From Paecilomyces variotii (taxonomy: Eukaryota), in NCBI GenBank assembly GCA_004022145.1, contig RCNU01000002.1: a DNA stretch of 64,000 nt. One strand, given 5' to 3'. A program made the position numbers and the translations under genes. Under the pieces are notes generated by a model. The model was given only the letters and a program-made list of their open reading frames with translations, searched no databases and was not told where the DNA came from. The stretch's first letter is position 1. Each line of letters begins with the position of its first letter. Positions 1-64,000 of the stretch are shown here, one piece after another.

Positions 1-1
1 G

Positions 2-937
2 GTCGTCGACGAGGGAATTGAACAAGCTCGACGTGCAAAGGACTCTATTCGCGAAAGTATTGACCGTGCAATCGAGCTGGCTCGTGAAAAGCGTTTGATA
101 CACTACTCGGATCTGCCGCATCCCTGGCGGGTCAACCCTCACATCCTTCAGGGCTACCGCTTTACTACGTCCAAGGTTGAATGCGTTACCTCCATGTTCA
201 CCTTTTCAAATGAACTGGTGAACATCTGGTCCCATTTGATTGGGCTCTTTATCGTCTTGTCGATTGCTTTCTACTTTTATCCGCTCAACCCCAACTTCAC
301 CCTCAGCACCAAAACGGATGTGGTCATCGCCGCCGTCTTCTTCTTCGCGGCTTGCAAGTGCCTGGTCTGCAGTACCATGTGGCACACGATGAACGGTATC
401 GCGTCGCAATCATTGATGGAGCGATTTGCCTGCGTCGACTACACTGGAATTTCCCTTCTGGTCGCTGCCTCCATTGTTACCACGGAATATACGGCTTTCT
501 ACTGTGAGCCTGTCTCCCGGTGGACCTATATACTCCTGACCTCTGCCCTCGGTATTGGTGGTGTCATCCTCCCGTGGAACCCAACTTTCAACCGCGCTGA
601 CATGAACTGGGCTCGTGTGGCTTTCTACGTCACCCTCGCCTGCACGGGCTTTGCTCCTTTGGCGCAGTTGAGCTACACGCGTGGTATTGATTGGTGCTTA
701 TATTTCTATGCGCCATTGATGAAGAGTTTGCTTGTCTACCTTGCAGGCGCAGTTGTTTATGCTTCCCAGATTCCCGAACGCTGGCGCCCGGGTCTCTTTG
801 ATTATTTTGGCGGCAGCCACAACATCTGGCACATTGCTGTGCTTGGAGGAATCCTGTTCCATTACCATGCTATGCAGCAACTCTTTGCTGGAGCTTTCGT
901 GAGGGCCCAGCAGGAGTGCCCTTATCTGAAGGCTTGA
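2..937 (+). CDS. IZH3: PAQR/hemolysin-III (IZH) family membrane protein, 5'-truncated by the window edge
   Basis: Frame is open from position 2 to TGA at 935-937. PAQR motifs: GYR, NELVNIWSH, STMWHTM, DYTGIS, PERWRPGLFDYFGGSHNIWH; about 7 hydrophobic segments. Paralog assignment is tentative. Confidence 0.9.
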   Translation, partial: VVDEGIEQARRAKDSIRESIDRAIELAREKRLIHYSDLPHPWRVNPHILQGYRFTTSKVECVTSMFTFSNELVNIWSHLIGLFIVLSIAFYFYPLNPNFTLSTKTDVVIAAVFFFAACKCLVCSTMWHTMNGIASQSLMERFACVDYTGISLLVAASIVTTEYTAFYCEPVSRWTYILLTSALGIGGVILPWNPTFNRADMNWARVAFYVTLACTGFAPLAQLSYTRGIDWCLYFYAPLMKSLLVYLAGAVVYASQIPERWRPGLFDYFGGSHNIWHIAVLGGILFHYHAMQQLFAGAFVRAQQECPYLKA

Positions 938-1809
938 GGCTATGAACTTCATGAGTGAAGTGTCAATTGCTCCACGGTCTAGCCTCTCGGGTGAATTGGT
1001 CCTGTTAAGTTCCCCACGCTTTTCACGCAGAGGAGATACCCAGCCGAGTGCTGCTAGAGTCACCTCTACCCGAACGAGACAACCCACGGCGGAATGGACC
1101 TTTTGGGTTCAATGGCGTCCGCTGAGAAGTCGGGTTTTTTGAGTTTTATGTCTGATGCCGCGCACTGATAGACTTGCATTGTCCGCTTTTTCACTGATGA
1201 TCTAAATATTTGTCTGATGTCCCGAGACTAGAGCGCACCTTTGAGAACCTTGCCGTCGTTACAGGCAGCCACGCACCGCTGAACATATAGATATCTAACT
1301 TCAATCATCTGTACATATTGGCATCCTTAACCTGGTGGTTCTAGGTGACTTTTTCAGTACGCTGCAGCTATCCTTCTGTAGTATTGAACAGTGTAGTAGA
1401 ATCTTAACTATACCGGTTTCAGATCGATGCAGACTTGTGTCATGATATGTATTCTAGATCCCTCGAGGCTCTATCTATTATTCTAGTCTAGAATTTATGC
1501 GGTGGTATATATACAATCGTATGTTTTGACTATCAACATCGTCTTGCTGCTGGCGTCTCAGGCGCGCGTGTCTGCTCTTTGCTGGCGACGGCTCTAGTGA
1601 CCTTTTAGGTATGGGGGGTCTGGAGTCGAGCGCTTGCGTTGGTGTGTTTCTAGGATAGGGTTATGTCCTAGCATTGTCATGGAAGCATGTAGCTGTAGCT
1701 GTAGCGCTTTGCGCTGTAGTAGGTTGGTGTCCGTCTGGATGGCAAAGACTGGAAGGCAGCTGCTCGAGACTTCTCCTAGATAATTGATCTTGTCTTCCAT
1801 GCGCATGAA

Positions 1810-2946
1810 TCATGATTCTTCCTTTGAAGCCGAAGATTCCTGGGTGGAATCTGTGGTGAGCAGGTCACGCTTCTTGAAGTATCCCTGCATCCAGCAGCGG
1901 TACATCTTTAGCCTTCGCTTTCGGTTGACTAGCAACCTCCGGTCGACGCCCAGATTGAGAATCTGGAACACTCCATCATGATACGTCTTCCTGACTACTG
2001 TGCCCTCAGGATTTGTCTCTTCTTGGTTGTCGATTTGTATGCCCTTTTCTGGCGTCCATCTCCCCCACATATCTGCAAGTTCCTGCTTGTCGAAGAAATA
2101 CACCCTCGTGCCATCACCACGGACATAGAAATTCTCCGCCATATACCGTCCCTTCTTGAAGCGTACCTGCGCCAGATCACCACGGCCGTAGTCACGGAAG
2201 AGGACTTCTCCATCAGGCTTCAGCACTCGGTAAATGTTGTGCAGTGCTTGATTCCACTGGTCCGGAGCCAAGGCAGAGAAAATGAAGATGAGAACAACAA
2301 GATCCACAGACCCCTCGGTCAGACCTGGTGGTAGCGAACCCTCTCCCTGTGCCGTAACGTCCCAGACGTCCGCGGTCATGTTCTTCGGGTTGTAATGCTC
2401 ACTTTCCCGCATCACCTTGACAGCCGTACTGGAGAAATCACAAGCATGCACCATCAACTCCTCGTTCTCGTTATTCACCAACAAAGGAAAAGCGGTGTTG
2501 CCTGCTCCTGCGCCAACTTCCAGCACGACTTTTCGTCCGGCATCTTTGCGCGTCACGTCCGCGAGTACGGGAAACTCCTGGCGCAGCCATTTGCGGTTCT
2601 TGAAGAAGTTGGCCTTGTTGTTCTTGTAGAACAGGTTCCACCACTTGGCGGGATCGCCGTTGAATCGCTGCTGGTCGAATTCCGACACGGGTGCCTCTCT
2701 CTGTTTGGCGATCTGGAGTTCTGCGTACTGACGGTAGTCCTCGTCGGTCTCGACGTGGTCCCAGGCATTGAATTCCCATACGTCATCGCCCTCTTCTAGA
2801 TAACGTGAACCGAACTGGAAAGGGTCGGTGCGTTTCAGGTTGTTATTCGAGTCGTGGGAGCGGTGCGGGGGAACCTGGGGCGGTTGGACAAGTTGTGCGA
2901 TTGTGGCAATGTCCAGATCGGCCTGATCCACCAGCGAGGGAGCCAT
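1810..2946 (-). CDS. TRM140: tRNA m3C32 methyltransferase (Trm140/METTL2-like), single exon
   Basis: ATG at 2946. Motifs FNAWDHV, FFKNRKWL, SAM motif VLEVGAGAGNT, CDFS, FRDYGRGDLAQVRF, YVRGDGTRVYFF, VNRKRRLKMYRCWMQ. Confidence 0.92.
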   Translation of the reverse strand: MAPSLVDQADLDIATIAQLVQPPQVPPHRSHDSNNNLKRTDPFQFGSRYLEEGDDVWEFNAWDHVETDEDYRQYAELQIAKQREAPVSEFDQQRFNGDPAKWWNLFYKNNKANFFKNRKWLRQEFPVLADVTRKDAGRKVVLEVGAGAGNTAFPLLVNNENEELMVHACDFSSTAVKVMRESEHYNPKNMTADVWDVTAQGEGSLPPGLTEGSVDLVVLIFIFSALAPDQWNQALHNIYRVLKPDGEVLFRDYGRGDLAQVRFKKGRYMAENFYVRGDGTRVYFFDKQELADMWGRWTPEKGIQIDNQEETNPEGTVVRKTYHDGVFQILNLGVDRRLLVNRKRRLKMYRCWMQGYFKKRDLLTTDSTQESSASKEES

Positions 2947-3701
2947 CGTGAAGGAAGGATGGCTCGAGGATGGCTCGACTCTTGACAAGAACGAGGGATA
3001 GGTGTTCGTGGCGGGGTAGCGAAAGGAATAACTAAATAAAACTATCAGGATGTGATAAAAAAGATCGCGGGACGGTAATTTGGCTTTCGGTAAGTTACGA
3101 GGAGTCCCTCCGATAAGGCGCTAGTAATACCCTATCGGGTAAATTACAGGTATGGTATGGAACGCGGAGCCTTATCGCCGTTAAGGTCCGGGGAGAGGCC
3201 GATCGACCAATCAGCAGACGGGATTCGTGAATGCGGATGCCTGAGGATTGCGGGAGTCTCACGGCTGATCGATCGCCCTTTGGCCCTTCGACCTTCCATC
3301 CTTCATTCATCTCTCTCCATGTCCCATCTCTCCATCTCTCCTTCACTTCGTCGCTAGTCCTCATCTCCTGTCTCCATTACGGTCGTTACTTATATCCGTT
3401 GCGCCGCAATTTTGTTGTCTGTCTCCTCTGGTTGCCGTTATCTGTCGGCTGGATAAGGAGAGGGCCGGTCGATTGATCGGACATGGTCCCTGGGAACCTC
3501 TCAGCTGGGTCGCTCTCAATCTAGGCGCTACTTTCGCTGTTACTCCCGCCTTGGGTATATCCGTACCCAGCTGAAATTGGTGAGGCTCACGATAAACTGC
3601 ACCTGATAATCACGTCTGTATGCACGAAATATACGCATTTCGCTGCAAGCGGCTGGTCTATCGAACTATTGGCGCGTGACAGTCTTAATTGAGTGTCCTC
3701 C

Positions 3702-4373
3702 ATGTCGTTCTTGAACTACCTATGCGGCTGCTTTGCCTGCCATGGTCCCGGCTGTTTATCGAAGCCTTCCGTGCAGGCCCGGCCAGAATATAATACTGCA
3801 TCCATTCCACGGCACGATGACTCCAATGGTTCCCACGACGGTGCTGCTAACGAGGTGGTCATGGATGACGGATATAGCGCTGTCGCTCCGCTGCCCCGCT
3901 ATACACCACGCCCTGTGAGCATCCAGGAGAAGACCCTACAACTACACATGCGCGATCCTCCTATCTCCTCGGATTCTCGGCCAATGGATGAGAAGAATCC
4001 TCGGGACTTCGAGGAACCGCGGTCTCCCACAGGATCTGATGCAGGATCCGATGCGTCGTCTACTATCTCCATGCCTAGTAGCTATGGCAATACTTCCACT
4101 GCCACGCGGGAGACCCCTCCTCCGCCTTACTCTGCCCATCCTTCACCTGCGCCTTCGCGACCTATCTCGATCTCTATGCAGGAGACGGGTGCAATGCAAT
4201 TCACTCTCTACCCCGGTGTCGCTGATGAGCCTCCATTGTCACCACCGCCGATGATTCACATTCCACAGCCCCAGCCCGTTTTTCGCCGGCCGGAATTTCT
4301 TCATCGTGGCGTGCTCCCTGAGAACGACGACGTAAGCAGCCATGCACGAAGGCACTCGTGGGAGAGCCGATGA
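3702..4373 (+). CDS. Uncharacterised Pro/Ser-rich protein with N-terminal Cys cluster and PY motifs
   Basis: ATG at 3702, 223 aa. LCGCFAC near the N-terminus; LPRY and PPPY motifs; low-complexity composition. Confidence 0.7.
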   Translation: MSFLNYLCGCFACHGPGCLSKPSVQARPEYNTASIPRHDDSNGSHDGAANEVVMDDGYSAVAPLPRYTPRPVSIQEKTLQLHMRDPPISSDSRPMDEKNPRDFEEPRSPTGSDAGSDASSTISMPSSYGNTSTATRETPPPPYSAHPSPAPSRPISISMQETGAMQFTLYPGVADEPPLSPPPMIHIPQPQPVFRRPEFLHRGVLPENDDVSSHARRHSWESR

Positions 4374-5479
4374 AAGAACCAATCACTTTTCCTCCTACTT
4401 GATCAATTGGCTCCTGCCATGTTCCTACCATCAACTTTCGACATGCATCTGAATATCCGTGGGGATACGATTTACGAATTAGGTCGATTATAGTCGGAGT
4501 CCTCGGCCCCGTCTCAGTCCTTGAAAAAGCTCTTCTCGCATTTCGTTACAGACACCCTTATTCCCGCATACCGACGAGGGTTTCTTCGATACTATCCCAG
4601 CATGAACAGCGACCAAATATGCTGCACATCGATGGCCATATCCCTGGATCAAATGCTGAAGTCTATTCCTTCTAAGAAGCGGAAAATGCATGCTGCCTTT
4701 CTTTGCTTCTGGCTGATCCCCACGCCCCAGTGCGGTGTCTTCACCCGCTACGCAGACCTTTTCTGTCCATGTGAAATGGGCCTCGCCTGCCATTGCGGTC
4801 ACTCCCTTGAAATGTTTCCTTTTTGGAGCGTCATTTCTCATTCATCCATCTCTTCTATGGGATCTACATGTCTTCTAACATGGGGCTGTTGTGTGCAGCA
4901 GGAGGCAGAGACAGCGTGATCCTCATTGGCGGCCCAGTTACCATGCTGAGCTAGACCAGGTCACGAAGGTCCAACGCTCCTGCGCCCCTCCGAGCCTTTT
5001 CTGTGAGGCCTATAATAGACATACACTGCAAGTATAGCCATACAATGTGCGTTTATGTCATTAGATCAAGCGCTTGTTTTGTGCACTTTGGTGATAGGAG
5101 CATAGAATGCTCTAGTTCGAAGCACCTGATTATATCGTGTTGAATGTACAATTGATTAAAGTACCAGATTACAGCTCCAGTCTTACAGTCTGTTGAATCT
5201 TACATAGTATTGAACTACGTTTGTACTGGGCACAGACCTCCCTTGGCAGTCTGACTCGGTATTAATTCCAGAAGGCAATTACCCTCCAGCCAGACAATTA
5301 ATAATTTACACCAAGGAAACATTAATTCACTTTGGAATTCTTTCATTTATTTCAACTTTTGGTTATGTACGCATGTATAGAGATAATTACATTTTTCACA
5401 TCCTGAGCCAAAGAGTGATCGAGTGATATAACACAACACACAGGCACCAGTAAAGAATAAGTAGAGCTCTACCTTAATC

Positions 5480-7486
5480 TTAGTGCTTCTTAATCAGCGT
5501 AAGCTCATCACCAAATCCACTTCCATCACCCTTGACGAACTGCCACGTCGCCTTATTAGCATTATGGAAAGTGAACTTGCTAAATCCATAATCCTCCTGG
5601 TTCAGCACGGCAGTAATATTGAGAGTTTTCTGGCCAGGATCCAAAGTGGAATGACTCTCGATATTACCAGCCATACCATTAATAATATGCGTCAGCGACC
5701 TGCCTGTTCCGGTGTAGTAGGTGCTTTTATTGACGATGCTAGCGGTATCGATGGTTCCATTAGTGCCTAGAGGCAGAAGACGCTCGTACCAATGGATATG
5801 GCCAGCGAGGTAAGCGTCGACTTTATACTTGAGCAGAAGCTCTTCCCAGGCATTACGGACATCGCTTTGGTACGTGGCTGTTTGGGTAGAGTATATGGGT
5901 CGATGGCTCATGACGATGACCCAGGGAGTTTTCTGGCGGTCGATGGAGGCGAGGTCTTTGACGAGCCATTGATATTGCTGGTATGCTTTGTTGTTCTTGT
6001 ATTCGTTATTGTCGATTTTGCCGAATGGACCGGAATCCGTTACGAAGGTTTCGTTTTCCGAGGGGAGAGTATCCTTCCCGTCGACGTCGCGGATGAAAGG
6101 CCATTCAGGGGAATAGGCAAAGTCGGTTTCGGCATCGAGAGCAATAAAATGTGCGAGACCGTAGTCGAAGGAGTACCAGAAGTTGCTGACACCGCCGGTT
6201 TCAGAACCAGGCATGCGGAAGCGGTTGATGTATGCAGTGAAGTTTCTGTGGGGTTTTTTTTTCTTATGCGTTAGTTTTGACTGTTGAGTAAAGTGAGGGG
6301 GAAGGTCTTATGATTATATATATTATATTATTACCTCTGAGAAGGAGGACAGCTGTAGTAAGTGAGAGCCGACTTTGGTGCGGTCGAATTGGCCTTGTCC
6401 TCGTTCATATAGGCCGTTAGTACATTGTTAGGGCCGTCGAATTCTGCGCAGCTGGCTTCATGGTTGCCGGGTAAGACCATGTAGGGAATCTTAGTGGTGA
6501 GGTTGTTCATCCACTGCTGCCATAGATCCCAATTGGACTCATACAACACGCTCATGTCACCACCTCTCGGGCTACCCTGGTTGGGCACTTCGCCTGCCGG
6601 TAGAGGAGTCTTGTAGTCATCCGGGATAGGACCTTCACCAGGCAATGAGGTCGAACTGCCGTTATAGCAGACGGGCCAGTCGGACGCGCAAGGCATGATA
6701 CCGGAGGACCAGTCATCGGCATAACTATAATATATAGGGGTCAGCAGGTGGCGTAAGTTCTAAATAACTGGGATATCTCGCAGCACATGACATTTCGCGA
6801 AATTTCGCGAGTTGTTAATACCTTAAATCACCGCCGTGCCAGGCGAAAGCGAGCTCATCGGACGCCTTGTTGAGCTGCGCGAATGTACCCTGGGCATTGG
6901 TGTATCCCATATCATTGAGCACGGCGATCGAGAAGGCCTTTCCCTCACCGGCCGCACGAGCAGTCTTGAAGCTCAAGGTCTGGGAAGCCGTGGTGCCGTT
7001 GGCAGCGGGGATCTGATAGTAATAGGTCGTGTCCGGCTTGAGGCCCGACAGCTGGACGTCATGGAAGAACTGGCTGCATTGAGTGACCACGACCTCTGAG
7101 CAAGGAGGAGTACGATCGTAAGTCCTGCTGGAGCCCGTGTTGGTGTACAGCAGCCGGTTGGGATGAGTCCCCCAGTGCACCGCGGGGGCTTCCCCGAGTC
7201 CAAAAGGCGTCTGGTAGTGAATATTGACGCCATTGGGCACATACGACAGCGAAATGACATTGACGTTGTTCGATGGCTTCGCCGTCGCGGGCTTGACGGC
7301 CGGCGGCTCTACCAGGCGGACGAAACCCTTTCCATTGCCATTGATGGTGGGATCAACCCAGTCACCCACGGGCACAGCCGGTCCCGTATAGGGATACCGG
7401 GTGTCGACATCGCGATAGTGGTGACGGCCTGGCGCAGCGTTGGCGCAGAGGGCCAGAAGCAACCCTGCGGTAGCCTTGACGAACAT
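5480..7486 (-). CDS. aphA: Secreted purple acid phosphatase-type metallophosphoesterase (AphA-like); exons 7486-6822, 6724-6335, 6245-5480
   Basis: Signal peptide MFVKATAGLLLALCANA. Motifs NDMG, GDLSYADD (rebuilt across intron 1), GNHE, MSHRP, GHIHWYER. Both introns are GT-AG and restore frame. Confidence 0.92.
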
Positions 7487-7618
7487 GATATGAGGGCTTG
7501 AGCGAGAAGGCACGAGAGATGGGAGAGTCGACGACAAGCTGGGCGCCGTTCCCTATTTGAATGAATGTATTAATTATCATTATCTTGCATCATGATCCGT
7601 CTCCTCCTTTAGACAGGC

Positions 7619-7643
7619 AGCTAGCTAGCTAGCTAGCTAGCTA
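7619..7643. repeat. (AGCT)6 self-complementary microsatellite in the acid phosphatase promoter
   Basis: agctagctagctagctagctagct read directly. Confidence 0.9.
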
Positions 7644-7764
7644 TGCCAATCACTGTACATCGCGATGCAACATGAGCAGTCGAATGATAAGGACTCGGAT
7701 CCAGACCGACGATGGTAGCATTCGTTGCGATCCTAGTGGGCATCCAATTGGGCGGTCGTTTATC

Positions 7765-7773
7765 GCACGTGGG
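7765..7773. promoter_or_regulatory. Candidate Pho4/Nuc-1/PalcA site GCACGTGGG
   Basis: Matches the extended Pho4-type E-box, about 280 bp upstream of the acid phosphatase ATG. Confidence 0.65.
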
Positions 7774-7852
7774 GGAATCGAAGCATTTGCTAGTTGATAT
7801 CTCCGCGCTAAGCAATTAGCTATTGTGAAATCGAGATCCGGTTTGCAAGCTT

Positions 7853-7858
7853 GCCAAG
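7853..7858 (+). promoter_or_regulatory. Candidate PacC site GCCAAG
   Basis: GCCARG consensus upstream of an acid phosphatase, a typical pH-regulated gene class. A single 6-mer, so weak. Confidence 0.4.
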
Positions 7859-8471
7859 GTCGGGTTACATAGTGATTATTATTATTAGTGATTAAACCCC
7901 GATCGCAAATAGCCCTACATGAAGCCAGATTCTACTTCCTCTCGTGCCGAATATCCGTTGCTTTGGGAGTAAATCGTGCCTCATCCCGGCAAAGATAGCA
8001 AGACGCATGCCGGGAAACTCGACCATCGAATCGATCGATCATCCTATCATGTTAGCCCTGTGCCTGGGTATGGAGGAAGCTTGGCAAATGGACTAGATTA
8101 CATAGTAAACTCTGGAGGACTCCAGGAGGAGAAACAAGAGGCGAATGATCACAGCTCAATTGCCAATTCTTCCTCCGCGACTCTTGATTTAGTTAAGTTA
8201 GTTCGATTCCTTCCGCAGCAATAATAATCATCGGCTTGCTCGGAAGAGCATCATAGCAGTGAATGCCACGAGGAAGTCAGCAACTCTCGCTACAATCCCT
8301 TCTGGATGTTTCTCCAGAGACTTTTAAATTTCCGTCGTGTAACAAAGACATTCGGTGGAACTTGCTGGAATTCAGTCTTCGGAGTTTAGTTATTGATACT
8401 AAGGGCAAAGCTGGACGGCCCGACCTATCTATATGTAGAACTGGATGGATGGAACCAAAATTTCATTCCCG

Positions 8472-8480
8472 TATTGTACA
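8472..8480 (-). promoter_or_regulatory. Candidate Puf element UGUACAAUA in the COX10 3' UTR
   Basis: TGTACAATA on the minus strand, about 125 nt after the COX10 stop. Confidence 0.4.
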
Positions 8481-8604
8481 GTACATTTTGATCGAATAAC
8501 AGACCCTCGATCAGGGGTAAAAAAAAATAAAAGTAAATGACTGGAGACGTCGTTCTATGGGATATATGATGAACCCGGAAAGACCTCGAATCTGGATATT
8601 CCTC

Positions 8605-10206
8605 TCACCCTGTAAGAGATCTGACAGTGGAAAGCCGCATTTTATTGCCATGACTGGCATCTGCAGGAACAATCATGTCTTCTTCATCGTCGTATAGGTC
8701 GTCATCCTCATCCTCATCCTCCTCCTCCTCGCCAAACACTCGCCGCCACACGCCATCCCAGAGCCCCTTCTTCGTCACGAGCGCACCGACCATAAGGATT
8801 GGCAGCTGCCAGACGCTGGCCCAGAACAGTCCACGTGCGGTGCCCTTGGCACCTTCATGCTTCATAAAGCGATAGGCTTCCCGGACCAGCCATCCGTTGG
8901 CCAGACTGCTACTGACCAAAAAGCCCTTGTCGACCACGCCAACCCACCACAGGCCGACCGAGATCGGGAACATGAGGATGGAATACCGGAGTGCGACACG
9001 TCCATTCCGTGCCGGATTCACCCAGGCCATCATCTTGTACCCCGCTGCCTTGTACTCTTCGCGGATGGTATGGGACAACGCGTTGAAGTGAGGGAACTGC
9101 CACGCGAACAGCAGGGCAGCGAGAAGCCATCCACCCGCACTGTTCTCGCCAAACAGCATGTCCCGCCAAGTATCATGGCCGGTTGTGGCAGTCTGACCCG
9201 CAGCAGCAACCCAGCCCATCAGCGGCGGAATTCCACCAACGATCGCACCCACCCAGGTATTAATGACGTGTATACGTTTGAGGGGAGTATAAATGAATCC
9301 ATAGAGGACAATATTGGCCGCTGACAATGCAGCCACGGTCGGATTCGTGCCAACATAGAGAAGTGTCAGACCTGTAGCCGCAGTCCCGATCGCGAAGAGA
9401 AACGCCGCACGCTTGGAAAGCAATCCACGAACCAGGGGCCGGTTGCGAGTCCGTGACATGCGTGCATCATACTGAGGCTCGAAGTACATATTCCAGGTGT
9501 TGGCGCTGGAACAGGACAGAAACGTCCCCGTTGTGAGATAGAGGAAGGTGAGGGTGGATGTCGAAAAGGTGGGGAGCTGGGTCATGGAGGGATCGAGGGC
9601 GAGGAGGGTGGATATGGGGTAAAGGCCGTACGCAGAAGTCGTCGTCAGAAGAATGAGAAAGGAAAGGCGAGGTTTGGTGAGAGCGAAATACGCAGCCAGC
9701 TTCCGGCGGATTGAAGTTGTAGGGAGGGACGAGGAGATAGCGGACAGCTGCGCGGAAGCGTCCAGAGGGAGGGCATTTTCTGCGTCATTATTCCCGGCTT
9801 CTTCCTTTAATCGCTTCCTCCGTCTGTGTGGGAATTCCTGAGGAAGATCGGACGTAGTTGATCCTTTTACTGATCCTCCGGTCACTGTCTCGGTCGTCGA
9901 TGAAGCCGATGTATTGATAGACGCTGCCTTTGCGCCAGCGGAGCCATTGGAAGTGGAGAGCGAGGCAAACAAATTCTTTTCCCCTAAAGCAACATTGGAC
10001 GCATTATTCGAGGAAAAATACTCCTTCTTAAACACCCGCGGGGCCGTCTGTCCATCAGCCGTGCCGGACTGAAGGGCCGCCGAGAGAACGAAGCCGCGCG
10101 TGGAAAACCCCGGCTGCGGTCGTGCCAGCCGCGACAGACATCTCGAGCACACCAGGCGCGAGTCCAGCACCGATACGGGCCTCAGCAAAGAAGGCCGCAG
10201 GATCAT
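8605..10206 (-). CDS. COX10: Protoheme IX farnesyltransferase (heme O synthase), mitochondrial
   Basis: ATG at 10206 with an Arg/Ser-rich presequence. UbiA/CtaB motifs [51 protein letters not shown]. Confidence 0.95.
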
Positions 10207-10482
10207 GGCAGATCGAGGCCACCTGCAACCTGGGTCGACATGGGAGACTCTGGTGTAAAGAGAGAAAGTGAGCAAAAGCCTGGGATTGATTGATTGAACG
10301 GGATGACGGGCAGATTCTCCGCCGCGCCGCAGCAACCAGAGATGCAGCCGCTAAACCCGCCGGGGAAGAGTCCGTCCCCCGCGCTGATCTTCGATTCTGT
10401 ATAGGTATATTTATGATTATTTACTAGTTAACTATCTGGTCACTTTTTGGATTACAACGCTCTACGCCACCAATCCTCCACC

Positions 10483-11459
10483 ATGGACAAACTACAGACT
10501 GTCGTGATCGATCCCCTCAAGCCGTATCTCTCTCCCATCACCGCCAGTCTCCCCGCGCCCGTCCACGATGCCATCATCTCCCTGATCGGATCGCCATGCC
10601 ACAGCGCGCTCGTCCTCGACCTCGACGTGACGGCCGACCCAGAATGCACGTCCCTCGCCATCTCCAAGGCCCTCGGGGTGGCAATCGTCTCTGCCAGTGC
10701 CATCGTCAAGGTCCCCCAGATCCTCAAGTTGATTGAGTCGGGCTCTTCCGCCGGTGTCTCATTCGTCTCCTACGCTCTCGAAACGGCCAGTCTGCTCATC
10801 ACGCTGTCCTACAGCGTGCGCCAGAACTTCCCCTTCAGCACCTTTGGCGAAACGGCTTTGATCATGATCCAGGATGTCGTGGTGGGTGTGCTGGTTCTGA
10901 TCTTTGGTGGAAAGTCCCCCGCCGCGGCTGCTTTCATCGCAGTCGTTGCGGCCAGTGTGTATGCGTTGCTCTTCAACCAGACGCTAGTCGATGCGCAGAC
11001 CATGGCGTATCTCCAGGCCGGTGCTGGAGCTCTGGGTGTTGCCAGTAAGGTGCCGCAGATCTACACCATTTGGCGTGAGGGTGGTACCGGACAGTTGAGC
11101 GCATTTGCGGTAAGTACCCGAGAAAGAGACAGGTTCCTGTAGATGGTTTTGAAATATGAAGTGACTGATCTTGATATGTTTGTATCTAGGTCTTCAACTA
11201 CCTCCTCGGTTCGCTCTCGCGCATCTTCACCACTCTCCAGGAAGTCGACGACAAGCTTATCCTCTACGGCTTCGTTGCCGGTTTCACTCTGAACCTGATC
11301 CTTGCAGGGCAGATGCTGTACTACTGGAAGAGCCCTGCTAAGCCCAAGGGAGCGGCGAAGAAGTCCGAGAAGACCGCAGAGAAGGTCCCTGTGGCGCAGA
11401 GCAGTGGTGTCTCCCCGAAGACGTCTGGCAAGACCCCTACCACTCGTCGGAGGGGCTAG
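10483..11459 (+). CDS. MPDU1: Mannose-P-dolichol utilization defect 1 protein (PQ-loop); exons 10483-11109, 11190-11459
   Basis: Two PQ loops (IVKVPQILK, SKVPQIY). TGQLSAFA|VFNYLLGSLSRIFTTLQEVDD joins across a GTAAGT...TAG intron. Confidence 0.92.
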
Positions 11460-12155
11460 ATGTTCGTTTGGGGAGTTTCATTATTTTATCATTTATTTAA
11501 TCTCAACTATTTTGCTTAGCAAGGGACTGTAAAGGCCCATAATGCTAATCCCTCGAGTTGTCCACTTCTCACTTTATGCCGCATCGTGTGGTCCTTCCCG
11601 TAGCTGCTCCTCTAGAGACATGACCAGACGGGTTTCTGGCGGGACGGTAAGACAGAGTAATCATCGCGTGGCCTGTCTCCCTGTATATGGTGTATATCAG
11701 GACAAATATCCGTCTAGCATTGCTCGTAATCATCTGCATCATGTAGAAAATGCTGCTTCCCCGACGAGCGAACAAGAGAATGCCTCGGTTTCCTATCCCT
11801 TGTGCTGGAACAATTCTCGCAAACAAGTCTTCAGATGCGAGCGAAGGAAGTTTGTTCAATAACACAAAAAGGCCTCAGAACCGCTACCGCACCAGTGTAA
11901 CCAGTGAGAAGGGAGTCCGGGACCGGTGGACTGAGCCGCTTTTGCCATAGATGCAAAATATGAAGTGCATTTTCGTCCCTCTATATGAAGGACCTCCCCG
12001 CTGGTCTCCTTCATATAAAGACCGTCGTGGGTAAGGGCATCACTTCCTCAAGTTCAATCAGGGACTTGAATGGCAGTAAGCGAATGAACCTCGGGAGTTC
12101 AATGCGACAGAAAGCCACACAAAGTGCACATGCCCCCTTGTAGGAAATTCTTCCT

Positions 12156-13034
12156 TCATGTCTGCTGCCGTGACTTCGGAACCGCTCCTGTCATAATATA
12201 TCGAAAGACCTCATCAATCGGCAACGTATTTGGCTCTGCCTTGAACTGCACATGGTTGCGCTCAGCAGCAACATCGAACTCCACACCCGCTCCCCCAGGC
12301 CTTTTATGAACTCCCACGATCTCCATCTCATCACCATCAGCTTCTTCCTCCCCTTCTTCCCCGGACTCCTCTTCTTCCTCCAATCGTCGTCGTAGACCAG
12401 TCACGACATTCTGAATACCCATCTCCTTCTCCTCTAAAGTGTAATTCCCACCCCATTCGCGTCTTCTCGCTTCTTGATTCGCCTCGATAGGCGCCCATTC
12501 CCACAGCTCCGCTAGCTCTTCCTCGCTCAACCCATCTTTGTCCTGGAGGGCTGAAGCACCAGCACTGCGTCCGCGAGAGACCCAGTCTTCGACGCGCGGG
12601 TCGAGTTTTGTGCGCAGTAATTGCTCGAGTGTACCTGACTGCGTGCGACCAGGGTAGTTAGGAGCAGGGTATGCGACGAGAGAGGAAAGGAGATCGTTGT
12701 GTTCGGACAGCTGCTCGGAGACGCTGACGAGGTTGTTCGAGATGATGCTAGCTTGGGACTGGAGTGATGCCCTGTTTCAGATCGATTAGATATTTTATAC
12801 AATATAATGCGCAGATAACAGGCGTTTTTTTTCTTTCTTTTTTTATATGTGATTTTCATTTATTTGTGTTTTATTTAGGGCCTGAAGGGACGAGGAAAAA
12901 GGAACATACCATGACGGAAGAGGATCACTCTGGTTGAGACTCCCCACGAGCGATCCCAAAGAATGGGTCAGGTGTACGAGACGCTGGCGCGTCTGCTCTA
13001 GGACCTTTATCTGATCTGGGGTTAATGTCGCCAT
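12156..13034 (-). CDS. MED8: Mediator complex subunit 8; exons 13034-12910, 12771-12156
   Basis: Spliced product LEQTRQRL...SDPLPSW|ASLQSQASIISNNL...VAYPAPNYPGRTQ..LEQLLRTKLDPRVEDW...LWEWAPIEAN resembles fungal Med8. The middle part is missing from the ORF track. Confidence 0.88.
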
Positions 13035-13471
13035 CCTCAATCGAGAGGTCTGGGAAAGTTTGTGGTTTGAGGGAGGTAAATTGCTGAGGAGGAGTGCAAT
13101 GGTCCAGCGCAGACGTGGTTGGTATATCTGCTCGAGGCTTGGCTTTCCGACTCCGAAGCTCCCAGGCCCGCTCGGGCGCTTCTTCCCCACAGCTGCGAGT
13201 AAGGCATGTAGGATGCAGAGAGGGACCCGACGTGATCATGGTCCCTTACAGAATAGGTAAGTGTCTAAGGTAATGAGCTTCTTTTTATATTCTGAAAAGC
13301 CTCTAGACTAACGTTCCACATATCTCAAGCTCATATATAGATTCTTGACGCGTTAGAATCCAGGACAGGAAATATATAGAGTTGCTATGTGCTCCGTATG
13401 TCATGCACTATATACTTAGGCATATGATTCTAGACCCACGACAGTTCCACTAGCTGCACAATCGAAGAAGA

Positions 13472-14822
13472 CTATTTTTTCTTCAGCACAGGAACATCCT
13501 CGTATCCATCTTCTAGAAAAGCTTTCAAAGCTTCTAGTCCCTGTTCCAACACCTGCGTTTCTGGCACGAAGCCAATCCGGACGTAGCCCTTGAAATCTTC
13601 TCCCTGGCCAAAACATGCGCTACCGGGCACGAACATGACTCCGGTACGCTCCAGCAGCATCTCGCAGAATGCGACATCATCCACTGGCTTTCCCATTTTA
13701 TTGAAGCGGACAAAGGCGGTTGTGCCTGCCACAGGCTTAACCCAGTCGCACGCCCAGCGGTGAGATTCGACAAAGGCTTCTAGTAGGGCCAAGTTCTTTT
13801 TTGCTAGGCCAATGTTCCGCTGCAGGAGATTGCTCACGCAGTCTGGAGCCAGGGCGAAACGCGCAACTGCATCATCTATCTGGCTGACCGAGATGGTAGT
13901 ATAGTCTCTTGTAGAAGCACAGGCTTCGATAATAGTCTTGCTGCGTGATGCGATCCATCCCACACGGATCCCCGCCAACGCATACGCTTTGGACAGAGAG
14001 CCGGTAGCCACAGTATTCTCGTACCCCAGGGACAGTATCGAGGGCGGGAATTCTTTATCGGCAGGGCTGATGGAATGAAAAAGAGGTCGGTAGACTTCAT
14101 CAGAGAGTATGGTGATAGATTTAGACCCAGCGATCTCAACGATCTCCTCGAGAGTCGAACGGGGAATAACGGCGCCGGTTGGGTTTTGGGGGTTACTGAA
14201 CACACATGGATCGTTAGAAGGTATTCGCCTGAGCGGGAGGTGAATTCAAGACTCACTTGAGGATGATCAATTTCGTGTTCGGTTTGATGAGCGCTTCCAG
14301 CTCCTTCACGTCTAATTTCCATCCGTCTGCTTCTTTCGATTTCCACAAACTCACCTCCGCTCCCAGAGACTCTGGCACGGCGTAGAGCTGTTGGTAGGTA
14401 GGATAATGACAGATGACATGGTCGCCTGGTCCGACCAGCGTATACAGAAGCAAAAAGTTTGCTTGAATTGCTCCTGCAGTGATGAGGATATGGTCTCGAG
14501 GTAGAGGAGATGGTGTTTTGACCGAGTAAAGGTTAGCCAGATTCTGGCGCAACTCGTCTGAACCACGGATCGGACCGTAGGTGAGTTTCTTTGTAGACAG
14601 CGCCAATGGATTGGTAGATTTATCGTCTGATATCTCCCTCAGGTCGTCTATCGAGATTGATGCGCTGCATGTCTCCGCGATGTTGTACTTCGCTGTCGTC
14701 TCGTACTTGTCCATCCACTATTGCAGCGGGGTCAGTGAGTGCGGGGAACATTGAAGCTTGTATTGCTCCTACAATACAGAAGGACATACTTGCTCAACGG
14801 CAAATGCTTCGAGTTTAACCAT
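13472..14822 (-). CDS. PLP-dependent aminotransferase class I/II; exons 14822-14790, 14717-14257, 14195-13472
   Basis: MVKLEAFAVEQ|WMDKYET; NNPQNPTG, DEVY, PLP-lysine motif SLSKAYALAGIRVGW, terminal YVRIGF. Confidence 0.9.
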
Positions 14823-15006
14823 GGTCGCTCTTGTTGACACGGCAGCCTCGCGGGAGAAGTTCTTGCAGTACAGGAAGACGAATAGGTGTCATCTTTGGTT
14901 GCTGGGCCGGAGGGGGCGCTTTTGAACGAATACCGGATGCCCTGACGCCCTTGTCGGGACATCGCGAGGAACGCATCACGTGCCCGGCCCGCTCCCGTTA
15001 ACCCCG

Positions 15007-15062
15007 CAGGCTCCCAGGCTCTCAGGCTTTCAGGCCCTCAGGCCCTCAGGCTCGCAGGCAAG
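15007..15062. repeat. Seven tandem 8-bp units with invariant CAGGC core
   Basis: caggctcc caggctct caggcttt caggccct caggccct caggctcg caggcaag. Confidence 0.9.
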
Positions 15063-15664
15063 ACCGGGCGTTACCAGGGCAGACAGTTGGCACATCCGGA
15101 CTTGGAACCGTCACCGCATATACTAGGTAGTTGTACCAAGCTAACTAACCTACGTAACCTGCGACCTCGATTCCTCAAACATGTCTAGCAGTCATTCAGT
15201 CATCTCATAGTCTCCCCTTTTGTCTCTTTGGTCCAGCGTTCCCCGGTTGCAGGAATCTGTGTCGAAGACCAGTAACCACTAATTAACTAGCACAGCCACG
15301 CGGCGAGCACTAATCATCTGCCATCCTACCTGCCTATCAGGTAACCTACGATCAGGCCGTCTGCGGTGCTACACCATCCAACCCTCCATCCGGTGCTGTC
15401 TTCTAGCTCTTGCAACCTCGAGACCATCGCCGCCGCTGCGTATTCACTTGATATTCATCGCCAGCAGGCCTGGCCGGTGCTGAAGCTCCTGATCTCTTGG
15501 CTGTACCTGCCTTGGTAGCTCCATGGTGTCCCGAGCTTCGCATTGTCCGACGTCTTTACGGCAGTGAAGCGACTCTTCCGCCTACAACGCTCTCGAGTGC
15601 TTGAGACCATCGCCAGCGGCGCGCTGCTATCCTTCTGCCTCCATTGTTCCGAAATTGAGGCAAA

Positions 15665-18600
15665 ATGCGGCATCTGACATCTCTCTCATGGATATTGGCT
15701 GTCCTCTCCGCATCAGGCACGGCTGCGGCATCGCGCAATTACTCCAATCCCAATCTGCTTCCTCCCCTCCTCTCAGTATATGATGATCGACCACCAGAGT
15801 GTCCGCCCTGTTTCAACTGCCAGCTCGACGCTTTCCAATGTACTCAGTACGCATCATGCAATCAGTACACCGGCAAGTGTTCATGTCCTCCCGGCTTTGG
15901 AGGCGATGATTGTTCGGAACCGACCTGTGGTTCCCTTGCGGACGGGCTAAACAGAGCGCCACGACACGACAGATACTGCAACTGTAAGGATGGTTGGGGC
16001 GGCATCAATTGCAATGTGTGCCAGACGGACGATGCATGCAATGCGCTGATGCCAGATGGCGAAGGGGCTGTGTGTTACAAGCAAGGTCTGGTCGTGAACG
16101 AGAACTACCAGATGTGCGATGTCACAAACAGGAAGATCCTGGACCAACTAAAGGAACGGAAACCCCAAGTAACCTTCTCGTGTGAAACAGAGGAGCATAC
16201 CTGTAACTTCCAGTGTACGTGTGGAGTTTGCATCCTTTAGTATACCTTATTATACATAGCTAACATTATCTCGCAGTTTGGGTCGACCAGAGGGAGTCAT
16301 TCTATTGCGCTCTAGACACCTGCGACTTCAGTATCGAAGCTGACTATTACCGCAATGAAACCCACTACAAGTGCGAGAACATCCAGTGCAAGTGTATCCC
16401 CGGACGTATGCTGTGTGGCGAAGAGGGATCGATCGACATTGGCGAATTTTTGGAAGAGAGCATCCGAGGCCCGGCATCTTTCTCTACACTCTCCACTGTT
16501 GATGGTAGTGACAAGGACGGAAGTAAATTCCAGGAACCGGCGATGAATGATCTCATCAAGAGCGTCTTTGGAGACGAGTCCATTACGCTGAATTGCCAGT
16601 CCGGCGAATGTCTCTACAAGACTGATGTTCCTGGATACGAGCGTCCGGTTAAGAAGATTAACACACCCCTCATTGCCGGTGTCATCGCTGGATGTGCTCT
16701 TTTCGTCGTGGCTGTCATCCTCGGAGTATGGTATCTGTCCCGACGCGCGGCGTACCAGAAATACGGTGCTATTCGACTTTCAGAGGAGTCGGATGATGAA
16801 GATGCTAGACTTCTCGCCGATCATAAACCCGCGGCCCTTCACTTTGAGAACGTGTCCTACTTTCTAAATGGAAAGGAGATCCTCTCCGAGATTCAGGGTG
16901 CAGCTCAACCGGGACAGATTACAGCCATCATGGGCGCATCCGGAGCCGGAAAGACAACGTTCCTCGACATCTTAGCCAGAAAGAATAAGCGGGGTGTTGT
17001 CCGTGGTGACTTTTATGTCAACGGAGAGAAAATAAGCGACAATGACTTCAAGAATCTCATCGGTTTTGTGGACCAGGAAGACACGATGCTTCCGACTCTG
17101 ACCGTGCATGAGACTATCTTGACCAGCGCCCTCCTACGGCTACCCAAGGACATGAGCAGATACACTAAAGAACAGAAAGTGATCGAAGTTGAGAAACAGC
17201 TTGGGATCTACCACATTAGGGATCAGCTGATTGGGTCTGAGGAGGGCAAAGGCCGCGGCGTTTCCGGGGGCGAGAAGCGCAGAGTTGGCATCGCCTGTGA
17301 ACTTGTTACGAGCCCCAGTATTCTTTTCCTGGACGAGCCTACTAGTGGACTTGTAAGTTCGCTCTCACGTTTTTTTTTGACTACCGCAAGCACATGCTAA
17401 TCGCGACACAGGACGCATACAACGCTTTTAATGTGGTGGAGTCTCTGGTGACATTGGCGAAGACTTATAATCGTACCGTGATATTTACTATTCACCAGCC
17501 ACGCTCCAACATTGTAGCTCTATTTGATCGCCTTATTCTGCTTGCCAAAGGGAAGACTGTCTATTCAGGCCCATTCTCTAGCTGCCAGCAATACTTCGAT
17601 AATGTCGGATACTCCTGCCCTCCTGGATTCAACATTGCGGACTACCTTGTCGATCTCACGATGCACGCCAGTATTCCGAGATCGCCTATCGACGAAGAAC
17701 CTCTCGGCTTGTTTACCCACTCGGACCACTTAAAAACTGCGTCAAGCAGCCTGCGGGCTGTCAAGTCTATTGCCAGTGCGTCAAACGCCAGCTTTGATGA
17801 CACCCTGAGGAATCCGCAAGACTTAGGTCGGCCTAAGAATAAACGACGGCAATCATTGAAACAGAAGCAGGACAGGCAGCTTTACAGCAGGAAGAAGGAT
17901 ACGGAAGCTCCCCCCACTCCGAAGACCGATGAGGAGGATGCAACCCTGGATTCTGGGCCAGAGAACACCCAACAATGGCTTCGTCTTTCTCGTCAGAACC
18001 GGCCTCAGCAGTCAGAAGATCCGGACCAGCTTCTACCAGCTGCTCCAGGTTCTAGTACAGATCTCGACATCCTTGTTGCAAGCTATGCCAACTCTGATGT
18101 TGCTCGTTCCGTCCATGATGAGATCGCAACTGCTGTTCAAGGTGCGACTACGGCTAATGGATCGGCGGATCTGCATCGGACGCCTTCGCACCAGATGAGA
18201 GGTTATAAGAGGATTGGTCTCCTGCAGCAATTTGTGATCCTCTCTCAGCGCACGTGGCGCAATCTATACCGGAATCCCATGCTCATGTTGACGCACTATG
18301 CGATTTCTATTCTTCTTGCAGTACTGTGCGGATACCTCTTCTACGGCCTGACGGATGATATCAAGGGTTTCCAGAACCGCTTGGGCCTGTTCTTCTTTAT
18401 CCTGGCCCTCTTTGGATTCAGTACTCTGACCAGTCTCACTGTGTTCTCCTCCGAGCGTCTGTTGTTTGTGCGTGAGCGCGCCAATGGCTACTATCACCCG
18501 GTGACCTACTTCGCCGCCAAGGTCCTTTTCGATATAGTGCCTCTGAGACTCATCCCGCCTATCATCATGGGTATCATCGTATATCCAATGACCGGGCTGA

Positions 18601-19115
18601 TTCCCGCATGGCCTGAGTTCCTGAAATTCATCCTGATTCTTGTCCTTTTCAATCTGGCAGCAGCCGGCATCTGTCTTTTCATCGGTATAGTCTTCCGGGA
18701 TGGAGGCGTTGCCAATCTGATAGGGAGCTTGGTCATGCTTTTCAGCTTGTTGTTTGCTGGCCTGCTTCTGAACCATGACGCCATCCCCAAGGCCGCTCTC
18801 TGGTTGCAAACGGTAAGTTTTCTGCAACCCGGGACTACGATTCCGATTTTGATAATGTTTGGATGCTGATATGTGTAGCTGTCTATTTTCCACTATGGAT
18901 TCGAAGCTCTTATAGTCAACGAAGTGACATACCTGACATTGATCGATCATAAGTACGGTCTCGATATCGAAGTTCCCGGTGCATCGATTCTGAGTGCCTT
19001 TGGTTTTGACACTTTGGCTCTCTGGAATGATGTGATTGGGCTGGCTATCATTTCGGGCGCCTTTATCGTAATCGCGTATACAGCGATGCACGTTCTTCTT
19101 GTAGAAAGGAGGTGA
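15665..19115 (+). CDS. ADP1: ABCG half-transporter with lumenal EGF-like repeats; exons 15665-16214, 16277-17352, 17412-18812, 18879-19115
   Basis: Signal peptide, Cys-rich EGF-like region ([19 protein letters not shown]), a TM helix, Walker A GASGAGKT, signature VSGGEKRR, Walker [14 protein letters not shown]-terminal ABC-2 TMD. Confidence 0.95.
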
Positions 19116-20063
19116 TCAGCGCGGCTTACGAGTCACTATGATATTTCGACGTGCTCTGAAATTTGGAACAGAGTACCAACTTTCCACTCTGTTATCTGGC
19201 GTTTGTGGTCGATGATTATGAGGACCCGTCGACGCGCTGTGTTTATGAGCAAACTTGTCGTTACCGTCCCTCGTTTTCAACGTGGGAATAGCATCATGTC
19301 TATATATGTGAAGTACTCCCTTTATTTGTGACCTTAGGACTTGATTGAAAGTGTATCAGCTACGACCACGATGGCTTGCATTTCAATGTAGACTTCAAGC
19401 AGGATGGTTTTCGGATGGCTCAGTAGTGATGACAGGTATACTGTAGAACGCAAGAGAAGTAGTTCGACGTTAAATGACCAAAGACGGAAGCGGAGGATAG
19501 CTTGCCCGACTCATATGTAATAATAATAATAAAGCCAGTTGAGGAGACTATGGCTTTCGACAAGACGAGTAGTTAACTAACCAAGAAACATATGTAATCC
19601 TTATCTCTGTAGGTTCTCGACTGCCATCTCCGCTTCCGGAGTGAGCCTCCGCGGTTGTCCCCCACTAGCAGAAAGCTAAGACGCCCGGGCCAGCACAGAC
19701 CTGAAGTTCACCGTCGCTGTCAACTTGGACAAGCATCACGTCCACAACTGTCCAGCTCACCTCGATCCAGTCCACGCCCTCCTACCTCGCCTTAATCTCT
19801 CCATCTCCAGTCGGCACCCGGCTGCTATACTCTGTTTCTTAATCACAGTATCGCCTTGTCCTCTAGTCCGTACGTTCTGCTGCTCAATAGCCGCTGTCGC
19901 CAGTCTCGTGAAAACCAGTTGAGCGCACGTCACACCTCCGTTTGTTCTTGAGCAACGGTCTCGCAGCGTGGTCGCACTTCCCGAGTGCATACAATTAATT
20001 ACATACATACGGTTTCTTGCATCTGACTCTCCAACTTCGAGAAAAAGAGGTCTCTCCACAATC

Positions 20064-20769
20064 ATGTCGGGAGAAGCGTGGCTTTACCTTCTGGCGGTGC
20101 TCATCAACGCCGTCAACCTATTTCTGCAGGTTTTCTTCACCATCATGTACAGCGATTTGGAATGGTTAGTACGCGATTGCGGTGCTTCTGGGGGTCATTG
20201 ATGACACGCGCCCATCGCGATTTGCCATGGTGTGCGCTCGTGGAAATGAACCTCCATTATCACCATGCCCAAATCCGTGAAAATGGAACTTACGAGCTGA
20301 CTCGACTGATATAGCGACTACATCAACCCCATTGACCTCTGCAACCGCCTGAACGCTTACATCGTCCCCGAGGCCGCGGTTCACGCTTTCCTGACACTAC
20401 TCTTCGTTATCAACGGTTACTGGCTGGCTATCATTCTGAACCTGCCACTGTTGGCTTTCAACGCAAAGAAGTATGGTTTCGCTGTCGGAAACTGCATATG
20501 GGTTTATCTATCGGAGATGGTCAAGCTAACCGATGCCTTCTACACAGGATCTACGACAACCAGCATCTGTTGGATGCGACGGAGATCTTCCGAAAGCTGA
20601 ATGTGCACAAGAAGGTAAGCTAGTACTAATAGGTGGCGGATTCTCTTGGGTTCTCTGATACTAACACTCGCTCCAGGAATCCTTCATCAAGCTGGGCTTC
20701 CACCTCTTGATGTTCTTCTTCTACCTATACAGCATGATCGTCGCTCTGATCCGGGACGAGTCGGAGTAA
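20064..20769 (+). CDS. ERV14: Cornichon-family ER cargo receptor; exons 20064-20164, 20314-20470, ~20548-20614, 20677-20769
   Basis: [24 protein letters not shown]...[12 protein letters not shown]...[17 protein letters not shown] after removing three GT-AG introns. Confidence 0.93.
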
Positions 20770-21552
20770 ATGCCTCATTGAACAACGGATGAGATGCATA
20801 CTGGTTGTACTGGCTGAGATTCTCTGTCTCCCGGTTCTTCGATCGAGTGAAAGGCAGAAGGTGGTTTCAACATGGACTCTGGGGTTTTACACAGCCCAGA
20901 GGCTAGGGTGTTAGCTGGACTCTCCCGCTGATACCGGTGATATTAGCACACTGGAGACAGTGAGAGAATCGCGTGTGGAGGGGGAGATGGTATGATCAAC
21001 ATACAGGGGGTGTGTACGAGTGAAGGATGAAATCCGAGGAAGGACAGGGTTTGCGGACATTGCTTGGTGTTTGACTGTGTCTCACTGGCGCTGGGACTAA
21101 TGATATATGTCAGTGCAAGATGGATCTGGAAGACTGCAGCCATGCGTTCACGAATGTAAAGTTCTGTTTACTTATTATTTGTATATACCACCCAATCGGT
21201 TTGGTAACGAAGTTCTCTACGATACCCTCTTGCTCCGCTGTACTTCAAATTGCAATGTTGTATTTGTAGCTATAAAGCTATGTATTGAGCCTTACAGAAA
21301 TGGTCATCCTGCTCTTCTCCCACGTGGCGATCGACTCTTCTGAGCTCTCTCACCATCTTGGATTGGATTAACGTCATGGCGGTGGAGCGCGTGCTATTTG
21401 CGCTTGGGCGACTTGGTGGCAACCGTAAATTACATTCTGGGATCTGCTTTGCTTGGCGGCGAAGCTTTCGATCGGAGATCAACAGCGCTCCCTCTCGTCC
21501 TCGTCGCACTTTGCAATAACGGCGAGCTGCGTCGCATATTCATTCGCAGATC

Positions 21553-23380
21553 ATGGCTTCTTTACTGGGAGCCGATTATGACTCGTCCAGTGACGATGAA
21601 GTCAAGAAGTCCGTTCCGGCGGTAACAGCAGCGACCAAAGTTGTCGCGGCGCCAGATGTCAACGTAGAGGTTTGGTCCCCAGCTCCTAGAACGAGTCCCC
21701 TGCGAGATCATTTGGGAGCCGGCACGGTGTATATGTGATGATATCTAACAGACTCTGCAGGATCAAGCGCACATGCAGATGATGCTCGCTAATACGTCAT
21801 CACAAGCCCTGACTTATAACGCGACATACGATGATCTATCTCGGCCGTCTCAGGGGCCTGCGAACCCTTTTCGACCAGCTGGGTCGGGTAACGGCCTCAA
21901 GCGCAAGAATGTACCGACTGGGCATGCCGAAGAAACTGCGATCAGTGAGGCGACTTTCCGTGAGCAGCACCGGACATTTCAGAGTTTGGGCTACACGCGC
22001 GACCCGACGAGGCCAGGCCAGTTTGTTGGAAGCCTTGAGAGTGCCGCGCAACATGGCGGGAAAGACGTGGTGCAGATGAAGCCCTCGAAAGAGGTCTCTG
22101 CAGCCTTGCGAGCTAAGAGGCAGAAGAGGGGTGATCCGAGCATCGTCGAAGGAGAGGGCGCCTATCTGGGTCCGTGGGCCAAGTACGTCGACGACGACCA
22201 GGTCTATGAAGAAGAAGCTGCAGAGGCTGGCCAGGAGCTAGCTAGTGACGAGGAATACGTCGAGGAATTACTTGCTCCGACAGATGCTGCTCCTATTCCC
22301 AAAGAAGCAACGGATTATCATGATGACTCGTCGCAGACGGAGACAACAGAGTTCCACGGTTCTGAACAGTTCGATTATCTGGGAAGGACGTATATGCATG
22401 TCCCGCAGGATCTGGATGTCGATCTGAAGAAAGAGCCCGGGAGTGTCAAAAACTACGTACCGAAGAAGCTTATCCATACCTACAAGTCTCATACAAAGGC
22501 TATCACATCCCTGCGCTTCTTCCCCAATTCGGGTCACCTATTGCTGTCTTCGGCTGCAGATGGAAAGGCGAAGCTATGGGATGTTTATCACTCACGGGAG
22601 CTGCTGCGAACATTCTCTGGTCATTCTAAGGCGATCACGGATACGAATTTCCACCCGACAGGCACAACGTTCCTTACCGCTTCGTACGATAGACAGATCA
22701 AGCTCTGGGATACGGAATACGGCAAGTGCTTGGGACGCTTCTCGACAGGAAAGACACCCCATGTTATCCGATTCAACCCCGATCCTGAACACTCGCACGA
22801 GTTTCTTGCCGGTATGTCGGATAAGAAGATTGTTCAATTCGATACACGATCGGGCGAGCTCGTCCAGGAATACGATCATCACCTTGCCGCCATCAACACG
22901 ATCACATTCGTTGACCAGAATCGGCGCTTCATATCCACCTCTGATGACAAATCCTTGCGTGCTTGGGAGTACAATATCCCTGTCCCAATCAAGTTCATCG
23001 CCGAGCCTTATATGTACGCTCTAGTGCGTGCAGCACCACACCCCAACGGAAAATATGTCGCCTTCCAATCTGGAGATAACCAGATTGTCGTCTACGCATC
23101 GACCGACAAGTTCCGCCAGAACCGCAAGAAGAGTTTCCGCGGACATAACAATGCCGGATATGCGATCGATGTGTCGATCTCGCCAGATGGCCAGTTTGTC
23201 ACCTCTGGAGATAGCGGTGGCTACGTGTGTTTCTGGGACTGGAAGACGGGCAAGATGTATCACAAGATCCAAGCCGGAGGAAAAGAAGGCCAGGCTGTCA
23301 CCTGTGTTGACTGGCATCCACAGGAGACGAGTAAGGTCGCTACGGGTGGTCTGGAAGGAGTCATCAAATACTGGGATTGA
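21553..23380 (+). CDS. PRP17: Pre-mRNA splicing factor Prp17/Cdc40 (WD40); exons 21553-21669, 21761-23380
   Basis: YLGPWA, DYLGRTYMHVP, WD repeats, EYDHHL, RRFISTSDDKS, FRGHNNAGYA, ends IKYWD. Confidence 0.95.
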
Positions 23381-24196
23381 TTTTTATTTTGGGGGGTTCA
23401 TAATAAGAACCAGAAATCCTGTTGTTTATTGCATCGTCACGAATCCGGGTGATGAACGTTTGCTTTTCTTCAATCTGTCACTGGCGTGTATGCCTGCATT
23501 CCCCTGTAAAGTTAGATAAATAGGCTGAAGGTGATATCACCAAGAATATCAGATACTGGTTGGGATATAATAGTGTCTTGATCTTGCTCAATCCAGTTTG
23601 TTGGATATTGCTAGTTTGTCCTGCGTGTTCGACATTATTAGAGACGATGTGTAGAGATCTCGATGATCATGTTGGAATTGCATGCCTTTCAAAGCCCCTT
23701 TGTTCAGTTGACTGTAGAACTGATAGGAGAGAATGTAGAGTCTGGTTCATGTAAGGAATCCAAAGTTGGCGAAACAGAATAAAACAGCAGAGACACTGTC
23801 CAATTACAATAAAGCCAATATTCCTTAATTAGTTTCTCTTCGACCCTTCTAACTATGAAAGCTTCTGCCATTTCTGACAAATCAGTTGGCTTTTGTTGAG
23901 CTGCATTTGCTATTATTTAACTAACTAGTTAAATATCTAGCATATTATTTTTAACCGCAGCGAACACCAGGTGGCCTGAGCTCCCCGTCGACCTTCCCCG
24001 GACGCCCATGAAACTTTCCGCCCAGTGAAACTCCGAGCCTCGAATCTAAGAATTATCAGATCTTCGAAACACAAAGCTTGAGCACCTTGCGCACCAGCTG
24101 GCTTGAACTTGGAATTTGAGAATCTTCTGAAAGAGTCGTTCCCGACCATGAGTCCAGCAACGGTCGTTCCTTCGCACTGCTAACAATCTACGCGCC

Positions 24197-27100
24197 ATGT
24201 CTGAGTTGGCGGCGTCTGGACCTGTGTCGCTGTCGCGATACCGGCCGGTCCTTTACCTGCTCACCGGCGTCACAGCTGCCTATGCTCTCTTCTACATCCA
24301 TAGCAACTTCATCGCTTCGAATAGCTCGCATACGTCCCTGCGCCGTCGGAATGCTGTCCGGCGCCACCGACGCCATGACTTTGACGAGGAGATCGTGGAC
24401 ACTCCCTCGTTCCGAGCCATCAGCCATCTCGAGCAGCTCGAGCGACAAAACGGAGTATACGGCACGTTCAGGATAGAGACAGAAGATGGAAGGCGCGTGG
24501 AGAGCGGGCTGTTGCCGTCGCTTCTGGCGACCCGCGACCAGTTGATGGAGGAAGTGGGAGTGCCGCCAGCTCATGCGGAACGGATGAGGGAGATGATGGA
24601 GGAGACGTTCTTGGAATCCTTCTTTGCTTTGGATTTTCCACCGTCTCATACAATCCCTCAGGGGAGTACGGAGAGGCATTACTTGATGGACGAGCTGCAG
24701 CGTCGGGGAATTTCGCGGATGGGGATCACGAGAGCTCTGGAACGATATAATGCGGATAGCAACTTCGGGGATGACTTGCGACGTCGTCGACAGAATGGAG
24801 AGAGAGTGACGCTTGCTACGTCGTCTGGAGCTGAGCTTACAGCACCGATGCGCAACCTTGATGGCGGGGAGACGACCATGGACGACCAGAGTGTCTTCTC
24901 CTGGAGGGATGGGAATGACGATTCTTCTCCTACGAGCGAGGGACAAAATCTTCTCAACCTGCTATACCACATCGCAGAGGATCAGGCTAGGAGGGATGGC
25001 TATATTCATAGAGGGGTGACATGCAACAGCTGTGGTGCGATGCCGATTCAAGGTATCAGGTACCGATGCGCCAACTGTATCGATTACGATCTCTGCGAAA
25101 CCTGCGAGGCTATGCAGGTGCACATCAAAACACATCTCTTCTACAAGGTCCGCATCCCTGCGCCTTTCTTGGGCAACCCGCGCCAGTCTCAGCCGGTGTG
25201 GTACCCAGGAAAGCCGATGATGCTGCCTCGCAGTCTCCCACGGCCGCTGGCAAAACGATTGATCAAGGAGACGAACTTCGAGAATACTGAGCTCGACGCA
25301 TTGTGGGATCAGTTCCGCTGCCTGGCCAATGTAGAGTGGTTGGAGGATCCGAATAAATTGTGCATGGCTATTGACCGGAAGACATTTGACCGTTGTTTCG
25401 TTCCTAACACGTCTATCCGCCCGCCTCCTCCAAGTCTCATCTACGACCGCATGTTCGCTTTCTACGATACCAACGGTGATAATCTTATTGGTTTCGAAGA
25501 GTTCTTGAAGGGCCTGGCAAGCTTCAATAACAAGAGTCAGGATGAAAGGATGAAGCGTATATTTAACGGCTACGATATTGACCGAGATGGCTACGTTGAG
25601 CGCAAGGATTTCCTTCGGATGTTCAGAGCGTACTATGCTCTCAGTCGCGAGCTGACTAGAGACATGGTCGCTGGTATGGAAGATGATTTCTTGGAGGGCG
25701 GTGCACGAGACGTCGTCCTCGGGAGCCAACCCATCAGTTCTGCATTCCCGGGTAGTATTCCATCGGGTGAAGCGTCAAGAACGGGAGAAGGAAAACGAAC
25801 AAACCTAGAAGGGGATATGGAAATCATTGACGATCAAGGCGTCTTGCGTCAGGACGGCACTGACACTGGCGATCGAAATGGCATTATCGGGGACGCCGCT
25901 GTCCGTGAACAGTTTGGTCGCGTTCGTCCGGTATTCCCATCGATGGTGCGTCTTTCGAGCTCAGCGGCTCCTCATCAGTCGCCGCCAACTGTGGCTTCTG
26001 CGACAGAAACAGAAGACGAAGGTGACGAAGACGATGATGAGGAGGGAAGCTCGGATGAAGATGGATCGAGTTCTTCCGTCAACAGTGACCAGTGGCCCCC
26101 AGCAGAGCATATTCTAGAGGAAGATATTGTGAGTGCACTGGGTGCATTCGTCCCTATCCAAGAAGTCACGGATCAGGTGGACAGAGCTCGTATCGGAAAC
26201 GCAGTCTATCAAAGAATGCATGATGAAGACCAGAGGCGTGTTGATGAGGCGCGCACCCATGGTATTCATGAGCGCTGGCGGCGAAGAGCGTTCTATACTG
26301 ATGAGGAGGACGGTGCCACACCACCGGAAGGCTATCAGGAGTCCGACTTTGACAGTCTCAGCGACGACGACGATGTCGAAGAGTCTCAACCGGAGTTATC
26401 TTCACGTCTACCGTTTACTCGCTCGAGATCATCATCCAAGGTACGCTTCCAAGATGATCTTGTCGATGATTATGACATCAGGTCAAACCCCTCGACATCG
26501 TCGCGCAGCGTTCCTGTTGGTGAGCGCTGGGGTGGCTTCGAGATCCCAGAAGTAGAGAAAGATGCAGGCAAGGAGATATTGTATCAGGTTACGCAGCAAG
26601 GTCTCAACGAGCTTCTGGATTATCTCTTCAAGGCGAAAGAGGATCTTCTTATGGAAGCACGTCGCACGCGAGCGGAACGAAAGAGATGGGCACGGGAAAT
26701 TGAACTGATTGAGCACATGGATCCGAAGAAACAATTCAACCGAAAGCAAGATCAAGCTGCCGACGAGAATAATGAAGGAGAAGCTCATGATGAGAGGTCG
26801 CTCCAACAACGTATTGCCGAAAAGCCCTTGGATGAATTATTGCAAGTAGCGGGGTATTCGGTAACGCCATCGTCGCCAGAACTCGAAGGCCCTCAGCCTG
26901 TTCTGGCCCCTCCGTCGTCTGAACCTGTTGGGGGTGATGATGATGATGTGCGGCCAGTGCATCTTCGTGCGCCTTCAGACGAGGAGTTGCCTGAGCCTGC
27001 AATCCCTCAACCGTCTCAGCCGGATCCTACTCTGCCCCAAAATCGCCCTGACGGAAGAGATATTGAACAATCCCCCCCTCCACCAGTTACTCCGGACGCC

Positions 27101-27670
27101 TCCATTGGTGGCGACTATTTCCAGCTGGACGATTCTCCACGCGATCCAACACTCCCTCAGTACCGCCCGAACGAGGAGGATGAGCAGCAGCGCCGTCCAC
27201 ATCTCTGCTTCCGTGAGGAGCTGTCTTACGCCTCAGCACCCAGTACAGCTCGAACTTTAGATACTCCCTCCTCATACTCTAGCTTGTCTTCTGCGCAGCC
27301 TCAGCAGCAGTTGCCATTGCGACTCCGGCTGCAGCCCAATGGCACACCTTCGTTGCCAGCACCACGATCTCCCGCCTCATCGTCGGCTGAAGCAGAGGCG
27401 ACAGCTCCTAAGTCAAGTCCCTCTTTCAAGCAGCCTATCCACTCCTCACATACATCCCCGACTATACGGCCTCGACAGCCGCCGCTCCGCACCCCATCTC
27501 CGCAGACTCTCGCGAGGTGGGCCCTCTTGAACCAAGTCGAGCGAGAGGCGAAAGAACGAGGCGGTAGCGGTGCCAAACTTAATTTCGAGGAATTCAGCCG
27601 GAAGATGAACGCTGACCGTGGCCGAAGACTCGGGTTCGTCAGTAGCTGGATTGAGATGGCAAGCTTTTGA
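24197..27670 (+). CDS. ZZ zinc finger + EF-hand protein with N-terminal hydrophobic anchor, 1157 aa, single exon
   Basis: ZZ: HRGVTCNSC...RYRCANCIDYDLCETCE..H...H. EF hands DTNGDNLIGFEE and DIDRDGYVERKD. N-terminal segment VLYLLTGVTAAYALFYI. Confidence 0.9.
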   Translation: MSELAASGPVSLSRYRPVLYLLTGVTAAYALFYIHSNFIASNSSHTSLRRRNAVRRHRRHDFDEEIVDTPSFRAISHLEQLERQNGVYGTFRIETEDGRRVESGLLPSLLATRDQLMEEVGVPPAHAERMREMMEETFLESFFALDFPPSHTIPQGSTERHYLMDELQRRGISRMGITRALERYNADSNFGDDLRRRRQNGERVTLATSSGAELTAPMRNLDGGETTMDDQSVFSWRDGNDDSSPTSEGQNLLNLLYHIAEDQARRDGYIHRGVTCNSCGAMPIQGIRYRCANCIDYDLCETCEAMQVHIKTHLFYKVRIPAPFLGNPRQSQPVWYPGKPMMLPRSLPRPLAKRLIKETNFENTELDALWDQFRCLANVEWLEDPNKLCMAIDRKTFDRCFVPNTSIRPPPPSLIYDRMFAFYDTNGDNLIGFEEFLKGLASFNNKSQDERMKRIFNGYDIDRDGYVERKDFLRMFRAYYALSRELTRDMVAGMEDDFLEGGARDVVLGSQPISSAFPGSIPSGEASRTGEGKRTNLEGDMEIIDDQGVLRQDGTDTGDRNGIIGDAAVREQFGRVRPVFPSMVRLSSSAAPHQSPPTVASATETEDEGDEDDDEEGSSDEDGSSSSVNSDQWPPAEHILEEDIVSALGAFVPIQEVTDQVDRARIGNAVYQRMHDEDQRRVDEARTHGIHERWRRRAFYTDEEDGATPPEGYQESDFDSLSDDDDVEESQPELSSRLPFTRSRSSSKVRFQDDLVDDYDIRSNPSTSSRSVPVGERWGGFEIPEVEKDAGKEILYQVTQQGLNELLDYLFKAKEDLLMEARRTRAERKRWAREIELIEHMDPKKQFNRKQDQAADENNEGEAHDERSLQQRIAEKPLDELLQVAGYSVTPSSPELEGPQPVLAPPSSEPVGGDDDDVRPVHLRAPSDEELPEPAIPQPSQPDPTLPQNRPDGRDIEQSPPPPVTPDASIGGDYFQLDDSPRDPTLPQYRPNEEDEQQRRPHLCFREELSYASAPSTARTLDTPSSYSSLSSAQPQQQLPLRLRLQPNGTPSLPAPRSPASSSAEAEATAPKSSPSFKQPIHSSHTSPTIRPRQPPLRTPSPQTLARWALLNQVEREAKERGGSGAKLNFEEFSRKMNADRGRRLGFVSSWIEMASF

Positions 27671-28259
27671 TTCGAGTTTTATCTTTGTTTTCTTGTTTTC
27701 TTTTTTTCTTTTTTTCGACCTCCTTTTTTCGTTTCGTTGCTGCCCATACTCGATGTTCTGTGCCCTAGTGCATCTCTTTTGCTCATTACTTGCACGGTAT
27801 TAACATCAACCATCCACTCATAGAAAACCTTGGGCAGCGTGCAGCAGGACTTTTCGTTTGCACTGAGGGGAAGAAAGCATTGACACTATCGATGGGCAAT
27901 GGACTAATGAATTCTACGAAAGTGTAATTACTAGGTTAGACCCTAGCTGGCGGATGGGCATTACATTCACCGTGTAAAATAAGAACAGCATTTGCATTAG
28001 CCATGAGTACGCTGGATGCCTCTCCATTCTCGCGATTGGACCTTGAAAACAAAGTTAGGCAAGAAATTTCACAATTGTTCAAGTAATATCGGATATGAGC
28101 CGACAACGATCAGATTTAGAATATGACATAATTCCCAACTTCCTATAACCAAAACAGTTCTATCTATTACTGGGAGAGTATTGTACATGTATGTATGCAT
28201 TTATACCTAAACGCCTCAAGGAAAAAGGAAAAAAAAAAAATAAAAAAGGAATCTCCATC

Positions 28260-30488
28260 TTACAATTCAATTTCCTCACCCTCCTCTGTCGTCGTGACGG
28301 GTTTGTACGCGACATCGTCTTTAGTCTTGGGACGGCGTTTTCGGAGCATGAACCAGAATATCGCACCGCATGCTAGTGCAATGAAGCAGAAGTAGAAGAT
28401 GAAAGCGGTTATTTTAAAGGGGCTGGATCTGTTTTTGTGATTGTGAAATAGTTAGTATAGTCAGTTAGTGTGTGGGTACTTGATGCGTGCGTGCATGGGG
28501 TGATTTGGAGGGGGGGGGGATGAATAGATAGATTAAAATAAATTGAGATATTGACGTGGGAGAGCTGTCTTACTTTGTATTATGTTCTGTGGAAGATTCT
28601 TGCTCTGTCGGAGAGGTTTGTTCTTCTTCTGTGTGTTTCTCATCTGAGGGACCCCAGTTCGTATCATTTTTGCTGGTGAATGGGATCTGGACTGGAGAGC
28701 ATGCCTTGAGGTGGTCAGATGGGATAGATGACATTGGTGTCCGCTCCTGGAGTGTAAGAGGGTCTTCCACCATAGTGGCGATAAGTCCTGCATGGGCGTG
28801 CCATTCCATGTGGCAGTGGAATATCCATACTCCTGATTAGTTATAGTTCCAAGGTTAGTTACAGATTGTCTGGCTGGGAGATGTACGTTGACAGAAGGTG
28901 GTGACGCACCAGGATTATTAGCTCGAAACCGGACGACGATGCTTCCTCCTGGATTCACGACGAGTGTATCACGTCGGATGGGGGCTTGAGGGAGATCATT
29001 CTCGGTTAAGCCTTTATCTTTGAATAGACCATCGCCGCGCTTTGATTGGAACACAGCTTGGAAGTGGTGGCCGTGCAAGTGGAATGGGTGTCGGCCCATG
29101 TGTTCGTTGTTAACGATTAGTTCGACGATGGAGTCCTTTTCAAGGACGAATGAATTGGTCGATGCGGCATAGGTGGTCTCATTTGCGGCATCTGTACCGC
29201 TCGTAAGGGCTGTATATAGAGTTGGCACCTCGGGAGGCGAGTAGCTAACGTCGTTGAGGAGCCAGCTGGAAAAGAAGAACGTTGTTAGTGAAGTAGAATG
29301 CGCAGTTAGAATGGGGGGCAGATACTCACTGCGTAATTCCATCCAGATCCCTGTCCATGTTCATAGTAAGGGTGATTGTACGATCTGGATGGGCCAACAA
29401 CGGTTGTTCGTCATACGGCACGAGTGCCATATCGTCTATACTGTCATACCTGGACAGCTGCTGTGGTTCCGGGTATGATAGGCTCGAGTCATATACAAGC
29501 CACCCTGTCGTTGACATGCTGAAATGTCCATGGCCCATTCTCGAGTTCTGCATATACCTGTTAGCGAAAGTCGTTGGGTGGAATAGAGTTGTAAAGCGTA
29601 CTGGATCCAAACTCGCGACGATGGGATAGTTCGCTGCCCGATCATCCTTGGTCTTCAGTAGGAAACTACATCTCTGGCCAGTAGCGAGGTAGATGGTTTC
29701 AGCGACAGTCGGCTTCGTGTAGACTCCATCCAGTTCCACAATGGTCATGTTGTGACCTTCCATCCAGAAATACTGGCCCATGAACGCTCCTATGTTAATC
29801 ATCCGGACGAGATACGTCTTTCCTGGCTGTACCCCGATTTTAAGATTCTGGGTCTCGTTGATCAAGTTCGATTGAGGCAGAGGTTCCTGCAACATCATGT
29901 TCCCCTTGGCCATGTACGTTGGAAGGAGAGCGGACATTTGATCGTGATACCAGTCTGATAAAGGCAAGATCAGTTCTTCCTCATACTCACCCTTGAAAGG
30001 TGAGGCGTCATCGTATATGATCAACGGACCCCGCAATCCGTCAGGATATTGCGATTGAGTGTGAGAATGATACCAGTATGTACCTGGTTGATCCACCTGT
30101 TTACAGAAAATCTCGTTATTTCGGTCATCTCGTACAGCCTGCGACAGGCACACCATACCGTAAAGTTATACTGGAAGCTGGATCCTGGTGGAATACCGCA
30201 CTGGGTGACCTGAGCTGGTCCATCCATATGAGAGGCATTCTTCATGAAAAGGCCGTGGAAATGAAGGGATGTCGATTGGTTCCCTAATCCATTCAAGACA
30301 TTGACGATAATGCGATCCCCAACATTGGCCGTAATCGCGGGCAATGGCCACTGGCCATTGATGCCAATGGTTGGTCTTACGTGCGCACCATCTGGATTCG
30401 AAGACACCCAAGTGATATTGAAATCGTAAGTGACCGTAGCGCATATCGCGCTCGGAAGAAGCGCCAGCAGGGCGCACAGGAAGATCAT
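28260..30488 (-). CDS. Fet3-like multicopper oxidase with C-terminal TM anchor; exons ~30488-30159, ~30096-29602, 29547-29330, 29265-28910, 28832-28574, 28428-28260
   Basis: Signal peptide and all four Cu-binding motifs: [35 protein letters not shown]. The last exon, not annotated in the ORF track, reads [34 protein letters not shown]...EEIEL*. Confidence 0.92.
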
Positions 30489-32293
30489 CAGGGGCGGCGA
30501 TGCCACGGTGTAAATAAATACCTGGAAAGCACCGCTAGGGCCATTGCAGGATCCTGGGAACATTTGACCCCAGGATAAATGGCCAGCAACGCAGTGATTT
30601 AATAGCAATGATACATTCTTCTTTTGTTCTTGCTGTCAGCCGTCAGTTTGTTTTTAGCTTTCCGGGCCCCCGATCCCTAGATTTGCCGCTAAAAAACTGT
30701 CCGAGATCAACTAAATGTCTCCGGGGCTCTGAGATGCGAAACAATTCAACCTTCTGCCATTCGTTCGCAACAAGGAAGCTTACGGTTACAGGCTGGCCGG
30801 TGCGTCCTAGCATTGGCAAATAATGGCTCAATAATCGTTTCATCACCCACCAACTTCAAGAACTCAGAGTGTCATCGTTCCTTGGAGCTGTTTGACGTGA
30901 ACTGTCACCCCATACCGGATATGTAAAGCCGGGTCGTCCTTTACTGTAATAACTAGTGGACCATTGCAAACCGCTCATGGAACTAATATTAACAGCTATT
31001 CCGTTGAGTCGAATCAACATGTTCATCTCTTCCATCGCGAAATGAAATGGTCCTAGCCATTATCTGGCATTTGCCATTGATGAGCGCTAAACTTCTGAAC
31101 GCATCGGCTGGGGACAATCTCAATGGCCCAAGATCAGCGACGTTACCTTGAATCAGCGATAGGTTTCTACGAAACTACTATCAGTTACGCCTCATCGATC
31201 AGAAAATAGCTGGCAGTGATGGAATTTCTCATATTCGAGGTAGATTATCCACTCGACCCCAGAACTGACGTTAGTCCATACTGACGAGAACAGCTGATTA
31301 CCGATGACAGCCTAGGCTGTCATCGATAGAGGATATGTATAAACCATCTTGTGGACATGCCGGATGGTTTCGATAAGTTGGGATACGATGGCCGTTTGAA
31401 GACCGCCATGTTGCTGTACGTAACCCACTTGTGTCGCTATTCTTTCCATTCCTAAGCTCATAGAGTCAGTATCTGTCGACTCGAAATGGTTTCCATGTCC
31501 CACGACGGTTCATCCGCAACATCGTCAGTTGGGACAGATCCAGATTTAGGGTCATGTCTGTCGCAACAAGTCGATTTCACGATATTTACCTGCTAGCCTA
31601 GGTCGGCAGGTTTGTGGAAGCCGGGAGTCAACATCCATGATCCAGTGCCTTACCACATTCCATCGACTAGTCTGCCTAGCAACTCGGTATTCCCTTTTCA
31701 TCAAGCGATGACGCCCTCGTAAGGAGATACTTAATCAGTGGAATTCCCTTTGTGTTGATCTAGCGTCAATCCAACTGGGAGATGCTGCAGAGTCATTTCA
31801 CAGATCCGTGACAGTTATTTTGTTTCTGGCCATACGTCTTTTTGCCATGGGCGAAGACAATATCGAAGCACAGCAGCTACATATCATTGAACTGAATATG
31901 CTCTGCTAATCTACAGTCGACACATATTGCGGTCTGTAACCGGGAGCCTTGATATGGTCTCTAGTTGTGGCTGCACGACGGAGTTCTCCTGGTCCAGCGA
32001 GGTGGTTTTTGATACAGCTGCGTTGGCGTTTGACAGTGGCTCGGTGGTCTTGAATGCCTTCGATACGATTCTAACAGAGCTGACCACAGTAGATGTTTGA
32101 CAAGACATCAAATATATATATATAAGGACCGGGGTTCGGTGTCATAAGATTCTGTTTCATATTGAGTGGTGATAATATCGGACAAGTACCTCGGCTTTTC
32201 GGCTTTTCAATCACCTAATAAAAGTTATTAACTATTGGCTATCTAAGTAAATTTGGGAATTGTACAGGGACTGGAATGACTTGGTCTTAGTCC

Positions 32294-32333
32294 GAGACAA
32301 GTGGTCTCAAGAATCACTTGTCTCAAGAATCAC
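32294..32333. repeat. Overlapping 10-bp inverted repeat and 14-bp direct repeat
   Basis: GAGACAAGTG (32294-32303) / CACTTGTCTC (32315-32324); GTCTCAAGAATCAC at 32304 and 32320. Confidence 0.85.
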
Positions 32334-33365
32334 AGAAAAAATCATCTCTATACCCAATAGCGCGGTTCAGCGAATCGCCTCCGAGATAAAGCGTCCTGTT
32401 TGTTGTTTTACTCCGTACTACTCGTCCAATGAAACCCATGGTCTTAGCGCTACTGTAGATATTCGGTGCCAAGAGGTGGGCGATATCCTCGCTATACGAT
32501 TAGGATGTTTCCGATTAGCACCGCTGATCCATACAGGATCATTGATCAAAGCTTCCATGATACACATATGGTGAACCCCGTTTCATGAGTAGGGCCGAGA
32601 CAATGTTGTCGGAAGATGCCGTATGACCCCTTTGGTTCCTTAATCCCATCCTGTTTTTCTATTTTAGTTAAAACGGGCTTAACTAGCCGATTTAATCTAG
32701 GGGACTTGTTTAGCGCTGAGTGCTGTTCCTAGGAAGGTATACAGTTCACTGACACATAGGACGAAAGGTTCACTTTTCGGAGCTATTGCCTTTATGCGCG
32801 ACATCTTGGGGCCTCAGGGTGACAAGTCATGCGGTAAAAGGCATCTTAGAGCCCGGATGAGGCTGGCACATTATCTGAAACGAGTAAAACACCTCGCACT
32901 ACGGACGACGCCGGCGCACCTGCACATGAAAGCCAGAGACAAATCCAGTTCTGGTGCTCTCGTCTACACCGATGTAGTAAGCATAGTAAACTAAATAGAC
33001 ATGGCGCTTCGAGAAGTTGACCGGCTTGATACGATCGGTGCCACAGACCTGGGCCACTGACTGGTAAGATCAAAACGCCCAAGTATGATCTCGGAGTACT
33101 AACGTCTCCAAGCCAGCACGCTCACTTGGTCGAGCCCAAATCTCCGACGCAGGCTCTACTGCTCGCGCCCGCTTAGTTCCTATCACTCTCTGTTTTGCCA
33201 AGCCTTAGGGGAGTAATGGCGGAGCTGTAGGGCAAGTTATAAAGTCTGGCATAGTCGATTGATTCTTGATACAGGTCAATTCATTCATTTTTTTGTCACC
33301 CTTCTTCTCTCTTTCTCTTTCTCGTTTATTCATTCTTTACCTGGTGCTTGGCCACCTTTTTCAAG

Positions 33366-34531
33366 ATGATTCCTTCTGTTTTCCTTATCTGCCTTCTCGG
33401 ATCAGCTGGTCTCATCGAGGGGGCAGCCCTGAGTCCTTACTCGCAGAAATACAGTACCCCCCTCGAAAGACGCGCCGATTCAACCTGTCTGGCGAATAAC
33501 GCAATTCAAACGGCCAGTAGTTCAACAGGACAGGAGCCTGGTTCAGATGGACTTCAGGCTGGACAGGCGAAATCTGCAACGTAAGTTCTTCGCTACCATA
33601 TCATATACAATAGAGGAACAGCCATGGACATGGTAGTTGACAACTGAACGGATTTAGTGACGACGCAAATTTCATTAATTTCTGTTCAGGGCAGACTTTG
33701 ACCAACGGTCAGCAAAAGAAGGGCGGATCCTGCAACGGCATCGTCATGGGAAAGATCCCTTCCAGCAACAATATGATCTCTGCCATGATCACGAATCCTC
33801 AACCGGGAGACAAGATCACCGCAGGGAACACATTCACCATCTCTGTACAAACCACGAATCTCAAAGCCGGTTCCTTCACCAATGCGCAGTCAACATACTA
33901 TTCTGCTCCACAGGACCTGGATAGTAGTGGCAATATCATTGGTCATTGCCATGTCACCGTACAGGAAATCGGGAGCCTTACAAGCACCACACCACCGGAT
34001 CCATCCACGTTCGCCTTCTTTAAGGGTATCAACGACGATGGAAATGGCAAGGGCCTGTTGTCCGCCACAGTCACAGGCGGTCTACCAGCTGGAGTCTACC
34101 GTGTCTGCACAATGATCTCTTCCTCCAATCATCAGCCCGTTCTCATGCCTGTCGCTCAACGTGGTGCTCAGGATGATTGTACCAAGTTCGAGGTTGTCTC
34201 TAGCAGCAGCAGCAGCGGCAGCAACGGCAGCAATACCAACAACAGTAACAACTCTAATACGAGCAACGGTAGCAGTAGCTCCAGCACGAATTCAAAAGTG
34301 ACAGTCCAGTCCGGCTCTCTTGGTGGGGCTCCTCCTACGATACAGGATTCGGGGAATCCCTCCAGACCATTCTCTGTCAACGGGAACACCTTCGTGAACT
34401 CGGCTGCAGCCGTCCAACGGGCTTGTGATATCCAATTTAATCAGTGTGCAGACGCTGCCAACGCCGGAAAACTAGGAGGCAAAACCGTTAATGATTGCCA
34501 GATTCAGAAGAATGGCTGTAAAGCAGCATAG
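33366..34531 (+). CDS. Secreted Cys-containing protein of an uncharacterised fungal family; exons 33366-33580, 33658-34531
   Basis: Signal peptide, possible Kex2 site (ERR), core NFINFC..LTNGQQ..GSCNGIVMG...GHCHVTVQ...PVAQRGAQDDC, Ser/Asn linker, C-terminal 4-Cys module. Confidence 0.85.
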
Positions 34532-35489
34532 AGATCTAGCTCGACTTGTATATATTATCACTGACGGCACTTTTGGATATTCCGGGGTCTATGTTCGAAT
34601 AACAGCTGCTGAGATTTATAGGGGGTGGGGGGGAAGAAAGAAGGAAACAGAAGTGTATCATTTTTTTTTTTTGCCATTATACACAGGAACAACCGAGTAA
34701 AATCTAAAAACTACCTAGACTGCCTTAAAATACATGCGTAATATTGGTTACAGTCCGGTTAAGTCCGAGTTCTTCGACCCAAGTCACAACTCAAGAGTGT
34801 AGCACCATGGCATAATCGTAGCCGTTGCTATATTGAACAAACGCTAATGTTTTCTTAGCTCTCTCCAAATGCGCCCGCAGGTCAGGTAAGATGGGGATAA
34901 TTCCTACAGGCAGCGTCTTTGTACTCCATGGCCACGCTCTGGCCTAGTCCATTGTTAGATTGGAAGTCTAATCCAATGAGTGGTGTTCTTTTTCAATATA
35001 ATATATATTTCGATAGGAAGGGTGTGTCTCACGTGTGAAAAACTACTAGTCGTGAGAGCGTGGCCGCACTACTTACAGACGTAAGTATTCGTCCAACACC
35101 GCTTCTCGGTGCAACTGTTGTCCCTTCTGACAATCGGGATGGGACCGTAGAAATCTAGCATCGACAGAGTCGAACCTAAAGATATGGGCAATGGACTACC
35201 AGCATTAAGCCATCGAACATGCGTGGTGTAATTTGCCTCTATTTCTTCAGCTCGGTTTCAGGCCGCCCATGGCTTTCGCTCTTTTCCTGTTAAGACTTTT
35301 GGCCCCCTACTTAAGTACTTAATTTTAGGCTGTGGTACATTACCTAGCCATCTACGAAGGGGTAAGGTATGCCAATTTGACCATAATCATATACATATTT
35401 CATATTTCCAAGACGCTCACTTGTCAGAGTCAAGATTCAGAATCTCGAGAATCCTTCAGACTCATTAGAATCCTCCTTTTTTTTCAATT

Positions 35490-35996
35490 ATGAGTTCCTC
35501 TTCGACAGGCCTTGGCCTCAGAGCCGCTGGCATTCTCGACTCCAACACTCCCAATTACGGTCCCGCTTTCTTAGGCTTCCACTTCCTCTTTGCCTACGGC
35601 GTTCTCTCCTCACGGACCCTGAAACAATGGTACGGCATCGACCACAATGAGTCGCCACGCGAGGATCTGGTCAAATATGGCGAGGACGCGGTGCGCACCG
35701 GTAAAATCACACGCAGACAGCTGGATATGCTCAAGCGCAATGAAGCGGCGCATGCCAATTCGGTGGAGAACTTCACGTTGCTTGTTGCGAGCGTCCTCTT
35801 CGCTTCACACGCTGGCGTTCCGGCACATACAATTAATGCCGCTTGTCTGTCATACACTGTTGCGCGGATGATCTATGGCACGGTTTATATTCTTATTGAC
35901 CATCCGACGTGGAGTCAAGTGCGCGGGATCACATGGTGGTGGGGGAATCTGAGTTGTCTGTTTCTGCTGTGGAAGGCCGGAAAGCGTTTGGCTTAG
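35490..35996 (+). CDS. MAPEG-family membrane protein
   Basis: 168 aa single exon; SPREDL, RNEAAHANSVENF, YTVARMIY, VRGITW; 3-4 hydrophobic segments. Confidence 0.8.
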   Translation: MSSSSTGLGLRAAGILDSNTPNYGPAFLGFHFLFAYGVLSSRTLKQWYGIDHNESPREDLVKYGEDAVRTGKITRRQLDMLKRNEAAHANSVENFTLLVASVLFASHAGVPAHTINAACLSYTVARMIYGTVYILIDHPTWSQVRGITWWWGNLSCLFLLWKAGKRLA

Positions 35997-36175
35997 TTCA
36001 TATATCGATATGGAGTATTCCTGCAGGGACAAGTCCACGGAAATCTTCTGATTCAGTGTAGGAAAGATCTGTGAAAGATGCTCCTCATGGTATAGGGTAC
36101 ACTGCTGCTCGGTCTGAGCGGCGCCGAAGAGTCCGAGATTGGCTCCAATGAAACTGATTACAACTCTAGAATATC

Positions 36176-36442
36176 TTATCAAGAGCTCTAAACGCGCAGT
36201 ATCATGTGAATATCGACCAGGTTCATAAGTGGGATGGTTCTGCAATCAGTCAAAGGTGGGATGTAGAATCTCTCTTGTTTATCATCGGTCCCTCAGATAA
36301 TGTTGATAAATTGAAATAGCAGTCTACTTATACTTACGCCGTTATCAAGCTGGAAACGTGAAAAGATCATCAGTCTGACCAGATTTTAGTCTACGAGATC
36401 GAAAGTATCTTCTTCTGTGCCCACCAAAATACAATTTGATAA
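36176..36442. promoter_or_regulatory. Cluster of six GATAA sites upstream of the P450
   Basis: ttatca at 36176, 36279, 36342; agataa at 36295; tgataa at 36304, 36437. Confidence 0.5.
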
Positions 36443-36473
36443 GAGAATCCCTGAATTGACATGCAAAGTAAAC

Positions 36474-38372
36474 ATGGGTCTTGTTGAAGCCTTAAGTGAT
36501 GCCATACTTACCCCTTCTGCGATTGGGGCACTGGCAGTGACCTTGTTCATGGTATGCTACAGTTTTGCATACACCCATGCTTCACTTTCAAATTATGTTC
36601 ACAAGCTGACTGTTATGGTACTTATGGTAGCTGTATTATGTGGTCCCATTTACGATTGACCCGCTTGGCCTCAACAAATATCCTGGTCCTCTTCTGGCGC
36701 ACTTCTCCCATCTCTGGTCATTGATACAGGCTCGGTATTCAACCTTCCAAATCCTTATTTTACCAGTCGACTAACTGGACTCGTAGAAGGCATCGGCTTT
36801 CCCAATCTGTCTATGATCTTCATTTGAAGCACGGAGACTTTGTGCGCCTCTCCCCTAATGAAGTTAGCATAGCACATCCAGATAGTATTAAGGTCTGATC
36901 TACCTCTCAGAGTACTAAAGTAAATCCCATCTCATGCTGACAGGTCCGAACCAGCATATTTTGGGCCACGGGAATGGTTTCATGAAGTCCAACTTCTACT
37001 ACGCATTCGACAACATCGAGCAGGGGATCTTTACCACCAGGGATCGTGCCGCCCATAGTCGCAAGCGCAAGTATGTGGCTCATATGTTCAGTCCCAAAGC
37101 CATGGTTCAATTCGAACCATACATAACCTCTGCCCTAAGCACGTTTGGGCATCAGATGGAGAGTTTGATCGATTCCGGAAAGGCGGGTGCATATACTACC
37201 CTTACGATGTGTAATCCAGATATTCGGTCACGGGCACAGCCCGGGGAGGCCGGTTTAGACGCTGCAACGTGGGCTGCATTTTTGGCTTTTGATATTATTG
37301 GTGATTTGGTGGGTTCTTTTTGCTTTCGTCAATTTTGCCAACAGGGGTTATAACACGATTTATAGGCTTTTGGTGAACCGTTTGGATTCACGGCAGCTGG
37401 TAACGATTCGAATAGTGGAATTAGAAAGCTTCGTGATCGTGGAGAATGGTGTGCGACGGTTGGACAGATGCCTTGGATCAAGAGTAAGTGTTGCTGGATA
37501 CACAGGAGACACGTTCAAGGAAACTAACTGTGTTAATGTTTCTGGCGAAAGCATGGACCCCTTACTTTTTCTTCGACAGATTCTTCACCACTGGTCTCCG
37601 AGCTGCTCGAGGGCTGGCTTCGATGGGAATTGCTTGCGTAGAAAAACGAAAGAAAGCCTCAGTGGACCCGAACAGGAAAGATATCTTATATTATCTCCTA
37701 TCGGCCAAAGACCCAGATACCGGAGGCGACCTGCCCGACCGAGAAGTCAAGGCTGAGGCATTGACACAGCTTATTGCAGGCAGCGATACCACTGGAAATA
37801 CAATCACTCATGTCATCGACATGTTACTGCGCCATCCTGACAAGTATAAGAAACTACAGGAAGAGCTTGATCAGGCATACCCTCATCCCCTTCCTTCAGG
37901 TCATGTTGCCATGTTCAACGACTGCAAGAATTTACCCTATACCGAGGCTGTCATTTACGAAACTCTTCGCTTGCGAACCACTGTCTCTGTAGGATTACCC
38001 AGGGTAGTACCGTCAGAGGGTGCAACAGTTTGCGGGAAGTTCTTCCGCGGCGGCACCGTTCTTTCAACGCCTACATACACCACCCATCGTGACATGCGCG
38101 TTTGGGGCCCCGATGCCTTGGAATTTCATCCTGAGCGCTGGCTTGGTCCCAACCGGGCAGAGCTGGAGAATAATTTCCTGGGCTTCAGTTATGGGCCACG
38201 AGCTTGTATTGGCCGAAACGTTGCGTTTATGGAACTCAAGAAAACCGTGGCGACAATTTTCAGACGTTTCGATTACCGTCATATCTACCCTGAGAAAGAA
38301 AGCTACATCCGTGAAGGATTTCATCTGAAATGTCAGAAGCTTCCTGTGTTTATTTCTCGGAGGAAAGAGTGA
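36474..38372 (+). CDS. Cytochrome P450, CYP53 (benzoate 4-monooxygenase)-like; exons 36474-36551, 36631-36734, 36787-36892, 36955-37308, 37366-37483, 37552-38372
   Basis: GHGNGFMKSNFY, RDRAAHSRKRK, LAFDIIGDLAFG, I-helix EALTQLIAGSDTT, ETLR, PERW, heme motif FSYGPRACIG. Five introns restore frame; the last uses an AAG acceptor. Confidence 0.9.
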
Positions 38373-38980
38373 GATATGTCTTTACTAGCAAGGCCTCTTT
38401 CGATAACCTAGTTGTGGATGGGACCAGATTGTAGGTCAATGGGATATGTGCAGCAGTGTGCTACTCTCATGGAATATTCCTGATACCTTCTCACAAGTAC
38501 TAACGAGTGGATCTCGTTAGATGTCCATATGTGGCTTATCCTGATAATCTATCATGGCGATCATTGCCCTATCCTAGAGCCTGCTTCTGTTCGTTTCGGG
38601 CCAGAGTGTAGTTATTAGTTCCAGGAAGCGGATCGTAACTAGAAAGCATATGCATTGTTTTTAGGATGACAGCTGACTTTTTCCAATCTGGTAAAAAGAA
38701 ATATACAATTTGACTAAAACAAGATTCTTTTTGATTCATATAACAGAAATACTTTTCAACAGGGCCACTGGTACGGTACTCTGCAAAACTTCCGCTTACA
38801 GCGGAGACTTCTTGAAAACAACTGCCATATCGCTTTTTTCTTATATAAAAAGGGGATTCAAAGGACCCAAGAACAATTGTCTTGGAATGCAATATGACTC
38901 TATCCCACTCATCGTATCATTGCGGGTCGTATATATCATCAATCTTCAAACATCTAGCGGATCTTCCAAGAACTTTGTGT

Positions 38981-40912
38981 TTATCGATTGAGGGGCCTTT
39001 CTCGAATGAAGAAGGCACTGAAAAGTGCAAAGAAGACAATGCCGATCATGAAGGCGAAACCAATGTTGGTTGACGAGCCGTAGCAGCTCCTCACGATTTG
39101 ACGAACACCTGGCTCGAGCGTCTTGATATAGTCGAGACTCTGTCGGACTCCTTCGACGATGCGATCAATATCCTTGCTGTTTCGCAAGGCATATCTAAGT
39201 CTCTCACGGAGTAGTTGCTGGATGACTGTAGAGGACAACGAGAGGCCGATGACTGAGCCCAGCGATCTGAAAAGATATGAGCATGCTGTCACGACAGCCT
39301 GATCGTCGGGTGTTGCATTTGAAACTACCGGTCTCCGTAAGTTATGGATTCCAAATCCTGTGGAAGGATACTTACTCAATCCGATCAGCGTCGTAGTAAC
39401 GCCAATTCCATTTCCGAATCCTGACATAACCATGCCTACCGTCATGCCAGCCAGGCTTTCTGTGGCAGCCCCGGAAAAGAGGAAGATAAAAGTGAGACCA
39501 CCAGTCAACAAAGCATACGCAATAACTGTGAGCCAGTAATACTTCCCTGTCCATCGCATCACGAAGCCACCGAAAAGGGATCCGGAAACGCCAGCGACAA
39601 TAGAGGGTAAGAGGCGGATACCAGCACCGGTGGCGGAGACACCGTCCAGAGCCTGGAAGTACAGGGGAAGATAAAACAGCGCTGCTAACCAGCCTCCGAA
39701 GCTGAAGAAATTGCAGGCATAGCAAGCAAAGAGAGACCGGTCGAAGATGATATGACCGGGTGCAAACGGCTCAGCAGCGACATAGACCTCCACAATGACG
39801 AACAAAGCGAACAATGCTATCGAAATGCTCAGAGAGACAATGGTAATGGGCAGCTTCCATGATACATTACTGCCACGGTCTAGTCCAACGAGGAAGCCAA
39901 GCACGGCACCGACAAGGACAATGGCTCCCAAGAAGTCAATACGGCGTAGCTTTGTTTTCCAGTGGGTCTTGTCTCTGGCCGGTATTTTTAGCATAACTGA
40001 CACGGCTATGAATGCTAGAAAGCAGAGAGGGACTTGTGCGAGGAAGGCCCTGGAGGAATCAGCAACTCGTGACATTTACGGAGCATCATTGTAATAACTA
40101 ACCATCGCCAGCCGATGTAGTCCGCCAAGATACCACCTTAGCCACAGTTAGCACATGTTCTTGAGTAGGCCTTGCACTATAAACTAACCTAGAGGAGCTC
40201 CAGTGCCGGAACCGGTTGCATATATGATGTTAATAACACCCTGCCATACTCCACGGTCCCGAAGCGGGACAATGTCGCTCATCAGAATACTGACGACGGT
40301 TGTCATTCCACCGCCTCCAATTCCCTGGAAAACCTATAGAACAATCAGCGACCTGGAACCAAGCATTGATCTGTCATTTTACATACACGAGCTGCTATTA
40401 GTTCATTGATATTCCGTGCCAGTCCGCAGAAGAGACATCCCATTCCAAAGATAGCGTATGCGTAAAGCAGGCATGTCTTGCGACCAAAGATATCGCTCAA
40501 TTTCCCGTATAGCGGTTGGAAAGAGGTCAGTGTCAAGAAATATGAAGTAGCAATCCAACTTGTAAGATTGAGTGCTTTGAGGTCGCTGCCAATCTTGCCA
40601 TAACTGGCTACAATAATTGTCTGGTCTGCTGCAGACAGGAAGATCTATATATTAAAGTCAGATCCCAAAGCAGATGATACGCTAACTTGAATGTCATACC
40701 CCTATTGAAATGGCAGGGACTATATATTTCAGCAGCTGTCTAGCCTCAGGCACCGTTTCGACGGCTCTCTCCCTCTCGATAACCTCTTCACCTGTTTCAA
40801 CCAATCCGGGGTCTGCAACTGCTCCCGTCGGTAAAGGATCGGCAGGAACATGGCTGTCTCTGTGCTTACCCAGCAACGGAGAAGTCTCCGTGGGCTGGTC
40901 TCTGAAAGTCAT
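38981..40912 (-). CDS. MFS transporter, 14-TMS DHA2/Vba-like, about 5 introns
   Basis: Motifs SAADQTII, QPLYGKLSDIFGRK, QGIGGGG, SDIVPLRDRGVWQG, RIDFLGA, YLFRSLG. Confidence 0.9.
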
Positions 40913-41514
40913 GACTGCTAAGATTCTAGAACCAGCATCCCAATTGCCGACAAAGATGGGCAGTGAAAGGAAGTAAGGATATCACGACATCGCGATTACC
41001 GGCGGACTCGGCCGATCTTGTATCCTTTACATCCGCTCTGGCACGTGATGATAAGGAACCCCGCGGCGGTTTGCCCGATCTTCCTAAAAGGGAAGTTCGG
41101 AAGGTCGGGCAACAAGCCGAGGAGAACTATGAGACTAGCAATAATTGATGACTTATTATTCGTTGGGGAGAAGTTCTGTTCAGATCAGACCTATCTGGGG
41201 TCTACCATAACCGACTTCTCGTGCTATGGTCAATTTCTTCATCCATCTAAGCTCCTCTTGAGTGAACTACAGTACATCCAGAGCACCTACGGAAAACATG
41301 GTGATCGAAACATTTGTAGACATAGAAAATGGCCGAGAAAGATAGAAGCATATGCGTGCGTCGTATGTGAGCTGTCGTATATAGTCATTGCTGCTACAGC
41401 CATCATGAGAAGCCAGAACCGTGTCTAAATCATGCTATATCCTGATCCTTGGAATGTGCAAGTTTGTCATGAATCCGTCTACCGTAATTTGCATTTTCCG
41501 CAATTCAGATGGTG

Positions 41515-42892
41515 TCATGCAGAAGTCGTCTCGGCAGCAGCACCATTCTGGGCCTCCTTCGCATCTGTTGAGGGCATAGGGACTGGGCCACCAGGCGAAT
41601 CAGGTAACCTTGCGGTCAGCACCTCAACACCATCCTCAGTAACCAAAAGCGTGTGCTCAAACTGGGCCGACAGAGATCCATCCGCCGTAGTACTCGTCCA
41701 GTCATCAGGCCAAGTCTTGTCCCGGTGAGTGCCAATGTTGATCATTGGTTCGATCGTGAAGCACATTCCCGGCTTTGCAGTGCCAACTGCCTTGTTCTTT
41801 GCGTAGTGAGGAATGTTGGGTGCACAGTGGAAGAGCTGATTGATACCGTGGCCACAGTAGCTCTTCACCACACTGCAATTCCTGCTCTTCGCATGCTTCT
41901 CGATAAGATTACCAGGCTCTCTGAAGAGCATTCCTGGCTTGACTAGTTCTATTGATTTATCCAGACACTCTCTCGCGGTCTCCACCACTCGAACGGCGTC
42001 AGGATTTGCAAGAGCCTTCTCCCCCACATAGTATGTCTCGTTAATATCACCGTGGAATCCACCGTGGTAAAGAGTTACATCGATATTGATGATGTCGCCA
42101 TCCTCGAGAGGTCGCTGGTCGGGAATACCGTGACAGATGGTCTCGTTGATAGAAGTGCAAACAGACTTAGGGAAGTGCACGTAGTTCAGCGGCGACGGGT
42201 ATGACTGTGTGAATCAGTATCCCACTGCAAGAGAGAAAAAAAAAATAATGATCCATGAAAACACCTACATCTCTCTCTAGACAAGCCTTGTGGACGATTT
42301 CGTCGATGTAGTCCGTTGTCACCCCGGGTTTTACCGCTCGTGCAGCGATATCCAGTACTTCGCGTGCCAGGCGGCACACCTTCCTCATACCCTCCTGTTC
42401 CTTCTTGTTGAGAATGGTAATATTATGTCGACCGACGAACTTCTGTTCTGACCGGGGGATGCCATCGTAGGCATAGTCGGGATGGCGGATCGAGTCCGGA
42501 ACGGTTCTGCGTGGGGAGAGAGGGTAGACAGGTCTCAACGAGCCTGTGAAAGGGAACGTGGGGAAAGGATTGTAGTGGCCGGTTGCTGGATCTGGTTCAG
42601 AAACTACCTTCGGAGGAAAAAGGTTGGTGAGGATATTACTCTTGGCCTTGTGGACAGTCTTATGGGAACTCTGAATTCGAGGATCAGTATGAGCCACAAG
42701 AATCTAATGCAAGAGTGCAACACGTGCACCTTACGGAAGTACAAGAAAGCCTACCCAGCTCCTCTTAAAACAGTCTTGAGAGCAGAAGAAGCTGTCAATG
42801 CCCTGCTTGAGACAAGTCGGACACTGCAAGGTCCCCGCACTATTCCCGCAGTCTACCCCAGCGCATTTCCGCGTTTCAACCTCGGCCGCCAT
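41515..42892 (-). CDS. MAP1: Methionine aminopeptidase type I; exons 42892-42755, 42670-42269, 42204-41515
   Basis: N-terminal zinc finger (C..C...CPTC...[14 protein letters not shown]); catalytic motifs [34 protein letters not shown]. Confidence 0.95.
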
Positions 42893-43193
42893 GCTGTAAA
42901 AGAGTGCTGAGACAAGAAGAAAATAATAGGCTAAGCTGCAAAAGAGAAGCGCAGCCTAGTATACCAGTATCGTAACGCAGGCGAAAGGCAGAGCAAACAA
43001 CACCGGGGAAAGAAAAAAGTCTCTGCCGGGCCGACTGCGGACTTTTGGTGGCGTGAGCTGGTTGGCGAACCACGTTCCTTCAGGCGCGTTAAGCGCCGCC
43101 CTTTACCGCTGGCCGCCTTCGCCGAGATAATCATGAGGTGACTCGAGTCCCTCTGCAGCACGCTTGCTGTTAAGGACGAGGTTCGTGTCAGAC

Positions 43194-45103
43194 ATGGCGG
43201 ACGCCTCAAAAAAGCAGAAAGTCGTGATCGTGGGTGCGGGGCCGGTTGGCTCACTTGCTGCCCTCTACGCAGCATCAAGGGGCGATGATGTTGAGATATA
43301 TGAGTTACGCGGAGGTATGTTGTGTTACAAACCATCCACCCTGCTGGGTATTTCATGGACTCGGACCTATCAGTACATCTCCTATCTGTTTTATTTGCTT
43401 TCTACGTGATTCAGGACCTTGCTGGATACCATAGGCAATTCACTTCTCTCTCTCAACGCCGTCTCCTCTTTCCACCAATTGTACACCTGCATGTTCTTTT
43501 CTTGGCCTTGGAACTGTGCGCCATCGTTTTCTACAACTTTCAGTCATTGATGTTCTGATTTCCTCGTGAGACGCGTCTCATTGCTTTGGGAGGTCAACTT
43601 ATTCATTCCGCATTTTCCGTAGATCTCCGGGATCCGTCGACTATTCCGCTCAACTTCACCAAATCGATCAACCTTGCTCTCTCCGAGCGCGGTATCAATT
43701 CGATGAAGGAGTCAGGGCGACATGGCTTGATCGACAAGCTTCTCCAGGAGACCATACCTATGTATGGTCGAATGATCCATGGACGAAATGCTTCCGGAGA
43801 GCTATGGGGAGCCGCCCAAGCTTACGATGTTCACGGCAGAGTACGTCATCTTCCCAAGTAATCTGTCAAATCCCTTCTAGTGCTGACATTCAGACAGGCC
43901 ATTAATGCGGTAGACCGTGGTTCTCTGAACAATGCTCTTCTAGACGAACTTGATCGAACGCCAAATGTCAAAATGTTCTTTAACCACAAACTTACTGGAG
44001 CCGACTTCCGCTCGAACAAGGCGTGGTTTGAACAGCGGCTACCTGACGGTGCCGATGACAAGTCGGATCGAGCACCTGAAGTTGAAGTCTCATTTGATAT
44101 GTTAATTGGCGCTGATGGGGCTCATTCTGCAACGAGGTACCACATGATGAAATTTGCTCGTGTGGACTATCAGCAAGAGTATATTGACACGTTGTGGTGC
44201 GAGTTCCGAATTCCTCCAACAGAGGATGGAAACTTCCGTATTTCTCCGAATCATCTTCACATTTGGCCAGGGAAGGAGTTCATGTTCATTGCCCTGCCTT
44301 CTGCAGACAAGTCATTCACATGTACATTGTTTGCACCATCGTCTCACTACTCTAAGTTAGAGGATGGACCCGAGAAGGTTGTTGAGTTCTTTGACAAATA
44401 CTTCCCTGGCGTGTGCCCAGATTTGATCACCCCAGATGCCCTTCAGGAACAATTCACATCCAACCCTCATCTCCCTCTCATCAGCATCAAATGCAAACCT
44501 CATCACTACGGCTCCAGCGTGGTGATACTTGGTGATGCTGCACATGCAGTGCTCCCTTTCTATGGCCAGGGCCTGAACGCTGGTATGGAAGACGTCCGGG
44601 TTCTGTTTGAGATTCTGGACAAACATGGCGTCTATAACTCACTGTATGACCCTGATGCTCAAAAGGCCTCAAGGGCTAGCGCCTTCCAGGCGTATACTGA
44701 TCAGCGTGCGCCTGATACCCATGCTATTAATGATTTATCAAAGCGCAACTACCTCGAGATGCGCTGGGGTGTCAAGTTACCTCTTTACAAACTCCGTAAA
44801 TATGTTGAGGAAACCTTGGACAGCTATTTCCCTCGTCTTGGCTGGAGAACGCAGTACTCTCGCGTTAGCTTCAGCAATGAGCGGTACTCTGAGGTCATCA
44901 GGGCTGCGGATAGGCAAGGGGAGATATTCACTGCATTCCTGGGCTCTGTGACCCTTTCGTTGCTGGGTTCTCTCGGGTTCATACTCTGCAGGTTTCGGAC
45001 GCATATACTCCCTTCGGGGTTCGTTTTGTCCCCTCTACAAACCTTGACAGACATTTCATTCAAGGTATATCATGCCACTTTACGTGCGTATTCGTACTCA
45101 TGA
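43194..45103 (+). CDS. BNA4: Kynurenine 3-monooxygenase; exons 43194-43315, 43623-43840, 43898-45103
   Basis: FAD motif [65 protein letters not shown]-terminal membrane anchor. Confidence 0.95.
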
Positions 45104-46075
45104 TGGCCATTGGAAATCAGTCATTCGCCCAATCGTGCGAACCTGTAGTTGGATCTCAATGGTTGCAGGGAGATTGGATGATACTCTACCTCTACTATAT
45201 ATTATATCCTTTGTGCGTGGTGCTACACACAAAAAAGAGCATAATAGGAAGATGAATTTAGCGCACAGCTCTGATTTCCTCTAGCAATTCAAGTCTCCAA
45301 ATCAACTATAACCTGCAATTTCTTATAATTAAACAGCGTTTCCCCTCATTATTCACTATCAGCACACTACAGCAAAATTCATCATGACGAGCGTCTAAAA
45401 GTATCCTGCTTCATCAAGTATAAAAGTCAAAGCCCTGCAACAAGAACATGGCCGGATGCAGTATTCGGTCCTCACGCATCGTTAACACCGATAACTTCCT
45501 AGCATTGAAACCTAGTCTGGTTATAACTTTTTGCTTCTTTTTTGCGGTAGGGCCCCATTCCCGCAAAAGAATGTCCGGCACCGTACACCCATAACCGCGG
45601 CGTACAGCGCTGCACTACCCAGGCTTGCTGAAAGAGGCAAGCTGAACCTTTCCCCTAGTAAATAGTCACTTGTTTACTTATGATATAAGAGTGAACACCG
45701 ATGACTTAAGCGACTGCGGTGATGTTTCTGTTCATAGGATTGCAGGATTTCATGGGTTCAAATATTCCAGGCTGCGGAGAGATCTAGAGAATGCCACTGC
45801 GGGGCTGTGTATATTGACTGAATAGTCGATTTCATGATCTGATATGTTTTTGTATTAGCGATGGCGTAAGTCAGTCTGTAAAAGAGAGGATAAAAATGAA
45901 AGACAGTAAAATCGCGAGCAACGTATTCGATGCTAGCCCCATACGATGGCGACTCTTTCTTGCAATGTTCTCTACATCTCCGAAAGTAGTGTTAGTAGAA
46001 CTATGAGGGGGCAGTTCCCCGAGTACTGAGCTAGATTAATCTGTCATCACCATTATGGTAACCGGGCATGCCAGA

Positions 46076-46102
<27 letters not shown>
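46076..46102. repeat. (AG)n microsatellite, about 13 units
   Basis: Read directly. Confidence 0.9.
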
Positions 46103-46106
<4 letters not shown>

Positions 46107-46985
46107 AATATTCTGGTACCAAAGACAGACATTCAAATTTCCCTGGAGCTTACCATTTTTCCATCTTTCTTATCCAGTTAGTCATAGGTTCCGAATTGTA
46201 GCTCAACAGCTTCGATGCTCATAAAATCGGTGGACGGGAAAAAAAGCATGGAAGCGCAAACGTACGTCTGTGCTCTAGTAGAAACTTGACTCTACTACAA
46301 GAGTGATAAATACAAAAACAGGCCCCAGCACGGCATCTCAGGTCTTGTCTAAACAACCTTTCTAAGGTGACCTTGACAGGATGATCTTTATATAAACATC
46401 CCGGGACTGCAAAGTCAATGGCAGCGCAGGGAGACGCGACGTGGGTTTCCATTGAGACAATTGATCTGCTAGGACCGGCAGATCATAGCCATCGCTATTA
46501 CTCCTGGCGTATACACGGAGCAGTGGGGACCAAATAAGATTTTAACCACGGCTTCAGCAAAAAGAAAATAAATAAACGGGACAAGGCAAGGGTTCGGTGA
46601 GAGAGCTTCAGAACACGGTCTAAAAGCGCGCCCCGGGATGAAATGTGCTTCAGCGGATGCGTGGGCGGTTGGCGGTCGTTAGTTAACAGACACCGGTTCC
46701 ATTGGGTCAGCCAGATAACGGACTGTAATTGTGTGACCGTAGATGTTGTTGTGGTAAGTGCTTCCTTTATACAGCCTTTGGAAAGCCGTTGATCCAATCC
46801 GTTTCCGTTTGGGAATCAGGACACTACGGCGAAGGCCCAGCCTGGAGTATCTCCTATCGGGTATAAATTCCTTGGATATCCAGGGGTCGGAGACAAGAGT
46901 CCAAGGTCAGTGGGTAATAAGTTCCATGATGGTATCATCCGTTACCATGGGAAGAACATTCGGTGGCAGTAGTCCAAACATGAGC

Positions 46986-48243
46986 TCAGGAAGTCCCAAA
47001 TTTAGCCCGATGAGCTCGTCTATCCTGGATAAGCATTTCCGTCTGGATATATAGGCGATCCAAGTATTCCATTGCGGTTGCATCTTTCAATATCTTTGCA
47101 ACTTGAGTCCCGGCCGAGATCAGTTGCAAGACGTTTCTGTCGTCCTTGACCGGCCTAGATTGGTGCTTGGCAGCATGTCGCATCTCCAAGGAATTCTCCA
47201 GAACAGTAACTAACTGTTTTATCTGGCCATTGTATAATACACGGGCCGGGATGCGACGCTTAGTGGCCAATCTTTTCAAGAGATAAACCCACTCGGTCCA
47301 TTCACGGTCTGCGGGCACCCTAACCTGTCTTTTGTCCGGCTCCACGGGAATGGGGAATTGATACTTCGCAATGAAATCGAAGGCACATTGAGACAAGCAA
47401 TCATTAACTTGACAAAGGATTTGGTCTTGCTCCGAGATATCAAGGTTAGTAGGGAGATGAGGCAATTCTCTCTCCTGAGCGGCTATAGTTCGAGGCGAAG
47501 GCATATCCAGAAGCTGATGCGGGCCATCAAACTCATCGCGGTTCGATGGTCGCCTTTGGTTATAATATTTGACCTGAGGCCTCCCTTTACCAGAGGATCG
47601 TCGTTTAGATATCTCCACGGAGTAATCGGATCCTTCCAGCGATCTGGATGAGTCTTGATCACGCATGAGGGAGTCTGTAGATATGTGCCCGCGAGAGTCC
47701 CAATCTCCAAAGACTGAAACCGGACGCGGTGGCTGCCCAATGGGCCCAAAAGCGTCATGTGCGGATGCATGCGAATAGCGTCCATACTCCTCATTAGAAG
47801 TTGTCACTGCACTCTGGGAGTGACCATAGTCATAGGCCCCGGCTTGTCCTATGGGCCAAGCAAGTGCCTGCGGGTTCCTAGGCGTAGAGTCCCGGGGGTG
47901 TGGAAACGTCCTTTTCCCGCTAGCAAGGAGAAAGCAGGAAGATTTCAGTACAGTGCTTGAGGAACGGGTATGAAAGGTTATTATATACCTTTGTTGATAA
48001 ATTATAGGCCCATTGGAGGAAGTGGTGTAAAGAGGTGCTGGCTGCGACATCATACTGGCCAGCAGTGTGAGTATAGGTCGAATTTCCAGCGCATCTATCC
48101 GAGTAAACTGACCTTCGACGAGGAGACATATCTGACTCGCTGCTTGCAGGGTAGAAGCCAGAATCGATGCTGGATGCCGTATCCGAGTAGGACCGGAAAC
48201 CTCGAGGTAAGGCCATCAAAAGAGGTGAAACCACGGGAGGCAT
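46986..48243 (-). CDS. Uncharacterised fungal protein; probable exons 48243-48113, 48054-47989, 47919-46986
   Basis: Globular-looking C-terminal domain (LPHLPTNL...CAFDFIAKYQFPIP...EWTEWVYLLKRLATKRRIP...LENSLEMRH) after a low-complexity N-terminus. Two plausible GT-AG introns keep frame. Start codon uncertain. Confidence 0.75.
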
Positions 48244-50111
48244 CGAGCAAATCAGTGAGTCTAGAAGAAACCCTCAAAAATAAGGACTAGATAGAACACG
48301 TATAGATCGAAATAATGCAATATATACGCCCTGGTGTCCTAGAACTGTGTAGTGTAGTGAAGGGATATTATATTCCCGTGGAGTGTGCTTAGGAGTCGTG
48401 GAGGCTTATAGTCGGGGGTGTGAATAGAGTCCTTGGTAACAACGCATCTATACCGAAAAGGCGCTACTAATGGGCAACTTAGTGGCAAAAGTGGACTCCC
48501 AGTGATAGCTCTCCACCTGGATCGTGTTCTGGACGATCCAGAAGAGTGGGAGCGATCCCAAGCTGTTCAAGCTGTTACCTTCACCGCCTGTTGACTAGAT
48601 CGCCTGCCGGCCATGTTCACCGGGCAGCTTCGAGCAAATGCCAAACGCATGGATATAGAACAAACACAGTCCAATAAGGCGAATGTGCTAATATCAACGA
48701 GAGTCGATTTCCCACGATGAATGGCCAAGAGGAATATCTCCATCGGGTACCTCAATAATGCCATGGATAGAACCGGATCGCGAGGCGCCTAACCACTCAA
48801 ACGGATCATTGAAGCATGTTGACACGGTTGCTAGCTGCCTTCTACCAGAGAAGCTTCAGCGAAGCACTAACCATGGTCCCTGGGAGCTTTGGGCAGCAAT
48901 GAATAGCAACGAGGCGCCTGCGTCCACTCATAGCTTGCTGCTCCTTTGGACACTTGGTTCCTTGAGACATTTTACGGAGATTGGGGCGTGGCCGAAGAAA
49001 AGACGCTGGCGGAGAAAAGAAAAAGGCAGCCAGAGAAACGCACATATGTCGGACGCTTCAGAGCGATACCCGTAGTCATGATGTGGTTGCCGCTGATGAT
49101 TCGCATGGCAACTGACTCGCATGCCGAGGACCACGAACGGTGCCCGTGCTTTCTGCTACGCACAATTTCACGGAGCTCCATGCGTAAAACTCGCCGTATG
49201 TAGACGCTGTTGGAAGACAATTTTTGACGTCCGATATACGATAGTTTTCCTAGGCACAATCCAACGAGAAATTAGAGAAACTATGCATGGCAATGGACCG
49301 TCCCACTTCGACACGCGAGAGACTGGAGAGTGCCATTATTGCGATGTGGACTGTGGAGAGCGTAGGATCTGCATCCCGTACGCCGGGATGCTTCGATAAA
49401 ATTGGGCATAAATGCGCTGTTCGAGGCCCAACTAGCATTGTTGCGGAGGCCCGTGTTGCCCGAACCTAGGCAGACGGACGTCCCTTGGATTCGAGGGATG
49501 ATACTTCACGAAGCAAATAATCTTTCATGCCATCTTCCGGCTTTCCTCGGATTCTCTATCATTTGTTTAGAGCGCTTCAAGGATGTCGATGTGAATTCCT
49601 CTCAGCCGGCGGCTAGTTAAGACAGGCTTGTGATGTCATAAGGAAACCAACAAGACGTCCAGGATTGACTATCTCGAGGAGCTTTACGCGCGTGGCATGG
49701 AAGTGAATCCCTGGACCAGCGGCTGCAGATGGCAGCGGTCAAACCTGAGGGATGAAGTTGCAGTTGCAGTGTTCATGGACGCTATGCAAGGCCCCGGACA
49801 ATTAGCCAAACTGTCATTCTAGAGACAGCTTGGGAGAGTGGCAGGACGGGTGGACACAACAGCCTGGGTACGAAATCAAGATAGGGATGGTTTCCTCGTG
49901 GGTATTGCTGACATGGTGAGGCTGTTGATTCCTCGGTGGTGAAGGGATGAGGCTTAGCATTAACAATAACTAGATGACGATATTGGCGCAGTGGTCTCAT
50001 TCATTCGTTGAGACGAGTTCCTGGAAGATAATTGTCCAATATAGGCGTTGATCTTTTACCTACAGCCTTCAATTGGCGTTTCGCCTCCCTCGCGTCGGGC
50101 GGTTAGACCGG

Positions 50112-51274
50112 TCAACCTCTCAAGCGACGAGCGTAATCCTGGGCTTCGATGAGCGGGACTTGACCCACGCATACAACCGTTGGCATCAGAGTACTCACCT
50201 CACAGCTGAGACGGATGGCATCCTCGATCCCAACACGGGCCTCGTAACCAAGAACTTTTCTTGCTTTTTCTCCGTTGGCATATCGGGTGGAGCAAGCATC
50301 TCTAACGCTACCCCTGCTGAGCGTTGTTGTTGCCCCAGACATCCACGTAAAACACTCTGAAAAGAGCCCTGCAGCCCAAGCTAGGCTTGCTGGAATATGA
50401 ACCTGAAATTGCGGGATGTGCCCAAAATGCGCCCATATCGCCAAACAGAAGTCGCGGAACGTGATGGGTTCATTGTTTTGAATGAAGAATGCCTCGCCAG
50501 CAGCGGTCTTTGAGGAAGTCAGGTTCTCGGCCGCCAATACGTGGGCATCTGCAACATTCGTTACGTATGTCACGTCCCAAAGATTAAGGCCATCGCCAAT
50601 GATGAAGGGTGTCTCCCATTTCTCGATACATGCATGAATGGCTGGGACCAATTGGTAATCCCCTGGTCCACAGAGCACCGACGGCCGGAGAGCGCAGACT
50701 GAGAACGTGGAATCGGATGCTTGGAGGACAATGGCTTCTGCAGCTGCCTAGAATAGAATTAGTAGATGATAAAACAGCCATTGCAACCATGGGAAGTCCA
50801 GACCTTGGACTCTCCGTATATGAGTGACGACCGCGACGTTGGCCAGCGTTCATCAATATTACAATAGGGCACGCTCATATCATCCGTGATTGCACAACAA
50901 CTGCTGGTATAAACAAAGGCCTCGACTCCTGCTTGTTTTGCTGAGTGAAGTACATTGTCTGTACCTTCCACGTTGATCTTCCAGACCAAGTCCTTTAGCT
51001 TTCTGCCATACCTTTCTCCGAGCACGGGAACTATTCCTGCTGTATGAATGACAACAACTGGCTTAGTTTTCAGGACAACCTCTTCGATCTCACGTCGAGC
51101 CGTCACATCAGCTTTGATGAATGTGATGTTAGTTGGCAATTCATGTGTAGAATCGGGCGGTCTTATATCGACGATCGTGATAGCACACTCCGGGTGCTTT
51201 TCAGCCAAAGCTCTGGCTGTTGCGGAACCAACAAAACCGGTGCCGCCAGTGATCAGGACCTTGTTGAGGATCAT
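50112..51274 (-). CDS. 3-beta-hydroxysteroid dehydrogenase/Erg26-like extended SDR; exons 51274-50804, 50747-50199, 50138-50112
   Basis: TGGTGFVG, HTAG, NVEGT, YTSS, catalytic YGESK, IGDGLNLWDVTYVTNVADAH, AAGEAFFIQN. Confidence 0.9.
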
Positions 51275-51794
51275 TCTGCTCTTCTATGAAAACAAGAAGC
51301 AATGATACGTATGTACTAGCAGTTTAGCGATGTTCTTGACAAGGCATTCTCCTATCCGTTCAGTTTTGGCCAGCAGGGATGTACTTAACGGGACCGGCGA
51401 TCGCGGGAGCTCGTGACCTGTCTTGCGTTTGAGATTGAACCCGACTCGAGACACCACCCTGGACTGTAAAGGTTTAGAGTTGCGACATAGCCGTGACAAT
51501 AGTTGTTGCTACAGAAGCAAGGAAAGGAAGATCTCGCCAACGAACCTTTGCCAAGAGAGTAGATTTCGGCCGCTGTTTTATCTGCCATGAGCCTCAATGA
51601 CTATGGACTACATCATTTAAGTCATCAAAGAACCGAGTAATTGATACTTGTACAAGGAGAGTTGGGCGTGGAAAGGTACAAAGTGATAGCGTTAATATAC
51701 AGACCCATGATCTAGGTATATCGAAAGTCGCGGACCAAGAGACAATGCGACTGACCAAACTCCGAATCGATGCAGAAGACATCACATCCCGCAT

Positions 51795-52307
51795 TTAAAG
51801 AACCCTGCACAAAACGAGACCTCCGACCTTCTTTTCCACACATTCTCTGGCTTCTAGAATCCCTCGGTCCGTAGACAGGAAAAGGCACTCTCCAGGAGAC
51901 CGCAGGCCCTCAACGTATCCACTCTTCTCGCCCCGAATGATCTGGCGAAGTCCGGGGACATCCAAGTTTATTCTCCTCTTGGGCTTGCTGACCAAGGTCA
52001 TTTTGCTCAGAACCGGTTCGCTCTGCCAATACTTCAGTCCGAGCCACAGGCGTCTGGAGGCAACGTTGGATTGCGTGATGGGCTCGACACCTTGCGACTC
52101 ATCGTTCACGGAAGGATGACCAAGGAGAACATGTGGAGGCGGAGGAGTCGGTCCTCCTCGCACTACTGACGAAATGAATCCGGCATTCTGAAGGGCGAGG
52201 GAAAGTTTGAGGTGGAGGTTGGAGTTCGGAATGGATGTCAGACCCAGGCGTGCCTTGGTGGCATTGTTAAGGTGGGAGCAGACATGGGCCAGATTGACGA
52301 GCGACAT
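51795..52307 (-). CDS. MRPS8: Mitochondrial small-subunit ribosomal protein uS8m
   Basis: MSLVNLAHVCSHLNNA, RRLWLGLKY, SKPKRRI, STDRGILEAREC..KVGGLVLCRV. Confidence 0.92.
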   Translation of the reverse strand: MSLVNLAHVCSHLNNATKARLGLTSIPNSNLHLKLSLALQNAGFISSVVRGGPTPPPPHVLLGHPSVNDESQGVEPITQSNVASRRLWLGLKYWQSEPVLSKMTLVSKPKRRINLDVPGLRQIIRGEKSGYVEGLRSPGECLFLSTDRGILEARECVEKKVGGLVLCRVL

Positions 52308-52850
52308 CTTGAATCGTTTGATGAGCTGAATTGGCCCCTAGGGCCTCGTTGACAGGTGAACAACTGGTTTTCCGGTGTGCTGCAAGGAGCTGGTGTCTCT
52401 CGAGTATGAGCAACCCATGTACGTCTCTCGTAAAGGAGATCTCAGCGGAACACTTACAGCAATTAGTGAGTATCGTATATACGACAGGAGACAGCGCGAA
52501 TATAATCTGGAAGCCGATGAAAACTATCGCGACAGCAGCCAGAGTTTCCCCGGACCTCGCGATGAAAATTTCGGAGAAACGATGCGACGAGCTCCGCGCC
52601 GACACGCTTAGCTTTAGCGGGGCGACACTTCGGGCAATCAGCTTCGTTATCAACCATCTACAGGCCTTGTATAAGCGCCGGGCCTCTTGAGCACAGCAAC
52701 CCTGCAGGCGCTTCACAGCCAGTAAGTAGCCTCTCCTCCCTTGTCCCCTATAAAAGCCTTTGTATCGCCTCATTCCTGTGTACCCGTTCTTGTTTTCTCC
52801 CCATTTCCATTCTATCAACTAGTTACATTGAGCTTGAGCCTGTTGACGCC

Positions 52851-54356
52851 ATGCCTCCGTTACCGGGTGAAGAGCGTATGCTGACACTGTAAGTTAGAGC
52901 CCCCGCTGCGATCATGTAGCTGATGCGTCTAGTTTCGCGGATATCCACTCTTATTTCGCTGCTCCAACTGCGAAACCTCTTCATCACCGATTCGACAAAG
53001 GTTCCTATCTCTATATCTATCATGACGCTGCGCGGCGTACAACCAGGATCGAAATTGCAAACAACCCAGGAACTCCTGAGCAGGATGCCTTCAATGGAGG
53101 TTTGTTGGCATGCTCTACTGTATCTAGGTGGGCTTTGAGAGACTAATGGAGCTTCAGCGCTGGACCACATCCGTCTTCAACACTCGACCAAGTTTCCTAC
53201 TCGTTGTACATTGATTGTGGACGGCAACGCTCCGGGACAGACACCATCTGCGACTGCGAACCCTCTGGAATGGCGCTTGCCCTCTGCTGATCCCCGCGAC
53301 GAGGGAAGAGTCGTCTTCCGTCTCCATACACTCGACATTTATCTCTGGACAGTGGATGATGCAAATCTGTTCCTTGATACTCTTGAGCATGTGCTCTCTC
53401 CGGGGCAAGTTGAGACGGACCGACATCCACCACTCTCAACCTCCCAAGGGGCAGTAAGCAGTGTTGTTCAACAGCTTGAGAATGTCGCTATAACAGACCC
53501 CGCCTATGCGAATGGACAGACGCGAAATTCCCGAACAGAACCACCAACCATGCCACAACAGGCGTCGCAATCTGCCGCAGAACAGCCCAAGGAGCAGACT
53601 GGAGATTTGAACTACGCACCACTTGCTTACAATCCTGCTGCTCCTGCTGCCCCAGAACCCATTCAGCATCGCGAGAAGACCCCTCCACCGGAAGATGGTG
53701 TTGAAGGTACCGGGCTTGCAGCGGCCGCAGCAGCAGATCACGGTCACCCATATGCCTCTCCACCGCTCTCAGCCGGCTACTCAACACCTCCCAGTCACCA
53801 GCTACCCTACACCGTTTCAGGTGCAATGCAGCCGAGCTATAGCTCTCCACCGCCAAGTGCAGGACCCAGCCTGGAGTCTTTCCCTTCTCACTCGTCCGTA
53901 CAGACTCCCACCAGGGCTCTTTCGTTTTCCGGTCCCCCCGTAGCCGGAAATCCTGTAGCTGGACAAGGAACCATGTCTTTTGCTCCTCCACCGCTGGCTC
54001 CGAACTCACTTTCCTACAGTCAGCATCCTTATGCTCCGCAGTCCCTTTATCACCAGCATAATCAGCCACAGTATGCAGACTACTTACAGAACCAGTCTGT
54101 GTCCCCGTCCGTCCCACTTGGGGGATACTCGAATTTCTCGTACGAGCAACCTCACCAACACCACGGCGATCGCAGCGAGTACGATGTGCACAGCCAGGTT
54201 TATAGACCCACTGAGGCTGAAGCCAGTAGTCGCAATTACAAACATTCCGTGAAAGCCCTGAAGAATCCCGGTCGACCACACAAGTTGGAGGATAAAGCAG
54301 CGCGTCTCGAGAGTGGTGTGAACAGGTTTATAAAGAAGCTTGAGAAGAAGATCTGA
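52851..54356 (+). CDS. Uncharacterised protein: folded N-terminal half, Pro/Tyr/Gln-rich C-terminal half; exons 52851-52888, 52933-53099, 53158-54356
   Basis: Two short GT-AG introns join MPPLPGEERMLTL|FADIHSY...HRFDKGSYLYLY...EIANNPGT|ALDH to the 53211 ORF. Ends YDVHSQVYRPTE...GVNRFIKKLEKKI. Confidence 0.85.
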
Positions 54357-54515
54357 TCTGCACTCGATTCTCTGCTCTTTTCCATTTCTTATGCTTGTTC
54401 TTCCCTCATGTGCCTATCTGCAGCGTTGCATTGCCAGTTTTTAAGATCACGATACCCGTTGTAGTTTAAGTGATCTAGTCATCTTTAGCCAGTCTTTTAT
54501 AGTCGATATTGCTGG

Positions 54516-55124
54516 TTAGACTCTGTCTCCATCACTGAGAGAAGGATCCCTCCGGCAAAGGATTTTATTATCCTCGATATCAATATCGCCTGGCTGCGAA
54601 ATCCTCCTCTTCTGTGGGAGGATCCCCCTGGTATAAGATTTCACATTATCCTCAATGACATCAACGTTGCCGGCAGCGAGATCTGCCATCTTGCTCGTAG
54701 AGCCAGCCTCAAATTGCTTGCTCCGCTTATCCTCCTGTGAGATAGGAATCTCCTCTTTTGTTTTTTCAGACGAAATCGAGCCAAGTAGCACAGGAGGAGT
54801 TTCCATATTGGCTCGATCATTAGCCTTCATCATCAACTCACTCCTGTGCTTGGGATGGCAGTTCAAATATATCCTCCATTCCCTTGAGGTTAGATATGGG
54901 CGGATATCTTGTATCTCCCATTCTTCTGGCTGGTAGGAGCCAGTTATTGGTGTCTCTTTGGCATGGGCAGAGACCGCTATTGGTTCCTCCTTGGCATGGG
55001 CAGAGACGTTCTTAGCTTCCCCCTGCGTTGTTGTGACCTCCTCATACGAGAAGTCTATAACTGGGCATTTGCCCTCAAACATCCCGGGATACCATGGAGT
55101 GTACGGTGATGGGTAGGTAGCCAT
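54516..55124 (-). CDS. Orphan 202-aa ORF with an internal 11-aa tandem duplication
   Basis: ATG-initiated 609-nt ORF; VSAHAKEEPIA/VSAHAKETPIT; no family recognised. Confidence 0.5.
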   Translation of the reverse strand: MATYPSPYTPWYPGMFEGKCPVIDFSYEEVTTTQGEAKNVSAHAKEEPIAVSAHAKETPITGSYQPEEWEIQDIRPYLTSREWRIYLNCHPKHRSELMMKANDRANMETPPVLLGSISSEKTKEEIPISQEDKRSKQFEAGSTSKMADLAAGNVDVIEDNVKSYTRGILPQKRRISQPGDIDIEDNKILCRRDPSLSDGDRV

Positions 55125-56039
55125 ATCTCACTAGAGATGCCGTACAACAACGTGGTGATGTGGTTGACCAGACCTCCCCTTGAAAATAGGGGTTTCAGTC
55201 TCTACCTAGGAAAAGGACTTGGGTCAAAAATTTTCGACTTCAGTGCGACCACAAAAATCCCCAAACTAGGCGGATTTTGACGCTGAAAAAACCACTGTAT
55301 GGGTAATTAAAACCCAAAGAACACGATGATCAAATCAAATTGGTTGTTCGACAGGTAGTCGTTGCTGTAGCTCAAGGGTTTGAACGAGGGCGGCATAAAA
55401 GGAAGCGGTGAGAAGCTTGCTTGTTTACTCAATAGCTAGGTGCCAATGTCACGTGATCTCATAGTGCACAAGGGGGTGTCCGATGTATGTATGTACCTGA
55501 TCTCTTGCACGTTGAAACTCTTCCAATAAGATCATATCAATATTATCAGTATGTATGAACAGATCCCCCAGCCCGAGAACGTGAAAGCATGCCGTTAAGG
55601 ACAAGAAATATCTATCTAATCAATCTCATTGAATAAATAATAAAGCTAAGACGCCAGAATAAGGTATACTCTGCCAGACACCAAGGGGGGAAGATTCCGA
55701 AAACAGAAATGCGGGCTAGACACACAAACTCTGTTGACCTACCAAAGGGCACCAAAACAAGATTCGAAAGGATAGGTTTATCAAACTCCTTACAGTAACA
55801 GAAGCTGCAGGGATATCCAGATCACATGAAGAGAAACAGACAAGTCCCAATTTCGAATGAAAACAGACGAAAAAGTGGAAGATGAAAGCGTAGAGAAAAT
55901 ATGGGACTCGCCAGGATCACGTCTCAATTACAGGAAATAAATTTGTGTTTGAATTTGGAATAGGGGAGTCAAACCAAGGTGCTTTCAAAAAAGATAAAGG
56001 TTACTATCACAAAGCTGCCTTGTAGGATTGTCTCACAGC

Positions 56040-57860
56040 TCAGTAGCTTTCCGTGATCTCGGTGAAAGCAGGAGTCTCTTGGGCTTCGACCTCCTTGATT
56101 GTCTCATCAGCAGGAGCATCGACCGCGGCTGCGATTGGGACATCCTTAGGCTGTTCCGTCGAAACTTCAGTTGGCTCTTCGATAGCGGTTTCAGGGCTGG
56201 GTGCAGAGGTCTGCTCAACGGCTTCGGCCTTGGGTTCTTCAGCGGGAACCTCTGCTGGAACCTCTGCAGGAGCTTCAGCAGGAGCTTCGGTGGAGGTTGG
56301 TGCTGGGGCATGAGGTTCTTCAGCAGGGGCTGCAGCAGGCACTTCAGTCGTTGCCTTGGTAGAGTCTTCAACAGCTGTTTCTACTCTACCCTCGGTGGAG
56401 TGCTCCTTCTCTGGCTCTTCTGGAACAGGTTCTGGTACAGGGACAGGCGCGGAGTGGACTTTCGATTCCGTCTCGGGCTGATCCTTTTTGGGAGACTGAG
56501 TCTCTTCCTTCTTAGGCACCGCCTTTGCTTCCTTGCCCCTGGAGGGCGTACGAGCACCTTGCTCGGATTTTGCAGGACTTCTCCGAGGTGTCCTTGTCGT
56601 CCTGGTCCTTGGGGGAGTCTTCGCTTCAACCTTCTCGTGAGTCTTACTGGCAGAGCTGGCAGTCGGGCGCATCATCCTTGCCAAGAAGCTGTCATCGACC
56701 GTCTTCGTGCCTACAGTACTAGTGCGAGACTTTGGCCTGTCACTGCCTGGAGAAGCAAGCGATGCTCGAGAGGGCTGTCGCGGAATATTCGAAGCGGGAA
56801 CCCGCGGCGATGCTCCTGTTGCGTCCTTCTTCAGAGTAGAGGGCTTCCGCGTAAGACCACGCGAGGGTGTCTGCGCACGGTTTGGTGACTGAGAAGCAGC
56901 TCCTGTCTTAGCAGCTGAGGACGCGGTTGGCGCTGTCATAGAAGCTGGGAGGCGGACAGGGCGTGTAGGTGACTTTGACTGAGCCTTCCCATTGGGGGAA
57001 GACTTCGTCGTCGTCTTTTTGGCAGAGTCTCGAGAGGCTGGGGAAGATCTCGACGTAATCTTGGCAGGCGGGTTGAGCGACGGTCGACTGGGCTTTCCGG
57101 CTACTGTTTTAGTAGGTTCCTTGCTAGCAGGCTGCCGGCCAGGAGTCGTATCCTTCGATGCGCCTTGGGATGCCGTACTGGTGGATTTCTGCGCACGAGA
57201 CGGGACCGGGGACCTGGCCGGCCTGGTAGGTGAGGTCTTTCCGTTGAGTTTAGGCGTGGAGTTGTCTCTAGGCAGAGATAGGCTCGATTGCTCCTTGGTG
57301 ACCGGCTTTGAGGTTGTACCTGCTTTCTCAGCCACGGTCTCCGTCTTGCGTGCTGGCTGCGTCTTTTCGTCTCCAGGGGAGACTTCAGTGCTAGCCGCTG
57401 TCGGTCCATCTTGCGATTGACTCTTGTCGGGTACAGAAGCTTTGAGGATGTTTCCAAGCGCTGATCTAACTTCGGACGAGCCATTGCTTTCGGGGCGCTT
57501 CTCCTCTCCCTTGGTGCTGTCTCCTGAGCCATTTCTGGGAGGCACATTATTTTCCTTCTCCGACATTGCCGTTATCGTCGAATATGGATCGTCCCCGTCG
57601 CTGGACCTTAGTCTCGACGGGCTCAGAGGGGTCTCTCCATCGTTGGACTTTCGTAAGCCCCCAAAGGGACCGGAACGACCGACATTCTCGACCGCGATGA
57701 AGCTGGCTCGTACCTTGGAAAGCGGCCTTCCGTTGCCCGAGTTGTCTGAACCGGCCGGAGAGCGTCCACGGGAAGGAGGTGAGGTATTGTCATTTTGGCT
57801 CTGGTTCTCGAACTTCGCCAGCAGACTGCGGACGCCGCCTGCCGACGGAGTTCCCGACAT
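56040..57860 (-). CDS. Intrinsically disordered protein with basic Ser/Pro/Thr core and acidic Glu/Ala/Pro tail
   Basis: 606-aa ORF; short motifs VRSLLAKFE, KVRASFIAVE, ASMTAPTASSAAK, FLARMMRPTASSASK; EAPA/EVPA repeats. Confidence 0.8.
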   Translation of the reverse strand: MSGTPSAGGVRSLLAKFENQSQNDNTSPPSRGRSPAGSDNSGNGRPLSKVRASFIAVENVGRSGPFGGLRKSNDGETPLSPSRLRSSDGDDPYSTITAMSEKENNVPPRNGSGDSTKGEEKRPESNGSSEVRSALGNILKASVPDKSQSQDGPTAASTEVSPGDEKTQPARKTETVAEKAGTTSKPVTKEQSSLSLPRDNSTPKLNGKTSPTRPARSPVPSRAQKSTSTASQGASKDTTPGRQPASKEPTKTVAGKPSRPSLNPPAKITSRSSPASRDSAKKTTTKSSPNGKAQSKSPTRPVRLPASMTAPTASSAAKTGAASQSPNRAQTPSRGLTRKPSTLKKDATGASPRVPASNIPRQPSRASLASPGSDRPKSRTSTVGTKTVDDSFLARMMRPTASSASKTHEKVEAKTPPRTRTTRTPRRSPAKSEQGARTPSRGKEAKAVPKKEETQSPKKDQPETESKVHSAPVPVPEPVPEEPEKEHSTEGRVETAVEDSTKATTEVPAAAPAEEPHAPAPTSTEAPAEAPAEVPAEVPAEEPKAEAVEQTSAPSPETAIEEPTEVSTEQPKDVPIAAAVDAPADETIKEVEAQETPAFTEITESY

Positions 57861-59102
57861 GGCTGGTTCTGAGATCGAGGCAGACGAAGGGCGATGTTGC
57901 GTCAGAGGAGCAAGAGCATGGATAGGAGGGAGAACGGCAAGCGCTTAGGATGAGCCGGGGTAGATGAAGCTTAACAGCGTGTTCACTATATGGGTTCGAC
58001 AGTCCGTGGGGACTATTAATTTAAGCGTAGGGTCAAGCGGAGGTTATGAAACAGCCAGAAAGGCAGTCGACTAGCGGGCAAGGGGCCTGCGGTTCCCTTA
58101 GGAGTAGTAGTCGGACAGTCTGAGAGTTGCTGGCGAAACGCGTCGGACTAACGTGATGTAAACAGACCCAGCCAGTGCAACGGTGACACGGTTAGTGGGG
58201 GGAACGCAGCATCTGGCAGCACTGATGACAAGAAAAGGGATAAGATAAGACGAGGAAATCGAAAAAAAAGAGAGGAGGCTCGGTGGGAAAAGGATAGATA
58301 GAGAGGTTCATGGAGAGTTGATGGCTGATGCAGGGGGGTTTGGTATAACTAGCGGCCTCAGGCAGCAAGTTTCAGGGGTCGGCGGATCCGCTGGATGGGC
58401 ATTATTTTATTTTAATCCGTTTAATCCGTTTAATATAGTAAACGTAGTCGTCAGTGATCAATAATCATCCCAAAGCGCGGAATCCGGGGATCCGTATGAA
58501 GCTTCTAGGCTTCTAGCTAGAAAAATCCACGGCCGTTATGCCGCTGCTACCCGGTGGTAAAGACGATCGAGCGTTGTCCTCTTTCTGTTGCTACTACGGA
58601 GTAGTTAACTACTATCCGAATACCGCGGGGCTCTCCACGTTGCTGTCACGTTGACTGTCTGGATGGCGGTGGCTCTAATTGGCGATTTCTGTCGATCACA
58701 GAATTCTTGTACAGTAACGACATGACATGACACGCTGAGCAAGTGCTTGATTCTGTCTATACTACTGTATTAACTTACCACGTATGATTCCTCAGGAAGT
58801 ACCATAGTCAGTTACTCCCGAAAAGGGCCATTATTCGCATCCACGACAGAACAGATAGCTCAACAACAACATGCCACTTCAATCCCCATGGCTTGCCCCT
58901 CTTGCATATGCAACAACGGCATAAGACATCTAGTCTAAGCGTCTAACAAACACTTGCATCCTCTCAAATTCCGCTTCTTCTTTTACCCCGGAAACTCGAG
59001 CGTAAACACTTGCCGGCCCAACGTTCTTCCGTGGTCCGAACAAAAGCCTCTCCTCTCCGCCTCCGAAAAGCGGACATCGCTAGACAAAGCAAAGCATCAA
59101 CG

Positions 59103-60418
<1,316 letters not shown>

Positions 60419-60718
60419 AAGTTCATGTAATGTATTACGGTGTATAGTCCAATATCTCATCTGGGATGGCATTTTGGATCGATAAAAGAAAAAGAAAATT
60501 GAAGTGGGTCAATCGTTCCTATTTTCGAAGCGCGCATAAATGCGAGGAAAAGATCAGAAGTTCTATATCATAGACTCAAATCGCTCTATCCTGAATAACT
60601 TTTATGTAGACCCATTCCGGATGTATAGAAAAGGAATTAACGCACGCAGCACAGAACTGCCTCGCCCAAGGGTAAATTTCAAACTTATTCCACGTCGTCG
60701 AGGCTAAGTTCGGCCTCT

Positions 60719-61849
60719 TCAGGCAGACTTGCTCGGACGACCACGACTCCCATTGTCTTTATGTGTTTCACCATCGACGTTCCCGTTCGTATTCATATCC
60801 CCATCGGTGGCATTTTCCGGTAACCAGTCTCGTAGAAGAAGCGTGAACAGAACGACGAGGTAAACATGTCCCGTCTTGCGATTCTTGAGAACGTATCGTA
60901 ACTTATGATGCTTCTCGTCAATGTACTTGGCTACTTGCAGGTTAAACCCAGGTAATCGAAGCGAGAAGTCTGCATATCGAAAAAACAAATAGTCAGTGAA
61001 AATCCTCCACTTTCCAAGACGAAAAAAAGAAAAGAGCAACTAGAATCAAGGAAGTATTTATTAATTACCCACCATTGAAGACTAAATATGGATTCCCAAA
61101 GTCAGCCATATACGCCCTTCCCGGCTGGAGTTCGAAGTTCTTTCGGTTCTGGTCCCAAAGGAAATGCTTCCTTCGCTGGTCCACTGTCTCTGGGATATTC
61201 GCTTCTTTCCTGACTTCCACACCGGAACCCTCCGCACCCTCTTCTATAATGCGGTCATGTATGGCCGGTGCCTTATTGTTCGATGATGTCTTATCTCCGA
61301 TGCGGAACTGATTCCAGCTTGCGAGCGCAGGGCTGTAGAGGTATGGCTTGTCGGCATATGCGTCTCCATCTAGTGCGGGATCAAGCACCCATTTCACTAT
61401 GCGCATTGCGGCATTGAAACCGGGCGGTAGACGGTCACGGATAGGACGCTCGAAGTCATTTCCGAAGATAAGGTCATCGCCGTTTATTGGGGTTTTGGGG
61501 ACCAGTTGCATCGCAATAGAATACTGATCGTTCTGGTGGAGGGGGTGGGAGAAGTATGAGCTGCTCTTCGGGGAGCCATCGGGGTATCCTGTAAATACGA
61601 AATGAGAATAAGCCTCAGTTCTACAGAGTCGTCTTTGAGTGAGTATATTCGGCGCAGCATACCTGTATAGTCTTGGATGCGGACACACACGCTCACAATC
61701 GCGTGCTCGTTCTCGAAATGTAATGTCTGGTCCTTATTGACTGGGACAACCTGATGTGTCTTGGTATCATAGTCGGGGCCTGCTGTGACCTTTAATCGAT
61801 ATTTCTCATGCTCCCCGTTCGGACTGCGACTCTGGCTTCGGCTCCTCAT
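60719..61849 (-). CDS. DUF1769-like protein; exons 61849-61663, 61588-61073, 60969-60719
   Basis: KYRLKVTAGPDYD, VRIQDYTG|YP, DQYSI, FGNDFERPIRDRLPPGF, GDAYADKPYLYSP, DFGNPYL. Confidence 0.85.
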
Positions 61850-62680
61850 CTCGCACTCGTGGGTATGCGAAGTATTACCTGCACCAGGAAGGAAAAAGGA
61901 GAACTGAGTTGAAGATGACCAGGCAAATTGTCGAGATTCACTATCTAACTATACCAGCGCACGCGACATATCAACCAGGGGGGTTGTTGAAGCTAAACAG
62001 GTGTGAGCAGCCTCGAGCAATTGTAGGGTAGATAATAAGGAAGGACGAAGCAGATCTGCGTCGTCCCGAGACAATAACTGTTTCCATTCAATGAAGCTTT
62101 CCTGATCTATTTCCCAGGCCACTGGAGCGCAATGGGTCGAGCCACGCCATGCTGAGCTAGTCTATCTCTTTGGCCAGAATGAGACATGAAGGCGACGTGT
62201 GGCGGTTGACAGCATCGTTGAAAGACGTCATCGTCACAGCCTGAGCGGGAAGCCTGCTTTTGCTCGATCCGGATTCAACGCTGAGGTGGACGACTTCGTT
62301 TTCCCCAAAACGGATGGAGGTCGATAAGAGCCAAAGGACAGTCGTTTCAGCTGGCGCGGAGACTCGACTCACTTGGAAGTCGTTGTTTTGCTTAAGCTGT
62401 TTTAAGGGAGGTCTGGACCCTCGTTAGTTAGTACATAGCCGCGCAGTCGGTTCCCATCTCATACATACGTACTGTACTTAACCACTCGCCCCATCACTAT
62501 CTAGTTAACTGTTAACTACTGCAATCTCCACACATGGTTCGTTGGCAGATGGGAAGCAACCGCGCCAATAACGAGATATTTCGTTGTTTACCAAGGCCAT
62601 TCTTCGAATACGTTCCTGCGATAATTGGAAACTGGAAGAGATTATCTCAGACTCAGCGACTAGTTATCTAGTGCAATAAC

Positions 62681-63277
62681 ATGTCACTCCAAGCTCTTCC
62701 AGACGAGCTACTCCTTCGTATCCTCTTCTATTTACAGCCGTCTTATGCTGATGCAGCTGCACTCTCCTGACAATGTCGGCGACTGTACAGTCTCTGCGAC
62801 ATGTCTAACAGATGTAAATATCGCCGGATCAGGCTCAGAGATGCATCCGATTTGACCTCTGCTTTCAAGATGCTCTGCGACATTCGCAAAACTCCTCGAC
62901 TTGGACACTACGTCCGATATCTTGAACTTCCTACAAATTCAGACAAGTATATTTTTGGTCTTTCATCTCCGAATCAAATATTTCTACCACGGAGGTCTGG
63001 TGACCCTGAACAACCCAGGCGGACAATGGACAGCGTCGGGAATCTACTGTTATCACAAACCCAAGGAATACCGAGAAGCTTACCACGATTTGATGTAATT
63101 ACGACGGAGTACGTTGGAGTCTTCATCCATTTTCTCCTAATTCTGCTCGGTTCGATGGAAATAAGGCTAACTCAGACAGTGATCTTGATCTTCTAGAGGT
63201 CATCCGTGCTCAAACACTCGCCATCCAGTTTGTTTCCGTCTCTCCCGCACTGAAATCCACTGGTCTTTTGCTCTAGC
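62681..63277 (+). pseudogene. Degenerate F-box protein gene
   Basis: ATG at 62681 gives MSLQALPDELLLRILFYL (F-box start), an in-frame TGA at 62768-62770, then the same frame continues QCRRLYSLCDM...LGHYVRYLE. A further fragment QTLAIQFVSVSPALKS near 63210-63260 ends in a stop. Confidence 0.7.
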
Positions 63278-64000
63278 AAGCTGGATGAGGAGGAAGCACA
63301 GTTACCTCGGCTTGTCTTACGGTTCTTTTTCCACCTGCTGTTGCAACCGGTCAACGGACCAGACCACCGAACGCCACGTGAACTGAGGGTGATCTATAAG
63401 TGACCGCCCGAGTGAAAGCACGGGGTATAGGCCACATAATACTCTAGTTTTTTACATCCTTACTGTACGTTTGGCAGCTTCGGAATACTAGGATATACTA
63501 GGATAGAACCGGTCATCTCATTTGCCGATGTGGCATGAGGGCTCAAAACTCGCGAGATATATCCTTCCTCTAAGCACTATGCCTTTCGTGTATTCAATGC
63601 TTTCTAGACTAACCAATGCCCTAATTTTAGTCATGTGGACAATGAGATACTTACGGGCCATATCCCTTTCTAAGGTGGTATGAGTTCCACAACGCCAACG
63701 TCTTCTACGCGCATCATCTTTCCATTTATCCCCCAGATTCCCCAAATTCGAACGAACTAACGGCAGCATTTCGGATTATCATTTTCGCACTAGAGCAGGA
63801 TCCATGGAATTATAGCCGACCAGTGCAGCCGCCGTCGCCAACGTACTTGAAGCGCCATATCCCCCGGGACCTTCGCAGTGGTCCTGATCATATACAAATG
63901 TTGAATGTGGGTTTTGTAAACAAAGTGACGATTGCACTTGAGATGATTGACTCATATAATAACATACAGACTGATGTGCATCTTATGGTTCCATATTTTG

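Follow-up and report, generated by a model that had tools for sequence, protein, structure and literature searches.

A Fet3-type multicopper oxidase of Paecilomyces variotii with a His/Met-rebuilt iron pocket: a candidate cell-surface cuprous oxidase from a fungal clade

Gene structure and splicing

The window analysed here, 64,000 nucleotides of the Paecilomyces variotii contig RCNU01000002.1 (assembly GCA_004022145.1), carries on its minus strand a multicopper oxidase gene of six exons, five GT-AG introns and 608 codons (Table 1). The 608-aa protein has a predicted signal peptide, eight predicted N-glycosylation sequons and a single predicted C-terminal hydrophobic helix, and it is found letter for letter inside P0001, a P. 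variotii AA1 protein with 25 more N-terminal residues. The linker encoded by exon 5 is acidic and rich in Ser and Thr, and stands in place of the conserved juxtamembrane motif of Fet3.

Table 1. Positions in the window of the His/Met oxidase gene, its pocket residues and adjacent features
Feature	Position	Strand	Content
Exon 1	30159..30488	-	signal peptide (about aa 1-17), domain 1, T2/T3 His76 and His78
Exon 2	29602..30096	-	His120/His122, Met177-Met178, Glu181, Asp274
Exon 3	29330..29547	-	rebuilt D283 loop, Met337, Met339, first two bases of His348
Exon 4	28910..29265	-	His403-Met404, T1 His407, His410, His412
Exon 5	28574..28832	-	His472-Cys473-His474, Met475, T1 His478, axial Leu483, then linker
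Exon 6	28260..28428	-	one transmembrane helix (about aa 557-580), basic stop-transfer stretch, short cytosolic tail
Intron 2	29548..29601	-	54 nt, in frame, stop-free; removed in RNA contigs
Intron 3	29266..29329	-	interrupts the His348 (=Y354) codon
Alternative intron	28042..28263	-	begins within the final codon; deletes the stop codon, adds 34 C-terminal residues
Met177-Met178	29898-29893	-	aligned to Fet3 P181/T182
Glu181	29886	-	Fet3 E185
Asp274	29607	-	Fet3 D278
Met279	29538	-	Fet3 D283
Met339	29358	-	Fet3 M345
His403-Met404	29102-29097	-	Fet3 D409-T410
Transcript leader	30489-30945	-	at least 410 nt, eight upstream ATGs
In-frame upstream ATG	30563	-	would add 25 aa; occurs in P0002 too
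Next gene upstream	33641-34531	+	2.7 kb off; Cys-containing, Ser/Asn-rich secreted-type ORF, no Pfam match
Convergent ZZ/EF-hand gene	24152-27670	+	
Stretch spanned by RNA contigs	27900-28260		between the two convergent genes
Metallophosphoesterase gene	5480-7552	-	several exons; purple acid phosphatase-like by inspection

Because intron 2 is in frame and free of stop codons, and because the P. variotii database model P0172 splices it differently from the RNA contigs and loses the His loop, splicing was checked in RNA, the evidence being assembled contigs, which carry no expression level. All five splice joints are exact in the contigs of runs X1 and X3, which come from two studies and are two of the four runs examined; the contigs of runs X2 and X6 contain no splice joints of the gene. 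Introns 2 and 3 are spliced as modelled in the RNA contigs, ruling out intron retention or mis-splicing as the source of the His loop, and the intact ligands, the spliced RNA and the conserved orthologues together rule out a pseudogene. A single contig, from run X3, shows the alternative intron, which agrees with database models of 666 aa. One of the eight ATGs in the transcript leader is in frame, and translational control through these upstream ATGs is possible. At the other end of the gene, its 3' end and that of the convergent ZZ/EF-hand gene appear to overlap.

Genome context and upstream region

The neighbourhood was surveyed through the window ORFs of at least 130 aa, six neighbours being scanned by Pfam; the genes around the oxidase encode a ZZ/EF-hand protein, a secreted-type protein, and MAPEG, P450, MFS and WD40 proteins. 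The gene sits among core genes, and near-identical copies of it occur in many assemblies. No copper transporter or reductase adjoins it, none of the four Ctr loci found in the genome lies within the window, and no pigment-cluster gene was recognised among the window ORFs of at least 130 aa. It also has no permease neighbour. The only FTR1 gene found lies on another contig, where it adjoins, in divergent orientation, a canonical FetC gene (G000:C23:1985307-1986893) that retains all four iron residues and whose product is 47% identical to the His/Met protein. This separate FetC-FTR1 pair rules out that the His/Met gene is the FetC of the genome. Three further long multicopper oxidase matches in the genome are 27-34% identical to FetC and to the His/Met protein, and the remainder are short exon pieces; no Abr1-like gene is present among the scored multicopper oxidase candidates, whose counts are lower bounds.

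The 2782 bases upstream of the gene were scanned for Mac1, SreA and Ace1 motifs. They contain no Mac1 box and no full SreA box, and the four Ace1-like sites, against 3.0 expected, are at chance level. The region upstream of FetC contains one full SreA-type box.

Copper ligands and the rebuilt pocket

The Pfam families PF07732, PF00394 and PF07731 all exceed the cut-off, identifying a three-domain multicopper oxidase (AA1) built of three cupredoxin domains. Residues were mapped by HMMER alignment to yeast Fet3 (PDB 1ZPU), for which the chain index plus 21 gives the Fet3 number. The copper ligands are complete, with all ten His and the Cys, the T1 ligands being His407, Cys473 and His478 and the axial residue Leu483 (=L494), and the alignment runs along Fet3 with no insert.

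The Fe(II) pocket of Fet3 is formed by E185, D283 and D409, Y354 being less critical, according to the accessible text of PMC3129051 and PMC11817551. Of these Fet3-class residues, E185 is retained as Glu181, and D283, D409 and Y354 are replaced by Met279, His403 and His348, respectively. Asp274 and Met339 retain D278 and M345. The rebuilt D283 loop contains His281, His283 and Met286 in addition to Met279, and His403-Met404 replace D409-T410 in a gap-free alignment, four residues ahead of the T1 His. Met178 replaces T182, and Met475 replaces I486. Since the residue at the I486 position touches T1 in laccases, Met475 may serve to set the T1 potential and not to hold substrate.

These alignments bear out what the original prediction had read by eye against the Fet3 sequence: intact T1/T2/T3 ligands, colinearity with Fet3, a kept E185, a rebuilt D283 loop, a Tyr-to-His change at Y354 in a codon split by an intron, and a change of D409-T410 to His-Met; the splicing that it had asked to see in RNA is exact at all five joints. 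It had named retention of the acidic ligands as one of the points that would speak against it; D283 and D409 are lost, and E185, together with D278, is kept.

An AlphaFold model of P0001, built from a 119-row alignment, has a mean pLDDT of 88.6, its confidence within the core being lowest in both rebuilt loops (blocks at 70 and 82). The model superposes on 1ZPU with Z 53.8 and an rmsd of 1.5 Å over 507 residues, the runner-up being a laccase with Z 45.6. In agreement with this, Foldseek ranks 1ZPU at the top too; the ESM Atlas gave generic Fet3/laccase clusters only. 1ZPU is also the best match by sequence (565 bits against 338), so that the protein groups with ferroxidases and not with laccases sensu stricto. 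By positional equivalence to 1ZPU, the pocket residues would lie beside T1.

A His/Met clade among fungi

His-Met at Fet3 positions 409-410 was found in 7 of 120 matches in a first search and in 12 of 163 after a second, and a third search added seven further members. Among 150 representatives at 50% identity, the motif is readable in 121, 80 of which have Asp and 16 His, seven of the latter being His-Met. Members with names belong to P. variotii, P. lecythidis, Aspergillus clavatus and several species of section Nigri, and to Exophiala, Rhinocladiella, Fonsecaea, Cladophialophora and Knufia, so that the distribution includes Eurotiales and Chaetothyriales. No second P. variotii member of the clade is present among the matches listed.

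The pocket was compared between 26 rows of the His-Met clade and 160 canonical rows, mainly from Sordariomycetes. The presence of the His403-Met404 pair in 26/26 clade rows is circular, because the pair was used to define the set. At the other positions, Met replaces T182 in 24/26 clade rows and in none of the 160 canonical rows, and Met replaces I486 with the same frequencies (24/26 against 0/160). His at Y354 is found in 19/26 clade rows and in 0/160 canonical rows; the seven clade rows lacking it, all from black yeasts, have Met-x-His at 339-341 in the same hairpin, as though to make up for a ligand, and a His somewhere in this hairpin is thus present in 26/26 clade rows against 4/160 canonical rows. 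With gap rows dropped, Asp five residues past D278 is found in 0/25 clade rows and 157/157 canonical rows, and at least one Met or His lies in the D283 loop in 21/25 clade rows against 10/160 canonical rows. Met178 and Met475 are clade-wide, and the loop wording MGHGH is confined to Paecilomyces. At the E185 position, 14 of the 26 clade rows carry Glu and 11 carry Asp, and D278 is kept in 24/26. M345 is kept in 23/26 clade rows, having been lost in three section-Nigri rows, and in 160/160 canonical rows, and so it has no discriminating value. The juxtamembrane motif GNA[AG][GA]N, for which we infer a tie to Ftr1 pairing, is found in 146/160 canonical rows and in 0/26 clade rows, some of which lack the C-terminus; a C-terminal membrane anchor is present in at least 14/26 clade rows.

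Outside the five pocket segments, the share of Met plus His is 6.62% in the 23 fuller clade rows and 6.71% in the 160 canonical rows. This equality rules out compositional drift; the enrichment of His and Met in the five pocket segments is more than chance.

A pattern scan of metagenomes gave seven loci, three of which (L015-L017) are members of the clade and four of which belong to a distant lineage. L015 lacks Met178, and no metal transporter was found among the five adjacent ORFs scanned at the metagenome clade loci. The distant Fet3-like lineage, near P0232 (L018:531-2152, L021:7581-9310, L019 and L020), has His-Met before the T1 His as an independent gain, together with an axial Met and no E185. 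Two individual entries deserve comment. In P0193, an Aspergillus germanicus protein within the clade, both the His-Met pair and the His-Cys-His ligands have disappeared, and the protein is probably degenerate; P0185, labelled Aureobasidium melanogenum, is near-identical to the Exophiala dermatitidis protein, and contamination or mislabelling is possible.

No account of the pocket or of the clade turned up in the full-text literature searched, which takes in few subscription journals. Its members are in print as list entries only in the accessible parts of PMC5302831 and PMC4059230, and the accessible parts of PMC11708227 and PMC8425704 contain nothing specific to the clade. For A. niger, the ferroxidase-type genes given in the available text of PMC3200161 are the FtrA/B-linked McoH and McoK, plus BrnA.

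Phylogeny and origin

In a tree of 102 rows built from all columns, the clade, including the degenerate P0193, has an SH-aLRT support of 100. When the pocket columns were removed, a quick tree of 106 rows left the clade unresolved, and a careful tree of 57 rows, without the fragment P0292 and without most distant outgroups, recovered it as monophyletic (100/98). The careful tree thus argues against convergence instead of one clade. In this tree the sister group is a Sordariomycete/Leotiomycete clade with the acidic site (99/96), and the clade and its sister are joined with 100/99. The Abr1-named proteins P0197 and P0242 fall outside the clade-plus-sister group with support of 98-99 in the two large trees, whose rows do not include A. 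fumigatus Abr1 itself.

CHGG_08215 (P0095), which stands outside the trees, shares 67-80% identity with 20 rows of the sister clade. Since CHGG_08215 is clustered with ftr1, as stated in the accessible text of PMC3129052, the ancestor of the clade was probably a true iron-uptake ferroxidase.

Proposed function and alternatives

Neofunctionalisation of the gene is well founded, because the gene no longer encodes the acidic Fe(II) site, the change is inherited and kept in a clade, and the gene is an Ftr1 orphan in a genome with a canonical FetC-FTR1 pair elsewhere. The original prediction of a neofunctionalised surface oxidase for Cu(I) or another soft metal holds to this extent, Cu(I) as the substrate being only the best single guess. 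The phylogeny that it had proposed with FetC, Fet3 and Abr1 gives the protein a clade of its own with a Fet3 sister, and, as to its second option, a laccase-like enzyme, the protein groups with Fet3 and not with laccases.

We give an even chance to the reading that the protein is a cell-surface cuprous oxidase that works like CueO without belonging to the CueO family. The ancestor would be an Ftr1-linked Fet3 ferroxidase. Its three-domain descendant would have been released from iron uptake, with a substrate site by T1 made of the soft ligands His403, Met404, Met339 and Met178, a His of the hairpin (position 348, in black yeasts 341) and the variable Met and His of the old D283 loop. Extracellular Cu(I) would bind in this pocket, an electron would pass to T1 via the retained Glu181 and the His403-His407 side, four electrons would reduce O2 to water at the trinuclear centre, and Cu(II) would be let go. 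The outcome may be lower Cu(I) toxicity or a tuned copper redox state at the membrane. Such a site would resemble the Cu5 site of CueO, and the minor cuprous oxidase activity of Fet3 would have become the dominant one. Fet3 itself oxidises Cu(I), an activity that accompanies its role in iron uptake, and M345 is reportedly its Cu(I)-specific residue. If the pocket was rebuilt in a conserved clade, the clade would be a natural experiment on the switch of one scaffold from Fe(II) to Cu(I).

Several observations speak against a cuprous oxidase. His and Met at the pocket are not diagnostic of Cu(I), because Abr1, a pigment-synthesis enzyme of a separate clade, has a parallel His/Met pocket. M345 does not discriminate and is lost in the three section-Nigri rows, and Met178 is missing from L015. 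The gene has no copper transporter or reductase beside it and copper-response boxes at chance level, and the persistence of E185 and D278 leaves room for Fe(II).

Expression data from E. dermatitidis bear on several readings. HMPREF1120_00173, presumably EHY51950, is a probable orthologue of the P. variotii gene. In the available text of PMC6037837, it is up 2.55-fold, only in the melanin-less PKS1 mutant and together with the Ctr and Atx1 genes, and the Ftr1/Fet3 pair is up 23-64-fold in the two experiments reporting both genes; HMPREF1120_00173 is also absent from the FtrA-linked pairs in the accessible part of PMC4059230. These data set the probable orthologue apart from iron uptake and hint at copper shortage, not excess, which counts against a detoxifying cuprous oxidase.

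An Abr1-like oxidase for organic substrates, namely DHN-melanin or other pigment intermediates or phenols, whose His/Met pocket binds an aromatic or holds a relay copper like CueO Cu5, is the best of the alternatives and is possible, although rather doubtful. Abr1 keeps only E185 and has parallel His/Met changes, the P. variotii genome shows no Abr1-like gene among its scored multicopper oxidase candidates, melanised fungi are abundant in the clade, and phenol oxidase activity is regained with Cu(II) at CueO Cu5. However, the clade stands apart from Abr1 in both large trees, the window ORFs of at least 130 aa include no recognised pigment-cluster gene, at least 14/26 clade rows have a membrane anchor, a feature that descriptions of the Abr1 type lack, and the clade has kept M345 and gained M410 and M182, all three of which are missing from Abr1.

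A ferroxidase uncoupled from Ftr1, in which Fe(II) is detoxified or precipitated at a mixed Glu/Asp/His site, seems improbable. The retained carboxylates at the E185 position (14 Glu and 11 Asp among 26 rows) and at D278 (24/26) would suit it, and the iron site of ceruloplasmin includes His; CueOs, moreover, oxidise Fe(II) as well. However, two of the three decisive carboxylates are gone in all rows, the near-invariant gain of Met is unexpected for Fe(II), the 23-64-fold rise of Ftr1/Fet3 was not shared by the probable Exophiala orthologue, and an SreA-type box is absent upstream of the gene and present at the FetC promoter.

An oxidase for another metal such as Mn(II), a protein that binds Ag(I) or similar soft ions, or one that acquires or relays copper for laccases rather than for detoxification is at least as improbable, being favoured by the co-rise with Ctr and Atx1 in the melanin-less Exophiala mutant, the locus mapping of which is inferred, and by the degenerate P0193 and the patchy distribution, which suggest a dispensable niche role, and disfavoured by thioethers being poor Mn(II) ligands and by the absence of a Mac1-type box upstream.

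Comparison with known systems

With yeast Fet3p (1ZPU) and FetC, the P. variotii protein shares the fold, the copper ligands, the axial Leu, E185, D278, M345, the signal peptide and the C-terminal transmembrane helix. It differs from them in that D283, Y354, D409, T410, T182 and I486 have become Met or His and in that the juxtamembrane motif and the adjacent permease are absent. By its defining residues and its linkage, the His/Met gene is outside the iron-uptake Fet3 class. Annotations of clade members from black yeasts and aspergilli read 'fetC', 'Fet3' or Abr1 homologue, and inventories of iron-uptake genes may therefore miscount the clade.

The Abr1/brown-1/BrnA/ChMCO1 type is likewise derived from Fet3, free of a permease and left with E185 alone of the four iron residues, as described for Abr1 in the accessible text of PMC3129051. 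The cluster of P0197 is named Abr1/brown 1 and fits this published description, and after its identification the trees ruled out that the P. variotii gene is Abr1. In parallel to the His/Met clade, the Abr1-type proteins P0197, P0362 and P0242 carry His at Fet3 182 and 408-409, and their D283 loop contains Met-Met. Unlike the P. variotii protein, Abr1 lacks M345, M410 and the hairpin His (it has Arg at 354), and the P. variotii gene has a transmembrane helix and no recognised pigment cluster around it, whereas the Abr1 type is described without the helix. The parallel bears on the chemistry of that pigment enzyme too. On a bolder and unlikely view, a dedicated fungal counterpart of CueO arose repeatedly through conversion of the iron pocket of Fet3 to a His/Met site for Cu(I): in this clade, again in Abr1/brown-1 and, in part, in L018-L021. 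The role of Abr1 would in that case be copper redox chemistry in the service of melanin laccases, and not pigment oxidation itself.

In P. variotii, copper resistance is conferred by the copper-induced multicopper oxidase McoA of the HEPHAESTUS Starship; the available text of bioRxiv 2020.03.06.981548 presents McoA as the first enzyme of its kind to give copper resistance in a filamentous fungus. Compared by description, McoA lies on a mobile element in some strains, whereas the His/Met gene sits among core genes.

The prokaryotic enzymes CueO, McoP and McoA have a Met/carboxylate site at T1, and a similar site is proposed for the P. variotii protein. The Cu5 of CueO is bound by M355, M441, D439 and D360, and the effect of Cu(II) at this site on phenol oxidation and the oxidation of Fe(II) by CueOs, mentioned above, come from the accessible text of the same source (PMC12041951). 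Prokaryotic metallo-oxidases are marked by Met-rich segments near T1, and McoP has a flexible loop segment near T1 with the wording MGHG, according to the available part of PMC11111587; the P. variotii loop has the same four letters, a likeness at the level of wording. CueO and these metallo-oxidases are about 18-21% identical to the P. variotii protein on structural alignment. The long Met-rich insert of CueO over T1 is absent from the P. variotii protein, which is colinear with Fet3, is membrane-anchored and has His where CueO has Asp before the T1 His. The candidate Cu(I) ligands of the P. variotii protein occupy pocket positions of Fet3, and any likeness to the prokaryotic metallo-oxidases is convergent.
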